A stretch of 64,000 nt of DNA from Nitrososphaerota archaeon (GTDB lineage: Archaea > Thermoproteota > EX4484-205 > JAAOZP01). The notes beneath the pieces are model-generated. The model worked only from the letters and a program-made list of their open reading frames with translations, did no database searches and was not told the origin of the DNA. The position numbers and the translations under genes are program-made. The stretch lies in contig JAAOZP010000014.1 of assembly GCA_011605725.1 (NCBI GenBank), forward strand, positions 76,141 through 140,140, read 5' to 3'. Numbering within the stretch: the stretch's first letter is position 1; each line of letters starts with the position of its first letter. Shown piece after piece: positions 1 to 64,000 of this stretch.

Positions 1-458
1 TAGACAACGTTCCCATTTAAACCCCCTCTCTCCTCAGGCAGCTGAACGTTAACCGCAAGCTGATGGCTTATCTGTGATTTTCCTGTTCCATACTCCCCGA
101 AGAACTCGGTTATCGTCATAGTCTCCAGTCCTCCCCCTAGGAGGGCATCCAGCTTCTTACTTCCAGTAGTAAGCTTCTGAATATGCTCCCGCTGCTTCAG
201 AATGTCTAGGGCTGAGACAAATTTAACCTCAATGCTGCTTCTCGCCAGCGATATTATCTTGGCGGCAGTCTTATCAGGAATGCCTCCGCTTACAAGCTCG
301 TTTACAGTGGCTGTCGCCAATGCTTCAACAGTAGTGTAACCAAGCTCCTTAAGCTTAGCAGCAGTAGATGGACCTATGCCTGGAATATCCTCTATTGATT
401 CAAAAACCTCTACTCGCTCAGATTCATCCTCTTCCTCCTCAGTTTTTCTCCTACCCAT
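1..458 (-). CDS. radA: DNA repair/recombination protein RadA (5' part; runs off the window)
   Basis: Manual translation: [10 protein letters not shown]...[20 protein letters not shown]...[46 protein letters not shown], i.e. HhH domain plus Walker A. Confidence 0.95.
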
Positions 459-573
459 GATTTTTTCCTTCTGCTTAACCAGTAGATTCTTAGAACGGTA
501 GCTTATAAATGTGAAACCGATTCCCCGTAAAGGGGTTTTCAAGCTTATAACTTCAGCACGGCTGAAACTTCAG

Positions 574-1266
574 ATGGCTAGGGATTACCGTGAAGAGGTC
601 CGTAGGCTTTACGACACCATATCTGAGGAGTTTGACAGAACAAGGATTAAGCCAGACCCTTTTCTTGAAACGCTGGTTAAAAGAGGTTTTTCAAGAAGAA
701 CCCGCTTAATACTTGATAATGGTTGCGGAAACTGTAGGAACCTGAAAGCGTTTGACAAGGAATGCATCATGATTGCAGGAGACTTTTCCAGAAGCATGCT
801 TAAACAATGTGTGAAAAACGTTTCTGCAAGAGAGGTTCACTACGTGCAGTATGACTTAACACGTCTCCCTTTTAGAAACAGGGTTTTCGACAGTATAATA
901 TGTGTTTCAGCAATACATCATTTGAAGGAGGAGGATGTTGAAAAGGCTTTTAGAGAAATGGGAAGGGTTCTGAGCAACAGGGGATGGATGCTTGCCTCCT
1001 CATGGTCAGTAAAGATGACTAGGGATAATAGGTTTCTGCGCAGAGCTAGAAAGATCAGCGGGAACTATTTCATGGTCAACTGGGGTCCGTACGAGAGGTT
1101 TTACTTTCTCATGGATGCTAAAACCCTCGGCGCGATATGCAGGAAGGCAGGCTTCAGGGATGCGGTTACTCTAGAATATGGGATGAATAATTACAGTCTA
1201 GTGGATAGGAGAACCAGGGAAGCCGGGGCACGTGGAGAGGCTTCAGCCGATGAAAACACTGGTTAA
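574..1266 (+). CDS. Class I SAM-dependent methyltransferase, Trm9/ALKBH8-like
   Basis: YDTISEEFDRTR, LDNGCGNCRN motif I, AIHHL, ERFYFL; ATG at 574 preferred over GTG at 511. Confidence 0.7.
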   Translation: MARDYREEVRRLYDTISEEFDRTRIKPDPFLETLVKRGFSRRTRLILDNGCGNCRNLKAFDKECIMIAGDFSRSMLKQCVKNVSAREVHYVQYDLTRLPFRNRVFDSIICVSAIHHLKEEDVEKAFREMGRVLSNRGWMLASSWSVKMTRDNRFLRRARKISGNYFMVNWGPYERFYFLMDAKTLGAICRKAGFRDAVTLEYGMNNYSLVDRRTREAGARGEASADENTG

Positions 1267-1320
1267 GCGGGAAAAAGGGGAATAAAACTTTTATAACCAC
1301 CGTCAACTATTAAGGGGATG

Positions 1321-1395
1321 GCGGCGCTGGTCTAGCCTGGTTATGACACCAGCCTTCCAAGCTGGGAATCCCGGGTTCAAATCCCGGGCGCCGCA
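1321..1395 (+). tRNA. tRNA-Gly(TCC)
   Basis: Cloverleaf with GCGGCGC/GCGCCGC acceptor, CCAGC-CTTCCAA-GCTGG anticodon arm and TTCAAAT T-loop; upstream AAAACTTTTATAACC promoter. Confidence 0.97.
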
Positions 1396-1437
1396 TAAAC
1401 CATAATAACCTTCAAGTGTTTTTCCATAAGCGTTTAA

Positions 1438-1803
1438 ATGGGTAAGAGGATGGTGATGAATATCGCAAGGGAGAGGATAGACATACTGCTTAGGCTTGCG
1501 CTGGAAACTGCGGAATCCGACTTGAGCAGGGCTGAATCATATGCCAAGCTTGCCTGGAGGATTGCTGAGAAATACAACCTTAGGAGGAAGACCGTGTTGA
1601 GAAGATACTTTAGATGTAGTAAGTGTAAGAGCCCAGTGATACCTGGTCGTAGCCTTAAGATTAGGGTTTTGAAAGACAAGGGAGTGGGGCTCATCTGTTT
1701 GAAGTGTGGAAGCGTCAAGCTTATTCCAGTTTTCCGCGAAAAAGATAAGAATCCTGGTGTTGAAGCATATTCGACCAGGTTTGAGTCTAGAGCTTACGGC
1801 TGA
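1438..1803 (+). CDS. rnp4: Ribonuclease P protein component 4 (Rpp21)
   Basis: IARERIDIL N-terminus; CSKC...PG...CLKCG zinc ribbon. Confidence 0.9.
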   Translation: MGKRMVMNIARERIDILLRLALETAESDLSRAESYAKLAWRIAEKYNLRRKTVLRRYFRCSKCKSPVIPGRSLKIRVLKDKGVGLICLKCGSVKLIPVFREKDKNPGVEAYSTRFESRAYG

Positions 1804-2398
1804 AGTGGAGCGTTTCACGAAAGCATTCATATTGCTGTTCGTCATACTCGATTCTGTTGGAAACATTCCTGTTTTCCACGCTTTTCTAGAGTCCTTCTCA
1901 AGCGAGAGGAGGAGGAAGATAATAAGGGAGTCTGTCGTCGCCGCGACAGCAGTGCTAGTGTTCTTCGCCATGCTTGGAAACATAATGTTCAGCTTCCTCG
2001 GGATAAGGCTATATGACTTCTACGTTGCTTCAGGAATGGTTCTTGTAGCAATATCCTTAAAATACATACTTGTGGGTGAGGAGAGCGAGCTGAGAGGGGA
2101 AAAGGCTGAGGAGATCTCTGTCTTCCCCCTGGCTACGCCGCTTCTCGCAGGTCCGGGAAGTATTTCCACAGTCATAATAATATCTAACCCTCCATATAAC
2201 ATTCTGATTTGCATACTAGTAATACTGCTGAACGCGGTTTTAGCATACGTGATCCTTGTTAACGGTGAGAGGATTATGGCGAGCATAGGCAGAACTCCTT
2301 CGAAGCTTATTGCGAAAATATTCAACTTGATAATAGTGGCTTTCGGGATAGTTATGATTAGAAACGGTTTAGAAGGATTTCTACAGTTACCCGGGTAG
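1781..2398 (+). CDS. MarC family membrane protein
   Basis: LFVILDSVGNIPVF and VFPLATPLLAGPGSIST motifs; TTG start at 1781 inferred. Confidence 0.9.
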   Translation: MSLELTAEVERFTKAFILLFVILDSVGNIPVFHAFLESFSSERRRKIIRESVVAATAVLVFFAMLGNIMFSFLGIRLYDFYVASGMVLVAISLKYILVGEESELRGEKAEEISVFPLATPLLAGPGSISTVIIISNPPYNILICILVILLNAVLAYVILVNGERIMASIGRTPSKLIAKIFNLIIVAFGIVMIRNGLEGFLQLPG

Positions 2399-2407
2399 CT
2401 TTAGAAG

Positions 2408-2576
2408 AAAAAGTTAATATAGTAGTGGAGCGGTCTCCGCTGAGGAGGTGTATAGTGCACATGGCCAGCAACGCCCAAAGGGGGCGAGACTACCTGCGTT
2501 GCAGAGACAGCGACACCTCTATCGGAGTCTGCTGAAAAACAATATTGTTTTAAACCTGTTTTAGGAGGGTTTCGTA
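2408..2576 (+). promoter_or_regulatory. leu operon promoter and structured 5' leader
   Basis: A-rich BRE plus TTAATATA (2414-2421); SD AGGAGGTG (2443-2450); motif shared with the ilv leader. Confidence 0.7.
2455..2535 (+). CDS. Putative leader peptide (uORF) MHMASNAQRGRDYLRCRDSDTSIGVC
   Basis: Strong SD 4 nt before GTG; aligns without gaps to the ilv uORF; single Leu at codon 14. Confidence 0.6.
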   Translation: MHMASNAQRGRDYLRCRDSDTSIGVC

Positions 2577-4112
2577 ATGGTTTGGAGAGGATATATTGCT
2601 GAGGCTGAAATACCTGGCAGGGTGATTCTTTTCGACACTACTTTAAGAGATGGTGAACAGACTCCTGGAGTCGCGCTTACGCCCGAGGACAAGCTTAAGA
2701 TAGCGAGACAGCTGGACTTGCTTGGAGTACCCGTATTGGAAGCAGGCTTTCCAGCAGCGTCGCGCGGCGAGGAGGAGGCTATTAAGCAGATAGCTAGAGA
2801 AGGGTTGAACGCGGAGGTCGCTGCCTTATCCAGATGCGTGAAGGAGGATGTTGAGAAGACTGCTTCAACCGGTGCACGGAGAATACATCTTTTCATAGCA
2901 ACCTCAGACATACATTTGAATAAGAAGCTGCAGATAAGCAGGGATGAAGCTGTATGCAGAGCGGTTGAATCCATAGACCTTGCTAAATCCTACGGTATGA
3001 AAATAGAGTTTTCAGCTGAGGATGCGACTCGGACGAGCATCGATTTCCTAGTGGAGTTTTACAGGAGGGTTGAAGAGGCGGGAGCAAGCATAGTCGACAT
3101 TCCTGATACTGTTGGTGTTGCAACACCCTTTGCTATGAGGGAGATTGTTAAGAGGGTTCGCAAAGCCCTGAGGATCCCGGTTGCAGTGCACTGTCACAAC
3201 GACATGGGTCTAGCAGTTGCGAACACGCTTGCAGGCATTGAGGGCGGAGCCTCTGAGGCGCATGTAACAATTAATGGACTTGGGGAGAGAGCAGGCAACG
3301 CGAGCCTAGAGGAGGTGGCGGTTTCCCTGAAAGTATTGTATGGTGTTGAAACAGGCTTAAAGTTTAAAGAGATATACAACACTTGCAGGCTTGTCTCACT
3401 GATAACTGGCGTAGCAATACCTGTGAATAAGCCTATAGTTGGAGAAAACGCTTTCTCCCATGAGAGCGGTATCCATACTCACGGCATACTGGCGTCTCCA
3501 GAGACTTACGAGCCTATAGACCCTGGGTTTGTTGGAGCTAGGAGAAAGCTGGTAGCTGGAAAGCACGCCGGTGTCCACGGGATTTCAGCGCAGCTTGAAG
3601 AAATGGGGTACAGGCTTAGTGAGGAGGAGTTGAAACAGGTTCTTAAAATAGTTAAGGATATTGGCGACAAGGGTAAGAAGGTTACTGACGCGGAACTCGC
3701 CTCGATAGCTGAAAGCGTTATAGGGTACGGGGTCGGTGAGAAGGATCGCATCGAGCTTGAAGAGCTTCTGGTGGTCACTGGGTTAAACACGACGCCGACA
3801 GCAGCAATAAAGATAAGAAGGGGTGAACAGGCTTGGAGAGGAGCGGAGTTCGGAGTGGGGCCGATAGATGCTTCGATGAAGGCAGTCAGCAAGCTTCTTG
3901 GAGACCTGGTTAAGATTAAGCTTGAAAGCTTCAGGTTGGAGGCAATCACGGGAGGCACGGATGCGCTTGCAGAAGTTACGGTCAGGGTTTCAGATGAAGA
4001 AGGGAGGAGTGTGACTGCGAAGGGATTCAGCGAGGACATTGTGCTAGCAGGGGTTTACGCGATATTAAACGGGGCTAACAGGCTTCTGCAGATTAAGAGG
4101 GCTGGTAGATGA
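2577..4112 (+). CDS. leuA: 2-isopropylmalate synthase (LeuA/CimA family)
   Basis: DTTLRDGEQTPG, HCHND, GERAGNA and C-terminal regulatory domain; upstream of leuCD. Confidence 0.85.
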   Translation: MVWRGYIAEAEIPGRVILFDTTLRDGEQTPGVALTPEDKLKIARQLDLLGVPVLEAGFPAASRGEEEAIKQIAREGLNAEVAALSRCVKEDVEKTASTGARRIHLFIATSDIHLNKKLQISRDEAVCRAVESIDLAKSYGMKIEFSAEDATRTSIDFLVEFYRRVEEAGASIVDIPDTVGVATPFAMREIVKRVRKALRIPVAVHCHNDMGLAVANTLAGIEGGASEAHVTINGLGERAGNASLEEVAVSLKVLYGVETGLKFKEIYNTCRLVSLITGVAIPVNKPIVGENAFSHESGIHTHGILASPETYEPIDPGFVGARRKLVAGKHAGVHGISAQLEEMGYRLSEEELKQVLKIVKDIGDKGKKVTDAELASIAESVIGYGVGEKDRIELEELLVVTGLNTTPTAAIKIRRGEQAWRGAEFGVGPIDASMKAVSKLLGDLVKIKLESFRLEAITGGTDALAEVTVRVSDEEGRSVTAKGFSEDIVLAGVYAILNGANRLLQIKRAGR

Positions 4113-5374
4113 CGGGTTTAACAGCAGTACAGAAGGTGCTTTCCAGGAAAACAGGCAGGCCTCGTGTGGAACCTGGTGAAATAGTTGAGGCTAAGGTGGA
4201 TTTCCTAATGTTGCACGAGGTAACTGGGCCACTGGCTGTCGAAGAGTTTGAAAAAATCTCTGGAAAAGTCTGGGACCCAAGTAGGGTGATAGTGGTTTTC
4301 GACCATGATGTTCCGCCGAGCACGATAGACTTAGCCAACCAGATGAGAAGGATGAGAAGCTTCGTTAAGAAACACGGGGTAAACAATTTTTTCGAGATAG
4401 GCAGGGGAGGTATTGCTCATCAAGTTCTCTTCGAAGAAGGCTTCGACATGCCTGGCTTCCTGATAGTCGGCGCGGACAGTCATACTTGCACAGCTGGGGC
4501 GACTGGCGCAGTTGGAATAGGGGTCGGCTCTACTGATGCTGCTGTTGTCCTAGCAACCGGAGAGATATGGTTGAGGGTTCCTGAAACACTGTTGGTTGAG
4601 GTCAAAGGCAGGCTTAGGAAAGGCGTTTTCGCGAAGGATGTTGCTTTAAGTATCGTTGGGAGAATTGGCAGCAATGGAGCAACCTATAAGGCTCTGGAGT
4701 ATTCAGGTGAAACAGTAAGCATGATGTCTCTTTCTGAACGCCTTACTCTTGCAAACCTCTCCGTGGAGACTGGCGCTAAAACCGGGATTGTTCAGACAGA
4801 TTCTAAAAGCATTGAGTATGCTGAGAACTCTGGAAGACGCAGCGAGCTACTGGATGTTAGGAGCGACCCCGACGCGTGCCTGGAGAAAATCGAGATTGAT
4901 GTTTCAAACTTGGAGCCTGTTGTAAGCCTGCCGCATAGCGTGGATAATGTTAAGCCCGTTGCAGAAGTTGAAGGCCTTGAGATAGACCAGGCTTTCCTAG
5001 GTTCCTGCACGAACGGGAGGCTGGACGATCTTCTCGTAGCCTTCAAGATACTTAAGGGGAGAAGGGTCGCGCCGAGCGTGAGGCTGGTGGTTAGCCCGGC
5101 TTCAGTCAAGGTGTATGCGGAGGCTTTGAGAGCAGGAGTCGTCGAGGAGATTGTGCGGGCAGGAGGAATAGTGACAAGCCCAACATGTGGTCCCTGCCTC
5201 GGAATGTCGAGGGGAGTTCTTGCTGAAGGAGAGGTTGCAGTTTCAAGCAGCAACAGGAACTTTATAGGCAGAATGGGTGATAAGAGGAGTAAAGTGTTCC
5301 TCGCTTCCCCGGCGACAGTGGTTGCGTCAGCGGTAGAGGGAAGAATAGCTGATCCAAGGAGGTTTCTGCCTTGA
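4109..5374 (+). CDS. leuC: 3-isopropylmalate dehydratase large subunit
   Basis: DSHTCT, GSCTNGR, CGPCLG and NRNFIGRMG aconitase-family motifs. Confidence 0.92.
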   Translation: MTGLTAVQKVLSRKTGRPRVEPGEIVEAKVDFLMLHEVTGPLAVEEFEKISGKVWDPSRVIVVFDHDVPPSTIDLANQMRRMRSFVKKHGVNNFFEIGRGGIAHQVLFEEGFDMPGFLIVGADSHTCTAGATGAVGIGVGSTDAAVVLATGEIWLRVPETLLVEVKGRLRKGVFAKDVALSIVGRIGSNGATYKALEYSGETVSMMSLSERLTLANLSVETGAKTGIVQTDSKSIEYAENSGRRSELLDVRSDPDACLEKIEIDVSNLEPVVSLPHSVDNVKPVAEVEGLEIDQAFLGSCTNGRLDDLLVAFKILKGRRVAPSVRLVVSPASVKVYAEALRAGVVEEIVRAGGIVTSPTCGPCLGMSRGVLAEGEVAVSSSNRNFIGRMGDKRSKVFLASPATVVASAVEGRIADPRRFLP

Positions 5375-5868
5375 AGATACGCGGTAGGATTATTAGGCTT
5401 GGAGACAACGTGGATACTGACGTGATAATACCTGCAAGATACTTGGTGACTCACGATGCGGAGGTTCTTGCGAAACATGTTTTCGAAGACTATTATCCTG
5501 AATTCAGGGCAAAGGCTTCTGGTGGAGCGATAATAGTTGCCGGAGAGGACTTCGGGCTGGGGAGCTCAAGAGAGCATGCAGTAATAGCTTTGAAACACTC
5601 CGGTGTGAAAGCGATAGTAGCTAAGTCTTTTGCAAGAATCTTCTACAGGAATTCTATCAACCTGGGTCTTCCCGCGCTCGTCTTAAGAAGTAATGAGGGT
5701 TTTGACAAGCTTAAGGATGGGGATGAGGCTGAGCTTGATGTCTCCAACGGGGTTTTGACGATTATCAGAACCGGGGAGAAGTTTTCCTGCGATAAAATGC
5801 CTGAATTCATGATGAAAATAATAGAAGCAGGAGGCTTAATAAACTATTTTTTGAAGAAACACGGATGA
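5371..5868 (+). CDS. leuD: 3-isopropylmalate dehydratase small subunit
   Basis: DNVDTDVIIPARYL, GSSREHA, SFARIFYRN. Confidence 0.93.
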   Translation: MKIRGRIIRLGDNVDTDVIIPARYLVTHDAEVLAKHVFEDYYPEFRAKASGGAIIVAGEDFGLGSSREHAVIALKHSGVKAIVAKSFARIFYRNSINLGLPALVLRSNEGFDKLKDGDEAELDVSNGVLTIIRTGEKFSCDKMPEFMMKIIEAGGLINYFLKKHG

Positions 5869-5916
5869 AACCCGCTGGAAAACAGGGCCCGATAACTATT
5901 TATAAACCGGCTCAGC

Positions 5917-6777
5917 ATGAAACTATTACTGTTGCAGCGGAGAGAAGCAGTTAGAAGGGAGGCTGTTGGCAGTTATTCCTGCGAGCAGTGTGGGCGTCCA
6001 CTGAGCCCTGAATACAAGTTCTGCCCAGCCTGCGGAACCCCGCGGAGAGGAGTCTCCTACGTTAGGAGGGTTTCAACAGGCAACCCGGCTATAGACGAGA
6101 TTCTGGAGGGTGGTTTCGAAGTGGGTAAAACATATCTGCTCGCCGGGGAGGCTGGAACCGGTAAGACGATTTTCAGCTTACAATACCTCTTACACGGGGC
6201 TAAGAATAATGAGCCCGGAATATATGTTACGATAGACGAGAGGCCGGAGATGCTTGTTAGAGACGTGAGGAACTTCGGCTGGGATCTTCAGCCGCTCATA
6301 GAGACAAAGAAGCTTGCGATACTCCCGGTTAGGAGATACTTCACCTCCAAGATGTGGGGGAGGGAAATGGACACTATAGTTAACAACATAATAGAGGAGC
6401 TTGACAGGAGGAGGAGGGAGATAGGGGCTAAGAGGCTTGTCATAGATCCTATAGCCCCGTTGGTAACTACTTATTCGAACGAGGTTGCATGGGTTAGAGA
6501 ATACATCAGGAGCCTCATATTCTCTATTGAGGAGAAGCTCGGTGTAACCACGGTTATAACGTCAGAAGTCCCTACTGGGGAGAACATGATGAGCAGGTAT
6601 GGTGTTGAAGAGTTTCTGGCGAGCGGCGTAATATTACTATCCCTGTCTAGAGTTGGGAACTCCATAATAAGGACGATGTTTATAAGGAAGATGCGCTGGA
6701 CTGCTGTGAACCCAACGATCTACAGGTTTGAAATAGAAAGGGGTCGTGGAATAGTTCTTAAAGAACCGTTAAGCTAA
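5917..6777 (+). CDS. KaiC/RAD55-family ATPase with N-terminal zinc ribbon
   Basis: CEQC...FCPACG ribbon; GEAGTGKT Walker A; RLVIDP; IRKMR. Confidence 0.85.
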   Translation: MKLLLLQRREAVRREAVGSYSCEQCGRPLSPEYKFCPACGTPRRGVSYVRRVSTGNPAIDEILEGGFEVGKTYLLAGEAGTGKTIFSLQYLLHGAKNNEPGIYVTIDERPEMLVRDVRNFGWDLQPLIETKKLAILPVRRYFTSKMWGREMDTIVNNIIEELDRRRREIGAKRLVIDPIAPLVTTYSNEVAWVREYIRSLIFSIEEKLGVTTVITSEVPTGENMMSRYGVEEFLASGVILLSLSRVGNSIIRTMFIRKMRWTAVNPTIYRFEIERGRGIVLKEPLS

Positions 6778-7340
6778 GTCGGCAGCCTGGTTCCACATCT
6801 GAAGCAGAATTTGTAGCGCGCATTGTTTATTGCCCCACACTTTGGACAGGTTTTAGTGCCTGCACTACCAGCCGTCTCCTCGGAAGCAGGCCGCGACGCA
6901 ACGGTGACGGTTTCAACATGCTCCGGTTCCGCCGCCTCATATTCAGCAGGCTCCTTGAAAGAGGGCTGGGCCTCAGGAGCCTCCGCTGCACTACTGCTTG
7001 GCGCAACCTGGACCTCAGGCTCCTTCGGCACGTACGTGGAGGGTTTTGCTGAAACCTGCTCCCTAACCTGGGTCTTCGGCTCTTCACGCGTTTCGACAGC
7101 CGGCTTCGCCGGCGCAGGGGGTGCAGCTGGAACAGTAACCTCTTTCTTCAATATCACTATGTCTTCAGCAGCGTCAACCTCGCTCCAGATGAACTCCATC
7201 TCCCTATTGTCTCTCCCGACAACAACTATTCCAACTAGGTTCTCGCCTAAGACAAACCCTATGTCTTTAACAGTGCCGACGTATCGGCCCCTCTTATCGT
7301 AAACCTGGAGGCCTATTATCTTGTCTTTTCTAATTAGCAA
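6774..7340 (-). CDS. PRC-barrel protein with Pro/Ala/Glu linker and C-terminal zinc ribbon
   Basis: IIGLQVYDKRGRYVGTVKDI PRC signature; CPKCG...FCFRCG. Confidence 0.8.
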   Translation of the reverse strand: MLIRKDKIIGLQVYDKRGRYVGTVKDIGFVLGENLVGIVVVGRDNREMEFIWSEVDAAEDIVILKKEVTVPAAPPAPAKPAVETREEPKTQVREQVSAKPSTYVPKEPEVQVAPSSSAAEAPEAQPSFKEPAEYEAAEPEHVETVTVASRPASEETAGSAGTKTCPKCGAINNARYKFCFRCGTRLPT

Positions 7341-7461
7341 CCCGTAGGGAAATTCTCCCGGGGTGACTTTTATTCTTTATCTTCATATTAGTACACAATG
7401 CTAACGGTTTAGATGCTGTGTCAAACAGGCAATGAAACAGTTTAAAGGCATTAGAGGGCCT

Positions 7462-8994
7462 CTAAGGGCATTTTTCAACCGTGGAGAAGGAGAAGCCCTT
7501 GACAAGCCTGCTTACAGCGTTTTCCAGAAGCATCCTAGCCTCCGTGTCTTTCTGAAGCATCAGGCTAAGCTTTGAGAAACACTCTTTTAAAACGTTCTCC
7601 CTGTCTGCGAGCATCATTTTATCAGCCTCGGGAGAGCCTGCGCCTAAGGATACTCGCTTCGAAGCGACAGCACTCGCGTCAGCCTCTTTCAGTATTTTCA
7701 TCAGTAGACCGCTAACGTCTCTGCCTAACACGTTCAGGGAAACACTTTTTAAATCCTCCTCGTTGAGACTATTCATCTTCCTGCCGGTTTTAACGCTGAG
7801 CTTAACAATCTCCCCCACCAACCTGTGGGCAAGCCTGAATGGAACCCTGGCTTCCTCAACTATTCTTTCAGCAACATCCAAGGCAATAATGTTTGGCTCA
7901 GTTAAAGACCTTATTCTCTCACGGTTCTCCTTAAGATTCTCAAGAACAATTCTAACGATTCTAACTGCTTCCCTGCTTGTTTCAATAGCCTCGATCAACG
8001 GGGGCTTGGTTTCCTGAAGATCTCTAACATAGCCGCTGGGCACTGCCTTGCAAACCATCGAGAGCTGAGCTAGACTTGAGAAAACCCTTCCTGTTCTCGC
8101 ACGGGTCAGCTCAAGTATGCAAGGATTCTTCTTATGTGGCATCGCGCTCGATGGGAAAGCCAGCTCGTCTGGAAGCGTGAAGAAACCGTATTCTGAGGAA
8201 AGCCAGATTATAAGGTCCTCCATAATCCTGCTCAGGTTAAGCATGAGAATGTTGAGGTTTGAAACAACCTCCAGCGCGAAGTCTCTTGACGAAACAGCGT
8301 CGAACGAGTTCTCCACAACACCGTCGAACCCTAGGAGCCTCGTAGTGAGACTCCTGTCTATCTTAAGCGAGGAGCCGACTATAGCAACGCTCCCTAAAGG
8401 ATTCTGGTTAACCCTTTTAAAGGATTCTGAGAGTCGGTTAAAGTCTCTCAGAAACACGTCGAAATACCCTAGGAAATAGTGTGAAAGAGGAGCAACCTGA
8501 GCCTGTTGCAGATGAGTGTAGAACGGGAAAACTACGTCAAGAGTCTCTCCAGCCTTCTTTAGAAGAGTTGCCTCAAGCTTAAGCAGCTCTCCCATAATGC
8601 TTAAGACTTCTCTCCTCGTCTTAAGCCTCACCGCCGTGACAACCTGATCATTCCTGGAGCGAGCCGTGTGAACAAGGCCTCCTACCTCCATCCCAGCCTG
8701 CTTAACTACATAAGACTCTATGAGTTCATGAACATCCTCGTACTTTTCAAGGTCGAGCTGACTCAAACCTTCCTCTCTAAGCCTTTTAAGAGCCTCAAGA
8801 ATCTGTTTAAGCTGCTCCTCAGTAATATAGCCCTGTTTCATAAGCATGAGGTCGTGCGCAACCGTGCATTCAATATCCTCGTTAAATATCCAAGCGTCTT
8901 CCCTAATGCTGGACACGTATCTCGTGGCCTCTGAGGAAACCGGTCCAAGCCTGCTCCTATATATGCCTCCGGAAGCATCCTGCTCCATTGACAA
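7462..8994 (-). CDS. argH: Argininosuccinate lyase
   Basis: EDVH, HTARSRNDQV, YTHLQQAQ, SSAMPHKKNP. Confidence 0.93.
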   Translation of the reverse strand: MSMEQDASGGIYRSRLGPVSSEATRYVSSIREDAWIFNEDIECTVAHDLMLMKQGYITEEQLKQILEALKRLREEGLSQLDLEKYEDVHELIESYVVKQAGMEVGGLVHTARSRNDQVVTAVRLKTRREVLSIMGELLKLEATLLKKAGETLDVVFPFYTHLQQAQVAPLSHYFLGYFDVFLRDFNRLSESFKRVNQNPLGSVAIVGSSLKIDRSLTTRLLGFDGVVENSFDAVSSRDFALEVVSNLNILMLNLSRIMEDLIIWLSSEYGFFTLPDELAFPSSAMPHKKNPCILELTRARTGRVFSSLAQLSMVCKAVPSGYVRDLQETKPPLIEAIETSREAVRIVRIVLENLKENRERIRSLTEPNIIALDVAERIVEEARVPFRLAHRLVGEIVKLSVKTGRKMNSLNEEDLKSVSLNVLGRDVSGLLMKILKEADASAVASKRVSLGAGSPEADKMMLADRENVLKECFSKLSLMLQKDTEARMLLENAVSRLVKGFSFSTVEKCP

Positions 8995-9272
8995 CCCTAA
9001 GCCGGATGAACCTGCAGAAACATGCTAATAAGGGTTACATGAAAAACGGTTTGAAACATTCTGAAGGCTTAAAAGCGATCAGCATTTTACGGGTTTCCCT
9101 AGAGACAAGTGGTGGCGAGCTAAGATTCTACAAGGGTTGAGACGCCTCCGGTAGTCCAGAAGCATGTGAATCACACTCCACGGAAAGCCTTTCCCCCGGT
9201 TTTCTACGCGCGCAAAAAGCAGCGGGCAAAACTTAAAAGGCTCAAAAACAAGTATTTCAAGAGGAACTCGTC

Positions 9273-10398
9273 ATGCTTATAGAGGAGAAGCTGGATCTCG
9301 GAAGACTCGTCACATTCGTGCCCAACAAGCATATTCCAATACATAATTGGTTTTTTCTATAAAGAAGGGTTTTCCCGCGACTTCGTAGTTCTTGTGAGTA
9401 GACGGCTGGGGCTTGGCGAAGACTCGTGGATGCTGGACCCGTTCTGCGGCGTCGGAACAACCCAGTTAACTGGAAAGGAGCTTGGGATAAATACTGTTGG
9501 CGTCGACGTGGCTGAGCTTCCTGTTTTCGTCTCCAGGGTTAAGACTGCCGACTATGATGTTGAGCAGCTCAGGAAGGTTTCTGAAAAAGTTTTCTCGGAA
9601 AAATTTAGAAGACCCAGCCTAGGTGGTTTAAGCAGGCTTGTTAGAAGAGCTTTTCCCAAGCATGTTTTAGAGGACATATTGTTCTTCAGAGAGATTGTTG
9701 AAAACATTGAGGATGAGACTGTGAGAAACTTCTTCAAACTCGGTTTAATAAGTGCTGCTATGAAAGCATCCTACGTCGTGAAGGACGGCGGCCTCCTTAG
9801 AATAGTTAAGGAGAGGAACATCCCGCCTTTCAGAAAGTTTTACAAGAACAGGATTAAGAGGATGATTAAGGATGTTGAAGCCTCCAGAATGCTTAACCCT
9901 AAGGTGTCAACTTTTAAGGCTGACTCGAGAAACCTATGGTTCTTGGAGGATGAAACGTTCGACGCGGTCGTTACTTCACCACCCTACTTGAACAAGATAG
10001 AGTACACCAGGGTTTACAGGGTTGAAAACGAGCTTTTCTTCAAGGGTTCCGAGCCCATGCTACGCTCATACATAGGTGACGCCGTTAGGCTGACGGAGGA
10101 TTCTGAAAACACCGGAAACACCCCGGCGATAGTTGAAGCCTATTTCCGAGACCTCCGCAGGGTTCTGTCCGAGCTTCACCGTGTTCTTAAAAAGAACGGG
10201 ATGGGTGTTTTCGTCATAGCTCAAGGAGTCTTTCCGACGGGCGTTGTAGAAACAGAGAGAATATTCGTTGAAATAGCTGGGGAAACCGGTTTTGAAACCG
10301 AGAGGCTCTGGCTAGTCAACAGGAGGGTTGCAACCAGAGACCGTGTCGTCAAGATTGGTTATGCAGACGAGTATGTTGTTTTCACACGTAAACTCTGA
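9273..10398 (+). pseudogene. Amino-DNA methyltransferase (N4-C/N6-A), frameshifted at a T6 run (9351-9356)
   Basis: ATG 9273 frame gives TFVPNKHIPIHNWF; removing one T continues FYKEGFSRDF into the 9394 ORF with DPFCGVGTT and TSPPY motifs. Confidence 0.8.
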
Positions 10399-10404
10399 AA
10401 AACT

Positions 10405-11418
10405 TTAAAGCCTGAAACTGGCCTCAATGCTTGGACGTATCGGTTGAGAATCGTAGCCCAGCCTCCTAAGCTCCCTTGAAAACTCTTCCGGGAAACCGTG
10501 GACTGTGAAAACCTTCTCCGGACAGGTTTTCCTAACGATTTCCACCAGGCCGTTGAAATCAGCATGATCGCTCAACGGGAAAGCCTTGTCAACGCCCAGC
10601 GCCTCGCTATACCAGTCGAAAATCGACCTGCCTGAGAAGCTTATGAAGACAGCACCATACTTCCTTTTAACAAGCTGCATGAAAGCATTTCTACCGGAGA
10701 CATTAGGATAGTATAGGGCCCAGGATCCCTCAGGCAGCTCTGGAGACTGGGGTGTGAAAACCTTCTTCCCACTTATCCCCATTGAGAAAAGCCTGTAAAC
10801 ATTGTTATACTCTGCTATAGATGGTGAAACATATGTTTCAACAACATCCTGGAGAACAGGGTCTAAAACCATTTGAACATGTTGAGACTTGCCAAGCGGG
10901 TATCCCATTAGAACTATGGGTCTGCCTCTTCTCACTGTTTCACTAACGTAGTCGACAATCTCGCCTATCAGCTGTCTTCTCGAGGGGAAAACCAGGCCGG
11001 GGCGACCATAGTTAGACTCTATTATGAGAGTATGAACCCTTGGGAAGCACGGTTCAGGTATGCCCTCAACCGGTGAAGTGTTAACATCTCCCGTGTAAAG
11101 AATCCCTCCCCTATCGGTTTCAACAAGCAGGGCTTTAGACCCTAAAATATGGCCTGAGTCCAGAAGGGTGAAAGGATTGTTCTCAACACGCTTAACTTCA
11201 AGCCCCCTGAGCGTGGAAAGAAGCAGAGTCTCCTCCGAGCATACTGCTGAGGCTTTCTTCGCGTCAGACCTGCCTAAATGGTCGAAGTGCGCGTGAGATA
11301 TGAAAAGATAGTTGAAAGACTCGTCTGAGCCTGTTTTCAGAAAAGCCTCTCCCCCTTTGAAGCAGAGGGTTGCGAAACGGTCAAGCTTAACTGAAAAACC
11401 CTTGAACGCTGCGGACAT
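10405..11418 (-). CDS. MBL-fold/beta-CASP nuclease
   Basis: SHAHFDH, SGHILGS, YTGD, LSDHADF, VHG. Confidence 0.85.
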   Translation of the reverse strand: MSAAFKGFSVKLDRFATLCFKGGEAFLKTGSDESFNYLFISHAHFDHLGRSDAKKASAVCSEETLLLSTLRGLEVKRVENNPFTLLDSGHILGSKALLVETDRGGILYTGDVNTSPVEGIPEPCFPRVHTLIIESNYGRPGLVFPSRRQLIGEIVDYVSETVRRGRPIVLMGYPLGKSQHVQMVLDPVLQDVVETYVSPSIAEYNNVYRLFSMGISGKKVFTPQSPELPEGSWALYYPNVSGRNAFMQLVKRKYGAVFISFSGRSIFDWYSEALGVDKAFPLSDHADFNGLVEIVRKTCPEKVFTVHGFPEEFSRELRRLGYDSQPIRPSIEASFRL

Positions 11419-11421
11419 TGG

Positions 11422-13056
11422 CTAGGTGAAAAACCTGTTTTCCCTCAGCTTAGCTAAAAACCGGCTTTCAAGCCTCTTAGCCGGCGGAACCCATTTCCTC
11501 CTTCTCTCCTCAAGCTCGTCTCTATCGACAAGCAGGTCCAGCCTTCTTTCCGGCACGTCTACAAGTATCTCGTCACCGTCCTCCACGAGCGCTATAGGTC
11601 CCCCCAAGTAGGCCTCTGGGGAAACATGGCCTATGGCAATTCCCTTCGTGCCCCCTGAGAATCTTCCGTCAGTAACCAGCGCAACCCTTTCAACAAGGTT
11701 CCTGCCAACTATTAGCGAGGTCGGCATCAGCATTTCACGCATACCGGGGCCGCCTAGAAGCCCCTCGTAGCGCACGACAACTACAGTGTCCACAGTGAAA
11801 TCCTCTTTCTCAAGCGCTTCAACAGCCTCCTCCTCAGAGTTGAAAACCCTAGCCCTGCCTCTGAACGTTCTAAGCTGAACAGGTGTTCCAGCAAGCTTAA
11901 TCACAGCGCCCTCCGGCGCCAAGGACCCCCATAGCACCGCTATGCCTCCTTCACCTCTATACGGGTTATCCGGAGAACGTATAAGCATGCCCCTTGGATC
12001 TGGAAACTCTTCAACAAGCTCCCGGAGACGCCTACCGGTAACAGTTAAAACATCCAGGTTAAGATATTTTTTAAGAGTCTTCATGAGCGAGGGGACTCCG
12101 CCCGCGTTGTAGAAGTCGATCATGAAGCTCTCGCCGGACGGCCTTATTAGAGCCAGCGTAGGTATCCTTCTGCTCAGCTCGTCGAAGGTCTTTAGAGGAA
12201 GCTCGTACCCAGCCTCCTTGGCTAGAGCGCTCAAGTGGAGAACAGTGTTGGTGGAGCCTCCGAGAGCATTATCAACAATTATAGCGTTAACAATGCTTTC
12301 AGGCTTAACAATATCCTTAAACCTTAAACCCTCCTTCCAGAGTTCCACTATTCGCCTTCCAGACTCGTATGCAAGAGTCTTCTTACCCTCGTCCTCAGCG
12401 TGAGTAGCAGCCATGCCGGGAAGCGATATGCCCATCGCCTCAACCAGGCAAGCCATAGTGTTAGCAGTGAAAAGGCCGGCGCAGCTTCCGGCGCCGGGGC
12501 AAGCAGCCTGTTCAAACTCCCTCAGTTCTTCAAGCGTAATCCTTCCCTCACGGTATTCCCCGAGCGCTTCGAAGACTGAAACCAAGTCAACCCTCCTGCC
12601 TTTGAACAACCCCGGATACATGGGTCCGCCTGTAACGAATATCGACGGAAGATTCAGCCTGGCTGCTGCCAGCAGGTGGCCGGGAACAATCTTGTCGCAT
12701 GAAGATATGAAAACCAGGGCGTCGAACACGTGTGCTGAAACCATTATTTCAACCGAGTCGGCTATGACTTCTCTGCTTGGGAGCGAGAACCTCATTCCAT
12801 CATGGTTCATCGCAATACCGTCGCAGACAGCGATCGTGTTGAAGATGAAAGGCACCCCGCCGCTGTCTCTAACACCCTTGGAAACGTTTTCCGCAAGCAC
12901 GTTGAGGTGAACATGTCCTGGGACAACGTTAGTGAAGGAGTTGACTACACCTATGAAAGGCTTTTCGAAGTCCTGGTTTCTCAAGCCTATGGCGTGAAGC
13001 AGAGACCTGTGCGGAGCCCTGTCCACACCTTTTTTTACAGCGTCGCTCCTCATCAA
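11422..13056 (-). CDS. ilvD: Dihydroxy-acid dehydratase
   Basis: CDGIAM, CDKIVPG, CAGLFTANTM, TDGRFSGGT. Confidence 0.95.
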   Translation of the reverse strand: MMRSDAVKKGVDRAPHRSLLHAIGLRNQDFEKPFIGVVNSFTNVVPGHVHLNVLAENVSKGVRDSGGVPFIFNTIAVCDGIAMNHDGMRFSLPSREVIADSVEIMVSAHVFDALVFISSCDKIVPGHLLAAARLNLPSIFVTGGPMYPGLFKGRRVDLVSVFEALGEYREGRITLEELREFEQAACPGAGSCAGLFTANTMACLVEAMGISLPGMAATHAEDEGKKTLAYESGRRIVELWKEGLRFKDIVKPESIVNAIIVDNALGGSTNTVLHLSALAKEAGYELPLKTFDELSRRIPTLALIRPSGESFMIDFYNAGGVPSLMKTLKKYLNLDVLTVTGRRLRELVEEFPDPRGMLIRSPDNPYRGEGGIAVLWGSLAPEGAVIKLAGTPVQLRTFRGRARVFNSEEEAVEALEKEDFTVDTVVVVRYEGLLGGPGMREMLMPTSLIVGRNLVERVALVTDGRFSGGTKGIAIGHVSPEAYLGGPIALVEDGDEILVDVPERRLDLLVDRDELEERRRKWVPPAKRLESRFLAKLRENRFFT

Positions 13057-13063
13057 GTCTTTT

Positions 13064-14047
13064 TCAACCGTACACCATCGACCTTATTTTCCTTCCAACA
13101 GTCTCTATCAAGTGGTTTCTCTCTCTTTCAACGAGAGTCTTCAGAACAACCTGGTTCGAACTGTTTTCAAGTATCCACTCTCTTGCGAAAACACCTGTCT
13201 GAACATCTTCAAGAAGCTTCCTCATCTTCCTCTTAACATCCTCATCTATAAGATAGGGGCCGCGCGTAAGACCGCCGTACTTAGCAGTATCGCTGACAGC
13301 CTGCCACATGCCGGATAAGCCTTTAGACCAGATCAGGTCGACGATAAGCTTAAGCTCGTTTAAAACTTCGAAGTAAGCCACCTCAGGCTGGTATCCTGCT
13401 TCCACAAGGATTTCGAAGCCGCTTTTAATAAGCGACGAGACTCCGCCGCATAGCACAGCCTGCTCTCCGAAAAGATCTGTCTCAACCTCCTCCTTGAACG
13501 AGGTTTCTATCAAGCCGATCCTGCTTAGCCCCACAGCCTTCCCCAGCTCCCTGACTATTCTTGAAGCATTACCCGTGTAATCCTGGTGGACAGCTATTAA
13601 GCCGGGGACCCCGGTTCCGCGAACATATGCTTCTCTTAAAGCAGGACCAGGCGCCTTGGGAGCCACGAGGACAACGTCGAGCCAGGGAGAAGGAACTATC
13701 TGCCTGTAGTGAATGTTGAAAGCATGCGCGAAAACAAGTGTTGAACCCTTAGAGATGTTCGGCTCAACATGATCCCTGTAGACAGCCGGTTGAGCAGGAT
13801 CAGGAATAAGCATTAGAATAATGCTGCTTTTTCTAACTGCCTCACTTATCTCGTAGACTTCGAAGCCGTCTTCAGAAGCCCTTCTCCAAGACGAGCCTTC
13901 TCTTCTCAAGCCTATTATCGTGTTAACACCGCTGTCTCTAATGTTCTTAGCCTGAGCCTCACCCTGGGAGCCATAGCCTATCACGGCGACAGTCTTATTC
14001 TTAATCAGCTCGATGCTTATTTCATCATCCCTTATTATCCTAGCCAT
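13064..14047 (-). CDS. ilvC: Ketol-acid reductoisomerase
   Basis: IGYGSQG, APKAPG, ETDLFGEQAVLCGG. Confidence 0.95.
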   Translation of the reverse strand: MARIIRDDEISIELIKNKTVAVIGYGSQGEAQAKNIRDSGVNTIIGLRREGSSWRRASEDGFEVYEISEAVRKSSIILMLIPDPAQPAVYRDHVEPNISKGSTLVFAHAFNIHYRQIVPSPWLDVVLVAPKAPGPALREAYVRGTGVPGLIAVHQDYTGNASRIVRELGKAVGLSRIGLIETSFKEEVETDLFGEQAVLCGGVSSLIKSGFEILVEAGYQPEVAYFEVLNELKLIVDLIWSKGLSGMWQAVSDTAKYGGLTRGPYLIDEDVKRKMRKLLEDVQTGVFAREWILENSSNQVVLKTLVERERNHLIETVGRKIRSMVYG

Positions 14048-14091
14048 CCTCAGTCACCCCTACTCCACGGCTACGTTTTCTTTTAAGCTTT

Positions 14092-14580
14092 TTACTTTCT
14101 GAAACGGTTCAAAGTGTGAATCATCACACCGCTCCTCGAGAAGCTTTCAACACGATCTTTAAACTCCTCCTTAAAGTCGTCGACAACCCTAGGGTCGGCG
14201 AGGAGCTCGACGAGAAGCCTGGAGCCGCTCAGCAAGGTTGTTCTAGCCCTATACCTGACCCTGATATAGTCGCTCACACTAGTGTCACAATCCTTCAGCA
14301 CAGCTACGAAAGCCTCCCTTATCACATCGTACTCGAGAGAACCTATCTTAACCTCGAAGACACATGGGTTTTTCTCAAGAACCTTAACTATGTTTTCAAA
14401 TTTCTCCTGAGGCAGGCTGAAGGTTAGAGATATCTCCGAGGTCTTCCCGTTCACCATGCCGACAGTTATCGTGTCAATGTTTATTGCTCTCCTCGCGAAT
14501 ATTGAGGCTATTCTCTCCATCACCCCAGGCATGTTGAGAACCCTGAGCACAACGAACCTCTTATTCTCGTCTGAAGCCAT
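14092..14580 (-). CDS. ilvH: Acetolactate synthase small (ACT) subunit
   Basis: NMPGVMERIASIFARRAINID ACT motif; operon position. Confidence 0.85.
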   Translation of the reverse strand: MASDENKRFVVLRVLNMPGVMERIASIFARRAINIDTITVGMVNGKTSEISLTFSLPQEKFENIVKVLEKNPCVFEVKIGSLEYDVIREAFVAVLKDCDTSVSDYIRVRYRARTTLLSGSRLLVELLADPRVVDDFKEEFKDRVESFSRSGVMIHTLNRFRK

Positions 14581-14588
14581 TTTCCACC

Positions 14589-16262
14589 CTACCTCCTTAC
14601 GATGACTCTGTCAAGCGGGGCAGCCGGGGGAACCATTGGGAAAACATTATCCTCTCTCGCGACAATCACGTCTAACACAGTTGTCTCATCCTGCTTTAAA
14701 GCGGTTTCAAGAGCGTTTTTAAGCTCGCTTATCCTCGTCACTTTAAACCCTTTAGCGCCGAAACCCTCTGAAACCCTAGCTATGTCAGCTCTGCCCTTCA
14801 AATCCACAGCCATATACCTCCTGCCGTAGAAAAGCTCCTGCCACTGTCTAACCATGCCCAGGAAATAATTGTTAAGAACCAAGACTATGATCGGCAGGTT
14901 ATAGTCTACTGAAACCGGAAGCTGGTTACAAGTCATGAAGAAGCTACCGTCTCCAGCTATGTCGAAAACACGGCTCTCCGGGAAGGCTGCTTTAACCCCG
15001 ATCGCAGCCGGAAGCCCGAAGCCCATTGTGCCAAGTCCGCCGGAGGATATGAATTGTCTCGGACGCTTAGCTGTAAAGTGGAGTGAAGCATACATCTGGC
15101 ACTGGCCTACCTCCGTCGTCACAAAGTCTTCAGCCTTAACATAGTCGTTCAGAACCCTTACGGCAGTACTTGGATCAACCGGAACAGCATCGTAATCGTA
15201 AAGGAACTCAGATTCCTTCTTGAGCTGTTTAACTCTTTCACCCCACGTAGCAGCCTTGCCCTTCTTGAAAAGCCTGAGAATCGTTTCGCGAATCCTGATT
15301 AAAACCTGCTTAGCGTCACCGGCGACGCCAAGGTCGGGCTTAAGCAGCTTCCCGATTTCAGACCTATCTATGTCAACATGTATCTTCCTCGCTCCCGGGG
15401 CGAAGCCGCTTAACTTACCAGTAGTCCTGTCGCTAAACCTCATGCCTACTGCAAGAATCAGGTCGCTCTCCTGAACAGCCTTGATCGCGCCTAGCTTCCC
15501 ATGCATTCCAACCATGCCTAGGGACAACGGATGGTCTTCAGGAATGCTTCCCTTGCCCATTAGAGTCGTCGCTACGGGAGCGTTTAGAAGCTCAGCAAGG
15601 GCGATAAGCTCGCTGGACGCGCCTGATATTATTACTCCGCCTCCAGCTATGATCACAGGCCTCTCAGCCTCAACCAGCATCTTTGAGACTGTTAGAATCT
15701 CCTCGTCGGAGGGAGAGGGAGGAGTATAAGAGTAGATGTAGAAATCGTCATCAGGCTCGCCCTCCATCAGCTGAACATCCCTAGGGACGTCGATGTGAAC
15801 AGGCCCAGGTCTTCCGGATAAGGCTATTTTAAAAGCGTTCTCAAGCGCAGAGTTAAGCTCGTTTAAGTCTCTAGGTAGAAAGTTCATCTTCGTCAACCCT
15901 ATCATCATCGAGAAAACATTAGCCTCCTGAAAACCGTCGTAACCTATGAGAGGCGTCGCAACCTGGCCGGCTATGCTTAAAACCGGCGAGGAATCCAAGT
16001 AGGCGTTGGCAATTCCTGTTGCAAGATTAGTGGCGCCAGGGCCGGATGTGGCGACGACAACGCCAATCCTGCCGGTTGCCCTAGCATACCCGTCAGCCAT
16101 GTGGGCAGCACCCTGCTCATGCCTCGCGAGAATGAACTCTATGTCGCCAGCCTTATAAAGCTCGTCTAGAAACGGGAGCACAGCCCCACCGGGTACTCCG
16201 AAGATGGTTTTAACCCCGTTCTCCCTCAGCTTCTCAACTAGTAGTCTAGACCCTGAAACCAT
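14589..16262 (-). CDS. ilvB: Acetolactate synthase large subunit
   Basis: RHEQGAAHMADGYAR, TSGPGATN, GDGSF...NN ThDP motif; ATG at 16262 follows a GAGGTG SD. Confidence 0.95.
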   Translation of the reverse strand: MVSGSRLLVEKLRENGVKTIFGVPGGAVLPFLDELYKAGDIEFILARHEQGAAHMADGYARATGRIGVVVATSGPGATNLATGIANAYLDSSPVLSIAGQVATPLIGYDGFQEANVFSMMIGLTKMNFLPRDLNELNSALENAFKIALSGRPGPVHIDVPRDVQLMEGEPDDDFYIYSYTPPSPSDEEILTVSKMLVEAERPVIIAGGGVIISGASSELIALAELLNAPVATTLMGKGSIPEDHPLSLGMVGMHGKLGAIKAVQESDLILAVGMRFSDRTTGKLSGFAPGARKIHVDIDRSEIGKLLKPDLGVAGDAKQVLIRIRETILRLFKKGKAATWGERVKQLKKESEFLYDYDAVPVDPSTAVRVLNDYVKAEDFVTTEVGQCQMYASLHFTAKRPRQFISSGGLGTMGFGLPAAIGVKAAFPESRVFDIAGDGSFFMTCNQLPVSVDYNLPIIVLVLNNYFLGMVRQWQELFYGRRYMAVDLKGRADIARVSEGFGAKGFKVTRISELKNALETALKQDETTVLDVIVAREDNVFPMVPPAAPLDRVIVRR

Positions 16263-16443
16263 TTGAAACACCTCTTGCAAACGGCTTTTTGAAAACCACT
16301 GTTTTCTCTAGCGGAGGCTGGGTTTGCAGCGGGACTCCTGCAGTTGGTGGACGGTGTCCCGCCCCCTTGGAGCGTGAATATTATGGTACACTCAGCGCAC
16401 CTCCTAAGCAGTGTGCCCATTGAGAGGCCTATATTAATCTTTC
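16263..16443 (-). promoter_or_regulatory. ilv operon promoter and structured 5' leader
   Basis: GAAAGA-TTAATATA (TATA at 16437-16430); motif shared with the leu leader. Confidence 0.7.
16308..16391 (-). CDS. Putative leader peptide (uORF) MYHNIHAPRGRDTVHQLQESRCKPSLR
   Basis: SD AGGAGGTG (16405-16398) 6 nt before GTG; aligns to the leu uORF; single internal Val at codon 14. Confidence 0.6.
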   Translation of the reverse strand: MYHNIHAPRGRDTVHQLQESRCKPSLR

Positions 16444-16456
16444 CCCCCTAAGCTGG

Positions 16457-17158
16457 CTAAATACCGTCGATACGAATATTCCTGGTTTCTACCGAGCAGG
16501 CATACAAGGCTAAGACGTAGAGCGGCAGGGAAACAAGCAGAACAACCAGTATCAATATACTGCGAAATCCAACAGTAAACTCTTTAAGAAAGAGCTGTTG
16601 ACCCTGCGGCTGGCTCGCCTCCTGGGTTATTAAGAAAGGAGATATCGTTACGCTGAAGATTATCACGCAGAGAAAAATGGCTGTAGTGTTCGCGAGCTTT
16701 CTTAAAACCTCCTTAGAAAGACCATATCCGACGGCTAGTGAGAAAAGCCAGTAACCATGCGTTGCCAATAGGAAATGAATCAAACCGTTAAAATCATTGA
16801 AGATAAGGGGAGATCGTAACACAGGTATTAAAACTATAAGTGTTTTAAGCTCTAGCAGGATGAGGGAAACAAGAGAATGCGCTAAAAACGGTATGTACTC
16901 AGACATGGCTGTGTAAATCTTTAGCTTAAAACCCTTGTTTAAAAATTCCATGCGCCAAATCTCAAGCTCAGAAAGGGTTGAGCAGAGAATTATAACTAAC
17001 CATACTGCTGGGAGTAAAGCGCGCACGCTAACAATAGGTTCGAAGGAACCAGGGCATAGTAGTGTATAGGCGGCTAATGCTACTGGGGCAAACTCCAGGG
17101 TCATGAAGAGCGGTGAAGTGAAGAAGAGCTTCAGCTCCCGGTCAACAAGGTTAGCCAA
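16457..17158 (-). CDS. Membrane protein, ABC-2 permease-like
   Basis: About 6 hydrophobic segments; directly downstream of an ABC ATPase-like gene. Confidence 0.55.
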   Translation of the reverse strand: MANLVDRELKLFFTSPLFMTLEFAPVALAAYTLLCPGSFEPIVSVRALLPAVWLVIILCSTLSELEIWRMEFLNKGFKLKIYTAMSEYIPFLAHSLVSLILLELKTLIVLIPVLRSPLIFNDFNGLIHFLLATHGYWLFSLAVGYGLSKEVLRKLANTTAIFLCVIIFSVTISPFLITQEASQPQGQQLFLKEFTVGFRSILILVVLLVSLPLYVLALYACSVETRNIRIDGI

Positions 17159-17164
17159 AACTCG

Positions 17165-18106
17165 TCACTCCTCCATAAACCTGTGGGCGGACTCAAGCAG
17201 GTGCTGCCTGCTGCTTACAATCTTGTTGATGGAAGCATTGTTCTTAACAAGGAACTCCAGAGTCCTCTGGATTTTCTCAGGAGTATTGTCAAACTCTATT
17301 ATTGCCTCCTTCTCACCGGTTGCGTACCAGCTTACACCGATTTTCTCAAGCATTTCAATATTGCTTTCAACGCTGAAGCCTGAAACATGTATGGAAAGCA
17401 TGCCGGGGCCGCTGACTCCGGTGATGAAGCTCTCCGTATGGTCTAACACGGCCTGCTGCCCATTGTGGAATATGGTTATCCTGTCGCAAACATCGTCCAG
17501 GAGCATGGGTATTGTTGAAAACACGACTATAGACTTACCCAAGTCCGTCGAAGTCTTTATGAAGTTACGCATGAAGGAGGCTACGTCGTAAGTTGCCCCC
17601 CTGAAAGGATCGTAGAGAAGCACCACTGCCGGATCATGGATGAATGTTGAGGCGAAGCATAGCTTCCTCCTGATGGAGAGGGAAAGCTTGGACCATTTAA
17701 CCCTTGAAACGTTAGCCGCTTCGAAAAGGGAAAGCAGCTCCTCAACTCTTTTAACAGCCTTATCCCTAGGCACTTTGTGCAAAGAGGCTGCTAGAAGAAA
17801 GTTTTCCATGACCGTCAAGTCTTCAACCAGGTTCATGGTGCACGAGTAAAAACCAACCCTCCTGCTGAAATCCCTCCTGCTGAACCTCGGGTTGTTAAAG
17901 TAGATTATGCTGCCTGAGGAAGGCCTGTCTAGGAGAAGCAGGAGTTTGAAAAGGCATTCAACCGGCTCAGTCCTGTTTGAAACAATCCCGAGTATTTCAG
18001 CATTATCCAGGACGAAGCTTACTTTCGAAAGCAACATATGCCCGTTTTTCTTGAAGGAGACGTCTGAAACCTTCAACGGGGCACCAACGGGCTCTGCGAG
18101 ACTCAA
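17165..18106 (-). CDS. ABC transporter ATP-binding-like protein with degenerate motifs
   Basis: LTVMENF and HDPAVVLL are recognisable, but Walker A, signature and Walker B are altered. Confidence 0.75.
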   Translation of the reverse strand: MSLAEPVGAPLKVSDVSFKKNGHMLLSKVSFVLDNAEILGIVSNRTEPVECLFKLLLLLDRPSSGSIIYFNNPRFSRRDFSRRVGFYSCTMNLVEDLTVMENFLLAASLHKVPRDKAVKRVEELLSLFEAANVSRVKWSKLSLSIRRKLCFASTFIHDPAVVLLYDPFRGATYDVASFMRNFIKTSTDLGKSIVVFSTIPMLLDDVCDRITIFHNGQQAVLDHTESFITGVSGPGMLSIHVSGFSVESNIEMLEKIGVSWYATGEKEAIIEFDNTPEKIQRTLEFLVKNNASINKIVSSRQHLLESAHRFMEE

Positions 18107-18449
18107 CCTTAAACATCCTCCTCACGGTGGAAGCTCATAACTCAAGATCACGAGCACACGGCTCAAAGGCCAGAGAATTCATCGTCTTCCACCGCGTTAA
18201 GAGTATCCGAAAACAGGAGCTTTTAAGCTTTCCGCAAAGGCTTGTAGAATAAAAAAGAACCTGTTCCCAGCATGAGACTACACGTTTTACCTGCCCTGAA
18301 GAATACGGGCGTGAGAGAAAACAGAGCCTGGGAAATGAGCATGCAGAGGCCTATTAATAACCCGGGTAAAAACGAGCATTGAGAAGGAACTGTTTAGGAT
18401 GGTTTAGGTTTAAAACTTTTATTAACCACCACCATCCATTGGTGAGACA

Positions 18450-18524
18450 GCGGCGCTGGTCTAACCTGGTTATGACACCAGCCCCCCAAGCTGGGAACTC
18501 CGGGTTCAAATCCCGGGCGCCGCA
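18450..18524 (+). tRNA. tRNA-Gly(CCC), atypical C33 and A15-U48
   Basis: Near-identical to tRNA-Gly(TCC); anticodon loop CCCCCAA; same promoter motif AAAACTTTTATTAACC. Confidence 0.92.
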
Positions 18525-18615
18525 TTTCAAAACGTTAAGCAGAATCAAGAGTCTTGAGCGCGCGTGGCTGAGGCCGTTAAGAATGTTGAAAAGCCTGGCT
18601 GGAATGTTTCCTTAG

Positions 18616-18639
18616 AAAAATAAGAAAAAAGAAAAAAAA
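18616..18639 (-). terminator. Oligo-T terminator of the thermosome gene
   Basis: Consecutive T-runs on the minus strand just after the stop codon. Confidence 0.6.
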
Positions 18640-18655
18640 GCTTGGTTTAAGTGTC

Positions 18656-20314
18656 TTAGTCTAGTTCTCCAGCACCGCCTTCCTCAGACGGTGGCTTCGG
18701 AGTCTTCTCCTTCTCTTTAAGCTTGCCCGCGGCAATCACGTCGTCAATCCTCAGGATCATGCTTGCAGCCTCGCTTGCAGACTTCACTATCTGCTCTTTC
18801 ACGAGCAATGGTTCAAGAATATTGTTAGCCCAGCTGTCAGCAGTCTTCTTAGACACAATGTCTACGCCGTGCCATTTGTTTCCAGACTCATGTTGCTTCC
18901 TGAGCTCAGCTATGATATCTATCGGATCCATTCCAGCGTTCTCAGCAAGCGCTGAGGGTATTGACTCCAGCGCGTCTGCAAACCTTAATACTGCAAGCTG
19001 CTCCTTGCCAGCTATAGTCTCCGCCTTCTTCCTTATTCTCATCGCAACCTCTATCTCAGGAGCTCCCGCGCCGGCGACGATATACGGGTATGTGACAACA
19101 TCCTTCACAACGCAGAGAGCATCGTGGAGAGCCCTGTCAGCCTCGTCAACCATCTTCTCAGTTCCACCCCTTATCAGGATGGTTACAGACCTCGGATCCT
19201 TGCACTGCTCTATGAAGACCCACTTGTCTTCACCGACCTTCCTCTCCTCAACTAGGCCGGCGTAGCCAAGGTCGTCCTTAGTAAGCTCGTTCACGCTGGT
19301 AACTATTCTGGCGCCGGTTGCCTTAGAGGCCTTCTCAATATCAGACTCCTTGACTCTTCTCACAGCGATCACCCCAGCCTTAGCCAAGTAGTGTTGAGCA
19401 ATGTCGTCAATACCCTTCTGGCAGAGAACCACGTTTGCACCAGCTTCAACGATCTTGTCAACCATCTCCTTCAGAATCCTCTGCTCCTCCTCCAGGAATG
19501 CTTTAATCTGCTCAGGCCTTTCAATGTTTATCTTAGCGTCGAACTCAGTCTTCTCGATCTCAAGCGGGCTGTTGAGAATAGCTATCTTAGCATTAACAAT
19601 CCTCCTCGGCATCCCAGAGTGAACAATCTCCTTATCCAGCACGATGCCGTTTATCAGCTTGGTCTCCATCACTGAGCCGCCGGCCTTCTTCTCAACCTTA
19701 ACATCGTCAAGCCTAATGTTAAACTTCCCGTTCTCCTCCCTCGCCACCTTCAGAATAGCGTCGACAGCGATCTCCGCAAGCTGGTCACTATACTCCCTGA
19801 CAACCTTGCTCCTCAGAGCAGTCATGGCTATCAGCTTGAGAACCTCCCTGTCCGTCGGCTTAACCTCTTGAGCAATCTCCTTAAGGAACTGGAGCGCCAT
19901 GGTTGTGGCCCTCTTATAGCCGTCGACTATGATCGTCGGATGAACATCCATGTCTAGAAGCTCTTCAGCCTTCTTCAAAAGCTCCCCGGCGAGGACTACC
20001 GCTGAAGTGGTTCCGTCGCCAGCCTCAACGTCAGTGCTCTTAGCGACTTCAACCATCATCTTCGCAGCCGGGTGCTCAATCTCCATCTCCTTCAGAATAG
20101 TTGCACCATCATTGGTTATCGTCACGTCGCCAAGCGAGTCGACAAGCATCTTGTCCATACCTCTAGGACCGAGTGATGAACGGACTATTTCTGCGAGAGT
20201 TATTGCAGCGTTAAGATTGTTCCTCTGGGCTTCCCTGCCCCTCGTCCTAGTGCTTCCCTCTTTAAGGATTAATACTGGTGTTCCACCTACTGTTGCAGGT
20301 ATAGCAGTAGCCAT
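18656..20314 (-). CDS. ths: Thermosome (group II chaperonin) subunit
   Basis: [23 protein letters not shown]. Confidence 0.97.
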
Positions 20315-20416
20315 TTCAATCTCACCTCAGAACCCCGATTAATAAAGAGGGGTATAAAAACTTTATTTCAAGCCTTGAAAAAGGTAAAAACTTAAGTCTA
20401 ACCTTCTTCTAAAATA

Positions 20417-20749
20417 TTGGAAATGAGCCCAGAGTTAATCTGTCCCTGCGGCAGGATTATTAAGGACGCCTCCGAGTTTAAACTCCTATATCTTAAGAAA
20501 GAGCTTAACGAGATAGATATTCTGTGTCCAAACGACAACTGTTACCTTAGGGAAGTAGGATACATAAAGTTTGAAATAGTCGACGGTAAGCCGAAGTTTA
20601 AGGAAGCAAGCTTCTACCCTCCGTTCGTAACCTGGAACGCAAGCCAAATGGGGAGAGAAGCCGCGTTAGCAGAGTTGAAAAACACTCTCAAGAAGCTTGT
20701 TGAAAGAATAGACTGGAGCATGATAAAGCCTGTTGAAGCGAAGACTTAG
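20417..20749 (+). CDS. Hypothetical Cys-containing protein
   Basis: CPCG and CPNDNC, possible Zn site; host-like codon usage. Confidence 0.7.
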   Translation: MEMSPELICPCGRIIKDASEFKLLYLKKELNEIDILCPNDNCYLREVGYIKFEIVDGKPKFKEASFYPPFVTWNASQMGREAALAELKNTLKKLVERIDWSMIKPVEAKT

Positions 20750-20754
20750 AAACC

Positions 20755-22941
20755 CTATTCTATAAGGTCATCCACCTTAGGAACCTCAGCCGGAAGACCC
20801 TTCCTCCTCCTTATTTCAGCGATAACGTTGCCTAAAAGCTGGCTTGGAACAGGCTCCCATCTGGCGAAGCTAGTGTCCCAGAAAACCCTGCCTCCGGTTG
20901 CACTCCTCAAAACCTCTGAAAGGTCGAAGCTTTCAGCAGCAGGAAGCTCTCCAACAATATAGGTCATCAAACCCTTCTGCTCAATGCTTAAAACCTTGCC
21001 TCTCGCACGGCTGATAACCCTGGTCACGTTTCCAACCTGATCCATACCGGTTCTAACATCCAGCCTGAGAATAGGCTCGAGAATAACAGGGTCAGCCAGA
21101 AGAATAGAGGCGTGCGTAGCCCTTCTCACAGCCGGAATAATCTGCGCAGGACCATGGTGAGCAGGATCCTCGTGAATAGTCGCGTCGAGAAGCTTAACCT
21201 TCACACCTCTAACCGGCTCCCTAGCCAGAATACCCTCGTTCATAGCCTCGATGAAACCCATCCTAATGCTTCCGGAAACCTGCTCAAGCCTCTGAACACC
21301 CTTAGTGGCGTCAACCAGAACACTGAAGCTCTCGCTAACCGCTTCAACACCACGAGCCTCGTCAGCAGGCCAGCCGCACTCCCTAAGCATCCTAGCAACC
21401 TCCTTCCTGTCAGTAAACTCCCCAATCTTACCGGTTGCAATAAGCTCTATAACCTTAGGCTCAAGAGGCTCAACCTCAATCATAATCTTATTATGGCCAT
21501 TCGGAGACCTCACCATCACCGGCCCACCCTTCCTACGGATACTCTCACGGTAAATGACGATTGGACGCGAGGTAACGATCTGAATACCCGCCTCCTGAAT
21601 AAAGGTCGTAGCAACCTCAAGATGAAGCTGCCCCATTCCAGATAAAAGATACTCCCCGGTCTGCTCGTTAATAGTCACCTTAAGATTAGGATCCTCAATA
21701 CTAAGCTTATGCATCGCGCTGATAAGCTCGGGAAGCTGAGCAGGATTCCGAGGCTCAACAGCAATCGTCATAACAGGCTCAGAAACATACCTGATGCTTT
21801 CAAACGGAACAAGATCCTGAACAGTAGTAATAGTCTCCCCCGCCCTCGCAGCGTCCAAACCCAGCAGCGCAGGAATATTGCCGGCAGACATAGAGCCAAC
21901 AACCTCCCTGTGCGGACCCATGTAGATGCAAACCTGCTGAACCCTACCCTTAGCCCTAGAGTTAACAAGATAAACCTCCTGACCCTCGTAAACCGTCCCA
22001 GAGAAAAGCCTGCCGGTAGCAACAACACCAGCCTGAGGATCAACACGAATATGCGAAGCAGCCATCACAATAGGCCCATTCGGATCACACTTCAACATCG
22101 CCCTCCCAACCTCACTATCCAAATCACCCTTCCAAATCCTCGGAATCCTATACGCCTGAGCAACAACAGGAGGAGGATGAAACCTGACAACCATGCTTAA
22201 AACAGCCTCATGCAATGGAAGAAGCTTAGAAAGCTCAGCCTGCCTACCCTTCTCGTAAGCAGAAACAATATCACTAAACTTCAACCCAGCCTTCTGCATC
22301 ATAGGAATAGTGAAGCCCCACCGGTCCTTAGCACTCCCGAAAGCAACCATACCCTTCAAAGCATCAACACGCCACTCAGACTTAAACTCCTCAGGACCAT
22401 AAAGATCAATAAGCCTGTTGAAATCAGCAATAATACGAAGCAAAGTCTTCTCAACCTCCTGCGGAGAAAGCTTAAGCTCACGAATCAAACGGTCAACCTT
22501 ATTGATAAACAACACGGGACGAACATACTCCTCTAAAGCTTGACGAGTAACAGTCTCAGTCTGAACCAAAACACCCTCAACACTATCCACAACAATAACA
22601 GCACCATCAATAGCACGCAAACTACGAGTCACATTCCCCGTAAAGTCGATATGCCCGGGCGTATCGATGAGATTAATTATATAAGGATTTTTATCTATTT
22701 CATGATATAATGATACGTTTGCAGCCTTGTATGTGAACTGCCTCTCCTGCTCTATCTTCAAGTAGTCTAGTGCTAGTGCTTCACCGGCCACTGTTGGCGA
22801 TAAGAGCCCTGAGGCGGCGAGCAGGGAATCTGATAGCGTGGTCTTTCCGTGATCCACATGAGCACATATAGAAATATTTCTAATGTTTTCTAGACTTTTC
22901 GAAAGCTTCAACACTTCCTCCGTTGTCTTGTACCTTGGCAA
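20755..22941 (-). CDS. fusA: Translation elongation factor aEF-2
   Basis: AHVDHGKTT, DTPGH, NKVD; domain IV HEDPAHHGPAQ. Confidence 0.96.
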   Translation of the reverse strand: MPRYKTTEEVLKLSKSLENIRNISICAHVDHGKTTLSDSLLAASGLLSPTVAGEALALDYLKIEQERQFTYKAANVSLYHEIDKNPYIINLIDTPGHIDFTGNVTRSLRAIDGAVIVVDSVEGVLVQTETVTRQALEEYVRPVLFINKVDRLIRELKLSPQEVEKTLLRIIADFNRLIDLYGPEEFKSEWRVDALKGMVAFGSAKDRWGFTIPMMQKAGLKFSDIVSAYEKGRQAELSKLLPLHEAVLSMVVRFHPPPVVAQAYRIPRIWKGDLDSEVGRAMLKCDPNGPIVMAASHIRVDPQAGVVATGRLFSGTVYEGQEVYLVNSRAKGRVQQVCIYMGPHREVVGSMSAGNIPALLGLDAARAGETITTVQDLVPFESIRYVSEPVMTIAVEPRNPAQLPELISAMHKLSIEDPNLKVTINEQTGEYLLSGMGQLHLEVATTFIQEAGIQIVTSRPIVIYRESIRRKGGPVMVRSPNGHNKIMIEVEPLEPKVIELIATGKIGEFTDRKEVARMLRECGWPADEARGVEAVSESFSVLVDATKGVQRLEQVSGSIRMGFIEAMNEGILAREPVRGVKVKLLDATIHEDPAHHGPAQIIPAVRRATHASILLADPVILEPILRLDVRTGMDQVGNVTRVISRARGKVLSIEQKGLMTYIVGELPAAESFDLSEVLRSATGGRVFWDTSFARWEPVPSQLLGNVIAEIRRRKGLPAEVPKVDDLIE

Positions 22942-23214
22942 GTCCTATTGACACCTTTAGTTGACGAAGGTTCCCTTGAAAACGGGTTATTAAGCCTTTC
23001 CTCTCCGACGGTATATTTGTCTTTTATGCTTCTCGCATGGAGATTTAAATACCGTTGAAGCGTATTCTAATGCGGGAGAAAGTAAGCATAGAATAAGGGT
23101 TTTGAAGCGCGACCTTAATAGAAAGTATGTGGATGTCGAGCTGGATGGGGAGAGGGTTAGGGTTGAGGAGCTTTCTGAAGAGGAAGTAAGGGTGGAATAA
23201 GCATCTAGACACCG

Positions 23215-23619
23215 GTGGAGTTTACTATTTTAACCATACGGGCAGGTTGGATAGACTTCGATTATGGCTCGACAAGCCTGTTCTATAGGGAGGCTTGTGA
23301 AAGGGCGTGGAGAGAGCTTTGCTGGCGTAAGGCATTAGCGGTTTACAGACTCATATGGTACTTCCCGCCTTTCCAGTTCTCTAGTGGCGGCGAAGAATCC
23401 TCCTGCATGTTCACGTTGAAGTATAAGGGATACGTCTTCAAGGTAGAAGATATATTTGGTGAGCACATGAGGGTTAATTTTCTTCACTTAGTCACAGAAG
23501 AAGAGTTCCGCAAGCTGGAGACAACAGAACGGAGGAGGCGAGAGGAGTATGCCCCCTTCCGAGGAAACTGGGTGGAGGAGATCGTGAGCATGATAGAATA
23601 CTTGACGGAAACTCTGTGA
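23215..23619 (+). CDS. Hypothetical protein
   Basis: ORF only; start uncertain. Confidence 0.5.
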   Translation: MEFTILTIRAGWIDFDYGSTSLFYREACERAWRELCWRKALAVYRLIWYFPPFQFSSGGEESSCMFTLKYKGYVFKVEDIFGEHMRVNFLHLVTEEEFRKLETTERRRREEYAPFRGNWVEEIVSMIEYLTETL

Positions 23620-23770
23620 TGGTATATACCGATGCTGGCTCAGCACAAATCTAGCCCAAGCACTACTTCCCGTATTTCGTTTCCATGTGTTAACACGTGC
23701 TACTTGATGCTTGCTTCTTATAATCGCTCAACTTTTTCTAATAATAAAAGACCTCTGTATGGAACAATAA

Positions 23771-24358
23771 CTACATATTAGGGTACTTCTTATAGATTTC
23801 CAAGATTTTCAGGAAGAAATCGGCAATTTCTCTCACACTCTTATTCATCTTCTCTATTACTGCATCTATTTTCTCATCATGGTGCACATCGTTCAAATCT
23901 AATAAGCCGCCTCCTAAACCGAGTTTCTTAGCTATCATCCTATCTTCGGGAACCTCCTTAGACAATAGGGGCTTAGCTACAAGCTGGTTTATTTCATCCC
24001 TAACCTCCTTTAGGTCTAAGACTTTAATTGGCCATTTCGCATACTCCTTCCTAAACTCTCTCGTCGCTATCTTAACATCTACCTTCCGTTTTAGCAACTC
24101 GAATGCCCTATTAATCTCCTCTAGGCACAGGGACGGTAGTCCAACTTCATAGTCGAGAAACGGTTTACTGTACTTGGAGGAGTCGGATGATATGAAGTTC
24201 CCGGTGTAGATAATTGCAGGTATGTACTTTAATCCCTTTAGTTGCATGAGCTCGATGCTGGTCCAAAGGAATTGGGGGACCACGACCTTATTTAACTCGC
24301 TGAGAGCACTCCACGGGGTCATGAACGAAAGCCTTATCGTAACAGAGTGCCAAGACAT
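23771..24358 (-). CDS. Hypothetical protein (possible immunity-type protein)
   Basis: ORF with AGGTG SD; near a toxin remnant; function is inference. Confidence 0.6.
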   Translation of the reverse strand: MSWHSVTIRLSFMTPWSALSELNKVVVPQFLWTSIELMQLKGLKYIPAIIYTGNFISSDSSKYSKPFLDYEVGLPSLCLEEINRAFELLKRKVDVKIATREFRKEYAKWPIKVLDLKEVRDEINQLVAKPLLSKEVPEDRMIAKKLGLGGGLLDLNDVHHDEKIDAVIEKMNKSVREIADFFLKILEIYKKYPNM

Positions 24359-24389
24359 CTTTTAACACCTGAAATTTAATAACTCCTCC

Positions 24390-25514
24390 TTAGGATCTCG
24401 CCTCCGTATTAGCTTCACTGCCAATCCCTGGACGGGTGGCCTTCTTGCTCTTAACCCTTTTAACGAGCATAATCATGTAATTGGCAACACGTTTATCCTT
24501 ATCGAGCTCCAAGGACTTCTTGAATTCCTCGAGTGCCTCGTCATATCTTCCGAGTTTGTAGAACACCATCCCTTTCTTATGGTAGAAATAGTGGTTGCTC
24601 GGGTCTATGGCAATGGCTTCATCGAGTTCTTTCATAGCCTCTCCGTACCTTTCCATCTCGTAAAGCACGAAGCCTTTATTGTAACGGTAATAGGGATTGT
24701 ATGGATCTAGCTTAACAGCTTTCTCTAAATCGCTGAGAATCGCTTCAAGCATTTTCTCAGCGTCTATCTCAACATTTTTAAGCTCATCGGTTCTTTCTTT
24801 AAATATGATTAAGCTCAGCGATGCCAAGGCCCTGTTATTGTAATACGCGGGGTTATTTGGATTGAGGATTATCGCCTCATTTAACTCCTCAAGGGCTTTC
24901 TGAACCTTGTAGGCATACATATCCCATGCTCCAAGCATGTAATGAGTTACCCCCAAGTTGTTGTAGCAATCCGGATCCCTTGGATATCTCTCTAAATAAT
25001 CTTTAAAGGCCCATTCAATATCATTAAGCTTACTATACGAGTATATCTCAAAAGTCCCACCATCCGCATCTACTGCGAAGCCGCTGGCGTAAATGGAAGG
25101 CGGACCGATAGCGTGAAAGCAGGCCCACATGTCCAGCTCTCTGAACATACTTGCCTCGATGCTCCAATCTGGCAGATACATGAACTCTCCGACGATCTCG
25201 CTTCTAATGAGGTGGAAGAAATCGACCTCAGGATCCAGCTCAATCGCTGTATCTATCTCTGCAAGTGCATCCTTACATCTTTTCACGTAAAGACTATCAG
25301 GTCCTTCAAACCTTCTAAGCTCGTAAAGGATATCTGCCTTCCAACAATGTAGATAGGGATTCTCTGGGTTGGACCTTAGTAGCTCATCACACCTCTTTAC
25401 AGCCTCCTCATAGTACTCCTTAGCTTCGCTAGAAGCTTTAGATTTCAAGGATCTCGCTTTCTGAACGCATTCGTTTAAGAATTCGTCATCAGCCTCGTTT
25501 TTTCTTCTGATCAT
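24390..25514 (-). CDS. Tetratricopeptide repeat protein
   Basis: Repeated AI.LDP.N..Y...KG..LY.LGRY.EA units. Confidence 0.85.
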   Translation of the reverse strand: MIRRKNEADDEFLNECVQKARSLKSKASSEAKEYYEEAVKRCDELLRSNPENPYLHCWKADILYELRRFEGPDSLYVKRCKDALAEIDTAIELDPEVDFFHLIRSEIVGEFMYLPDWSIEASMFRELDMWACFHAIGPPSIYASGFAVDADGGTFEIYSYSKLNDIEWAFKDYLERYPRDPDCYNNLGVTHYMLGAWDMYAYKVQKALEELNEAIILNPNNPAYYNNRALASLSLIIFKERTDELKNVEIDAEKMLEAILSDLEKAVKLDPYNPYYRYNKGFVLYEMERYGEAMKELDEAIAIDPSNHYFYHKKGMVFYKLGRYDEALEEFKKSLELDKDKRVANYMIMLVKRVKSKKATRPGIGSEANTEARS

Positions 25515-25587
25515 CCGACGTACTCCTCTCTATAACCTTCTGTATACCTTTTTAACAGAGAGTTTTTAAACGTTCTAGCGTGCAACA

Positions 25588-26690
25588 TTATCCTCCATAT
25601 CTCGTTTTCATGTATTGCTGCAACGCATCCCATCCGTTTAGCAGTACAAGCCATTCGCTCGTATCTCCGAATTCTTTCTCGACTATGCTCTTCAAAAGGT
25701 TCTAGCTGTCTTCCGGGAGCTTTTTAAACGCGTACACAGCTTTTCTCCCAGTCTTCTTCCAAGCCTCTCTATATCCATACATTTGTTCTAGGAATTCATC
25801 CACCTCCGTTGGAATCTGAAGAAAAGTTGGCTCACGGTACTTCACATCCAAATTATCATGCTCATATACGAAGTCTATGACGATATGCTTCTCAGTGCCG
25901 CTCTTATCTTTATACTCGAAATCCTTTTGGTACGCTATCGGCTCAGCATAATCTATGGTTTTATCGAAGGCTATGAACTCTGCCAACTTGCCTTTGCAAC
26001 CTGTGTCGGTTAATGTGTCCAAGTCTTTTTCTGGCAAGGTCATTACCTCGGCCAATCTTCCCGCAAGGTCTTCGATAAGCTTCTCGTTGCTAAGCAGATA
26101 CTGGTTTCTAAGGACATCCTCAGCCTGCTCTATGCTCAGCCCCTCATGTTGTTCGAAGCTGAATTTGCATACTACAATCTCATTTGGTTTCGCTATGCCG
26201 CCGATCCTTGTCCTGACGATCTCCTGTTCATGAGGCTTCAGCAGGATTAGCCTTTCGCACTCCTCCCCATCCTTCGTAGCCCTTACCCTCAAGACCCTAT
26301 GGTCCTCGTCCAGATTCTCCCAGTTCAGCACGTAGCCCCTCTCCGTATGGATGAGGTACTTCTCCCTCCACTCCGCATTCTTGTGGAGGAATCTTTCAAG
26401 CCACTCGGTCAACGCTATTTTTCCTCCTTCCTCCTCTTCAACCCTGACGGGCATGATTACCCTAGCGTTCTCCGGCACGGCTTCCGTGAACAGGATTAGC
26501 CCGGTTTCCCCCGGCAGGTACCCAATCTCCTTAAGGTATGCTTGGGCGTCGTGAGGAACCGATACGATGTACGATTCTTTATCAGGTTTTTCTTCATCAA
26601 CTATCCTCGTCGCGATCACTGGAATGCATATTTTCTCGCCATCCTTATCAACCATGATGTAGTTGACCTCCTCCGGCGTGTTAGCGTGCG
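25588..26690 (-). pseudogene. 5'-truncated gene with C-terminal PD-(D/E)xK-like nuclease domain (polymorphic-toxin-like remnant), internal TAG
   Basis: KGKLAE...IDFVY...LDVKY...EQM.GY pattern; in-frame TAG at 25702-25704 followed by 37 more sense codons to TAA at 25588. Confidence 0.55.
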
Positions 26691-26709
26691 ATAAAACCCT
26701 ATTCTTAAT

Positions 26710-27195
26710 TCAGCATGTTTTTTCTCCTGCTCTTATTGGCCATGCCCATCCGTAGCTGGTTCTCTCCACTCCTTTTTCCATTAGTTCTCTTAGAAGCTTC
26801 TCCTTTGAGTTTTGCAGGAAGCTTTTAGGGTCATGAAGGATTATGCCGTCTATCAGTGCGTCGATGATCCAGCCGCTTTTAGATTTAGTATGGGTTTCGA
26901 ATTCCTCAGGGGTCATGTATATGGCTTGAACTATGCTCGGCAGCTTTAGCTCTGCAATAAGCTTTGAAGCCATTAGTATCCTCTCCTGGAGCTTCGGCAG
27001 TCCTTCTACCACAAGTATTAAATCGATATCGCTCTCCGCTGAGGAAAACGGTTTAGCTTTTCCCTTTGCCACCGAGCCGAATAATAAGATGCCCACTATT
27101 TTCTCTTTGAAAAGCTTTGAAATTTTCTCTATGTATTGCTCTACGAGTTCTCGATACTCCGAATCCCTAATCTTATCCAAGTTTTCCAGATGCAT
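26710..27195 (-). CDS. MNT minimal nucleotidyltransferase
   Basis: LFGSVAKG...SDIDL motif. Confidence 0.9.
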   Translation of the reverse strand: MHLENLDKIRDSEYRELVEQYIEKISKLFKEKIVGILLFGSVAKGKAKPFSSAESDIDLILVVEGLPKLQERILMASKLIAELKLPSIVQAIYMTPEEFETHTKSKSGWIIDALIDGIILHDPKSFLQNSKEKLLRELMEKGVERTSYGWAWPIRAGEKTC

Positions 27196-27700
27196 CGTCC
27201 ACCAGGCTTCTTAACTGGCTAATCATGCCTGAGAGGTCTGGCGGCAAGTTCTTAAACTCGTTGAAGAATTTTACCACGCTGCTTAAGCCTTCCAATGTTG
27301 ACCTTAAAAGCTCCTTAGCCACGTTCTCTACGTAGACCTCTGAGGGCATTATGATCCTCTCCTCCGTCTCCCAACCGTATCTCGGCATCGAACCCTGTGA
27401 TTCAAGAGCCGAAGCATGGGAGACTGTGAGCGTCAGATGGGTTATTTGCTCCCTGCTTAGATTAAGCTTTTTCATCCTCTCCTTGTCTGAAACAAGCCTT
27501 CCTATCAGGACGCTGGGGAAATGCGTTTTTTCAAACTCTATGCCCAAGAAGCTTAAGATCGATTTGCAAGCGTTTTCAACCGATAACTGGAATCTGAAAA
27601 CAGCGTCCGGATAGTCACCCTCCAAGTATCTTGCTAAGCCTCTTCTTAGATCCTCTAGGCTCATTTTCAACCTGTCCCTAGCCTTGCTATAATTGTCCAA
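27173..27700 (-). CDS. HEPN domain protein (HEPN-MNT pair)
   Basis: AVFRFQLSVENACK, KTH and RY motifs; overlaps the MNT gene. Confidence 0.88.
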   Translation of the reverse strand: MDNYSKARDRLKMSLEDLRRGLARYLEGDYPDAVFRFQLSVENACKSILSFLGIEFEKTHFPSVLIGRLVSDKERMKKLNLSREQITHLTLTVSHASALESQGSMPRYGWETEERIIMPSEVYVENVAKELLRSTLEGLSSVVKFFNEFKNLPPDLSGMISQLRSLVDDASGKLG

Positions 27701-28125
27701 CGAGGTGAGTGAAGCATAAAGAAGAATATAAAGTTTATGAAAAAAATTCCATGAGCACTATATTCAGTAGGGTGGAGGAACTTGGCATCTCAGTCATCGA
27801 CGCATTGAAGACAGATATGAGCAGCATGATAGATTTCACTACTCCAAGAAAATGAAGAAAATCTGTAAGCGTGCACCATATACTGATTAACCTAAGATAA
27901 TCAGGTTCATTTATACCTTAACAGTTAAGATGAAGGTGCATCCTTCTAGACAGGGTATCTTTATCGCGCTTTTTAATTCCTTCGACTAACAATAACGATT
28001 ACTGTCTCCACCATCCCGTCTGTGCAATCATTTGAAAAACTAAGTTTGAATTCAACTTATCTTTTCCTGATGTAAAAATTTACCGTATATGCTTAAAAGC
28101 CTCATGATGCCTACTTCTTAAGAGG

Positions 28126-28644
28126 TTGGTTAAGAAGAAGATAGTGGTGAAAGGCGAGAAGGTTCAGGATGTTGGCTACAGGCTTTTCCTTTTGGAAGCC
28201 GCAGAGTCCTTCGGCTTGAAGGGTTCTCAAGCTAGGAACATTGAAGACTATGTTGAGTTTCTCGTTGAGGGTACTGAAGACAGGGTTGCGGAATTCGTAG
28301 AGTATGCGAAGGCCAACTACCCGGAGCACGCTGTGGTTAGAGAAGTTGTTGTGGAGAGTTATGGGGGGAGCGTCATGCCTATTGAAGTTTTCCACAGGGG
28401 CTTTGACACGAGTCAGCTGGTAAAGATTGTAGATGTTGGAGTAAGTATGCTGGAAAAGCAGAATAAGATGTTAGAGAAACAAGATTCCATGTTGGAAAAA
28501 CAGGATTTGATGCTGGAGAAACAGGAGACCCTAATAGGCGAGGTTAGAAATCTTAGAGAGGATCTTAAAACCTACATGGATGAAAGGTTTCGAAAACTTG
28601 AGACGGAGGTAGCGAGGATAAAGGAGAAGATTGGAATAGTCTGA
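28126..28644 (+). CDS. Acylphosphatase-like domain fused to a coiled coil
   Basis: KVQDVGYR...ARN; MLEKQ heptad repeats. Confidence 0.8.
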   Translation: MVKKKIVVKGEKVQDVGYRLFLLEAAESFGLKGSQARNIEDYVEFLVEGTEDRVAEFVEYAKANYPEHAVVREVVVESYGGSVMPIEVFHRGFDTSQLVKIVDVGVSMLEKQNKMLEKQDSMLEKQDLMLEKQETLIGEVRNLREDLKTYMDERFRKLETEVARIKEKIGIV

Positions 28645-28759
28645 TCCGATTCCTTAAACACGTATTTTCAAGTTTTAGAATAATGAGGCCAAAGGGCAGG
28701 GTAGATTATAGCGCGCGCCATGCTCTTCAAGGCCTCTATCTTCGCCTCATAAAACAATA

Positions 28760-29833
28760 ATGTCCGAACATACATCATTGTTGGATCTTAGGGCGGCTGC
28801 AAGCCATTATTCAAAAGCTCTGGAATCAGTTGCTCAAGCCAAGAAAAAGCTCGCGGAAGTCGTGATCAAGTACATCATAGCCAATGGGATAGACCTCGGG
28901 AAATGCACAGAACTCTCTATATCTGAGAATCTTGGTCTCCCCAGAAGCACGGTTCGGAGCATCCTGCTCGACCTTGTTGAGGAGAAAGTACTGAAGGTCA
29001 GCGAATATGGTAATACTAAGCCCTACATGCTGAGCGAGATAGGGATTGGGATTGCCCTAGACTGGATGGGCTTGAGTTTCACGAGGGCCGAAGTGAATGC
29101 ACTCTTGGCTTCTAAGGAGGCAGAGGAGCTTAAAGGCATGCTGGTGGGTTCCCCGCTGATATTTAGCGAGGTCAATGGGAAGAGGATCGCTAGGTACCGG
29201 GGATTAGCAGCAGATCAGTGTCTTGGAACACTCATCGGAAGATTCTTTGAATACGTGGAAGAAGGTTTTTATGAGAAGCTCAGAAAGGCTTTCGGCGAAA
29301 AGACCCTGAGGGAATTGGAGCTCCTGAATCCTGAACTAATTGCCTTTGAAAGGCTCGTGGCTCCTCCCCCTATCGGCGAGTGGGCACGTGAAAAGCTTCA
29401 AGAATTAGATGATAATGCTTCTCCTGAAGATATCAGAAAAATCATCGTCGAATCATACGAGAAGAACCTGGAACACGTTATCCGGGAACTTGAAAAATTT
29501 GCCGCTGTCTTGGAAGAAATGGGCTATGAAAGGCTTCATAAACATTTCAAAGGAAAAGCACCGTCTCGCGAGGTCCTGATTAAGGGGAAATCAGTGCCGG
29601 AGTACAGGTTTCACGACGAGTATCTCTGGGCCACAACTTTAGCACTTAGGGAAGGGTGTAAAATAGGGCAGAAGATAGGCGCGAATTCTGAACTCCTCAA
29701 GGAAGCATTGTTATTGGCTGGCGTTCTGGATATGGCCCTTGAGAATAGATACAGGGGAGCTGAAGCTGAAGGGCTTAGTCTAATGGAGTTGGGCACTAGG
29801 CAGTTGTCTCGGGAAACTAGTTCTTCTCCCTAG
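28760..29833 (+). CDS. Hypothetical protein with N-terminal winged HTH
   Basis: ISENLGLPRSTVRSILLDL HTH pattern. Confidence 0.65.
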   Translation: MSEHTSLLDLRAAASHYSKALESVAQAKKKLAEVVIKYIIANGIDLGKCTELSISENLGLPRSTVRSILLDLVEEKVLKVSEYGNTKPYMLSEIGIGIALDWMGLSFTRAEVNALLASKEAEELKGMLVGSPLIFSEVNGKRIARYRGLAADQCLGTLIGRFFEYVEEGFYEKLRKAFGEKTLRELELLNPELIAFERLVAPPPIGEWAREKLQELDDNASPEDIRKIIVESYEKNLEHVIRELEKFAAVLEEMGYERLHKHFKGKAPSREVLIKGKSVPEYRFHDEYLWATTLALREGCKIGQKIGANSELLKEALLLAGVLDMALENRYRGAEAEGLSLMELGTRQLSRETSSSP

Positions 29834-30399
29834 ACGCCATGTTTGCAATAGAAGCCTCAGGGTTATCGCGCGCACTTCGAAGCAGAGGGTCATTCCTAGC
29901 AAGGAGATTAGCCAGGCATCATTGATGCCGCATATTAGTCGTGTTCAATAGCGCTCTCTTGCCACCACTGCCTTCCCGTCGGACTCGCTTTAATTGGCAG
30001 TATTACTTCGACAAGAGCTATGGTACTGATAGGTTTATTAGGCGAAGCCAGATTAGCTTTTACAGGCTGGTTTAAAGTGTCTGCGGCAGAGGAGTTTGTC
30101 GAGAAGTTTCTAAAGGATGCTGCCGGTTTCAAGAATCTGGATTACGTTTCGAAAATGATGTTTCTCTCCTTATTCATAACGCGTAAGGATGATCGTAGCC
30201 GCAGGGGGAGAAAGAGGAGGAATATGTTGAGAAAGGGTTAAGCATAGGCTTAATTCTAAACCTTAACGCTTATGGAGGAATGTTTCTTCTGCTTTGCGAA
30301 TTCTACGAATATACTCGGCTTATAACGTATATGCTTCAGTCGGCTTCGCGTTAAGGATTTGAAGAATGCTTAAATGCGTATTGCATAACCAGTTTATCA

Positions 30400-31395
30400 A
30401 TGGGATTTGAAGAATTGTTGAAACTGATAAGGACGCCTAACAAGGTTTCGAAGCTTGTTCTTTCAGCCTCTTACAAGAAGGGCGAGTTTGACAGCCATCT
30501 TGTTGACTGTCCATTCGTTTTTAAGCATGAGGGATGCTTCTACATGACTTATGTTGGATGGGACTCTATAGGGTATAGAACTGGTTTAGCCTCGTCGAAT
30601 GATCTTATTCATTGGAGAAAAGAGGGAATGATAATAGATCGTGGGCCGAAGGGTTCACCAACCGAGTTCAACGTCGCCTTGACATGGATTCTCCGCGACA
30701 ACGATCTTTTCGGTGAAGGTTGCTTGAAGAAGGTTAACGGGGTTTTTATTGGAACATACCATGCGTACCCTAAACCCGGCTATGAAGCAGGCTCTGCTGT
30801 GATAGGCTTGGCTTACAGTAAGGACTTGCGGCACTGGGTTCTTGACAAGCCTGTTCTCTACCCTGATGAGGGTGGCGACTGGGAACAAGGAGGGCTTTAT
30901 AAGTCCTGCCTGCTCGAACACGAAGGAGTCTACTACATGTTCTATAATGCTAAGAATAGGCCGGAGTGGCCTTGGGTTGAGCAAATAGGCTTAGCCACAT
31001 CCCTGGACTTGAAGAAGTGGAAACGCTTCGAGAAAAACCCTGTGTTAACCATTGGGCGAAAAGGCTCTTTCGACGATGTTTTCGCCAGTGACCCGTGTGT
31101 CCTGAAGCATAATGGGTTTTGGATAATGTTCTACTACGGGCTTTCTAGTGACGGGCATGCTAGGAACAGTGTAGCTTTTTCCCGTGACCTTTTTAAATGG
31201 GAGAAGTCGGGGGAGATTCTTATAGACGTCGGCCCTAGGGGTGCTGTTGACGAGCTTTACGCTCATAAGCCAAGCGTCATTTTTCGGAATGGGAAACTGT
31301 ATCATTTCTACTGCGCGGTGACTCCGGCGGAAAACAGGAGAATGGGCGAGATAGAGTATCACGAGATCAGGGGGATAACAGTTGCAACATCATGA
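30400..31395 (+). CDS. Five-bladed beta-propeller glycosidase (GH43/GH130/GH32 clan-like)
   Basis: Repeated GLA.S.DL..W.K blades; SDPCV. Confidence 0.75.
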   Translation: MGFEELLKLIRTPNKVSKLVLSASYKKGEFDSHLVDCPFVFKHEGCFYMTYVGWDSIGYRTGLASSNDLIHWRKEGMIIDRGPKGSPTEFNVALTWILRDNDLFGEGCLKKVNGVFIGTYHAYPKPGYEAGSAVIGLAYSKDLRHWVLDKPVLYPDEGGDWEQGGLYKSCLLEHEGVYYMFYNAKNRPEWPWVEQIGLATSLDLKKWKRFEKNPVLTIGRKGSFDDVFASDPCVLKHNGFWIMFYYGLSSDGHARNSVAFSRDLFKWEKSGEILIDVGPRGAVDELYAHKPSVIFRNGKLYHFYCAVTPAENRRMGEIEYHEIRGITVATS

Positions 31396-31467
31396 AGTGT
31401 TTGAAGCCTAATGTTCTGCTAAACAGTTTAACAATAATCGTGAATACTGTTGAGAACCTGTTCTGTT

Positions 31468-32394
31468 TTACTTTTTCTTCAACACTGACCTGCATGCTGC
31501 AAGGGTTAGGACCCATCCTGCGAGCCCAGCTATTACGGCAAGCAGGCTAAGCGCCAGGCTTAGCAGAAGGTTTATAGTGAACATGGCTGCGGCCAGTGAA
31601 AAACCTGGTTTTTCAAGCTTTCTACCGAGTTTGAAAAGCCCGGACACCAGTCCTGTTTGCCCCACGGCTAGTAGAGCAACCCCAGTCCAGAACAGTATTA
31701 CTGGGATCGTTGAAACGGGTTTCCTGCTTGAAACCTCCATGGCGAACATTGCTACGGCTATCAGGAGAAACGCGGGTCCGGTGCAGCTGATTTCAACAAG
31801 CGTTGAGGAGGCTCTGAAAGACGCATCATGCCTCTTAAGATATTCGAACGCTGGGAGAAGAAGGCCGTATTCTAATGCAAGAATCAATAACCCTCCGCCG
31901 ACAGCCAGCAGGAAGAGCATGAGTATTGGTGCCGCGAGCAGAGAGTATTCTCCGAGAATGGTTTGAAGCATGAACCAGAGGCTTAGAGCCATGGTTATAG
32001 ACTCGCTGGAAACGTTGAAACCGATAAGGGTCGTGAAGCCGGCGACGGACATTAGGATTACTGTGCCGGCAAGAGGGGAGCCGACGACGTAAAGAGGAAG
32101 CATCCAGCCAAGCCTCTTAAGACCATTAGTAAGGTTCTCGTCAAGAATACTTTCTCCAGGCCTCCTGGTAATGTTTGCTAGGAAGCTCTCCGCCGACTCT
32201 GCCGGCTTGCTCACTGGCCCCGGTGTTTCAAGCCTAGTTAGAATAGCCCTAGGCTTTTTAAGGGAGATGCAGTCATGCACCTCCGGATCCATATGTTTTT
32301 CGCAAAAAACCCACTCGCACAGTGGGCAGGGCTTGCAGTCCTCACCCATCCTGCCGCAGACATGACAGCGTTGCGACATATCCCATAATGGCAA
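31468..32394 (-). CDS. AN1-type zinc finger fused to a DUF973-like membrane domain
   Basis: CHVC...CPLC...FCEKH..PEVHDC followed by several TM segments. Confidence 0.65.
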   Translation of the reverse strand: MPLWDMSQRCHVCGRMGEDCKPCPLCEWVFCEKHMDPEVHDCISLKKPRAILTRLETPGPVSKPAESAESFLANITRRPGESILDENLTNGLKRLGWMLPLYVVGSPLAGTVILMSVAGFTTLIGFNVSSESITMALSLWFMLQTILGEYSLLAAPILMLFLLAVGGGLLILALEYGLLLPAFEYLKRHDASFRASSTLVEISCTGPAFLLIAVAMFAMEVSSRKPVSTIPVILFWTGVALLAVGQTGLVSGLFKLGRKLEKPGFSLAAAMFTINLLLSLALSLLAVIAGLAGWVLTLAACRSVLKKK

Positions 32395-32596
32395 TGTTTC
32401 AGGATAAAAATGTTTTCTTATGGGGGAATTCTTGAATATTAGTGCGCTTAAAAATATATTAAACGAAGTGTTATGTGAAGCTTAACAAGGATGGTGAAGA
32501 AAGGTTTAACCGTCTTAACGTATCGACGGGAAAGGAGATAGGCGTTTCTTATTGGGTAGGGAATCCAGGAATAAAGAGTCGCGCGAAGTATTAAAA

Positions 32597-34006
32597 CTAT
32601 AGTTCGGCAAACCGTATTTTTTCATAGCTTGCTGCACCCTCCGTTACGAAAAGGCCTGCTGGCTTATCGTGAAGCCCGTAGGCCCGGCAGGATAGTGCAA
32701 CACGTCCACCGATGAAGGCTTCCACAATACTGTCGTCAACAAAAATTAGGAGTGACACTGGTTTACCGGGTGTTAGAAACAACGGGCACTCGGCGAGAGG
32801 CGGCGCGTCACCCGCTCTTGGGAAACGGTTGAACACTACCCTGTTCCCAGCGGGCTCAAGCTCCAGCATATATCCGGAGGAGAAGTCTAAACTGGTTCCG
32901 ACGAGTAGTCCGAAGGAGCGGGTACCCGGTTTAAAGGAGAATACGCCTTCCAGCGCGAAACTGTTTTTCAGGCAGGGTATGGTGGCGTAGGCAAACCCGT
33001 CTAACCGTTCCCCGTACGCATTGTTCCCGTGAAACCTCCATCCGCCAAGCCTGCCTAAGACGTTTCCCCGAGCATCTAGGTCTTTAAACTGAAATGCGCT
33101 CACAACTTCCTCTGGACAATGCGCGGAGAGGCTTCCATCAGCTTCAGCTCTCAACTCATGGGGAACAGCCAGATGCCCACCCCACTGCCATTTACCCTCG
33201 TCGCTTTCATTCTCTCTGGTCGGGATCCATCCGAATAGGATTCTTCTCCCCCCGTTTCCAGCTGTCTTCGCAGCGTAGAAACGCTGCCCGTTGAAAACAT
33301 CCGGCACCGTTACGCGCCAAGGACCCTTTAAATCGTCAGCCACACGGTAATGCGTTTGAAGCTTCTCAGTGAACTCTGAGAAAACCAGGTACCAGTGTCC
33401 ATCCATCTTGAATAAGTCTGGACACTCCATGGGGCCGCAAATATTCGGCGCGTAGAAAGGCGGTTGACACTCCCATTCCTCCAGGTCGCGGGATTTGGCA
33501 AGCCCGATGCATCCCCGCTTCGCCGCAGGCCCTTCTCTAGTGGTTGCGCAAACAAGCATGAAGTATAGTTCCTCCTCAGGGTTCCAGAACACGAACGGGT
33601 CTCTCCAGTCAGCCTCCCCATACCAGCGTTCATCAGGCACTGAAACCGGGTTATGCTCGTCCTTAACCCATTTCACAAGGTCATTGCTGACAGCGTGGCA
33701 AATCGTCTGCGGGAAACGGTTGCTCGGGTTCCACCCGGTGTAAAACGCGTGGAAAACACCATTCCTCTCCACCACGGATCCAGTCCAGCATCCCCCGCTG
33801 TCGGGAGCATCTTTCTCACCGGGCAGGATAGCGTCAGGCATCTCTATCCAATGCAATAAGTCTTTTGAAACAATGTGCGACCAGACGAGGCGGTCGCCAG
33901 TTTTCCGCGTCGTCTTCAGATAGAAAACATGATAGCTGTCCTTCCAGTAGAAGGGTATGGCGTCGCCGAAAAACCCGTCGGCAGGCTTATAGTGAACATG
34001 CTTCAT
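32597..34006 (-). CDS. GH32-family glycoside hydrolase (beta-fructofuranosidase-like)
   Basis: GDAIP, WTGS, WRDP, MECPD and FYAAKT motifs; start at MKHVHY inferred. Confidence 0.88.
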   Translation of the reverse strand: MKHVHYKPADGFFGDAIPFYWKDSYHVFYLKTTRKTGDRLVWSHIVSKDLLHWIEMPDAILPGEKDAPDSGGCWTGSVVERNGVFHAFYTGWNPSNRFPQTICHAVSNDLVKWVKDEHNPVSVPDERWYGEADWRDPFVFWNPEEELYFMLVCATTREGPAAKRGCIGLAKSRDLEEWECQPPFYAPNICGPMECPDLFKMDGHWYLVFSEFTEKLQTHYRVADDLKGPWRVTVPDVFNGQRFYAAKTAGNGGRRILFGWIPTRENESDEGKWQWGGHLAVPHELRAEADGSLSAHCPEEVVSAFQFKDLDARGNVLGRLGGWRFHGNNAYGERLDGFAYATIPCLKNSFALEGVFSFKPGTRSFGLLVGTSLDFSSGYMLELEPAGNRVVFNRFPRAGDAPPLAECPLFLTPGKPVSLLIFVDDSIVEAFIGGRVALSCRAYGLHDKPAGLFVTEGAASYEKIRFAEL

Positions 34007-34212
34007 ACTGCCGCCACCAGCCGTAGAAGAAACGTTTGACTCATATAAGTCTTGCAACAGGTCATCCAACTATCCTGACTCTTCTGAGAACCAGGGAGAT
34101 TTTCAGGTCGATAAGACTATTCAAGACTGCGCGCGCAAACAGACATAGCTATAATAGAGACAAATTTTTAGTCTGCTTCAATGCTTATATTCCGCTGCGA
34201 GGTTGCATCATC

Positions 34213-34746
34213 ATGGTTAGCGAAACAACCATAGTATGGTTGCTCAGAATCCTAACGATCACGGTGGTTTTAATACCTATAGTTGTCAACTATTTCGCTT
34301 CAGAGTCGCTGCAGGATTTCATAGTGCCGGATTTAACCATTCCCTTAAGCTCAACTCTTAACATTCCCCATTCTCTCCAAGTATACTCTATTGATTACAG
34401 CATTGCGGGGGACGAGTGTCTGTTAAACCTAGGATTATTCAATGCGGGAAGCATCGGAATCGGTTTGAAAGAGCTTGACTGCAGGATAACAGTGGCCTCG
34501 ATGAACATGAGTATTAGTGGGAGACTTGTGCTTCAATCACCGTTCATCGTGAAGCCAGCAGGCAGGGAAAGAGTAAGCCTCTCTCTGAGTGTGGAGAACG
34601 GTATTGTTGAGGATTTTCTCAGGCTACTCTCCCAAGAGTCTCAGGCAAGCCTCTTTGGAGAAGCCACTGTACTGCTGGATTCAGCTGAGCTTCCCATAAG
34701 CCTGGAGATAACAAGCCTTTCAACAGGCTTCCTTCCCCCAGGGTGA
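34213..34746 (+). CDS. Membrane-anchored hypothetical protein (LEA-2-like)
   Basis: N-terminal TM helix followed by a beta-rich domain. Confidence 0.55.
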   Translation: MVSETTIVWLLRILTITVVLIPIVVNYFASESLQDFIVPDLTIPLSSTLNIPHSLQVYSIDYSIAGDECLLNLGLFNAGSIGIGLKELDCRITVASMNMSISGRLVLQSPFIVKPAGRERVSLSLSVENGIVEDFLRLLSQESQASLFGEATVLLDSAELPISLEITSLSTGFLPPG

Positions 34747-34752
34747 TCATGC

Positions 34753-35490
34753 TTGGAGAAGTTTAGAATACTCTATTTTATCAGCGGCATCTTGTTTCTG
34801 GCGGTGTCTGCAGCCGGAGGCTCCTGGTGGGAGCTTGTCGCAGGAGAAGCCTCTAAACCAGTTCTATACGTTGGGCTCTCGCCTTTCGAATTTAGGGTTG
34901 AGCTTCTCGGAGCACGAGCTGTCAACCCGTCTCCACTCATGAATGCTTTTTTCACTTCAGAAAGACTCCTCGCCCTCCTTGGGTCGGCTACGGTGATCAT
35001 TGGCTCACTGCTCCCGGGGAAACCCTGGTCCCGGAGGCTTCTTAACCTCAGGCCTTTAACGATGCCCGTGTTCTTCGGAATCCTGACTATTGCTTTAACC
35101 ACGGTCCTAGCAACCTTTGTCCAAAGCTTCGCACCCTCCGTAGCCCAGGCTCTTCCAAACCTAGCCGAGGCTTTAACGCCTTATTCAGGCAAATACTTAA
35201 CCATCAACCTGTATCCGTTTACTGGTGTCAACGGCTCTGTGAAAATCAGCACAGAATCTAGGTTCACTGTCCAGTTTTGGACTGCCCTGGTTTCAGGCGT
35301 ATTCTGTCTAGCAGGCTGGGTACTGGGTGGGAAAAAAGACTTGAGCCAAGCCTTGCCTCCACAGCCTGAGCCCAGCGGGGCTCCGAATAAAGTTGAAAAC
35401 CCTTCTAGCCTGCCAGCCCAGGAGCGGGAGGCTATTAGAGTAAAGGTGGAAACGCAGTTAGCAAGCGTACGCGGCATTAAAAATCCTTAA
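34753..35490 (+). CDS. Hypothetical membrane protein
   Basis: GGTGA SD; about 4 TM segments. Confidence 0.65.
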   Translation: MEKFRILYFISGILFLAVSAAGGSWWELVAGEASKPVLYVGLSPFEFRVELLGARAVNPSPLMNAFFTSERLLALLGSATVIIGSLLPGKPWSRRLLNLRPLTMPVFFGILTIALTTVLATFVQSFAPSVAQALPNLAEALTPYSGKYLTINLYPFTGVNGSVKISTESRFTVQFWTALVSGVFCLAGWVLGGKKDLSQALPPQPEPSGAPNKVENPSSLPAQEREAIRVKVETQLASVRGIKNP

Positions 35491-35523
35491 AGCTTTTAAA
35501 ACTCTTTTTAATCGTTAAGCCGA

Positions 35524-36003
35524 ATGTCTTTGAGACTAGACCCTGATAGTGCCCTCAACTGTTTGCCGCAGCCCCTTGTAATAGTTACTGCAGGAGACTT
35601 TGAGAAACCGGGTCAGAGAGGAGGAATGACTGCAGCATGGGTCAGCAGGGTGTCAATGAGCCCCCCGTTAATAATGGTTTCAATCGCCCCGTCAAGATAC
35701 ACTTTAGAGCTAATAAGGAGAAACGGGGAGTTCGCAGTCAACATTGTCGGGGAAACGCTTGAGAAGACTGCTTACGGCATATTCGGCTCCAGGACCGGCA
35801 GGGGGATAGATAAGATTGCTGAAAGCAGGGTTAAAGCTAGGAGAGGCGAGAAAACAGTGGTCCCGCTACTTGAGGAAGCAACCGTAGCGTTAGAGTGTAA
35901 GCTTGTGAAGACAGTGGAAGCAGGAGACCATGTTCTAGTAATAGGCGAGGTAGTGAACGCTTTAAAGTTCAGCGAGGAGCAGCCGATCGTCTTCACCCCC
36001 TAG
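35524..36003 (+). CDS. Flavin reductase family protein
   Basis: GGMTAAW, PPL, GDH motifs. Confidence 0.9.
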   Translation: MSLRLDPDSALNCLPQPLVIVTAGDFEKPGQRGGMTAAWVSRVSMSPPLIMVSIAPSRYTLELIRRNGEFAVNIVGETLEKTAYGIFGSRTGRGIDKIAESRVKARRGEKTVVPLLEEATVALECKLVKTVEAGDHVLVIGEVVNALKFSEEQPIVFTP

Positions 36004-36083
36004 TCTAAGCATGTGATAAGGCCTGTGTCAAAAGCTTTTTGAAGCACCCTAAATTTATAAGCGTGTTTCGCCTGCTGAACAGC

Positions 36084-36751
36084 GTGCTGAAAATAGGCCA
36101 CAGGGGTGCGAAATTCTACGAGCCGGAGAACACGCTGCGAAGCTTCAGGAAAGCATTGGAGCTTGGCGCGAATGCTGTTGAACTGGACGTTAGAAGAACA
36201 AGGGAGGTGAACTAGTGGTCATTCATGATGCTGAGGTTGACAGGACTACGAACGGGAAGGGGCTGGTGAGCGGGCTCACGCTGGAAGAGATAAGGAGCCT
36301 CGACGCTGGGAAAGGGGAGAAGATACCTACTTTAGAGGAAGTGCTCGACTTCCTGGATAATAGGGTGAAGATACTGATAGAGCTTAAGGAGGCCGGTGTC
36401 GAGGAGAAAGTGTTGAAGCTTGTTCATGAAAAAGGGTTGGAGAAAAACGTGATAATAATATCTTTCCTGGAGGATGCGTTAAGAAGGGTTAGGGAGCTTG
36501 ACAAGGATGTTGAAACCGGGTTTATTTTCGTGAAGCACAATGACCCGGTGAAAACCGCCGTGGAGTTGAAGGCGAACTACCTGTTGCCACTGTACCGTTT
36601 CACACATTCCGATTTAATCAGAAAGTCGCATGAAAACGGTTTGAAAGTGATAGTTTGGACGGTGAATGACGAGAAGGAGGCTTCAGAGTATGCGGGGAAA
36701 AGAGTTGACGGCATAACTAGCGATAAACCTGACATTCTTAAAGCATTATAG
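36084..36751 (+). pseudogene. Glycerophosphodiester phosphodiesterase, frameshifted near 36205
   Basis: GTG 36084 frame gives IGHRGA..YEPENTL...ELDVRRT; one added base restores GELVVIHD in the 36215 ORF. Confidence 0.85.
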
Positions 36752-36789
36752 GCGTCAGCGGAAGACTGGGTTTAGACAGGCTAGAGGGT

Positions 36790-37083
36790 TCATGCCTGAC
36801 TAATGGGAAGAAGCTTCTCCACTCCCTCCACGAAACTGCTAGTCTCTATTCCAAACTCGTCAGCCATTTCTGAAACTATTAGCCTCTCTATGACTCTGGC
36901 TCCTGGACCATATATTTTCTCCAGGCCAGTGATGAATTCTCCCGGCTTATCAGGTATCTCCTCCCTCTTCAACCCTTGCTCGTTCTCAAGATACCAGTAT
37001 AAGACTCGTTTAACAGTCTCCCCTAAACAGCGTAAACCATTATCCACGCATTTCAAAACCCTATCCCTAGGGGTTTCCATCAT
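36790..37083 (-). CDS. Small DUF3227-like protein
   Basis: LGE...Y.LE...REEIP.KP.EF..GLEKI.G.GA.VIE pattern. Confidence 0.65.
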   Translation of the reverse strand: MMETPRDRVLKCVDNGLRCLGETVKRVLYWYLENEQGLKREEIPDKPGEFITGLEKIYGPGARVIERLIVSEMADEFGIETSSFVEGVEKLLPISQA

Positions 37084-37276
37084 TTTTCAAGCTCACCTCT
37101 AAACCGTTTAAGGGAGAAACTCCTGCAGCCCGGGCCTCCGTCGCCAACGGCTAAGCCTAAAGCTTTAAGGTGCTTTAAAACATTAACCCTCGAGTTGGAT
37201 TCGGGAAATCTTCAACCATGCTTTCCAAAACCTGTCGATATTGAAGCCTCTCCGGCTTAGGAGGCTGGCGTGCGCT

Positions 37277-37951
37277 TCACCAGAAGCTTTTCTTCTTAGC
37301 CTGCATCTGCTCCATTATCCTTGCGACAAGACTGCTGAGAACATATGAGATGCCGAGGGCGAATCCGCCGAAATATGTTAATCCGGACCCGCCGAGCAGA
37401 TTATCCTTATAGTTATTCCACCAGTTCCAGAACACGTGTAGAGACATGGGGAGAAAAATATTCTTATAGCGAACCTGGCATAATGCTGCAACCACGCCGA
37501 ACAAAAGGGGCCAGAGAAAGCCGCCGAGCCCGTAGTGGAAGAAGTGCGTTAGGGCAAAAACTAGGCTGCTTACTGATATCGCCATGTGAGGATTTATCTC
37601 TGCCAGAGTGGAGAGGAGAAGCCCCCTGAAGAACCATTCTTCCAGAATTGGAAGGATAAGTATTCCGCAGGCGGGTGTGAAGGGGTCTAGGAGGAAAACC
37701 GTCGGTATGACGAAAAGCGCTGTAGCCAGGAACGTAAGCTGCTCCCCGCTCATGCTTCGCCGGAAACCGTTTAAATCCTTTACCTGGCTGCTCATTAGAA
37801 GAAGGGGGACTGCTGAAGAGAAGAGGATGATTAGCGTGAGCTCTAGGACTCGCTGCTCAAAATACTGGGTGACTCCGACAGTCTGCAGAATGAGAATCCA
37901 GAAAACGAACAGGTTGGTGACGCTGGCCAGAACCCTCCAGTGTTTGAACAC
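37277..37951 (-). CDS. CPBP (CAAX/Abi) intramembrane metalloprotease
   Basis: EEWFFRG, FALTH, LHVFWN. Confidence 0.88.
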   Translation of the reverse strand: MFKHWRVLASVTNLFVFWILILQTVGVTQYFEQRVLELTLIILFSSAVPLLLMSSQVKDLNGFRRSMSGEQLTFLATALFVIPTVFLLDPFTPACGILILPILEEWFFRGLLLSTLAEINPHMAISVSSLVFALTHFFHYGLGGFLWPLLFGVVAALCQVRYKNIFLPMSLHVFWNWWNNYKDNLLGGSGLTYFGGFALGISYVLSSLVARIMEQMQAKKKSFW

Positions 37952-38135
37952 CAGGGGTCACAGGTAGTAAACCGCCTCCGAGTAATTATGCTTTGCTAAA
38001 CCTGTTTTAACCCGGACTAGACTATGCTTCCCTAAGCATGTTTAGACACTGTTTTTAAGCAGCCGGGAAACCTGGTTCTCTGGGAAAGAGTACTGCAAGT
38101 ATTTAAAAAGCAGTGCGTGTTTTCTCTACAAGGCT

Positions 38136-38462
38136 TTGAACGAGCAGAAGCCCCCGGTATGGATAATGATCGTTTCACTCCTGATGCTTTTAATAAGCAG
38201 TGCTTGGACGATGGCAGCAGTATTTTCAGTCAGCATTAATAGAACCTTGGCCTCGATAATGCTGGCTACAGCAACAGCCTCGAACATAAGCTTCCTTCTA
38301 GCAATGCTTACTGCAATACTGCTGTACTCCGGGTTGGAGAAAGGAGGAAGGCTTAGACTAATCATGGTTAGCCTCTTCGCAATCGGAATAGTCAGCCTCG
38401 TCTACACAGTAGTGCTCTTCCTGCTCGCCTTCTTAACAAGGTATCCGCTGCTACCGGATTAG
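38136..38462 (+). CDS. Small membrane protein
   Basis: Three hydrophobic segments. Confidence 0.55.
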   Translation: MNEQKPPVWIMIVSLLMLLISSAWTMAAVFSVSINRTLASIMLATATASNISFLLAMLTAILLYSGLEKGGRLRLIMVSLFAIGIVSLVYTVVLFLLAFLTRYPLLPD

Positions 38463-38472
38463 CGTTACGCGA

Positions 38473-40459
38473 CTATTTCAGGTTCACAACCACCCATTCA
38501 ACATCGTCGACAACCGAAATCTTCAAAACAACTCCGCTTCCGAAGGCTTCAACCTGAACATCCGCCCCCCTGCAGGCCCTTGCAGAAACAATCTGCTCAA
38601 CCGGTACTCTCAAATAAACCTCAACATCCCGGGCTGCAGAAGGATTGTAAAGAGTCGAACCCTTCATAATGTTCACCAAGCATATTGAAACCTTTTTCCC
38701 ACCTCCTCTAATCGTCAAGTCTAGAAAGTGGTCAGATTTAACGTATGCTAATGGTTCCTTCAGAACCCAGAGAGAAGCATTCTTATACAGCTTGCCATAC
38801 TCATCCTTAAGATAACTGGTTCCCTCAGTCACCAGCCAAGAGAAATGTATAACCCTGCCCCTACCAGGCGTGTTAGCAGTTAGAAGAGCCTTCTCCGGGA
38901 AACTGGTCTTTATCAGGATGCTGGAGGAAAGGGGCTTAACGTTAGCCCTCATCTCCCCAACAGGATAGGCCTCCTGCGAGACGGCTCGCCTGAACGCTTC
39001 CACTGCAGGATGGCTTGGCGTAACGATTCTGGCTGTTTCAACCAGCAGCGGCGGCTCCTCGTAAACGTTTCCAAGAATATTAGTCAGCAAGGGCATCTTT
39101 ACACACTTGTTCCCCTCAGTTGCAGCGTAGAGTCCAGACTGGAAGAAAGCGAGGAGGCCTAACCCGTTTTCAGAAACCAGTTTCCCAATCTCCTCCGCCT
39201 CTTTCAGGGTTAAGGCTTCAAGGCCTGTGAGAACTATTCCCGACCCGCTTTCTCCAGGCATCCCAACAGCTATCGGAACCCCTATCCCCATGAAGGTTTG
39301 AAACATTTCTCTGAAACTATCAGTATACTCCACGCCTTCCAGCAGGCCTCTTGTCCTCACGGTGAGCATGGAATACGGGGCAACCAGGGGCTTAATCCTG
39401 GCTTCAGACAGGCTATGCTCCATTTTTTCAACGAATTCAAAGGCCTGGCTTAAAGCCGCCCAGTGATGCGGCCTATCATGGCTTTCAACACCGGGCGGAG
39501 AGCCTCCGAACTCTATCACCCCGTCAGCCCCATGGGCTAAAGCCTCGTACACGTTAAGCTTAAGCATCTGGCCTGTTCTAAGCCTGTAGCTGGCTAACCC
39601 AACCCAGATTTTAGCTCTTTTCGTCAAAGCCTTCATGTATTCGGCGACAACACCCGGCCACGTGGAGCCGTAAAGCTCCGCGTAGTATGAACCTGGCATT
39701 ATGAAGTCAACTATTTCAGAGAGTTTTTCAAAGTCCTGACCAAGGTTGAACAGGTTTACCTCCGGATAGGAATGGTTAACAGTGTAAACGCCAAGGAACG
39801 CCGGGGTTTATTTTCTTCACCTCGTCTCTCACTTCCCTAACTATTGAAGTTATCCTCTCAGCCCTCCAGAAAGTTATCATCTGCCTAACAGGGTTCTTCG
39901 GGTTCACCGTGTCCCTGAGGCTTAAGCCTTCCACGCTAATCCCGTCTCGAAGCATTTCTTTCCTGCAGTATTCACAATAACAGTAGCCCGGCCCTCCGTA
40001 TCTTATGTAGTCCAGCATGATTCCGTGAACACCCAGCTCAGCAAGCTTACGACAGATCTCTACGAGTTTCCCACGTCTCTCAGGCCTGACTGGACACCAC
40101 ATGACGCTCTCGACTTCTCCGGTTAACGGGTTAACCCACTCGCTTCTACCACCCTCAATGTTCTCCTCAACATGATACTCCGGAAACGGAATCCCGATCT
40201 TCTCAACCGATTTCTCCCCTTCGAACGATACCACCATAACAACCATTTTTAGACCATTTTTTTCAAACACCCTTATCGACTCGCTCAGCCTATCCTGTGG
40301 AATGAAATCATTCACAACACAGGCGTTCAGAACACCGTTGCAGTGAGCATTCTTCATCGCATTAGCCGCTTGGTTGAAGTCTTCAAGCGAGAGAAAGTCT
40401 TGAATATGCATCACGCCAAACCTGGCTTGAAACCCTTCCCACCAGTTGAAGCCGGGCAA
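38473..40459 (-). pseudogene. TIM-barrel glycoside hydrolase-like protein (GHL10/GH42-like) split by a frameshift near 39795
   Basis: GIMLDYIRY, CYCEYC, W; after INPGV the alternate frame reads LGVYTV...GQDFEKLSEIVDFIMPGSY into the 39699 ORF. Confidence 0.7.
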
Positions 40460-40527
40460 AGAGTCGGAGCGTAAAGCCTAAGCAGCATTTAAGCGTTTCT
40501 AAAAAACCGGCATGCTCATCCAGTGTT

Positions 40528-41400
40528 TCACACAGGCAAGCCTGCTTCAACCCAGACTTTTTTCAAGGCTTCACCCGTTGTTTTCACAGCCTCCTCTGGG
40601 CTCAGCCTACTAACCTTCTCGCTGAACGGTTCAGGAGTAACCGGGCCGTCGTAACCAATGTTTTTCAAAGCCTTCAGAAAACCAGTCAGGTTGATTACAC
40701 CCGTCTCGCCGGGTAGACACCTAACGTTGTCGAGAAGCCTGTCTAAAGACACGTTTACAGGAGCATCGTTAACATGCACGTAGACAACATCCCTTCCTCT
40801 AAGCCTCAAAACATCATCGATAGACCCACGGGAAGCATACCAGTGCCAACTGTCCAGAAGGACGCCGACATTCCCGTATTCCAGGGCTCTGCACAGGCTC
40901 ATTATCCCGTTTAAATCATGGATGAAAACATGCTTACGGTTTACACGGAGCGACTCGGTGCCGATGAACTCCAGCCCAAGCATGCAGCCGTTGTCAGACA
41001 GGACTCTGGCTATTGGCTTAAGCCTGGAAACATGCCAATTAAAATTGTCTTCAAAAGGCTTATCGTCGGAGAAAGGCATTATGAAAGTGAAAGCCCTGGG
41101 ACAGCCTATTTCAGCAGCCAGGGAAGCCAACCGGCTGAGACTCGTTAAACCCTTCTCGTAAACATTCTCTTCCCCACGCCAGTCGAAAGGCAGACCCCAG
41201 CCCCCGGGCCTTACCCCTGCTTTTTCAAACAGGCTTTTCACATAGCTCAACGACTTTTCGCCGACCAGCCTAGAGACCTCGCCCATATCCACTTCAACAC
41301 CCTGAAAACCCCCTGTCTTAGCCAGCGTAATGTTTTCAGCCAGAGGCTTCTGAACACCTATGGCTCCAGGACTCAGATTCCTAAACATGTTTCCACACAT
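40528..41400 (-). CDS. Sugar phosphate isomerase/epimerase (xylose-isomerase-like TIM barrel)
   Basis: LGLEF, LLDSWH, HVND, PG.G, GYDG...E. Confidence 0.88.
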   Translation of the reverse strand: MCGNMFRNLSPGAIGVQKPLAENITLAKTGGFQGVEVDMGEVSRLVGEKSLSYVKSLFEKAGVRPGGWGLPFDWRGEENVYEKGLTSLSRLASLAAEIGCPRAFTFIMPFSDDKPFEDNFNWHVSRLKPIARVLSDNGCMLGLEFIGTESLRVNRKHVFIHDLNGIMSLCRALEYGNVGVLLDSWHWYASRGSIDDVLRLRGRDVVYVHVNDAPVNVSLDRLLDNVRCLPGETGVINLTGFLKALKNIGYDGPVTPEPFSEKVSRLSPEEAVKTTGEALKKVWVEAGLPV

Positions 41401-41446
41401 GTTTCCAATCTTAAAAACTTTAAGCCGGCGGGGAAAAAATAAAACG

Positions 41447-42457
41447 TTAATCTATTCGAATCCTTCCTCCTTTTCGAATGCTTTCAACAATCGCGTCGAG
41501 AGTTTTCAAAGCATAGTAAGCATCCTCAGCATCAGCATGAGGATGATCCCCTGAAGCAACGCTTTGCGCAAATACTTCAAGCTCCTCAACATAACCGGGA
41601 CGGGAAACACCCCGGTAATGACTCCCATGCTCGAAAACCAGAGTCTGAACAGCAGAAGGATCCGTAGGCTCAATCCACCCCTTCTTGCCGGCATACCGCA
41701 TTCTCTTAAACTGCTCAGCCTCCGCCCAGCCGCCGGTCCCCTGAACACCAACACGCTCGTAGAACACGGGTGAGCAGCCTCCGAGCGTGAACGAGCCCAC
41801 GGCTCCTGAGGCAAACCTAAGGGAAGCCGAGACAGCGAGCTTCCTACCCTCCTCCGCAACGCCCCAAGCCTCAGCCTCGATCACCCTTCCTCCGAGAAAC
41901 TGGAGGCAGTCCATAGGGTGTATAGCCTGGTTAAGCATGAACCCCCATTCGAAAGAAAGCCCCCAGGCTCCACGCGTATCCGGCGCAAGGTAAGTGGCTT
42001 CTAAACGGAAAACCTCGCCGAAAACCTCCTTTTCAGAAAGCGTTTTAAGAGCCCTGTGAACAGGCATGTGTCGCCAATGTGTCCCAACCATGCAGATCCT
42101 TCCAGAAGCCTTCATCGCCTCCATAAGCCTCTTAGCACCGTCCAAGGTTAAAGACGGAGGCTTCTCGACGAAAACATGCAGACCCTTCTTCAAACAATAG
42201 ACACCGGCTTCCTCATGCAGCTGGGGAGGGCCTACGATTATGACGGCGTCAGGAGACTCCTCGTCAACCATTTCAACATAGTCAGTATACCATTTCCTGG
42301 CGCCGAACCGCCGAGTAGCCTCCATAGCCTTCTCCCCTACTAGGTCGCAGGCAGCAGTATAGTTGAACAACGGTATGAGGGAGACAGCGGGTTGAAGACT
42401 CTCCGTAGAATGGTGGCCGCAGCCTATGAAGCAGACGCGAACCCTGGTTTCAGCCAT
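41447..42457 (-). CDS. Gfo/Idh/MocA oxidoreductase
   Basis: FIGCG, HVFVEKP, IHPMD. Confidence 0.9.
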   Translation of the reverse strand: MAETRVRVCFIGCGHHSTESLQPAVSLIPLFNYTAACDLVGEKAMEATRRFGARKWYTDYVEMVDEESPDAVIIVGPPQLHEEAGVYCLKKGLHVFVEKPPSLTLDGAKRLMEAMKASGRICMVGTHWRHMPVHRALKTLSEKEVFGEVFRLEATYLAPDTRGAWGLSFEWGFMLNQAIHPMDCLQFLGGRVIEAEAWGVAEEGRKLAVSASLRFASGAVGSFTLGGCSPVFYERVGVQGTGGWAEAEQFKRMRYAGKKGWIEPTDPSAVQTLVFEHGSHYRGVSRPGYVEELEVFAQSVASGDHPHADAEDAYYALKTLDAIVESIRKGGRIRID

Positions 42458-42659
42458 ACTTGGAAACCCCTGGTGGAAAAACAATGGGAGAAGCATTTAA
42501 GCATTAACGTGCGTGCTACGACTAGTATAGGACACCGGTCTTAATCCTGACGCGCGCTACCTTTGCTTCTAGTAGAATTCTTAAGAGCTTTAGAATCGGC
42601 TGCTGACGAGTGTGAAAACACCGCTGACTTCCTAAGAATAATGTCGTAAGCACATTCCA

Positions 42660-42898
42660 CTAGAACACGGAAACAAGTGAATAAATAGTTGCACAGATAA
42701 GCATCGTAATGAGAAAAGTAGTAACCCACGCGTAAATGATTTTCCTTATTTTCCCAATATTCACCCAAACTCTCCTGGTCAACCCGACCCCTGTGACGGC
42801 CCCGATGAGGATGTGAGACGCCGATAAGGGAATTCTCAGTAACGTTCCGGCCATGAGGATTAGCATGACGGAAACCTGTGCGGAGAGGGCTGCTACAG
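42660..42898 (-). pseudogene. 3' fragment of a PiT-family phosphate transporter
   Basis: PVAALSAQ...IPLSASHILIGAVTGVG...IIYAWVTT matches the PiT C-terminal motif; no 5' part present. Confidence 0.75.
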
Positions 42899-42968
42899 GC
42901 GCGCGCGCCGCAGGCCACTGTTAAAAAATATTAATCCAGCTGGCAACGGTTTCTAAAGGCTTCCAGAA

Positions 42969-43409
42969 ATGGGGGAAGAGAGTGTAGAGCATACTGCGGA
43001 TGGACGCGCCGAGGTCCGCTTCATAGGCTTCGTCGAGAGCGTTGAAAAGGATTGGGCGAAAATAAGGATCTACCCTGAGTACTGCAGCGGGCTTAAAGGC
43101 ATAGAGGAGTTTTCACACCTGATAGTGCTCTACTGGCTCCACCTTTGCGGCGAGAAGGAGAGGCGAACCATGCTTGTATACCCGAGGAAGCATACGGTTA
43201 ACGTGTTAACCGGGGTCTTCGCCTGCAGGAGCCCAGCCCGCCCAAACCCGGTTGGGCTATGTGTCGTCGAACTCTTGGAAAAGAAGGGGAACACTCTGGT
43301 GGTTAAAGGGCTGGATGCTTTTGAAAAATCTCCGGTGATCGACATAAAACCCTATGTTCCGAAAACGGACTCTGTTGAGAAGGCGCAGACACCCGAGTGG
43401 GCACGCTAG
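42969..43409 (+). CDS. tsaA: tRNA m6t6A37 methyltransferase TrmO/TsaA family
   Basis: GVFACRSPARPNPVG, PVIDIKPY. Confidence 0.9.
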   Translation: MGEESVEHTADGRAEVRFIGFVESVEKDWAKIRIYPEYCSGLKGIEEFSHLIVLYWLHLCGEKERRTMLVYPRKHTVNVLTGVFACRSPARPNPVGLCVVELLEKKGNTLVVKGLDAFEKSPVIDIKPYVPKTDSVEKAQTPEWAR

Positions 43410-43447
43410 AGTGAAACAGGTTAATAGTAGGGTTCAGCAGCCCCGCT

Positions 43448-44143
43448 TTAACGGGTTTTCCCAGACCAGTGTTTCCTCTGTTTAAGCAGCCACTTGTAGA
43501 GCCTAGGGTTATCGTAGGTGACTGTCCAAGAGTCGTGACCCAGGTCGGGGTAAATCGTGAGCCTCACTTTCCCACCGATCTTCTTAAGAGCCTCATAAAG
43601 CTGCTTCGAATTGTCAACGGGCACAAGCTCATCCTTAGCCCCGTGGAAAATCCAGATGGGAATATCTTTCAAAGCCCTGATCCTCTCTTGAAACTTGTCG
43701 TCGGGAAACATGCCTCCGCAAATCGGGACGACGGCGGCGAAGAGCTCAGGATAAGTGGAGGCCAGGTGCCAGGCTCCGAAACCACCCATGCTCAGCCCAG
43801 TCAGGTAGATGCGCGTCTCGTCGATACGGTAGCGTTTCAAAGCATCCAGCAGCAGGTCGCGAAGCTCATCCACCATCATCGGCCACATTGAGTACGACGG
43901 GCACTGCGGCGAAATAGCTATGAAAGGAAAGCTTCTCTTCTTCTCAACGATCTTCGGAATCCCATGCTTCTTGACGAGCTCAAGATTATCACCCCTCTCA
44001 CCCATTCCATGCAGGAAAAGGATGGCGGGCCACTTGACACTAGGCTTCCTGTCATAGTCCTTAGGAAGATAGAGCAAGTATTTGATGGAAACCTTCTTCA
44101 CAACCTCTTCTTCAAACACCTGTGGAGTCTGACTCATAAACAT
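43448..44143 (-). CDS. Alpha/beta hydrolase (predicted peptidase/esterase)
   Basis: FLHGMGE, GLSMGG, FHGAKD, GHDSW catalytic triad motifs. Confidence 0.88.
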   Translation of the reverse strand: MFMSQTPQVFEEEVVKKVSIKYLLYLPKDYDRKPSVKWPAILFLHGMGERGDNLELVKKHGIPKIVEKKRSFPFIAISPQCPSYSMWPMMVDELRDLLLDALKRYRIDETRIYLTGLSMGGFGAWHLASTYPELFAAVVPICGGMFPDDKFQERIRALKDIPIWIFHGAKDELVPVDNSKQLYEALKKIGGKVRLTIYPDLGHDSWTVTYDNPRLYKWLLKQRKHWSGKTR

Positions 44144-44232
44144 CTGTCGCGAGCCGGATTTATATAAACATAGGGTTTTGAGAAACCGGACTCTACGCTT
44201 AAGCGCACGCTTAGGGTGGCGTAAGCCTCCTT

Positions 44233-44595
44233 TCACCGGGCGCGTCCAAAATACTTCTCCACCGGGTATTTCTCCTCGTTCTTCTCAAGCTTTCTGAACA
44301 CGGCTTCAGACACATCTATGCCTAGAGCATTAGCCATGCTTAAGCAGTAGATTAAAACATCTGCCAACTCTTCTCTAATCCTCTCCATCTTCGAAGCGTC
44401 ATTCCCCCAGGATGAAGCCTCTTCAACTGTGGACCACTGGAAGACTTCGAGAAGCTCCGCAGCCTCGACGCATACTGCTTCAGCAAGATCCTTAGGATTA
44501 TGATACTTCTCCCAGCCTCTTCTAGAGACGAAGGCTTTAACACTGTTTTTCAAATCTTGAAGCGTCGCTTCAGAATCCGTCTTCCTTTCTTCCAA
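44233..44595 (-). CDS. MazG-like nucleotide pyrophosphohydrolase
   Basis: YHNPKDL, EAAELLE, EELAD. Confidence 0.9.
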   Translation of the reverse strand: MEERKTDSEATLQDLKNSVKAFVSRRGWEKYHNPKDLAEAVCVEAAELLEVFQWSTVEEASSWGNDASKMERIREELADVLIYCLSMANALGIDVSEAVFRKLEKNEEKYPVEKYFGRAR

Positions 44596-44864
44596 ACCGG
44601 AGAATAGCCGTCAGCCCCGCATATAAGCTGTTCGCCGAGAACTTTTAGACTGAAACCCGGTGCTTTGGGAACCATGCTTCTAAGGCTGCAAGACGCTGGG
44701 TTTCACCCTCCTGCTCTTAAATCTTCCCTTCTCAACCTGTTTTCCCCCAGCAAGATGAAAAACTCTAATCAAAGCATAACTAGCCCTAGGTTTCTCCATC
44801 CATGACGCTCGTCGAAAGGGTTAACGCGAATTAGGTTTAACTTAATATAGTTCCTTTAAACGGA

Positions 44865-46403
44865 GTGAACAGTATGGTGGAGGCTAAGGAACAGGAAAAG
44901 TTTGAAATCTATTCGACAAGCATCTGCCCCGTCTGTCAAAGAAGGATTCCTATGAGGATCTATGAGGAAGACGGAGTTATTTATCTCGAGAAGACTTGCC
45001 CCGAGCATAAAGAGTTTGAAGACGTCTACTGGGGAGACGCTGAACTCTATAAATGGTTCTTCAAAAACTGGTATACAGCCAGATACGTGGGCGATGGGTT
45101 GGAGAATCCGCATACAGGAATTATGAAAGGCTGCCCGTATGATTGCGGCTTATGTCCTCAACATAAAACCCATACTGTTCTCGGAATAATTGATGTTACG
45201 AACAGGTGTAACATGGCTTGTCCAATCTGTTTTGCGTACGCTGGAGCCTCAAACTATGTTTACGAGCCGTCGTACAGTCAAATAGTCGAGATGATTAGAA
45301 ACCTTACTAGCAATAAACCTTGGGCTTGCAATTCTTTACAGTTTAGCGGGGGCGAACCCACGTTGAGAAACGACCTGCCGGACCTGATAAGGGAAGCTAA
45401 GAAAGCAGGCATAAGGCATGTTGAAGTAAACAGCAACGGGCTCCGCCTGGCTGAAGACAAAGAATACTTCAGAACGCTGAAAAAAGCCGGAATGGACACG
45501 CTCTACCTCCAGTTTGACGGTTTGAGAGAGGAACCATGTAGGAAACTAAGGGGTAGAACGGATCTAGTTCCAATCAAGGAGAAGGTTATTGAAAACGCGA
45601 GGGAAATCGGTTTGAAATCCATAGTTTTGGTCGTAACCCTGGCGAAGAACGTGAATGATAAGGATTTAGGCAGCATAATTAACTACGCGGTTAAGAACAG
45701 GGATGTTGTCAGATGCGTTAATATTCAGCCGATTTCTATGGCTGGAAGAGCTAGGAAAGAAGAAATGAGGGAAATGCGCATCACCATACCTGACGCTATT
45801 AAACTTATAGAGGAGCAGACTCAGGGAGCAATCACCCGCTGGGACTGGAGGCCTGTCAACTGGCCTGTTCCAGTCTCTAAGGGGATGGAGATTCTGAAGA
45901 GCAGAACATATCCGGAGTTCACTATGCACCCGATGTGCGGCGCCGCCACTTTCATAGTTGTGGAGGACGACGGCTCCTACAAGCCTATAACGAAAATTAT
46001 TGACGTAGATAAATTCGCAAACACGTTCTGGGAAGTATACTATGCGGGTATCAGAGGGGAGAAGACGCTGGCTAAAACCAAGCTTCTAAACCTATTATCT
46101 CTAGCGAAATCAGACCTTATTCGAGGCTTGGTTAAGAATGTTGTGACTAAGGGTAGTTATGAAGCCTTAGGTGAACTCATGTATAAGATGGTGATGATAG
46201 GAATAATGCACTTCCAAGACGTTTGGAACATGGATCTGGACAGAGTGCAGAAATGCGCGATCCACTATGCTACTCCAGATGGGAAAATCAGATCCTTCTG
46301 CACGTATAACAGTCTGCACAGAAACGATGTTGAAAAACAGTTTGCAGTTTCAATCAGCGAATGGACAAGCAAAACCGGGAGAAAAGTTAATGAGCCAGTA
46401 TAA
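44865..46403 (+). CDS. tes: Tetraether lipid synthase (radical SAM, Tes/MJ0619 family)
   Basis: CPVC...CPEH, GCPYDCGLC..H, CNMACPIC, C-terminal C.IHYATPDG...FC.YN. Confidence 0.85.
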   Translation: MNSMVEAKEQEKFEIYSTSICPVCQRRIPMRIYEEDGVIYLEKTCPEHKEFEDVYWGDAELYKWFFKNWYTARYVGDGLENPHTGIMKGCPYDCGLCPQHKTHTVLGIIDVTNRCNMACPICFAYAGASNYVYEPSYSQIVEMIRNLTSNKPWACNSLQFSGGEPTLRNDLPDLIREAKKAGIRHVEVNSNGLRLAEDKEYFRTLKKAGMDTLYLQFDGLREEPCRKLRGRTDLVPIKEKVIENAREIGLKSIVLVVTLAKNVNDKDLGSIINYAVKNRDVVRCVNIQPISMAGRARKEEMREMRITIPDAIKLIEEQTQGAITRWDWRPVNWPVPVSKGMEILKSRTYPEFTMHPMCGAATFIVVEDDGSYKPITKIIDVDKFANTFWEVYYAGIRGEKTLAKTKLLNLLSLAKSDLIRGLVKNVVTKGSYEALGELMYKMVMIGIMHFQDVWNMDLDRVQKCAIHYATPDGKIRSFCTYNSLHRNDVEKQFAVSISEWTSKTGRKVNEPV

Positions 46404-46533
46404 GCATACGCGTGTTTCCCCCAGACGGGTGTGCAGCAATTAAGAATCCAGGGTGCGCGCTAAATCCGTTTTGCAACGAGAGAAAAATAACACGGCCGCA
46501 TTAAACAATTCCAGAGCCTCCCCGCCGCGTATC

Positions 46534-46923
46534 CTATTTAATCTCCTTCCACTCCTTCATTATCTCCTTATCATAAGTGAAGACTGGAAGCCTCCTTGCT
46601 CTTGCAACTGAAACTATAAGTTTATCGTTAAACCTTTTGAAAGAAATATTTTCCTTCGAAATAATATTGATGGAATCTAGGAAGTTTTGTCTTGTAATGG
46701 GGACGATCTCCGCTTTCTCATCGTGAAGAATCTCCAGCATTTTTCTCACGATGAAGCCTTTCTCCACTTTTAGCTGTAACAGGACTATTGCAAACTCCTC
46801 CAGTACAACCGTCGGTATAACCCATTTTTTCAGGGTGGAAAGCTTTTCTCTAGCGTCTTCATGGAAAGCAGAATCTTCAATCGTGTCGTAAACCAAGACG
46901 TTCGTGTCTATTACGGCTTCCAT
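46534..46923 (-). CDS. vapC: VapC PIN-domain toxin
   Basis: VIDTNVL, E, ND, TYD. Confidence 0.88.
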   Translation of the reverse strand: MEAVIDTNVLVYDTIEDSAFHEDAREKLSTLKKWVIPTVVLEEFAIVLLQLKVEKGFIVRKMLEILHDEKAEIVPITRQNFLDSINIISKENISFKRFNDKLIVSVARARRLPVFTYDKEIMKEWKEIK

Positions 46924-47156
46924 CTCACTATCTCCTTCCAGCCTTCTTCAATAAGTTTCTCAACATCCTCCGGTTTAAGGTTTCTTCCGATTTTCAATTT
47001 AAGCCTCTCCTTTCTACGCATCCCTTGAGTAACCCCGCCCCCTAGCTTCTCATTTATAAGTTGAGAAAGCTTCTTTGTCGTCCCGTATTTTTCCAAAGCC
47101 TCCTGAACAAGCTTTTTGTAAAGTTCATCGTCTAGAATTATGGTCGTTTTCACCAT
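46911..47156 (-). CDS. VapB-type antitoxin
   Basis: MVKTTIILDDELY RHH-like start; overlaps vapC. Confidence 0.8.
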   Translation of the reverse strand: MVKTTIILDDELYKKLVQEALEKYGTTKKLSQLINEKLGGGVTQGMRRKERLKLKIGRNLKPEDVEKLIEEGWKEIVRWKP

Positions 47157-47483
47157 ACGGCATGCGTATCCCCTAGAAAACAATATATAAACTTTACGGT
47201 TATATGGTTTTATGGCCACCCGACAACATTGCTAGCACGTCTCAAGGCAGCGTTCAGCCTCAAGAGAACCAGGATGACTTTTCCTAACATCAAATTTCTG
47301 GGACGGATTAAGCCTCTTTGAAGAAATTAAGACGCAGGGTTATGCTAAGGTTGCTTGTTAAACACTTCAGCTGTAAGCATTATCCTTCCCAGGCGAAAAC
47401 TGTTTTATCCAGAGAAACTAATTATTTAAGACGATTGTTTCATGGGCATTTAAGAACGTTTATAAGCTTAGTAAGGCTGAGAA

Positions 47484-48374
47484 ATGATAAAGCTCGGCAT
47501 GAAGAGGATTGTAGCAGTGGCTAAGGGCGATGTTCAAAGAGTCGGCTACAGAGACGAGGTTGAGAAAGCCGCCAGAGAGCTGGGCCTGACGGGTTACGTT
47601 GAAAACGTGAAGCCCTACGACGTCAGGATCGTGGCTGAAGGCGATGAGGAGAAGCTGAAGCTGTTCATGGAACGCATAAAAATCCGGAAATACCCGATAT
47701 TCGTTGAAAACATCGAGGTGAGCTGGCAGGAGGCAACAGGAGAATTCAGCTTTTTCGAGATAAGGCGTGGCGAATGGACTGAAGAGCTTTTCGAAAGACT
47801 CGATACTGCTGGAAGACTTCTCTACAGGACTGTTGAGCTTGGAGAGAAAAGCGTTGAGCTCGGTGAAAAGAATGTTGCGCTCAGCGAGAAAGCCGTTAAG
47901 CTGGCGGAGAAGAACGTGGAGCTTGGAGAAAAGAACGTTAAGCTTACTGAAAAAGCTGTCAAGCTGGGTGAAAGGAATGTTGAGCTTACTGAGAAGGCTG
48001 TTGAGTTAAGCAAGAGGAACGTTGAGCTTACTGAAAAAGCTGTTGAGTTAAGCAAGAAGAATGTTGAGCTTACTGAGAAGGCTGTCAAGCTGGGTGAAAG
48101 GAATGTTGAGCTTGCCGAGAAGGCTGTTGAGCTGAGTGGGAAAAGCGTTGGGCTTGGAGAGAAAGCCGTAAACATAGGGGAGGAGACGCTTAGAGCGATA
48201 AGAGAGGAGTCTGAGAAGACGAGGAGTGTGATAAAGGATGAATCTGAAAAAACCAGGGAGGAGATAAGGCTGCTCAGAATCGACTTGAGAGAATACATAG
48301 AGGAAAGTTTAAAAGAGATCCGTGTTAAAATCCTTGAAATAGAGAATGCTTTGAGAAAAGCTGGAATAATGTAG
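47484..48374 (+). CDS. Acylphosphatase-like domain fused to a long heptad-repeat coiled coil
   Basis: GDVQRVGYR...GYVEN; V(E/K)L.EK(A/N) repeats. Confidence 0.85.
   Translation: MIKLGMKRIVAVAKGDVQRVGYRDEVEKAARELGLTGYVENVKPYDVRIVAEGDEEKLKLFMERIKIRKYPIFVENIEVSWQEATGEFSFFEIRRGEWTEELFERLDTAGRLLYRTVELGEKSVELGEKNVALSEKAVKLAEKNVELGEKNVKLTEKAVKLGERNVELTEKAVELSKRNVELTEKAVELSKKNVELTEKAVKLGERNVELAEKAVELSGKSVGLGEKAVNIGEETLRAIREESEKTRSVIKDESEKTREEIRLLRIDLREYIEESLKEIRVKILEIENALRKAGIM
47832..48188 (+). repeat. Coding 21-nt tandem repeat, about 17 degenerate units
   Basis: GTTGAGCTTACTGAGAAGGCT-like units. Confidence 0.85.
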
Positions 48375-48602
48375 CTATAAACCAGGACCAATGGTTTCTG
48401 CGCACACTTTAACGGTTTATGAACAAGCGTTCCTTGGTTTTCGAAACTATTTTTACGAATAAAAGCATCGACGGGGCCTCCCACAGGGGGCCGACCACGG
48501 TTGCGAGAGCCGCCCCAGAATTGACGCCGAATACGAGCGTGGCTGTTGCTATTGCAACTTCAAACTGGCTTCGGTGCGTTAAGATACATACCTAGGATTG
48601 TA

Positions 48603-48640
48603 GTATTACTTTTTCCATAAAAAGTAATAACACTTATATA
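48603..48640 (+). promoter_or_regulatory. Perfect inverted repeat (candidate NikR-type operator) abutting the TATA box
   Basis: TATTACTTTTT-CCAT-AAAAAGTAATA (48604-48629), then CTTATATA (48633-48640). Confidence 0.65.
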
Positions 48641-48670
48641 CGGCTTCTACGGAGCCGTCCGCGATAAAAA

Positions 48671-48985
48671 ATGTGGCTGATAGTCACATGGTGGGCAGCC
48701 ATAATGGCTACGATCGCGTATATCTTTACAAAGAATCCGGTGAACTATCGCTTGGACTGGCTTTGCCTGATGCTTTGGGGTCTAGCAATAATGGTTCTCG
48801 TAGATCATTCAATAGGATTTATAACGGAGGGGGGAGAATTCATAGAAATGACTACTGAAGGATATATTGAAAACGGGGCTCTACTCGGAGCAGTTATGCT
48901 GATACCCATATTCATAGTGTGGGAGATTGCAGTACTTGTTTCGAGGGCAAGAATAGCTGCTAGGGAAAACACGGAGGGGAGGTGA
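48671..48985 (+). CDS. Small membrane protein with WG-x7-DH motif
   Basis: Three TM segments; paralogous to the next gene. Confidence 0.75.
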   Translation: MWLIVTWWAAIMATIAYIFTKNPVNYRLDWLCLMLWGLAIMVLVDHSIGFITEGGEFIEMTTEGYIENGALLGAVMLIPIFIVWEIAVLVSRARIAARENTEGR

Positions 48986-48991
48986 ATAGCA

Positions 48992-49336
48992 GTGGCATGC
49001 TTTCTAGTACCCATGACTATCGCCATCATTACAAGCCTGTTGAGAAAACGTTGCCCGAAGGCTCTTAGAATAAACATTCTAAACCTATTTCTGTGGGGTG
49101 GTGCGCTAGGGCTTGCCCTTGAACACTTGGCGCATAAGGAAATCGTCCCGTATCCTCCGTTCCTGACAGCAGGCGTAGAACACGTGGTTCCTGAAATGCT
49201 TACCGTCGGCGTTCCGATGACGATGGCGGTTTCAGGAGTATGGGCTTTAATAATCTTGGTCGTAGAGAGGCCTTTAAGCAGGTTTTTCAGGCCGAGTAGA
49301 CTTGGAGCAATCGAGGTTCATCCGGCACAGAGATGA
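48992..49336 (+). CDS. Small membrane protein with WG-x7-EH motif
   Basis: GGAGGTGA SD; MACFLVP start; LEHLAH in a TM segment. Confidence 0.75.
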   Translation: MACFLVPMTIAIITSLLRKRCPKALRINILNLFLWGGALGLALEHLAHKEIVPYPPFLTAGVEHVVPEMLTVGVPMTMAVSGVWALIILVVERPLSRFFRPSRLGAIEVHPAQR

Positions 49337-49375
49337 AAGGCATGTAGAGAAATAGTTTTCTTTTTTCTCCATAGG

Positions 49376-50416
49376 CTATGGTGAAGACTTTAATAGCCAT
49401 TGGAAATCAGGCGCGCAACTTCTTTTTTCAACTCTTTCAGCAAGAGCGTGAACAACAATCGGTAGAGCAATCGTGGCGTCACAGTAGCATACGACATTCC
49501 TTCCTGTGGGAGACTCTTTTCCCCAGCTTATCGCCTCTTCAAAAGTCGCGCCTGATAATCCTCCCCACTGAGGACTGTCGGTAGTAAATTGAATAGCGTA
49601 TTTATGCGGACGATCCCTACCATTTACAAATTCTAGTGCAATAGCAATGAGCTGTATAAAATCCTTCGGCACTCCTCCCCCAATATATATTACTCCTGTC
49701 TCCTTGCTTTCAACACCTATCTTCACGATTTCCTCAAAATCCTTCATCTGATCCAAAATTATCTTTTTATTTTTCTTAAACCTGAGTATGATGTTAGCCA
49801 TCCCGTAGCCACTGTCTACAAGACCAGGGCTAAACACTGGCACACCGCTCCTATAGGCTGCGGCAACGATGCTGTTAATACCCTTTTTATTAAGGAATTC
49901 GCCGAAAAGATAAAGATATTCTCTCGAGGAATAGGCATAGTCAGGGTTAAGCGTTTCAGTAAACTCTCCTATGAGGCTCTCCATCTTCCTATACTCCATC
50001 TCGCTGGCGAAAACATCGTAAAACCTATCTATCCTATGCTTATAGAGTTCATGGTCGTCGACAAGATGACTCCCCTGCCAATAGCTAAAACCCATTGCTT
50101 CAAGAATATCCTCAGAAATGTTTGCCCCTGTTGAAACCAGCACATCTATAAACCTATTCTCAATAAGCCACCTTATTATTTTCCACTGTCCCGTAGTACT
50201 CATGGAACCCGCGAAGCCCATAAAGATCGTTAAATCCCTGTCCCTAAGCATCTCCTCCCATACTTGAGCCGCCTCACCTAGCTTTCTTCCCTGGAAACCC
50301 GTTTTCGCCATTTCCTGTAGAAGCCGCGAAATAGTCTTGCCCTTCTCAACTTCAATGGACTCAAGCTTCCTCTGGAAATAGGGATTAGCCAATTTCAAAA
50401 ACAGAACGCACACCAT
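49376..50416 (-). CDS. dhs: Deoxyhypusine synthase family protein
   Basis: TGFQG, STGAN, GGGVPKD, GGLSGA..EEAISWGK, DATIALP. Confidence 0.9.
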   Translation of the reverse strand: MVCVLFLKLANPYFQRKLESIEVEKGKTISRLLQEMAKTGFQGRKLGEAAQVWEEMLRDRDLTIFMGFAGSMSTTGQWKIIRWLIENRFIDVLVSTGANISEDILEAMGFSYWQGSHLVDDHELYKHRIDRFYDVFASEMEYRKMESLIGEFTETLNPDYAYSSREYLYLFGEFLNKKGINSIVAAAYRSGVPVFSPGLVDSGYGMANIILRFKKNKKIILDQMKDFEEIVKIGVESKETGVIYIGGGVPKDFIQLIAIALEFVNGRDRPHKYAIQFTTDSPQWGGLSGATFEEAISWGKESPTGRNVVCYCDATIALPIVVHALAERVEKRSCAPDFQWLLKSSP

Positions 50417-50653
50417 TATTTAAGTTTTAGACTTTGGATTAAGGATTCAAGCTTCAAGCCTCATTAGTTCCCACACCATAAAGATTTAGTGGCCTGGTTG
50501 AAGCAGTGGAACGTGAACCAGAATAGTTTCCCAAGCTTCTGTAAGCATTAGGATCCTTTATTAGCACGCGCCTAGAAGTGTTGCAGTAGAAAATGGGTTA
50601 GCGTGCTACTTACGATTACAGCATATGCTAGTTTCTGCCTCTGAGAAATCTGT

Positions 50654-51304
50654 CTATTCTCGGAAAAGTTTCGATAAAACCCTGCCTTTAAGCGTTAATC
50701 CCGCGATCCTCTCCTTACTAACTCTCTTGGAAGCTACGACACCGTTCTCCTCCATCCGCTTTAAAACCCTATGCATCGTAGAGACGGAGACCCTAAGCCT
50801 CTTTGCCAGTTCGCTTAACGACACTTCCTCTCCGTTTGCCAACATGCTCAGAACCATGACCTCCCTGTTACTGAAATCAGGATACTGCATCCACACTTTC
50901 GGAATACTAAGGTCAACCTTATCCTCAGTCCTAATTTCCAAATCCAAATCGCTAATCCTTAGAAGAGTCAATGCTAGAAGCACCTCAGCCACTAGTATCC
51001 TCATTCCTCCGCTTAAGTTAACGATCAGCCTCCTGCCTTCTTTAGCCTCACTGTTAATCCGTTTAGCCAAAAAAGCTATTGCCTCCACCGGGTCGTAAAC
51101 AGGAACCTGAATATCATGAACATTCACGCCAGGGACAAACCTTGAAACAAAACCTTTAACCTCATTAATCGCCTCCTTAGACCTCTCATCCCTCTTCTCC
51201 GGAGAAAGTAGAATTATCCTATCTCCTTTCGAAAGACCATGCTTCAATAAAGCGGAGGCTATGGGCCACTCGGTCCAGCCTATAGTTGCTATGAAAGTCC
51301 TCAT
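50654..51304 (-). CDS. csa3: CRISPR-associated regulator Csa3 (CARF plus wHTH)
   Basis: MRTFIATIG, NLSGGMR, C-terminal HTH; divergent from the Cascade operon. Confidence 0.9.
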   Translation of the reverse strand: MRTFIATIGWTEWPIASALLKHGLSKGDRIILLSPEKRDERSKEAINEVKGFVSRFVPGVNVHDIQVPVYDPVEAIAFLAKRINSEAKEGRRLIVNLSGGMRILVAEVLLALTLLRISDLDLEIRTEDKVDLSIPKVWMQYPDFSNREVMVLSMLANGEEVSLSELAKRLRVSVSTMHRVLKRMEENGVVASKRVSKERIAGLTLKGRVLSKLFRE

Positions 51305-51434
51305 GACATTAAGGAAAGATCGCCAGGTAAATAAATGTTTTACTTTTAACGGGAACGTTTTCATATAAAAGAAAAAGTTTTCTTAGATACGATAAAGTAT
51401 AAATACCTCTGTTCTACATTAAAATAAACAGAAA

Positions 51435-51809
51435 ATGATGTCACCCCCGTATAGAAGTGTCCCGGAACTTCTTGCAGTTCTAATAGCTGAAAACGAAAGC
51501 TATACCTACGTCGATAAGCTTGGATATGCTCCGTCAAAAGACCTAGCATTATACTATTTGAGAGAAGCCTTGAGAGATTTCCACTCTATTTCTAAAAAGC
51601 CGGAATCCCAATGGAGTAGTGAAAAGGCAAAAAACAAGGCGAAGGAAATAGACATGGAAAGGGCAATTACTGAATTAGAGAAAATAAAGAAGGTTAGTAG
51701 CATCAAAGATTTAAGGGAGGAAATATCCTTCATCACAGCCAAGGCCTTGGCCCTGGCGGCCACATTAGCAAAAACAGAAACGAGTAGTGGAAAACAAACT
51801 GGAGGATGA
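51435..51809 (+). CDS. csa5: Type I-A small subunit Csa5 (Cas11)
   Basis: YTYVDKLGYAPSKDL...EALR; first gene of the Cascade operon. Confidence 0.8.
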   Translation: MMSPPYRSVPELLAVLIAENESYTYVDKLGYAPSKDLALYYLREALRDFHSISKKPESQWSSEKAKNKAKEIDMERAITELEKIKKVSSIKDLREEISFITAKALALAATLAKTETSSGKQTGG

Positions 51810-53071
51810 TCTTGATGAGTAACATCTTCCTATCTATAAGAGGAAGAATCCTGGTGAATGTTGAAGCATTAAACATGACTGAAAGCGTTGGAAACTACGT
51901 TAAGCATAGAAGAGTACCAGTAATAATGCCTGGAACATACACTACTTATTTCGTTCCTGCAGTAAGCGGGGAATCAATAGCTCACGGATACCAAGCAGTA
52001 CTGGCTGAAGAAGCAGAAAAGAATGGAATACCAGTGTGCAATTTATGCAAAAAGGGGTATTTTCTAAAAAGTACAAACGATAAGGTATTTGAAAGCTCTT
52101 TTGGCATTAAACCACCGGATAGTGAGGCAGATTTTGAAAGGACAGTAATAAGCAAATGTTTAGTAGAGGATGTAGGTGGTTTTCTCTATGCGCCAAGAGC
52201 TGGAGGAAAAAATGTGAAAAGAACATCTAATTTCTTCGTTGGATATATGATACCAACAAAAGAATCGCTTGAAGGAACAGTAATAGAACCTCAACTTCAC
52301 TCTCGATATGCTCTAGGAACCCCATTTGTCGAAAGAGAACAAATGGGCCAAATGTTATATTACGTAGAACTTTCTTCAGCAGTATACGCTTTCAGCTTTG
52401 ACTTGGATTCTAAATTTATAGGGAGAACTACGTTTGTTTTAGAAAAAGCTGGAGAACCAGTAACATTTCGACAAGGAGATAGTAGAGAAAAAAGAATAAG
52501 TGTTTCGATTAATGCCGTGTCAAACTTTCTACGGGAAACGCTGTTCGGAGCGAAGAGAACAAGGTTCTTACCAGTTGTCGATTGGGAGTCTATGATAATG
52601 GCATTAAGCGACGATGTTTGGACAACACCAAGCCCGTTCACAACCAATTATACAGAAAACTCGTTAAGAAAGCTAGAGAAAACTAATGAGAATACAAAGC
52701 TTTTCGTATACATTAATCCTACCCTTCTTGAAGATACAAGTGTATACGTGAAGAAGAAAACTGAGGAGCTGCTTAACAATTTCTATGAAGCTTTGGAAGA
52801 CTTTAAGAAAAGGCTTGAAGAAAAAGGCGATGTGAACATAGTGAACTGGCAGGAGTTTAAGAAGAAAAAGCTTGAAGAATTTCTAGATAGAAAGGTTAAT
52901 GAGCTCGTTGAATCCGGTGATTTGAAATATGTTTCTAAAGTCCAGAAGAAGTATGCAGACTTTATAGAAACGGCTAAGGGGAAGGAAAATAAAGTTAAGA
53001 TCTATTACAATTTTGAAGAATGTGTAAAAGAAGCTGTGGAAGAAGCAAAAAGTAGAGTCAGTAAAGAATAA
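51806..53071 (+). CDS. cas7: Type I-A Cas7 (Csa2) with extra C-terminal helical segment
   Basis: NVEALN..ESVGNY.KHR, VPAVSGES..HGYQ, EDVGGF, KRTS. Confidence 0.92.
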   Translation: MILMSNIFLSIRGRILVNVEALNMTESVGNYVKHRRVPVIMPGTYTTYFVPAVSGESIAHGYQAVLAEEAEKNGIPVCNLCKKGYFLKSTNDKVFESSFGIKPPDSEADFERTVISKCLVEDVGGFLYAPRAGGKNVKRTSNFFVGYMIPTKESLEGTVIEPQLHSRYALGTPFVEREQMGQMLYYVELSSAVYAFSFDLDSKFIGRTTFVLEKAGEPVTFRQGDSREKRISVSINAVSNFLRETLFGAKRTRFLPVVDWESMIMALSDDVWTTPSPFTTNYTENSLRKLEKTNENTKLFVYINPTLLEDTSVYVKKKTEELLNNFYEALEDFKKRLEEKGDVNIVNWQEFKKKKLEEFLDRKVNELVESGDLKYVSKVQKKYADFIETAKGKENKVKIYYNFEECVKEAVEEAKSRVSKE

Positions 53072-53074
53072 ACT

Positions 53075-53905
53075 ATGTTCGGCATCATAGTAGATACAGA
53101 ATTTGCTTGGGGCTTTCAAGCTAGAGTAGTAGGATTATCTAAAACAACACCCTCATTCTACTATCCACCTCCAACAACATTCCTAGGAGCCATAGCGGAA
53201 GCAATAGCGAGAAAGTCATGTTTGGGAGAGGATAAAGGAAAAAAGATTGCAATAATGTTGGGAGAAAAAGTCTTAGCATTGGGCATTAGACCAATAAACT
53301 GTATTCCAATAAAATATTCCGATATAAATCGAATAATCTCAATCAGAATATTAGGAGAACTTGGACTTGTTCCAGATCCTAGAGATTTCACAAAGTCTTT
53401 CGATTCCCCTGCTAGAGGAAAAACTTTGATGATGAGTTACGATGACAATCCCCCGGTATTAAGGTGGCTCTTAGTATTAGATGATAATAAGTTAAGTTTT
53501 AACGGAAAGACATTTTCACTTTTAGATAAAAAATATTTTTGGGCAATACATAGGTTAGGCTCAAAGGAAAGCAGAGTTTCCGTTTTAAATGTAGGTGTTG
53601 TTGAAAACATAGAAGAAAATTTTGGAATGATAGTAACAAAATATAGCTTCCCCATGGTTGATGGAGTTACTCCTGAGGAACAGCTCCAAGTCAGATGGAT
53701 GTATGAAATTTATACTGATCCGCGTAAGTTAGGATATGATAAGACAGAAAATCCTCTTGTCAGTTATATGATGGGAGAAAACCTTGTTACTTACAGTATA
53801 CCGATAAAAGAGACAGGAGACCCTGAATTCAGAATAAAAGTAAGCAAACCAGCAGTCGCGTATAAGATTAGAGACGAATACGTAGTAGGATGGGAGAAAC
53901 AATGA
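53075..53905 (+). CDS. cas5: Type I-A Cas5
   Basis: WGFQAR, PPPTTFLGA, LGSKES. Confidence 0.92.
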   Translation: MFGIIVDTEFAWGFQARVVGLSKTTPSFYYPPPTTFLGAIAEAIARKSCLGEDKGKKIAIMLGEKVLALGIRPINCIPIKYSDINRIISIRILGELGLVPDPRDFTKSFDSPARGKTLMMSYDDNPPVLRWLLVLDDNKLSFNGKTFSLLDKKYFWAIHRLGSKESRVSVLNVGVVENIEENFGMIVTKYSFPMVDGVTPEEQLQVRWMYEIYTDPRKLGYDKTENPLVSYMMGENLVTYSIPIKETGDPEFRIKVSKPAVAYKIRDEYVVGWEKQ

Positions 53906-55083
53906 CGCTCTTGGAGTTGAAAATTCCTATAGACTCAACCTTTTTGAGTCATACAATCTATGAAGGAATCTTATTTTCCATTTCCTCCTCGAACACTAAT
54001 ACTTTTTCAGCCAAAGAAGTACATTTTTCCAAAGACTTTTTAAAAAAGGCATATAAATCTTTGGAAGATGAGAGAATTGATAAAATAACGATTATTTTTA
54101 CAGGAAACGATAAAATAGAAACTCTTTTGGAAACACTAAAAATAAGTGAAAAACCTAAGAAAACTTTTAGAGGACTTATAAAAGTTATTAAAAACAACGA
54201 TACAAGGATCCCTGAACCTGATAATATTAAATTGTTATTAAAATTAGAAAAAAAGAACATGCTTATTGACTCTGATAGGAAAGTTTGTTTAGCGGCCCCA
54301 CAGCTTTTCAAAGTAGACAGATATACTGGGATATCTTCTTTTGAGACTAAATTAATATCGGAACAACTTGGACTTAGAATGTCTCCTGAAACTATACTTC
54401 TAAGTCTTTTAGGTACATATTCTTCCCATGTCACTACTGTAAGAGGGCAGGAAAACGTTTATCATTACTTTCTCTTTTTCGCCCCAGAGGAGGTGGTGTC
54501 TCTTCTCAATAATGGTGATCTGGGACAACTTAACGTTTATCTTACTATGAAGGAAGAAATAATGGAAGGACTTGTTGATATTCTTAGCAGTTCAATAGTC
54601 AACGAGTTTCTTCTGTTAGAAATAATGCTAAACACGAAATTCCTAGAAAGTATGAGGAAAAAGGGTTTAGATAAAATAGGGCTTATTCTGTTTAAGGTTT
54701 CTCCTGAAGGCCAAACTTATAAGATATATGAAATCATTCCGATAACTCTCTACAAGGAACCGGCTTTTTATGATATTCTCGCCAAAAAGACTAGAAACGC
54801 TGATAAAATTTGTGAAATTCTATCAAGTGTGCTCTCCTCCGGTGAAACGATAGCCAACGCTTTAAAGTCTTTTAATACGAGGAATAAGTTTGATGAGGCA
54901 GACGAAATATTGAAAGGAGTTTTAAGTCTCTACAGGTTTGTAGTGTTAGCGGATGTTCAGGGACTATATGATTTCCTCCATTACTTAAAGAACGCTTGCA
55001 AAATACTTGAAGCTAAGAATCCAAATAATCCGAGAATAAAATCCTATCTTCGAATCCAAAGAGAACTCGCATACTTTATATGA
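53890..55083 (+). CDS. cas8a: Type I-A large subunit Cas8a (Csa4/CsaX-like)
   Basis: Size and position between cas5 and cas3; PQLFK.DRY and EGQTYK motifs. Confidence 0.7.
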   Translation: MGETMTLLELKIPIDSTFLSHTIYEGILFSISSSNTNTFSAKEVHFSKDFLKKAYKSLEDERIDKITIIFTGNDKIETLLETLKISEKPKKTFRGLIKVIKNNDTRIPEPDNIKLLLKLEKKNMLIDSDRKVCLAAPQLFKVDRYTGISSFETKLISEQLGLRMSPETILLSLLGTYSSHVTTVRGQENVYHYFLFFAPEEVVSLLNNGDLGQLNVYLTMKEEIMEGLVDILSSSIVNEFLLLEIMLNTKFLESMRKKGLDKIGLILFKVSPEGQTYKIYEIIPITLYKEPAFYDILAKKTRNADKICEILSSVLSSGETIANALKSFNTRNKFDEADEILKGVLSLYRFVVLADVQGLYDFLHYLKNACKILEAKNPNNPRIKSYLRIQRELAYFI

Positions 55084-56796
55084 GTGGCAATGATTTGTTT
55101 AGAACCATATTTTAACGCTGTACTAAATTCTCTTACTGAAAAGGAAGAGAGACCCTTTCTTAGGCACGTTATAGAATATGCTGAGAAATATCCTTTTATC
55201 GTTGTGGAGGCTCCTACCGGTTATGGTAAATCTGTAATATCGCAAACAGTCGCTTTATATTCCTTAGCCAATGGATTGAAATCGATAATAGCTTTCCCCC
55301 TTAGAGTTTTACTTGAAGACCAATTATCTAAATTTAGAAAACTACTTTCAAAGCTTTCAATAAGAGGAGACCTTATCGGTGCCAGATATATGGGTTATGC
55401 TGGGTCAAAGTATTTAATTAAACCCATTACGTTAACTACGGTAGATACTCTTTCAATGACTCTTTTCGGTATACCTCCAGAAGATATAGAAAAAGCTTTC
55501 AAGTATTGGGATGGTACTTCTACCAGAAGCTTAGGGCATTATCTCTTCTCCCGAACATCCGTTCTTCTTTCTGATGTCGTGCTGGATGAAGTTCATCTTT
55601 TAGCCGATTCAACTAAATCACTTAATTTCTTAATAGCCCTTATGAGGATAATTGCATCCCATGGGCAAAGATTGATCTTCATGTCTGCAACAATTCCAAA
55701 ACAGCTTGAAAAAGTTATAGAAGAAAACACGAGTGATCTTAACGTCAGGTTCGTAAAGTTTTCTGAAAATCCGGATGAACATTTTCTTAGTCAACGAAAG
55801 AACAAAAAGTATGACATTACTTTAGAAAAAATGAAAGAAGAAAAACTCGATAAGATTTTAGAATGGCTCAGAGATAATATTAAAGAATTTCGGAAAGCTA
55901 TTGTTATATTCAATACTGTTGAAGATGCAATAAGGTTTTATAACAAGTGTAAAAATGAATTGGATTTCCCGAAAGACAGAATTATCCTTCTTCATTCCAG
56001 ATTTACTAAAAACGATAGAGAAAATAAAATAAAGCTTTTAGAAAAGGTTACCAAAAACAAGCTTGCAACCGATGAATATGTAATAATATCTACTCAAGTG
56101 ATAGAGGCTGGCATAGATATCTCTTCAAACCTTTTCATAACTGAGATTGCTCCTGCTAATTCACTTATTCAAAGGCTTGGTAGGTTTCTACGCTACAAAG
56201 AAGAGAGTGGACGTGTTCTAATATGGTATGAACCGCTCAGCGAGAATGAAGAGTATTATAAGGGAGTTTATAAAGCAGATTTCATTAGAAAAACTGTCGA
56301 CTTTCTTGAAAGTAAAGGGTGTATGAACATCCATATTCCAAGTGAATATGAACAGCTTTTAAATGAAGTCTATGACGGAGATTCATTCGTCGTGAAACAA
56401 AAAGAGGTAAGAGATTTAACCCTAATACCATACATTTTAGAAACCCCGGAAAAGGCTATAGAGAAATTTGTAGAATTAGAAGGAAGCTTCATAAGAGAGG
56501 ATCTTATTGTCCCGTCGCTTCCTTCAAGTATATGGAGAGAAGACTTGACATTAGAAAAAATAGAAGACTTCATAATCCCCATTAACTTTTCAATGATTAA
56601 AAAGATTTGTCCTAGAGAAGAGATTGTTATTTCAGAGAAAGATCAAAAAATGGTAGTAGAAAAAAGACAGATAAATTTTTCAATAAACAATAGTATAAAG
56701 ACTCTTAGACACGTAATGTCTTCCGATTTCGTAGCTTTTATTGTCGAAGGAGAATATTCTGATGAACTGGGTTTGGAGGTAAGACGGAGTGAGTAA
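55084..56796 (+). CDS. cas3: Cas3' helicase
   Basis: APTGYGKS, DEVH, MSAT, HSRF, TQVIEAG.D, QRLGR. Confidence 0.95.
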   Translation: MAMICLEPYFNAVLNSLTEKEERPFLRHVIEYAEKYPFIVVEAPTGYGKSVISQTVALYSLANGLKSIIAFPLRVLLEDQLSKFRKLLSKLSIRGDLIGARYMGYAGSKYLIKPITLTTVDTLSMTLFGIPPEDIEKAFKYWDGTSTRSLGHYLFSRTSVLLSDVVLDEVHLLADSTKSLNFLIALMRIIASHGQRLIFMSATIPKQLEKVIEENTSDLNVRFVKFSENPDEHFLSQRKNKKYDITLEKMKEEKLDKILEWLRDNIKEFRKAIVIFNTVEDAIRFYNKCKNELDFPKDRIILLHSRFTKNDRENKIKLLEKVTKNKLATDEYVIISTQVIEAGIDISSNLFITEIAPANSLIQRLGRFLRYKEESGRVLIWYEPLSENEEYYKGVYKADFIRKTVDFLESKGCMNIHIPSEYEQLLNEVYDGDSFVVKQKEVRDLTLIPYILETPEKAIEKFVELEGSFIREDLIVPSLPSSIWREDLTLEKIEDFIIPINFSMIKKICPREEIVISEKDQKMVVEKRQINFSINNSIKTLRHVMSSDFVAFIVEGEYSDELGLEVRRSE

Positions 56797-57601
56797 TAAG
56801 AAAATATTAAGCTATTGTGAAAGAAGGGGTCTTGACATAGTGTCAGAATATCTTGTAGACCATATTGTAACATGCTCAGAATTTTTAGGAGAGTTGAAAT
56901 CGTCAAAAATAGGAAGATTTTGCACATCCTTACATGAAGATTTTAGTGAAGCCATCAGACTATCCGTGTTCTTTCATGACATTGGGAAAGTCTTTTATCA
57001 ATATGGGAGAGGTAAAAGGTATATCGCCTTCACTGGTCATGAAATACTTTCGTTTTTTATGTTTAAAGAATTCGCTAAGAAGCTTAAAGAAAACCCTGAA
57101 ATAGATATAACTGCAGACACTGCTTTATTCTCTGTATTTTTCCATCACCATGCGATGGGTATTAAGCGGAGAGTCAATAATATTAAAAACCTTGATCCAC
57201 TAAAAAAGATAAGTTATAATGTCTTCCAAGATTTATTAAGCGACTTATCTCTAACGGTAGATCGATGTATTTCATCAGATGAATTCAAAATTCTTTCATC
57301 CGTAATTAACGAAATATCCGAAAAAATCTTTAATGGAAGTATCAACATTAACTATATAATAAGAGATTCCGAAGGAGGAATTTGCCAATTATGGGAAAAA
57401 ATTACAAGCAACGATGAGAATAGTATAAGGTTTAAGAAACTAGCCTACTCGGTGCTTTCCGTCCTCGTATGTGTAGATAATTTGTCCGCGCAGAAATTAA
57501 GAAAAAGTACGACTACAGGTTTCACAAAGATTCTCGAGGAATTCTACAATGACTATTTAAAAACGTGGGACATTAGCTTACCTACAAGCTTATTAACCTA
57601 A
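56789..57601 (+). CDS. cas3'': Cas3'' HD nuclease
   Basis: LVDH, FHDIGK, HE, HHH, D. Confidence 0.92.
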   Translation: MSNKKILSYCERRGLDIVSEYLVDHIVTCSEFLGELKSSKIGRFCTSLHEDFSEAIRLSVFFHDIGKVFYQYGRGKRYIAFTGHEILSFFMFKEFAKKLKENPEIDITADTALFSVFFHHHAMGIKRRVNNIKNLDPLKKISYNVFQDLLSDLSLTVDRCISSDEFKILSSVINEISEKIFNGSININYIIRDSEGGICQLWEKITSNDENSIRFKKLAYSVLSVLVCVDNLSAQKLRKSTTTGFTKILEEFYNDYLKTWDISLPTSLLT

Positions 57602-57621
57602 CGCCTAAGATTCTTTGAATC

Positions 57622-58515
57622 ATGAATTTAATTACTCTAACGCTCAAATTCTTCTTTTATAAAGGTTTTACGTTCAACTATTTCTCAGGCTATTACGTAA
57701 GGGGCTTCTTCTATTCGACTTTGAGAAATTCTAATCCCGAGCTTGCTGAGAAGATTCATAATTCCAAGGTGCTTGCCCCGTTTTCCTCCCGAACCATATT
57801 TTTAGAACAGCCTAATGGTAGACGGATAGTTTTTAACAAGGTTAGTAATCCTTCTCCAGCCTTTTTCGAGTACTCCATTTTCAACGAGGAAGTTTCAAGA
57901 AGTTTCCTTGAGCACGTTATTCAAGAAGGTTCTGTCACTCTGCTCAACGAGAAGTTTCCTTTAAGCCACATAGATATGCAAGAGATTGACTGGAACAGCT
58001 TTATAGAGTCTTCTAAGCCAGTTAAGAAATTCGACATAGTTTTTCTTACTCCTACCTACTTTAGGCTCCCACCAGTATTGCTTGACCGCTACGAGGCTAG
58101 GCTTGAGCTTGCAGGCGTTAAGGAAAAGGCTTCATACCGGTATTATCCTATTCCAGATCCCTCTCTCTTGATCAGGAGTATAGCGAAAATATGGAGAGCC
58201 TTCTCACCCATAAAGCTTAATCTCACAAGTCTAATATCTTGGGTTGGTGCTGGCGGTATCGCGGTATCAGGTTATCCCAGCGGAATAAGAACATACAGGC
58301 TTTACGAGCATGAGAAGGCTGATAAATGGGTCGTAGGATTCGTTGGCAGGGTTGGCTTCTCTGTTCCAAATGATCTCTTCAACGAGAGCCTTGCTAAGAA
58401 TCTAGATGCTCTACTCAGGTTTTCACGATTCTCTAACGTGGGCGGCGGCAGGACTGCAGGCCTCGGGATGGTTGAATACATACCTTTAGAATACGCTGAG
58501 GAGTCAAAAGGTTAG
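57622..58515 (+). CDS. cas6: Cas6 endoribonuclease
   Basis: FLTPT and C-terminal VGGGRTAGLG Gly-rich loop. Confidence 0.92.
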   Translation: MNLITLTLKFFFYKGFTFNYFSGYYVRGFFYSTLRNSNPELAEKIHNSKVLAPFSSRTIFLEQPNGRRIVFNKVSNPSPAFFEYSIFNEEVSRSFLEHVIQEGSVTLLNEKFPLSHIDMQEIDWNSFIESSKPVKKFDIVFLTPTYFRLPPVLLDRYEARLELAGVKEKASYRYYPIPDPSLLIRSIAKIWRAFSPIKLNLTSLISWVGAGGIAVSGYPSGIRTYRLYEHEKADKWVVGFVGRVGFSVPNDLFNESLAKNLDALLRFSRFSNVGGGRTAGLGMVEYIPLEYAEESKG

Positions 58516-59079
58516 ACAATAGTTTTTAAAACCGCAGTTCATACACCTGCTCTTAATAACCTTAACCTCAGGCTCTAACTCGTTATCTATGATTTCGCTT
58601 ATTTTCTTTATGATGCTCTTAGCCTCTTTCTTAAGGTCTTCACTTATCGATAAGACACATATGTTCTTTGACCTCAAGTAGTATACTGCTCCCCTTTTAA
58701 CAACAGTGTTAAAATTCTCTTCTATCAAAAGCGAATACGTAGCCATCTGTAGTGCATGATCCCTTTTTACGCTTTGAGAAGCCTCTGCCCACTTTATTTC
58801 AGCCGGCACGTATTCGTTAAACTTCGTTACAATAATATAGTCGATCTTACCCCTCATCTTCAATCTCTGGCTTTCCATTTCGACATCTTCCAAAACTCTA
58901 CTGGCTTTTAGAGAAGCTATTAAAGGCGCGATAATTGATTTGTCATGTTTCTCTCTTCCGAATTCCATATAGTCTGTAGTTCTCTCTTCAAGATGTAGAA
59001 CTCTAGATATGTAGATGATCTTTGGACAGTATACGAACCTCTTAACGTCCGTAGGTGTTAGAAAGTCTTCTTCCTCCAA
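58504..59079 (-). CDS. cas4: Cas4
   Basis: YCP, GKID, EIK, Q...Y, C..C.F...C. Confidence 0.92.
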   Translation of the reverse strand: MEEEDFLTPTDVKRFVYCPKIIYISRVLHLEERTTDYMEFGREKHDKSIIAPLIASLKASRVLEDVEMESQRLKMRGKIDYIIVTKFNEYVPAEIKWAEASQSVKRDHALQMATYSLLIEENFNTVVKRGAVYYLRSKNICVLSISEDLKKEAKSIIKKISEIIDNELEPEVKVIKSRCMNCGFKNYCLTF

Positions 59080-59080
59080 T

Positions 59081-59365
59081 TTAAGTTACTAACTCCTCCC
59101 CCTTATCGTAATCTATGTTTACCCCTATTATCTCCCTCTGGTTAAAGCTTGCCGGAGTCAAAGGATAAACCTGAATATTGACAGGTCCCTCCTTCGAAAG
59201 CCTCTTTAAGCCAGCTATAACTTCAACCCTTCTAGAATGCGACAGTGAGCCTGCAAAAGCACTCTTCTGAATCCTCTTAAGGCCCATGCCCTTAAGGAAA
59301 CTCGCTACTTTCTCCCTTAACTCATCTGAAGAAATATCGTAAATAACCAATGTTATTATCTCCAA
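59081..59365 (-). CDS. cas2: Cas2
   Basis: LVIYDIS, RIQKSAF. Confidence 0.93.
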   Translation of the reverse strand: MEIITLVIYDISSDELREKVASFLKGMGLKRIQKSAFAGSLSHSRRVEVIAGLKRLSKEGPVNIQVYPLTPASFNQREIIGVNIDYDKGEELVT

Positions 59366-59494
59366 CTTTAGGCTTGACTTTAGGTAGAGGAAAAATGTTT
59401 TTAAGTTTTATTTATTTGGCTTCAGAACGTTGAGGTTTAAACATATTCTGCAAATAAATATTTAAGCCTCCCCTTAACTTATAGGCTTAGAATA

Positions 59495-60430
59495 ATGGGG
59501 TTATTCCTGACAATAGATGATGCTGCAAAAATTTTCCAAAGGATTCAAATGTCAAAAATCGACGTTAGCGAAGAATTAAGAGGCTGGAAGTATTCGGACT
59601 ATCCAGTAAGGCCTCCGTCAAACTCGAAAATATCTGTAGGAGACCTAAGCCTAGAATTCTGTCAAACAGGAAGACTGTTCTTCCTAAGGTATGTTAAAAA
59701 AGCTAAGGAAGCAGAGAAACCGTTGTTGGCAAGAGGCAGGTATATTCACAGTATTTTCAATACTGCAATAACAACTGCGAAAAGAATCATATTGGGCGGG
59801 ACTGTTAAAGACAGCTCGTCATTTCTAATAAGTTTCCTAGATGAAGGCACAAAGATTAAACCGGCCCTTATTAAGGAATTCGGCCTACTTTCAAAATGGG
59901 AAGGTGAAGAAAAGCTTGAACGGATTTTTAACAAGATTTGGAGCATAGCTGCCAGCGCCTATTCCCACCAGCTTGATGAAACAGTCACAAGGTCTCCCTA
60001 CCTTTCTCTAGACGGTATTGTTTCAAACGTAGTTCCAATGGTGACAGAGTTCCCATTGGACGGTACTTACCTAGGCTTTCAGAAAAGCATTAGGGTTGAC
60101 GCATTACTTTTACCATTCCTAATAGTCGAGTTGAAAACAAGAGAGGTTAAGCAAGAGCATAAAATTGGCTTGACTGCTTACGCAATGGTTTTCGAATCCA
60201 TTTTCAACATACCGGTTGACTACGCTCTTATTTTAAACCTGAAGCTTGATAAAGAAGCCGAAGACATAAAGGTTTATGAAGAATTGGTTCCAATAACCGA
60301 CTCGCTAAGAACGATGATGATAGAAAGAAGAGATTCTGCATTAAGAATAATTGATGAAAACGTGGATCCTGGAAAACCAGATTACTGTAGTCGCGAATGC
60401 CCTTATTACGAAGTTTGCAGCAAGCTTTAG
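59495..60430 (+). CDS. csa1: Csa1 (type I-A Cas4-like protein)
   Basis: SEELRGW, C.TGR, RVDA, ELK, C...CPY...C. Confidence 0.9.
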   Translation: MGLFLTIDDAAKIFQRIQMSKIDVSEELRGWKYSDYPVRPPSNSKISVGDLSLEFCQTGRLFFLRYVKKAKEAEKPLLARGRYIHSIFNTAITTAKRIILGGTVKDSSSFLISFLDEGTKIKPALIKEFGLLSKWEGEEKLERIFNKIWSIAASAYSHQLDETVTRSPYLSLDGIVSNVVPMVTEFPLDGTYLGFQKSIRVDALLLPFLIVELKTREVKQEHKIGLTAYAMVFESIFNIPVDYALILNLKLDKEAEDIKVYEELVPITDSLRTMMIERRDSALRIIDENVDPGKPDYCSRECPYYEVCSKL

Positions 60431-60467
60431 ATTTAAATCATTCATACTGTAAACTTAAAAATTATCG

Positions 60468-61463
60468 ATGGGAGGAAAAGTAGCATTAGTTGATGAATAC
60501 GGTGCTTTTCTCTCGGTTAAACAGGGAAGATTTCAATTGAAAATCGGCGGCGAGGTCAAGTGGGAGCTAGCGCCGGTGGAAGTAGACTCTATAGTCTTCG
60601 TAAAAGAAGGATGCTCATTATCTGCCGCAGCCGTCGTGCTTGCAAACGAGTTCGGAATAGACATGGTCTTTATGAAGGGAAACTCTCCGCAAGCAAGACT
60701 GGTCCCAGCAAAATACGGTACGACGATGCTGACATGGAACAAGCAATTAAAGGCGTTCGAAAACGAGTATAGGAAAACAGAATTTTCAAAGAAATTCGTA
60801 GAGGGTAAGATACACAACCAGAGGATGGTTATAATGGAATATGCGTATAAGCAGAGGGCAAAAGGTAAACCGATGAGGGACCTTGAAAACGTAGCGTTCG
60901 AGTTAAGCCAGTATGAAAACAGTATTGTCAACACATCATCTCCCGAAGAAGCCATGAACATAGAGGCGCATGCAGCAAGAATATACTGGCAAGGCGTTTC
61001 AAAACTATTGCCGCCAGAAATAGGCTTTGTTCAAAGACTAACCAAGCAAAGGATTACGTTTGAAAGGAGCATAGACGGTTTTAATCTAGCTCTAAACATA
61101 GGCTACGCAGTCTTGAAAAAAGAAGTTTGGAACGCAGTTTTCCTAGCAGCATTAAATCCCTACGTCGGCTTCCTACACAAACCTAAATCTGGAAAAATGT
61201 CGTTAGTATTCGACTTGATGGAGGAATTCAGACCGATCGCTGTAGACAGACCTCTCATAGCGTTTGCAAGAAAAGAGAAAGAGGCAGTAAGAAATCTACC
61301 TGACGAGAGGGATAAAACCCTGCCCATCATATGGAGACAAATAGTGTCAACCATATACGGTAACGAAATGGCTTTGAAAAGGCAAATAATCTCTCAAGCA
61401 AGGCTCCTAGCGTCTGCAATAAGAGGAGAAGCCACGTATAAACCATACAAGTCTAAATGGTAA
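60468..61463 (+). CDS. cas1: Cas1
   Basis: EAHAARIYW, N.ALN.GY, GFLH, FDLMEEFR. Confidence 0.95.
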   Translation: MGGKVALVDEYGAFLSVKQGRFQLKIGGEVKWELAPVEVDSIVFVKEGCSLSAAAVVLANEFGIDMVFMKGNSPQARLVPAKYGTTMLTWNKQLKAFENEYRKTEFSKKFVEGKIHNQRMVIMEYAYKQRAKGKPMRDLENVAFELSQYENSIVNTSSPEEAMNIEAHAARIYWQGVSKLLPPEIGFVQRLTKQRITFERSIDGFNLALNIGYAVLKKEVWNAVFLAALNPYVGFLHKPKSGKMSLVFDLMEEFRPIAVDRPLIAFARKEKEAVRNLPDERDKTLPIIWRQIVSTIYGNEMALKRQIISQARLLASAIRGEATYKPYKSKW

Positions 61464-61666
61464 ACACCCTCATACTCATGTTTTTTCAGACGCCTTTATA
61501 AATAAACGCATCTTAGAAGGCCTTCAGAAAAATAGGAAGTTTTCAGGCATATTTTAGCGAGATTTGCTTAAATAGTTCCTGACACATGGGTGATTTAAAA
61601 CTTACAGGAAAATCTTAAAAACGCCGGAGAAAATCTTAAATCAGAATAGGGATATTTAAGGCTTCA
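61464..61666 (+). promoter_or_regulatory. CRISPR leader
   Basis: AT-rich non-coding DNA between cas1 and the first repeat; GAAAATCTTAAA occurs twice. Confidence 0.75.
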
Positions 61667-63999
61667 GTAGAATCTCAAAGGAGAATTGAAAGGAGCCTCT
61701 AACGTCTATATCCATTATTTCATTCCTTCCTCCTCGTAGAATCTCAAAGGAGAATTGAAAGACAAAGGGTTGATAGACGGTTCATTGAAGCATATTGCCA
61801 AGGGTAGAATCTCAAAGGAGAATTGAAAGAACTTTTGCATATCTCTTAGCTAGCACGTCAGCAGCATGTAGAATCTCAAAGGAGAATTGAAAGCTTATAT
61901 CCTGCCTTATTATAAGGCTTATCGGCTTTATCCGTAGAATCTCAAAGGAGAATTGAAAGATACTCATTTGTTGTTTTTCGGCGACTTCTTTTAGGTAGAA
62001 TCTCAAAGGAGAATTGAAAGTCTCTCTAACGCCTAAGACTAACGAGCAGTATGTTTTGAGTAGAATCTCAAAGGAGAATTGAAAGCAGAGTACACTGTTG
62101 CAGCGTTGGTTCCGTCTCCCTTCGGTAGAATCTCAAAGGAGAATTGAAAGGGTAACCCCCGTGCAACACAACCTGTCCGTCTACCTCAAGCCTGTCAGCC
62201 CCACAGAGTAGAATCTCAAAGGAGAATTGAAAGCCGCATCTTCTGGAAGATTCCTAAGCTTCTCTTCGAGTAGAATCTCAAAGGAGAATTGAAAGGCTCT
62301 TCAAACGCTCTCCTGCGGGCTTCTTTTTTAGCTATAGGTAGAATCTCAAAGGAGAATTGAAAGTTCTTTCCTCCTGCTGGAATATGGAAAGCAATTATAC
62401 GTCAGTAGAATCTCAAAGGAGAATTGAAAGTACAATATTGGCAGGGAGGTTCCGGAGTTCAGGGAGGGTAGAATCTCAAAGGAGAATTGAAAGAGCCAGA
62501 ATCTTTCCAATCATGGTTTTCTCATCTGCCTCTGTAGAATCTCAAAGGAGAATTGAAAGATCTCAACCACCCTGAGAAATAAATCTTCCCACTCATTTTG
62601 TAGAATCTCAAAGGAGAATTGAAAGACTATGCTGTTTATGGTTTGTAACATGTCGTACGGCAACGGTAGAATCTCAAAGGAGAATTGAAAGCAGCCATCT
62701 CAACCTTATCCCCGTTTCCCCTACCGTTAAAGTAGAATCTCAAAGGAGAATTGAAAGTTCTTTAGCAGGTCCCCCTACAGACTTCATGCATGCAGAGTAG
62801 AATCTCAAAGGAGAATTGAAAGGAACTTTCTCTTCCATCTCCATTCACCGTTATACTACTACCTGTAGAATCTCAAAGGAGAATTGAAAGTGAAATCTTA
62901 AACAAGGACGTCCTCCTGTTCAGGGTGAGGTAGAATCTCAAAGGAGAATTGAAAGATAAAGCCTTAATCCTATACCGCCCCCCAGCCTTAGCGTAGAATC
63001 TCAAAGGAGAATTGAAAGATCGGTAGCTCATCCATAGTCCTCTTGATATATAGCGTGTAGAATCTCAAAGGAGAATTGAAAGTAAGGTTATGGCGGTGAG
63101 AAGGGCTAAAGGGAGGGAGTAGAATCTCAAAGGAGAATTGAAAGCGCACCGTCAAGACCGGAAGCCCCTTCCCCCCATGTGGCGTAGAATCTCAAAGGAG
63201 AATTGAAAGCGTACTATATTGAGTGGTAGCGAGAGAAATTTCTATCCTCTGGGTAGAATCTCAAAGGAGAATTGAAAGTAGGAAGGGACAGGTTTACAGT
63301 TGAGGCGGAGAGTATAGTTGTGTAGAATCTCAAAGGAGAATTGAAAGACTTTTTCCTTAGCCTCCTCAACATTACTCTCTTCTTCTGTAGAATCTCAAAG
63401 GAGAATTGAAAGATTCGACTGTCCTCAACTCCTCAGCAAACTTCTCTTCCCGTAGAATCTCAAAGGAGAATTGAAAGCTCCATATACTCCATCCTCTTTA
63501 TGCAATATCCAAACGTAGAATCTCAAAGGAGAATTGAAAGATTTTTACAACAATGGGGCTTGGTTTAACCTCGGTAGTAGAATCTCAAAGGAGAATTGAA
63601 AGTGGGCAAGGCTTCGCCGGGGGGCTGCGATACTCCACCTCCACGTAGAATCTCAAAGGAGAATTGAAAGGAGCCAACTGCTTGCGTGCTTGCTCCTCAG
63701 TCATACTTACGTAGAATCTCAAAGGAGAATTGAAAGAGGCTTACTCCTTTACCCAGTTCTATGGTTTGTTTATCCACGTAGAATCTCAAAGGAGAATTGA
63801 AAGTAAGAAACAGGCCTTTATCTGTTGCCAGCAGGATTTTCCCTTGTAGAATCTCAAAGGAGAATTGAAAGACAAACGTAGAAATAAGCATAACGGCTAG
63901 CGACGCTATGTAGAATCTCAAAGGAGAATTGAAAGATATGTTGAAGAAGGGATACTAGAGTTAGCACCAGCTAGTAGAATCTCAAAGGAGAATTGAAAG
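61667..63999 (+). CRISPR. CRISPR array, 26-nt repeat GTAGAATCTCAAAGGAGAATTGAAAG; 36 repeats and 35 spacers visible, continues past the window end
   Basis: Identical repeats; spacers about 35-43 nt (one 57 nt); 3' ATTGAAAG tag and leader position give + orientation. Confidence 0.99.
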
Positions 64000-64000
64000 C

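Follow-up and report, generated by a model that had tools for sequence, protein, structure and literature searches.

The leuA and ilvB operons of this Candidatus Brockarchaeota archaeon from a hot spring are each preceded by a short upstream open reading frame (uORF) in a leader that is very probably a translated amino-acid sensor of some kind. Our best model, held with moderate confidence, is that a shortage of the amino acid makes the ribosome shift into the +1 frame, in which it crosses the spacer to reach the gene. Both leaders lie in the window, by which we mean the whole 64,000-nt stretch of DNA analysed; the proteins in Ca. Brockarchaeota records are 82–95% identical to its LeuA.

Two leaders with a shared layout

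The first operon presumed to be regulated is leuA-leuC-leuD (2577..5868, + strand, with the leuA ATG at 2577) and the second is ilvB-ilvN-ilvC-ilvD (11422..16262, − strand, with the ilvB start at 16262). The assignments of leuA, leuC, leuD, ilvB, ilvC and ilvD come from NCBIfam, and ilvN was called from its position and appearance only. The leu operon of the window (2577-5868) lacks leuB; two isopropylmalate/isocitrate dehydrogenase homologues are encoded on another contig of the host genome (G000:C4:15520 and C4:133836), without a leader of the leu/ilv type. Two nearly identical tRNA-Gly genes, with anticodons TCC and CCC, are found at 1321-1395, just 5′ of the leu region, and at 18450-18524.

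An earlier note on this DNA had described a TATA-like run, a Shine-Dalgarno (SD) sequence, a GTG-started uORF and a 41-nt gap upstream of leuA, and all of these are where it placed them. A BRE-like purine run and TATA box occupy 2407..2421 (+), and the TATA-like TTAATATA at 2414-2421 (+) has counterparts 22–27 nt 5′ of the first SD sequence, SD1, in 32/32 leaders of the genus. Transcription of the leu operon presumably starts ~23 nt 3′ of the TATA box, at SD1. The latter, AGGAGGTG (2443..2450, +), has a core that is invariant in 32/32 leaders, is predicted to form a duplex of about −14 kcal/mol with the anti-SD of the host 16S tail, and would serve as the ribosome-binding site of the uORF. That uORF (2455..2535, +) has 26 codons, a GTG start and an alternative in-frame ATG at 2461-2463. 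It contains an SD-like box formed by codons R9-G10-R11 (2479..2487, +), recognised by its anti-SD pairing and geometry, then a CTG (Leu) control codon at codon 14 (2494..2496, +) and, near its end, an anti-SD mimic (2513..2520, +) that in an RNAalifold consensus can have either SD1 (8 bp) or the leuA SD as its pairing partner. Beyond the stop come an A/U-rich spacer (2536..2562, +) with a weak A-tract/U-tract hairpin and two U4 tracts, a possible target of FttA/aCPSF1, and then SD3 (2563..2568, +), the leuA ribosome-binding site.

The same layout does precede ilvB on the − strand, as the note had also claimed: a TATA box and SD1 (16398..16437), a uORF of 27 codons (16308..16391) ending 45 nt before the ilvB start, an internal SD (16367-16359) and the GTC (Val) control codon (16352-16350). 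The ilv uORF holds, in addition to this Val codon, an invariant Leu CTG at codon 17 (16343-16341).

The leu GTG lies only 4 nt past SD1 because of a 2-nt deletion. The GTG at codon 1 is lost in 7 close relatives, and all 7 have ATG at codon 3. Given this turnover of start codons, "codon 14" is better defined as the position five codons past the first Arg.

The combination of SD and core motif occurs twice in the 2.2-Mb host genome, versus 0.005 expected copies, and is present in every genome of the genus (17/17) but in none of the others searched (0/44), with reversed-pattern controls giving zero. Pattern searches of the host genome found no third copy of the core motif, and inspection found no such leader 5′ of leuB-like, ilvE, ileS, valS, leuS or trpE genes, nor 5′ of his, thr, arg/lys or cys genes. 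A pattern scan of metagenomes for the core motif returned mostly chance matches, plus a few extra members of the genus. An Arg-rich uORF before argH (9165-9079, −) was rejected as a candidate because it is specific to the host genome, with no conservation in 15 relatives; upstream of argH (window 9079-9180, −), these carry instead a conserved TATA-like run and a short motif near the argH start.

For the orthologue comparison we used 16 leu and 16 ilv leaders of the genus (32 in total). The uORF is kept before leuA in 16/16 and before ilvB in 16/16, with its frame open for at least 20 codons, and stops are frequent just 5′ of its start codon. The control position holds CTG in every leu leader (16/16) and GTC in every ilv leader (16/16), confirming that it tracks the pathway; a uORF with such an end-product codon, here a single invariant Leu or Val, is a trait of classical attenuators. 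In the 16 leu leaders this CTG is the sole fully invariant codon outside the SD-like box. The description of it as the only Leu codon holds for the window copy, but 7/16 homologues have further Leu codons. The only indel within the leu uORFs is of 6 nt and keeps the frame, and the leu stop interchanges among TGA, TAG and TAA at one position. Simulation along the tree gave P = 0.03 (leu) and P = 0.29 (ilv) for the frame being kept open, and no overall coding signature of the uORF was found in the orthologue alignment. From these features of the sequences, the uORFs are probably translated.

Constraint at the nucleotide level, and control codons that can join short hairpins, would also suit an untranslated RNA element or protein-binding site in which the ORF is incidental, comparable to the actinobacterial LEU element of Seliverstov et al.; control-codon mutations in Streptomyces behaved unlike classical attenuation (PMC1262725). 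We nevertheless consider this very unlikely here, given a perfect SD and a start at fixed distance, the turnover of starts and stops, the frame-keeping indels, Leu and Val codons that track the pathway, a +1 frame that is open in two lineages, and the lack of an Rfam match. It is scarcely credible that the leaders have no regulatory role and are a duplicated promoter and leader conserved for basal expression: the two copies are indeed similar and, at the sequence level, confined to one genus, but the invariant codon is Leu in one lineage of leaders and Val in the other, a parallel layout exists in Bathyarchaeia, and conservation of the leaders exceeds that of synonymous sites in the genes.

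The host genome has a third leader of a different kind (G000:C19, about 99070-99160, +; loci L292-L305 and L306). Its leaderless uORF of 27–31 codons ends in a Phe/Tyr(/Trp) run, with 3–6 aromatic codons in the last 8 and at most one elsewhere, and precedes the complete aromatic operon, ask-asd-ADH synthase-DHQ synthase II-aroE-aroK-aroA-aroC-pheA. It is kept in 14/14 genomes and has a strong central hairpin that includes an anti-SD; its shifted frames are not conserved. It resembles attenuators of the poly-Cys type, here for aromatic amino acids, and its conservation shows control-codon leaders to be a retained feature of this lineage. About 30–50 nt 5′ of the TATA box of the aromatic operon (L292-L305) lies a highly conserved 16-nt motif, which comprises a second TATA-like run and then a fixed stretch and may be another promoter or the binding site of a factor.

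A probable internal SD in the RGR codons

The earlier note had read R-G-R-D as an arrest-like peptide and had pointed to synonymous third-position changes between the two window copies. Those changes are present between the copies, but among the orthologues there is zero synonymous change at R9, G10 or the control codons. By comparison, the conserved G/R/L/V/A codons of leuA and ilvB are codon-invariant in only 8/285 columns. The spelling AGG GGG CGA is the strongest anti-SD partner among the 144 possible R-G-R spellings (−11.1 versus a median of −6.9 kcal/mol), and its pairing falls within the top 0.6% of coding windows. Only two single changes would bind better: one creates a stop, and the other is the Gly-to-Arg variant seen in one relative (L125), the only non-synonymous change observed in the RGR box. 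With the control codon placed in the A site, the 9-nt anti-SD helix would end 3 nt before the P-site codon, codon 13. In prfB, where variation between GG_GGG and GG_AGG has been used to argue for an internal SD, the +1 shift requires a 3-nt spacing (PMC5009743). As the constraint on the box is on its nucleotides and no synonymous spelling pairs better with the anti-SD, it appears to act as an internal SD; on this sequence evidence the RGR motif is mainly an internal SD, and the acidic residue may keep a peptide role.

The pattern expected for nascent-peptide arrest of the TnaC or SpeFL type, namely conserved amino acids with free synonymous sites, was not found, with D12 as a partial exception. 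We regard it as quite improbable that nascent R-G-R-D serves as an arrest motif and stalls the ribosome in concert with the control codon. In favour of this reading, halobacterial leaders also contain G-R-[DE]-x-L, spelled there in unrelated, non-SD codons; the codon of D12 changes synonymously, and Brockarchaeota, Bathyarchaeia and Halobacteria alike have an acidic residue 2–3 codons before Leu. Besides the frozen R9 and G10 codons of the 32 leaders, however, rare CGA/CGG Arg codons (3–5% usage) are kept, a Gly-to-Arg variant is tolerated, the position of the Asp differs among lineages, and an overall coding signature is lacking.

The +1 frame across the spacer

The +1 frame that begins at the leu control codon forms an ORF of 35 codons (2495..2602, +) that crosses the spacer. 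None of the 16 leu leaders has a stop in this frame before the leuA start; it closes 23 nt into leuA, and in one leader at a TAATG stop/start overlap. The −1 frame is closed in 16/16. The corresponding ilv ORF (16238..16351, −) runs over the ilvB start (16262), and in 16/16 leaders this frame is stop-free to within 6 nt of that start, ending at −6 to +34 relative to it; there the −1 frame is also open, and the phase of the spacer is not kept. Three null models gave P = 0.0007, 0.014 and 0.039 for the openness of the leu +1 frame and P = 0.016, 0.045 and 0.008 for ilv, values to be read as post hoc since the tests were devised with the data already in view and the related genomes are non-independent. 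Indels past the leu control codon are of 3, 3, 6 and 9 nt, plus the one 1-nt change that gives the TAATG overlap. The conserved open +1 frame points to frameshifting rather than simple stalling.

The leuA frame itself is closed at 5 or more codons 5′ of the ATG, and the +1 ORF extends over the start in a frame other than that of leuA. Since the +1 frame is not the gene frame, no fusion protein would be made, and fusion of the uORF with LeuA or IlvB by a single shift was rejected. We also rejected bypass to a matched landing codon, as no landing site is conserved, and +1-frame initiation from the internal SD, for which there is no start codon. The point of entry into the +1 frame is bounded between codon 8 and the uORF stop. 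Re-pairing of the P-site tRNA after a +1 shift, as in prfB, is poor in this genus: most leaders have TAC_C or ACC_G, where the moves from TAC to ACC and from ACC to CCG keep 1/3 pairs, and the P-site codons AAC, AAT and CCC keep 2/3. One guess is that the stronger internal SD offsets this poor re-pairing.

In the model that we favour, the mRNA would start at SD1, and ribosomes would translate the uORF, as its conservation suggests. With ample charged tRNA-Leu (tRNA-Val for ilv), the control codon would be read and the ribosome would stop 32–57 nt before the gene; the untranslated spacer would then keep expression low, through FttA/aCPSF1 termination at the U tracts or through poor de novo initiation. 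With the amino acid in short supply, the ribosome would wait with the control codon in its A site. The internal SD would pair with the 16S tail at the prfB-like distance of 3 nt behind the P-site codon, and a fraction of the waiting ribosomes would slip +1. Because the +1 frame is stop-free to the gene start, a shifted ribosome would cross the spacer and end on or just past that start. The output would be an RNA polymerase kept coupled past U-rich FttA sites, handover to the gene by termination-reinitiation, or both. FttA prefers U-rich RNA (PMC11616081), and termination-reinitiation is documented in archaea (PMC6728339).

A stall without a frameshift, in the style of classical attenuation, is an explanation that we regard as unlikely. 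Here the internal SD would do no more than clamp the ribosome while it waits. A ribosome that has reached the uORF stop would cover the A-rich strand and expose the U tract to FttA/aCPSF1, and a stalled ribosome would leave the U tract paired, or else the anti-SD mimic would switch between SD1 and the gene SD. Consistent with this, the helix between SD1 and the mimic is conserved in both leaders (the leu mimic is 97.7% paired), a U4 tract is present in the spacer of 28/32 leaders versus 56/142 background gaps and is often 11–13 nt past the uORF stop, FttA prefers U-rich RNA, P-site re-pairing is poor, and leaders with codon runs exist before the host aromatic operon and Bathyarchaeia ilvB. Against it, the SD1:mimic helix has no two-sided covariation, the opening energy of the gene SD has no dependence on ribosome position, masking of the U tract is worth 1–1.5 kcal/mol at 37 °C, falling to about 0.3 at 65 °C, a value close to background, and the open +1 frame goes unexplained. 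A classical terminator/antiterminator is thus unsupported, as is an SD-sequestration switch. Opening of the leuA SD costs about 4.5 kcal/mol at 37 °C, with variation, and this SD does not appear to be strongly sequestered, which leaves the OFF state unaccounted for by the frameshift model.

Stalled ribosomes can also act as 5′ roadblocks that stabilise mRNA, as at ermC and STAB-SD in Bacillus. An SD-clamped ribosome that stabilises the operon mRNA in this way during starvation would give the right regulatory sign and, needing no RNA switch, fits the position-independent opening of the SD; it would not explain the open +1 frame or the phase-keeping indels, and we give it a very slim chance. Neither leader has a run of control codons (one in leu, two in ilv, 3 apart). 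The suggested Rfam search yielded no family match in the window, RF03001 included, and a T-box riboswitch was rejected, with no match at gathering or at E ≤ 10 and no conserved UGGN in the alignments.

Leaders in other archaea and known systems

The clearest examples of the proposed switch, as judged from sequence, are in one order of Bathyarchaeia, an independent lineage. There, 14/26 leuA loci (L334, L335, L348-L354, L356-L358, L363 and L364) have a uORF with an SD-like box, and all 14 have an Arg codon and, five codons later, a CTY codon for Leu, a motif that we defined after inspection. The codon before CTY is mostly GTT or TTT, which re-pairs on TTC after a +1 shift. In 14/14 the +1 frame reaches the gene start (−14 to +44) without a stop, and the −1 frame does so in 2/14; the spacers are divergent and up to about 200 nt long, and single-sequence shuffles gave P = 0.03–0.38 each. 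As a control, the +1 frame is open in 3/25 of the run-type ilvB leaders of the same order. Most ilvB genes of this order (L375-L399) have such a classical-looking uORF, ending in a Val/Ile/Leu run, with the gene start 63–78 nt on and often a hairpin directly past the stop. A phylum-wide scan with the Bathyarchaeia site pattern gave results near those of the reversed control. At another locus (L106, in genome G034), a short SD-led uORF with three consecutive Leu codons precedes leuA, and neither shifted frame meets a stop before the leuA start.

Comparison with the leuA-Halobacteria RNA motif (RF03001), which the earlier note had recommended, gave no covariance-model match in the host genome, although the control Haloferax matched; the kinship lies in a hidden uORF and an open +1 frame. 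All 11 RF03001 matches in 10 genomes (L307-L317) overlap a leaderless uORF ending G-R-E-I-x. As in the host leaders, this uORF lies 5′ of an archaeal leuA and has G-R-acidic-x-Leu with the +1 frame open behind the Leu, although in 3/11 halobacterial leaders Arg and not Leu occupies the control position after E-I. Unlike the host uORFs, it is leaderless, has no strong internal SD and is continued in +1 by LeuA itself: the +1 frame enters LeuA in 9 loci and a gene of 146–149 codons in 2. Most of these 9 have no usable start codon before the conserved N-terminal motif of LeuA. Pfeiffer and Dyall-Smith noted that the start of Haloferax leuA2 is missing and speculated about slippage under leucine shortage (PMC8305020). 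We did not find G-R-[DE]-x-[LVI] leaders before more distant leuA paralogues of methanogens and others. The P-site tRNA can re-pair after the shift in both Bathyarchaeia and Halobacteria, unlike in the host genus.

The prfB (RF2) +1 frameshift resembles the leu and ilv leaders in its short zero-frame ORF, its slow A-site sensor codon, and an internal SD (GG_GGG/GG_AGG) about 3 nt from the P-site codon with a G-poor 5′ flank (PMC5009743). It differs in that its sensor is UGA and not a sense codon for the pathway product; moreover, the archaeal genus has no CUU_U-type shift site, and its +1 frame is not the gene. By analogy, the nearest working counterpart of the proposed switch is the ketolide-induced frameshifting of ermCL, in which a shift in the leader ORF leads to translation of the spacer and turns on a separately initiated gene (PMC5009743). 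Likewise, in both the host genus and Bathyarchaeia the shifted frame spans the spacer as far as the ribosome-binding site of the gene. The ermCL trigger is, however, a drug and not a hungry codon, and ermC has a strong SD-sequestering structure that we did not find in the leu/ilv leaders.

In enterobacteria, the leu and ilvBN leader-peptide attenuators consist of a uORF with cognate codons before branched-chain amino-acid operons. The host leaders share this arrangement with them, down to the presence of both Val and Leu in the ilv leader, and with the actinobacterial LEU element (PMC1262725); they differ from both in having one control codon, no intrinsic terminator/antiterminator, an internal SD and an open +1 frame. 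Mycobacterial poly-Cys attenuators, which are leaderless sORFs, likewise place ribosome-read amino-acid sensing ahead of an operon, but rely on a C-terminal codon run and on a stable duplex that covers the downstream SD (10.1101/834739), neither of which is present in the leu/ilv leaders. Each part thus has a bacterial precedent (prfB, ermCL, leader peptides); the literature searched yielded neither their combination into an amino-acid sensor of one codon nor any experimentally described ribosome-read amino-acid sensor in archaea.

We put at about an even chance the broader proposal that Brockarchaeota, Bathyarchaeia and Halobacteria all sense leucine by a +1 frameshift at a single hungry codon, with a Val codon serving for ilv. 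In halophiles the +1 frame is that of LeuA and the shift would produce a LeuA fusion; in Brockarchaeota and Bathyarchaeia it would bridge the spacer to a separately initiated gene, coupling transcription or reinitiation. If true, programmed frameshifting would measure the supply of aminoacyl-tRNA with a single codon, the orphan leuA-Halobacteria motif would gain a mechanism, and the published puzzle of the missing start of haloarchaeal leuA2 would be explained. The finding also bears on the question of whether archaeal operons are regulated by internal SD pairing and transcription-translation coupling.

Follow-up and report, generated by a model that had tools for sequence, protein, structure and literature searches.

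A conserved leader shared by two branched-chain amino acid operons of Brockarchaeota is a candidate ribosome-based amino acid sensor

Ribosome-mediated attenuation is textbook bacterial biology. In E. coli leuL-leuABCD and ivbL-ilvBN, and in the Corynebacterium ilvB-II leader, the leu or ilv genes are preceded, within the 5' leader, by a short ORF that has its own ribosome-binding site and carries codons for the end-product amino acid; the two archaeal leaders described here have both properties. In ivbL the pair of amino acids involved, Val and Leu, resembles that of our ilvB leader. A different use of sequence within an ORF is found in prfB, whose pause and frameshift stimulator is a Shine-Dalgarno (SD)-like hexamer, AGGGGG, inside the ORF and with a constant short spacing to a critical codon; whether such internal sequences make ribosomes pause is disputed. 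To our knowledge, archaea have few cis-regulatory leaders of whatever type, and we found no archaeal leader-peptide attenuator in the literature searched, although such an absence is no proof. Mycobacterial attenuators with poly-Cys upstream ORFs (uORFs) use runs of codons (bioRxiv 10.1101/834739), and the Corynebacterium ilvB-II motif was first taken for a structured RNA but is actually a uORF (PMC10272879). The locus described below parallels this last case, since here too a putative RNA structure motif is organised around a uORF.

The two leaders lie in a 64,000-nt stretch of DNA (the window; contig JAAOZP010000014.1 of GenBank assembly GCA_011605725.1) from an uncultured Nitrososphaerota archaeon; among leuA-bearing records, those nearest to it are hot-spring MAGs of Candidatus Brockarchaeota or Thermoproteota. 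A first-pass annotation had described in each leader two hairpins, A and B, that were said to covary and to exclude each other, and had proposed that they form a conformational switch driven by the position of a ribosome or by direct sensing of tRNA or a ligand. Every string that it quoted, whether for the two hairpins, the AU-rich repeats, the anti-SD-like tracts or codon 14, was found again at its position. Judged by the alignments of orthologs, the leader shared by both operons is conserved and the competing, covarying pair of hairpins is not. We prefer a reading, to which we assign a probability of about one half, in which each leader is a short upstream ORF that would act as a ribosome-dependent regulator of its operon.

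Setting and distribution of the leaders

The features of the two leaders and their operons are listed in Table 1. In both operons the SD sequence of the leader ORF (SD1) lies ~22-25 nt downstream of the TATA-like octamer. From the usual archaeal distance between TATA box and start, we predict that the leu transcript begins at ~2442-2446, at the edge of SD1, and the ilv transcript at ~16405-16408. The interval between the leu TATA box and SD1 also holds an inverted repeat, GGAG-N4-CUCC (2427-2438), which has 7-bp arms in one ortholog (locus L002 of genome G006) and is lost in others; lying over the predicted start of transcription, it might serve as an operator, but it is not consistently palindromic among the orthologs. 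At the other end of the leu operon, a gene for a KaiC-domain ATPase (5917-6777) directly follows leuD.

Table 1. Features of the leu and ilv leaders and operons, with positions in the window
Feature	Position	Strand	Remarks
TATA-box-like octamer, leu promoter	2414..2421	+	sequence reading
SD1, leu leader ORF	2444..2450	+	perfectly complementary over 7 nt to the 16S rRNA 3' end; invariant in 14/14
leu leader ORF	2455..2535	+	GTG 2455 or ATG 2461 to TGA 2533-2535; same frame in all orthologs
Hairpin A (leu)	2472..2486	+	2472-2476 pairs with 2482-2486; 5 pairs, 5-nt loop
Core motif, codons 9-12 (R-G-R-D)	2479..2490	+	SD-like G-run and rare Arg codon
Hairpin B (leu)	2483-2494 with 2524-2533	+	stable in this genome only
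Codon 14 CTG (Leu), candidate sensor codon	2494..2496	+	CTG in all leu leaders examined
Anti-SD-like box, leu (mimic of the 16S 3' tail)	2513..2520	+	conserved in all leu leaders
AU-rich inverted repeat after leu leader stop	2536..2551	+	followed by short T-runs; nearer clade only
SD2, leuA ribosome-binding site	2563..2568	+	sequence reading, leu alignment
LeuA-LeuC-LeuD genes (leuA-leuC-leuD)	2577-5868	+	leuA ATG at 2577
TATA-box-like octamer, ilv promoter	16430..16437	-	octamer identical to that of the leu promoter
SD1, ilv leader ORF	16398..16404	-	7-nt perfect 16S complement; invariant in 16/16
ilv leader ORF	16308..16391	-	GTG 16391 to TAG 16310-16308, 27 codons; kept in 16/16
Hairpin A (ilv)	16360..16374	-	16374-16369 pairs with 16365-16360; 6 pairs, 3-nt loop
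Hairpin A-prime (ilv)	16346..16366	-	pairing of the G-run with codons 14-16, the Val codon among them; competes with hairpin A
Hairpin B (ilv)	16363-16353 with 16338-16328	-	stable in the 9 nearest genomes only
Codon 14 GTC (Val), candidate sensor codon	16350..16352	-	GTC in 16/16 ilv leaders
Anti-SD-like box, ilv	16313..16318	-	conserved in 16/16; five copies lie past the leader stop codon
AU-rich inverted repeat after ilv leader stop	16291..16306	-	nearer clade only
SD2, ilvB ribosome-binding site	16269..16275	-	sequence reading, ilv alignment
IlvB-IlvN-IlvC-IlvD genes (ilvB-ilvN-ilvC-ilvD)	16262-11422	-	ilvB ATG at 16262-16260

Whole-genome searches of the 16 further members of the genus recovered homologs of the leu leader in 13 and of the ilv leader in 15, and wider searches by motif and locus added two more leu leaders. 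We aligned 14 leu leaders (alignment A1) and 16 ilv leaders (A2) from 16 Brockarchaeota genomes of the same genus, this genome included; the whole sample amounts to one genus plus one outlier, so its sequences are not independent. The 12-nt core of the leaders has exactly two copies in the 2.2-Mb genome, one per leader. A longer pattern gave two matches per genome across the genus, while controls were near zero.

Beyond the genus, the motif pattern was searched in all 26 genomes of the class and was confined to the genus itself and to one genome of a second family (G017), where it stands before ilvB. The regions upstream of leuA and ilvB in other genera of the order contain no leader except this one. 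Among the 80 nearest leuA loci across GTDB, the motif occurs in 13 Brockarchaeota-type loci only and is absent from the 67 other archaeal loci. One further match in the class, in genome G018, sits in GC-rich, coding-like sequence and was rejected as chance. A pattern scan of metagenomes (at least 120 stretches) gained no diversity, as the matches listed all look like chance.

The G017 leader (locus L044 on contig C76, ~1355-1500) is the only copy found outside the genus. Its SD is different, consisting of the GGUGAU portion of the complete SD, and it has an ATG start and a shortened N-terminus; its peptide reads R-G-R-Y-P-V, and a T6 run and then the ilvB SD come after it. An alternative frame from GTG TAC would run into ilvB. 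The G-run and a GTC 9 nt later are kept in an open frame in this distant copy, and hairpin A has lost its 5' arm.

The leader ORFs, their peptide core and codon 14

All 30 aligned leaders have an SD, a start codon, a single frame relative to the core and an ORF of 20-29 codons, the ilv ORF being only 20 codons long in the distant clade. The 16S rRNA tail of this genome, which SD1 complements, reads ..CACCUCCUA. The ORF starts with a GTG 6 nt past SD1 or, where that GTG has been lost, with an in-frame ATG two codons on (12 nt past SD1), and ORFs of different length differ by multiples of three. No excess of third-position substitutions was seen in the leader ORF among the aligned orthologs, and the +1 frame of the leaders is nearly open too, so that openness of the frame does not discriminate. 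The case for coding thus rests on the conservation of SD, start, frame and indels, from which we predict that the leader ORFs are probably translated.

The leader peptides share a core, N-A-x-R-G-R-D, in which one ortholog has a conservative change of D to E; outside the six-residue core, both the sequence and the length of the peptide vary freely. The codons of the core are frozen though they are minor or rare in the neighbouring genes, where CGA accounts for 1% of Arg codons and CGG for 3%. The other fixed minor codons, with their usage in the same genes, are GGG (21%), CTG (22%), GTC (19%) and CAA (13%). That synonymous sites are frozen in spite of such usage points to an additional constraint on the nucleotide sequence or on its decoding.

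These observations bear on the idea that the leader ORFs encode small trans-acting proteins, binding for example LeuA, IlvB or a regulator, with RGRD as the functional peptide. Such a protein would account for a core that tolerates a single conservative exchange, but not for the variable sequence and length around it or for the frozen synonymous sites; moreover, the operon-specific codon 14 and the SD and anti-SD elements indicate that the leaders act in cis. We consider a function in trans very unlikely.

If the leader ORF is instead a ribosome-dependent regulator, as we prefer to think, codon 14 is the candidate for the position at which it would sense the amino acid: it is Leu before leuA and Val before ilvB. 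The SD-like G-run sits 9 nt before codon 14 in all 33 leaders, including that of G017, a spacing close to that of the AGGAGG that stands 8 nt before the leuA and ilvB starts in this genome. The ilv leaders have in addition a conserved CAA CTG (Gln-Leu) at codons 16-17. Cognate codons are few compared with classical attenuators, which have many more, with one Leu in most leu leaders and one Val plus one or two Leu in the ilv leaders, and neither leader ORF shows a run or an enrichment of codons for the regulating amino acids.

Hairpins and the anti-SD-like box

The switch proposed in the first-pass annotation requires that hairpins A and B share a GGGCG stretch and alternate, with a ribosome at codon 14, a tRNA or a ligand choosing between them. 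Codon 14, which that annotation placed at the inner end of the 5' arm of hairpin B, was found at 2494-2496 (CTG) and 16352-16350 (GTC). On paper both hairpins are possible in this genome, and the ilv hairpin B would be stable in the nine nearest genomes, with projected energies of -10.7 to -17.5 kcal/mol. However, the pair counts among orthologs, the energies and the consensus folds all stand against the switch, and we regard it as highly improbable. The leu hairpin B has a projected energy of -8.6 kcal/mol here and is unstable in all 13 orthologs (+1.3 to +12.7 kcal/mol), and the ilv hairpin B is absent from the other seven of the 16 genomes (+6.7 to +9.6 kcal/mol). Only 67% (leu) and 73% (ilv) of the alignment cells of hairpin B are paired, and most orthologs have uncompensated mismatches at its central pairs: in leu only one of 14 sequences keeps the A-U pair of columns 51/90 and two keep the C-G pair of columns 56/86, and five of the ten ilv pairs are disrupted in 7-10 of the 16 sequences. 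Hairpin B was never recovered by RNAalifold, by local MFE folds or by averaging the pair probabilities of the orthologs, at 37 C or at 65 C. Folding the two leaders of this genome places it in neither MFE structure, and their stability is unexceptional (z = -0.69 for leu and -1.46 for ilv). The shuffle score of the leu hairpin B (4/500) is no better than what unconstrained trees can give, and its 3' arm varies like ordinary codons before the conserved Cys-stop. On these alignments and energies, hairpin B is a lineage-specific accident.

The arguments that had been made for conservation of the hairpins at the RNA level fall with it. The compensatory change from A-U to G-C had been read from a comparison of the two paralogous leaders, and the ortholog alignments lend it no support; among the 14 leu and 16 ilv homologs no covariation was found in either hairpin, A having no compensatory pair at all. 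A lack of covariation was the outcome that the first-pass annotation itself had named as refuting its switch. The GGAGTC arm had been thought to be conserved as RNA because it lies in different reading frames in the two uORFs. The string occurs in only 1 of the 14 leu leaders and is shared with the ilv leader by coincidence, and since it is peculiar to this genome the argument from frames is groundless. Two paralogous leaders in one genome can thus mimic a 'compensatory' hairpin, and it takes orthologs to reveal the accident.

Direct sensing of tRNA or a ligand fared no better. A search of the window against Rfam returned two tRNAs only; the leaders stayed without a hit, both against the gathering score and when E values up to 10 were admitted, and this holds for the Rfam Leu, Thr, His and Trp leader models and for the T-box. 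We found no conserved multi-helix fold. The same core also stands before two operons that are expected to answer different amino acids, which argues against direct recognition of either a tRNA or a ligand.

Hairpin A is better preserved, with 94% (leu) and 99% (ilv) of cells paired. In leu its mean pair probability is ~0.85 and its energy is -7 to -10 kcal/mol in most orthologs, two being weak. No pair has changed on both sides in the 14 leu and 16 ilv leaders, and the RNAalifold consensus folds of the leaders have covariation terms of -0.32 (leu) and -0.83 (ilv) kcal/mol. Variation is found only in the 5' arm, at third codon positions and at the free codon 8, while the 3' half is invariant. 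In three leaders the hairpin is weakened without compensation (leu_G003, -1.3; leu_G005, -4.0; ilv_G001, -0.1 kcal/mol), and in G017 the sequence of the 3' arm is intact and the 5' arm is missing. Hairpin A is compatible with the data and may form in free RNA, and these patterns give no sign of selection on it as a structure. In the ilv leaders, the RNAalifold consensus contains a different hairpin, A-prime, with a mean probability of ~0.5. Its paired columns are invariant while its loop and bulge vary, and it is also able to form in the G017 leader.

The inverted repeat that makes up hairpin A could alternatively act in DNA, as an operator bound by a dimeric factor (e.g. of the Lrp type) that would block elongation ~35-45 bp downstream of the start. 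The repeat is indeed palindromic in DNA, and in this genome it occurs only at these two co-regulated operons. We nevertheless think an operator quite unlikely: the half-sites are unequal, with the 3' half invariant and the 5' half variable or absent, and a protein-binding site would leave the conserved ORF, codon 14 and the anti-SD-like box unexplained. A site so far downstream of the TATA box and the start would also be unusual for archaeal repressors, and this counts against it as well.

The AU-rich inverted repeats after the leader stops are present as they had been described, but they are conserved in the nearer clade only. In the leu repeat 84% of cells are paired and there is no compensation; in the ilv repeat 87% are paired, with two compensatory cells, each in a single sequence. 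A consensus scan of the leaders, which included these repeats, found no terminator-like site. Runs of T4-T6 precede SD2 in most leaders and are absent from four distant ilv leaders; an archaeal intrinsic (oligo-T) terminator serving as attenuator would call for a conserved run of about five T or more at this place.

The anti-SD-like tracts, by comparison with the other elements first described, proved to be conserved in all leaders. Each leader has a CCUCY box that is identical or near-identical to the tail of the 16S rRNA, and in five distant ilv leaders the box lies beyond the stop of the leader ORF, which indicates that it is conserved as nucleic acid and not as peptide. The distance from codon 14 downstream to the box is 22 nt in leu and 29-35 nt in ilv. 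It is complementary to SD1, to the G-run and to SD2, with duplex energies of -7 to -14 kcal/mol overall. On average, its duplex with SD1 has an energy of -12.9 kcal/mol in leu and -11.6 in ilv, that with the G-run -7.1 and -12.7, and that with SD2 -8.5 and -10.6 kcal/mol, respectively.

Consensus folds of the two sets of leaders differ in the partner chosen, the box pairing with SD1 in leu and with SD2 in ilv. The leu helix between box and SD1 has 8 bp, 99% of its cells are paired and its mean probability is ~0.65 (consensus folds and ensemble average); the ilv pairing of box and SD2 is predicted with a mean probability of ~0.4 (RNAalifold and averaged pair probabilities). Neither the candidate pairings of the box nor A-prime show covariation, because their columns are all invariant. 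In many leu leaders, a GGAG or AGAG that follows the box by 3-4 nt can fold back onto it as a 4-bp mini-hairpin (2520-2527 in the window). This may explain the SD-like appearance of the 3' arm of hairpin B.

With the box and hairpin A described, we can weigh the possibility that the leaders are structured cis-regulatory RNAs centered on hairpin A or the G-run, either riboswitches or protein-binding sites, in which the ORF is incidental. The invariance of the synonymous sites in the G-run and the CGR codons, rare as these codons are, would be expected of such an RNA, as would the high predicted probability of hairpin A in leu and the conservation of the box outside the ORF in five ilv leaders. 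But there is no covariation and no Rfam match, the 5' arm of hairpin A degrades in leu_G003, leu_G005 and ilv_G001 and is absent in G017, and a hairpin of 5-6 bp is too small for an aptamer. Nor would an RNA acting on its own need a conserved SD, start, frame and codon 14. We therefore judge this explanation to be unlikely.

Proposed mechanism and comparison with known systems

We return to our preferred reading, a leader ORF whose regulatory effect would depend on the ribosome. Control by ribosome position, as first proposed, survives here in part: the leader ORF, its G-run, the anti-SD-like tracts and both SD sites belong to what we consider the best reading, and hairpins A and B drop out as its elements. 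In a more specific form, which we put forward tentatively, the leaders may be the first archaeal leader-ORF amino acid sensors, in which a ribosome would be held at one Leu or Val codon and its dwell time would set access to the ribosome-binding site of the enzyme gene by way of the box that mimics the rRNA tail. What holds the ribosome in that case could be the internal SD-like G-run, the rare Arg codon or the nascent N-A-x-R-G-R-D peptide, a suggestion that we make with the same caution.

Stepwise, the progress of the ribosome over codon 14 would report the supply of the cognate amino acid, Leu or Val. It might pause there because charged tRNA is scarce, aided by the rare Arg codon and by pairing of the G-run with the rRNA tail, or the nascent peptide might arrest it when the amino acid is abundant. 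Its progress would in turn pick the partner of the box among SD1, the G-run and SD2, and the SD of leuA or ilvB would be left free or not. We also considered a simple stall at codon 14 in which the ribosome itself masks the box and rejected it on geometry, as the box lies 22-35 nt downstream. We found no wiring by which a simple stall at codon 14 gives the expected sign, namely a higher output of enzyme under shortage of the amino acid. In the arrest-peptide variant a stall would signal excess, and fewer ribosomes would then unmask SD2; as an alternative to this variant, the model may be missing an additional element.

From sequence comparison, then, the leader type is a candidate ribosome-based amino acid sensor with no archaeal counterpart in the literature searched. 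If this is true, the combination of one sensor codon, a peptide core and a mimic of the rRNA tail would be a new way of coupling translation to amino acid supply. By function, bacterial branched-chain leader peptides come closest, with arrest-peptide and translational attenuators as the second close group. Compared with the bacterial attenuators that they resemble in position and content, these leaders belong to an archaeal host, have a single sensor codon and not a codon run, carry a conserved non-cognate core, N-A-x-R-G-R-D, with frozen rare codons, and possess neither a GC-rich terminator hairpin nor a conserved pair of terminator and antiterminator. The use of one sensor codon in place of a run likewise separates them from the mycobacterial poly-Cys uORFs. 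T-boxes and amino acid riboswitches are also cis-acting leaders of amino acid operons, with a codon-like specifier; unlike these, our leaders have no match to a model, no multi-helix architecture and no covariation. The likeness to a stimulator of the prfB type lies in the hexamer, which is the same and also sits within an ORF, here 9 nt from codon 14 and thus near the 8-nt spacing of SD and start, but there is no slippery site and no in-frame stop to bypass. Finally, in arrest-based and translational attenuators, such as ermCL, the cat leaders, TnaC and the fungal arginine attenuator peptide, the ribosome is held in a leader ORF as it might be here, with the difference that the predicted footprint of a ribosome at codon 14 stops short of the box in our leaders. 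Like those systems, the leu and ilv leaders have a short peptide motif beside a critical codon and a complement of the downstream SD in or near the uORF, an arrangement with which translational control would be possible without a terminator.

Follow-up and report, generated by a model that had tools for sequence, protein, structure and literature searches.

The stretch of DNA analysed here (64,000 nt, called the window below) comes from an uncultured hot-spring archaeon of the Brockarchaeota, whose genome amounts to 2.2 Mb on 20 contigs. On its minus strand the window carries the operon ilvB-ilvN-ilvC-ilvD (11422..16262), which an NCBIfam scan resolves into the large subunit of acetolactate synthase (ilvB, 14589-16262), its small subunit (ilvN, also named ilvH, 14092-14580), ketol-acid reductoisomerase (ilvC, 13064-14047) and dihydroxy-acid dehydratase (ilvD, 11422-13056). 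A gap of 194 nt separates the ilvB ATG (16262) from an unannotated 233-codon open reading frame that ends at 16457, and in this spacer follow, in order along the minus strand, a TATA box, a ribosome-binding site, an upstream open reading frame (uORF) that starts with GTG, and the ribosome-binding site of ilvB itself. The promoter (16430..16448) is made up of a purine-rich, BRE-like stretch and then the TATA box TTAATATA at 16437-16430; from this geometry the transcript is predicted to start about 22-25 nt 3' of the TATA box, immediately before AGGAGG. The TATA box is identical, and its spacing to the first ribosome-binding site constant, in all 28 leaders of the genus.

The first ribosome-binding site, AGGAGGTG (16398..16405, minus strand), is complementary to the 16S rRNA tail GGAUCACCUCCU. 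The uORF that it serves (16308..16391, minus strand), recognised by its sequence and its kept frame, runs for 27 codons from a GTG at 16391 to a TAG at 16310-16308, encodes the peptide MYHNIHAPRGRDTVHQLQESRCKPSLR and leaves 45 nt between its stop and the ilvB ATG. Four features lie inside it, all read on the minus strand: the block AAGGGGGCG in codons 8-11 (R-G-R; 16360..16368), an internal ribosome-binding-site mimic marked by conservation and by pairing with 16S rRNA; codon 14, a GTC for valine (16350..16352), marked by its conservation across leaders and called the test codon here; codon 17, a CTG for leucine (16341..16343), which is a second invariant branched-chain codon, as CAACTG does not vary in the genus; and, at the end of the uORF, a CCTCC element (16313..16317) that is a partial copy of the 16S tail and thus an anti-ribosome-binding site in sequence. 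A stop-free +1 frame (16238..16351, minus strand) runs from base 2 of the test codon across the ilvB ribosome-binding site, GAGGTG (16269..16274, minus strand, 6 nt 5' of the ATG at 16262), and across the ATG itself to a TAG at 16240-16238, 22 nt inside ilvB. A first-pass annotation of the window had placed the TATA box, AGGAGGTG, the uORF, the 45-nt gap and the valine codon, and all of these positions match the minus strand.

A sister leader, found by motif match and by NCBIfam, precedes leuA-leuC-leuD on the plus strand (2408..2576), with a TATA box at 2414-2421, the ribosome-binding site AGGAGGTG at 2444-2451, a uORF at 2455-2535, the mimic AAGGGGGCG at 2478-2486 and a test codon that is CTG, for leucine, at 2494-2496. 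A 20-nt core is common to both leaders, as had been proposed from the sequence at first reading, and it has exactly two matches in the window, at 2471-2490 on the plus strand and 16356-16375 on the minus strand, with no match in any of 100 shuffled sequences. Loose motif scans over the whole 2.2-Mb genome gave no copies beyond these two, one before the ilvB operon and one before the leuA operon. The earlier argument that two such copies do not arise by chance is borne out by the shuffled control and by the other genomes of the genus, 16 of 16 of which have the motif before leuA or ilvB, and the reading as a generic dispersed repeat, or as a motif of unrelated genes, was checked and finds nothing to build on, since true copies stand only before ilvB or leuA. 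The further suggestion of a regulon-wide element holds in part: the codon matches the operon and the pair is conserved, but the regulon would consist of just two operons.

In the genus, 16 further species were searched; the core is present in all 16 genomes, in most of them twice with about 13.7 kb between the copies, and true copies lie only upstream of ATGGTTTCAGG (ilvB) or ATGGTTTGGAGAGG (leuA); apparent third copies in two congeners were discarded as they are located within coding region. A set of 29 genome leaders was thus available for comparison, namely 28 from the genus (16 of the ilvB type and 12 of the leuA type) and one from a second family of the order, G017, although these counts overstate independence, as the species are related. 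In G017, whose IlvB is 58% identical, a recognisable version of the leader stands before ilvB, and none was found before leuA. No leader was found in a third family, which has a fused ilvC-ilvD-leuA-ilvB operon, and in a fourth family ilvB was not detected with the query used. Single matches in two other families of the order (G019 and G020) were rejected because they have no TATA box, no uORF and no ilvB or leuA context. A scan with the ilvB-type core of 185,579 species genomes, one genome per species, returned 15 archaeal metagenome-assembled genomes, each with a TATA box and ilvB; five of them are labelled Brockarchaeota and the rest Thermoproteota, Nitrososphaerota, Crenarchaeota, 'uncultured archaeon' or Bathyarchaeota, one being 'Bathyarchaeota ex4484_205' (NJEE01). 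The same scan gave 13 bacterial matches, about the number expected by chance, with neither TATA box nor ilvB. A metagenome scan added 16 loci of the ilvB-type leader, new variants among them. Across species whose IlvB is only about 81% identical, a leader block of 33 nt does not vary at all.

Comparison of these leaders points to a conserved uORF rather than to a conserved peptide. In 28 of 28 leaders of the genus the frame that gives R-G-R-D at the core begins with a start codon, preceded by a ribosome-binding site, and is open; an in-frame start and open frame are retained in 29 of 29 genome leaders. In the genus the ribosome-binding site before the uORF reads AGGAGGTG, with a single exception that reads GGGAGGTG. 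In the ilvB leaders of the genus the start is always GTG-TAC, 24 nt 5' of the Arg codon; in seven leuA leaders it has been relocated to an ATG 18 nt 5' of the Arg codon with the frame preserved. G017 has three ATG and two GTG codons, all in frame and 26 nt after the TATA box, without the AGGAGGTG site, and its uORF transcript is probably leaderless. Codons 3-6 and everything past codon 17 vary freely and the length of the uORF ranges from 20 to 27 codons, so the whole peptide is not the conserved object. The pattern suggests that the uORF is likely translated as a sensor, and this translated-sensor core is the part of our interpretation that we regard as probable.

What such a sensor would read is indicated by codon 14. 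It is GTC (Val) in 16 of 16 ilvB leaders, in G017 and in distinct metagenome variants, and CTG (Leu) in 12 of 12 leuA leaders, so that the codon matches the operon in 29 of 29 genome leaders, and within a leader type it shows not even a synonymous change. Its neighbours vary: codon 13 has two forms in ilvB leaders (ACC or CCC, before GTC) and four in leuA leaders (TAC, AAC, CAC or AAT, before CTG), and codon 15 has three forms in each leader type within the genus, G017 adding a fourth for ilvB. The proposal at first reading that specificity is set by one codon agrees well with this, with Val at codon 14 in ilvB leaders, Leu in leuA leaders and variation on both sides. Two other codons had been pointed out at that stage, Ile5 and Leu17, and they fared differently: Ile5 is confined to one subgroup, whereas Leu17 is invariant in the genus, where codon 17 of ilvB leaders is CTG throughout; in G017 it is ATT (Ile). 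Leucine or isoleucine at this place fits an operon that supplies valine, leucine and isoleucine. Four letters, CTGC, are common to codon 17 of the ilv leader and the test codon of the leu leader. Codon rarity does not account for the test codons, as GTC makes up 18% and CTG 19% of their codon families. ARAGORN found 21 tRNAs.

The distance between the test codon and the G-run upstream of it is equally constant: the test codon begins 9 nt past the last G of AAGGGGGCG in all 29 leaders. The G-run is invariant in 28 of them, and the lone variant, AAGGAGGCG, is a canonical core. The 16S rRNA of the same genome ends in GGAUCACCUCCUA, and AGGGGGCGR pairs at 8 of 9 positions with its UCACCUCCU; this pairing, together with the canonical variant, is why we interpret the G-run as a ribosome-binding-site mimic that lies within the frame. 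Among the codons of the mimic is CGG, a rare one that accounts for 5% of Arg codons (CGA accounts for 3%). The spacing of the mimic is 6 nt to codon 13, which would be in the P-site when the test codon is in the A-site, and 9 nt to the test codon itself. For the true starts of these leaders the distance from GGAGG is mostly 8 nt, so the spacing of the mimic is only mildly compressed. Internal initiation from the G-run was considered and rejected, as there is no start codon at a suitable distance. Further downstream every leader of the genus has a piece of the 16S tail. The ilvB leader of the window has CCTCC, leuA leaders have CACCTC, and another ilvB subgroup of the genus has TCACCTCCT, a 9-nt copy of the tail. 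In folding models the CCTCC element can pair with the ribosome-binding site of either the uORF or ilvB; no compensatory changes were seen for this pairing.

A further property of the leaders lies in the reading frame that a ribosome would enter if it slipped one base forward at the test codon. The stop of frame 0 is located 35-57 nt 5' of the main ATG in the genus and about 60 nt before it in G017. The end of the +1 frame falls within -6 to +34 nt of the main ATG in 29 of 29 leaders and in every metagenome variant. Counted from the test codon to the main ATG, the 29 leaders hold 58 stop triplets in frame 0, 33 in frame +2 and one in frame +1, and this sole +1 stop precedes the ATG by 6 nt. The +1 frame mostly terminates 14-34 nt inside the enzyme gene; in G017 the frame ends in ATGA, in one leuA leader in TAATG, and in one ilvB lineage in TGA-AAA-ATG, with a gap of 3 nt. 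One leader by itself proves nothing, because the +1 frame is open in 11-40% of cases when a single leader is shuffled. The argument comes from divergence. The stretch is largely unalignable between leu and ilv leaders and between the genus and G017, with many indels within each type, and it has seen at least 184 substitution events. In a crude test about 8 stops would be expected in the +1 frame and none is observed in its interior, for which the Poisson chance is about 3 in 10,000. Frame +2, with equal mutational opportunity, has many stops: it stops early in most leuA leaders, and in several ilvB leaders it is open too. The +1 frame is not an independent open reading frame, as it has no conserved start, and in leuA leaders it is closed 14-38 nt 5' of the test codon; with no start and closure upstream, it is accessible only to ribosomes that leave frame 0 after the G-run and before the uORF stop. 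Slippage on the G-run or a shift into the -1 frame was rejected, since in most leuA leaders that frame soon closes.

Comparison thus yields four properties, a conserved uORF, a match of codon to operon, a mimic and an open +1 frame, and we propose tentatively, with a probability of roughly 0.4, that they belong to one mechanism, in which a +1 frameshift at a hungry codon carries ribosomes onto the start of the enzyme gene and so switches the operons on. Transcription would begin about 23 nt after the TATA box, and a ribosome would load at AGGAGGTG and translate the short uORF. While translating, its 16S tail could grip the mimic AAGGGGGCG 9 bases ahead of the test codon, where it would meet GTC (Val, followed by the Leu codon CTG) in the ilv leader or CTG (Leu) in the leu leader. 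If the charged tRNA were plentiful, the ribosome would read on and terminate at the uORF stop, 35-57 nt short of the enzyme gene in the genus and about 60 nt short of it in G017, presumably too far away for a restart and with the ribosome-binding site of the enzyme gene partly masked by the copy of the 16S tail. If the charged tRNA were scarce, the waiting ribosome might slip one base forward, continue in the stop-free +1 frame across the masked region and the start codon, and end at or just past the main start, so that ilvB or leuA could be initiated either by restart or by unfolding. We infer the translation of the uORF, the pause, the shift and the switching-on of expression from the architecture of the leaders. 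In Haloferax and in E. coli, restart after termination is nearly lost at a distance of about 20 nt (PMC10666635), which makes a restart at ilvB or leuA from the frame-0 stop unlikely.

Several observations count against the +1 shift. The leaders have no common slippery codon in the P-site, and among the contexts of codon 13 only CCC_G is of a known shift-prone type; the spacing of the mimic is 6 nt, the test codons are not rare, and the +1 stop lies mostly 14-34 nt inside the gene. Archaea also possess Mbf1, a suppressor of such shifts. In yeast, stalled ribosomes shift +1 when Mbf1 is missing (PMC6301793).

The main rival is a sensor that works by stalling only: the ribosome pauses at the test codon, keeps its frame and raises expression in another way, be it by protecting the transcript against 5'-to-3' decay, in the way known for stalled ribosomes on the erm leaders of Bacillus, by keeping the polymerase coupled, or by refolding the leader. 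The conserved uORF, the codon match and the mimic fit this equally well, a mimic at start-like spacing could merely prolong the dwell at the test codon, and no slippery site is needed, in line with the absence of one. Left unexplained is the stop-free +1 frame that ends at the main start, and results on folding and on terminators speak against this rival as well. Partition-function folding was run at 37 and 65 C with a constraint that kept the bases under the ribosome unpaired; a ribosome placed at the test codon or at the uORF stop gave no consistent opening of the main start, so stall-driven unmasking was rejected, and these models lend no support to a simple stall-and-refold switch. RNAalifold detected no conserved terminator or antiterminator helices with a U-run in either leader type and no covarying alternative helices, and one ilvB subgroup lacks T-runs, which signal termination in archaea; the modelling thus does not support a terminator/antiterminator switch of the bacterial type. 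A long-range helix, GCGGGAC/GTCCCGC, was also rejected, as it is lost in other subgroups. We consider stalling without a shift to be unlikely, if still a serious contender, and prefer the +1 shift.

The same folding results bear on a second alternative, that the leader is a structured cis-regulatory RNA (a riboswitch, a T-box-like element or a protein-binding leader) in which the 'codon' is read as RNA and the uORF is incidental. Such a view would explain why the blocks are conserved at the nucleotide level, third codon positions included (CCGTCCNCCAACTGC), why the test codon is never altered even synonymously, and why three blocks resembling ribosome-binding sites stand beside one that resembles the 16S tail, with alternative pairings between them. 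However, no Rfam family reached the gathering threshold in the window, and at E<=10 nothing relevant was found in 16200-16480, T-box and Leu_leader included; the two leaders fold with unremarkable z-scores (-0.5 and -2.05). The consensus folds from RNAalifold differ between the leader types, the 16S-like piece pairing with the main ribosome-binding site in ilvB leaders and with the first ribosome-binding site in leuA leaders, so there is no fold common to both. RNAalifold counted no compensatory pairs in ilvB leaders and 3 of 23 in leuA leaders, all in short helices that are absent from the ilvB fold. Frame, start and ribosome-binding site, moreover, survive the relocation of the start codon. 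We regard this alternative as quite improbable beside a translated uORF.

An arrest peptide, after the models of TnaC and the fungal arginine attenuator peptide, would place the signal in the nascent chain, with A-x-R-G-R-D stalling the ribosome from the exit tunnel and perhaps sensing the free amino acid. Codons 7, 11 and 12 vary mostly synonymously (GCT/GCC, CGA/CGG and GAC/GAT), which leaves room for a role of Ala, Arg and Asp, but G017 has R-G-R-Y without the Ala, one species has R-R-R-D and another R-G-R-E, the same bases are accounted for by pairing with the 16S tail, and the operon-matched codon two places downstream would be superfluous, so we give this reading little credence. That there is no sensing at all, and that a duplicated promoter and 5' UTR serve plain expression with uORF and codon match as coincidences, would suit an element found at two operons only, yet it is very hard to reconcile with the invariant 33-nt block, with the persistence of the element in a family whose IlvB is 58% identical and with a codon-to-operon match without exception among the genome leaders.

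Sensing of amino-acid supply by ribosomes on leader peptides is textbook knowledge in bacteria. The attenuators ivbL-ilvBN, ilvL-ilvGMEDA and leuL of E. coli likewise have a short leader open reading frame with codons of their own pathway before ilvB and leuA operons, and they have a common logic with the sensor proposed here, in which charged tRNA is read through the speed of a ribosome. The bacterial leaders use runs of such codons, whereas the archaeal leaders have one (leu) or two (ilv) test codons. The archaeal leaders differ further in having no conserved terminator and antiterminator hairpins, no U-run and no match to Leu_leader, and in having an archaeal promoter, an internal mimic at a fixed distance and a +1 frame that is open to the main start. 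Judged by these sequence features, the element is not a classical terminator/antiterminator attenuator. A likeness can also be drawn to T-boxes, which are bacterial: there, too, the operon's amino acid is matched by a single leader codon, and it is at this codon that paralogous leaders are different. The archaeal element is about 140 nt long, lies within a frame that is probably translated, and lacks the fold and sequence of a T-box.

The ends of the +1 frame invite comparison with archaeal gene pairs that are coupled by termination and reinitiation (PMC6728339, PMC10666635). The overlaps ATGA in G017 and TAATG in one leuA leader are of the same kind, and the 3-nt gap in one ilvB lineage is a short gap of the kind that still permits coupling (PMC6728339, PMC10666635). 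Unlike in coupled pairs, most +1 stops lie 14-34 nt inside the downstream gene, and the upstream frame would be reached only by a frameshift. Frame 0 itself does not resemble a coupled pair, as it leaves a gap of 35-57 nt in the genus and about 60 nt in G017, with no overlap.

A close parallel to the shift is found in prfB, in which a mimic of a ribosome-binding site and a slow codon in the A-site bring about a +1 frameshift (PMC10798248). Like the archaeal leaders, prfB combines an AGGGGG-type mimic placed before a slow A-site codon with a short zero frame and an open +1 frame, and its frameshift is sensor and effector at once, as we propose for the archaeal leaders (PMC10798248, PMC5009743). 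The two differ in the distance from the mimic to the P-site codon, which is 3 nt in prfB and 6 nt here, and in the site of the shift, since prfB has the slippery CUUU and the slow UGA, whereas the archaeal leaders have no CUUU and a sense codon as test codon. The outcome differs as well: the shift in prfB yields a functional protein, and the proposed archaeal shift would merely reach the start of the next gene. That a shifted ribosome can act in this way is known from the leader open reading frame of ermC, on which ribosomes that frameshift under induction by ketolides miss the stop and unfold a masked downstream start (PMC5009743); there the trigger is an antibiotic and the host a bacterium, and here the trigger would be the supply of an amino acid. 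A frameshift in pheL of E. coli was formerly a candidate for the same idea and has been judged incidental (PMC5009743).

Our literature searches found no archaeal example of a leader peptide, of attenuation, of uORF stalling or of frameshifting at hungry codons. A 2021 review of recoding in archaea makes no mention of uORFs or attenuation (PMC8211752), and a paper of the same year states that the -1 frameshift of fucA1 is the only one that has been unequivocally determined in archaea (PMC8037382). If the model is true, the leaders of ilvB and leuA would, in terms of the literature searched, be the first described from archaea on two counts, as leader control mediated by the ribosome and as a regulatory +1 frameshift, and the frameshift would open a way to study how genes are regulated in an uncultured lineage. 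The element is small and sharply defined and exists in two versions that differ at the presumed specificity codon, which makes it directly testable. Compared with the bacterial attenuators, the coupling of tRNA charging to expression would then depend, if the frameshift is true, on a single test codon and not on a run of codons joined to a terminator switch.

The ilv-type uORF of the second family of the order (G017) lies about 110 nt upstream of ilvB in locus L052 and contains three in-frame ATGs with a 6-nt spacing, the first of which stands 26 nt past a TATA box. Unlike the uORFs of the other genus, that of the window, it is not preceded by the ribosome-binding site AGGAGGTG, and because this site is absent, it is probably the start of a leaderless transcript, implying that the same sensor would have two ways of starting. 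A further arrangement is seen in an alignment of the leuA leaders of the window's genus, where the start has been relocated from GTG(-24) to ATG(-18) in seven leaders, leaving a 14-nt spacer between AGGAGGTG and the ATG. This spacer can form a small hairpin of the GUGUGU/ACACAC type, which would bring the ribosome-binding site nearer the start.

In the window, a 233-codon ORF (16457-17158, minus strand) without a match in NCBIfam lies directly upstream of the ilv leader. Each of the two leaders has a plus-strand tRNA gene on its upstream side: tRNA-Gly(UCC) (1321-1395) precedes the leu leader by about 1.1 kb, and tRNA-Gly(CCC) (18450-18524) is some 2 kb from the ilv leader. This is most likely a coincidence. 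The G+C content falls to 0.35-0.38 at 52001-60000, against about 0.47-0.51 in the rest of the window, and this segment may be foreign or mobile DNA.

A 28-codon ATG frame (9079-9165, minus strand) lies 5' of a 510-codon ORF (7462-8994), a putative argH according to the first-pass annotation. It begins M-L-L-D-Y-R-R-R, with three consecutive Arg codons (CGG AGG CGT), and has no G-run, the internal mimic of a ribosome-binding site found 9 nt before the operon-matched codon in the uORFs of the ilv and leu leaders; it may be a third amino-acid leader, built differently. In the third family (G020), the 22-codon uORF MNAFKFRVLTRSTVYEYIGEKR (L091:2758-2826, minus strand) follows a GC-rich hairpin and T-run after cimA, and its TGA stop overlaps the ilvC start as ATGA. 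This uORF may represent a leader of another design, one with direct coupling.
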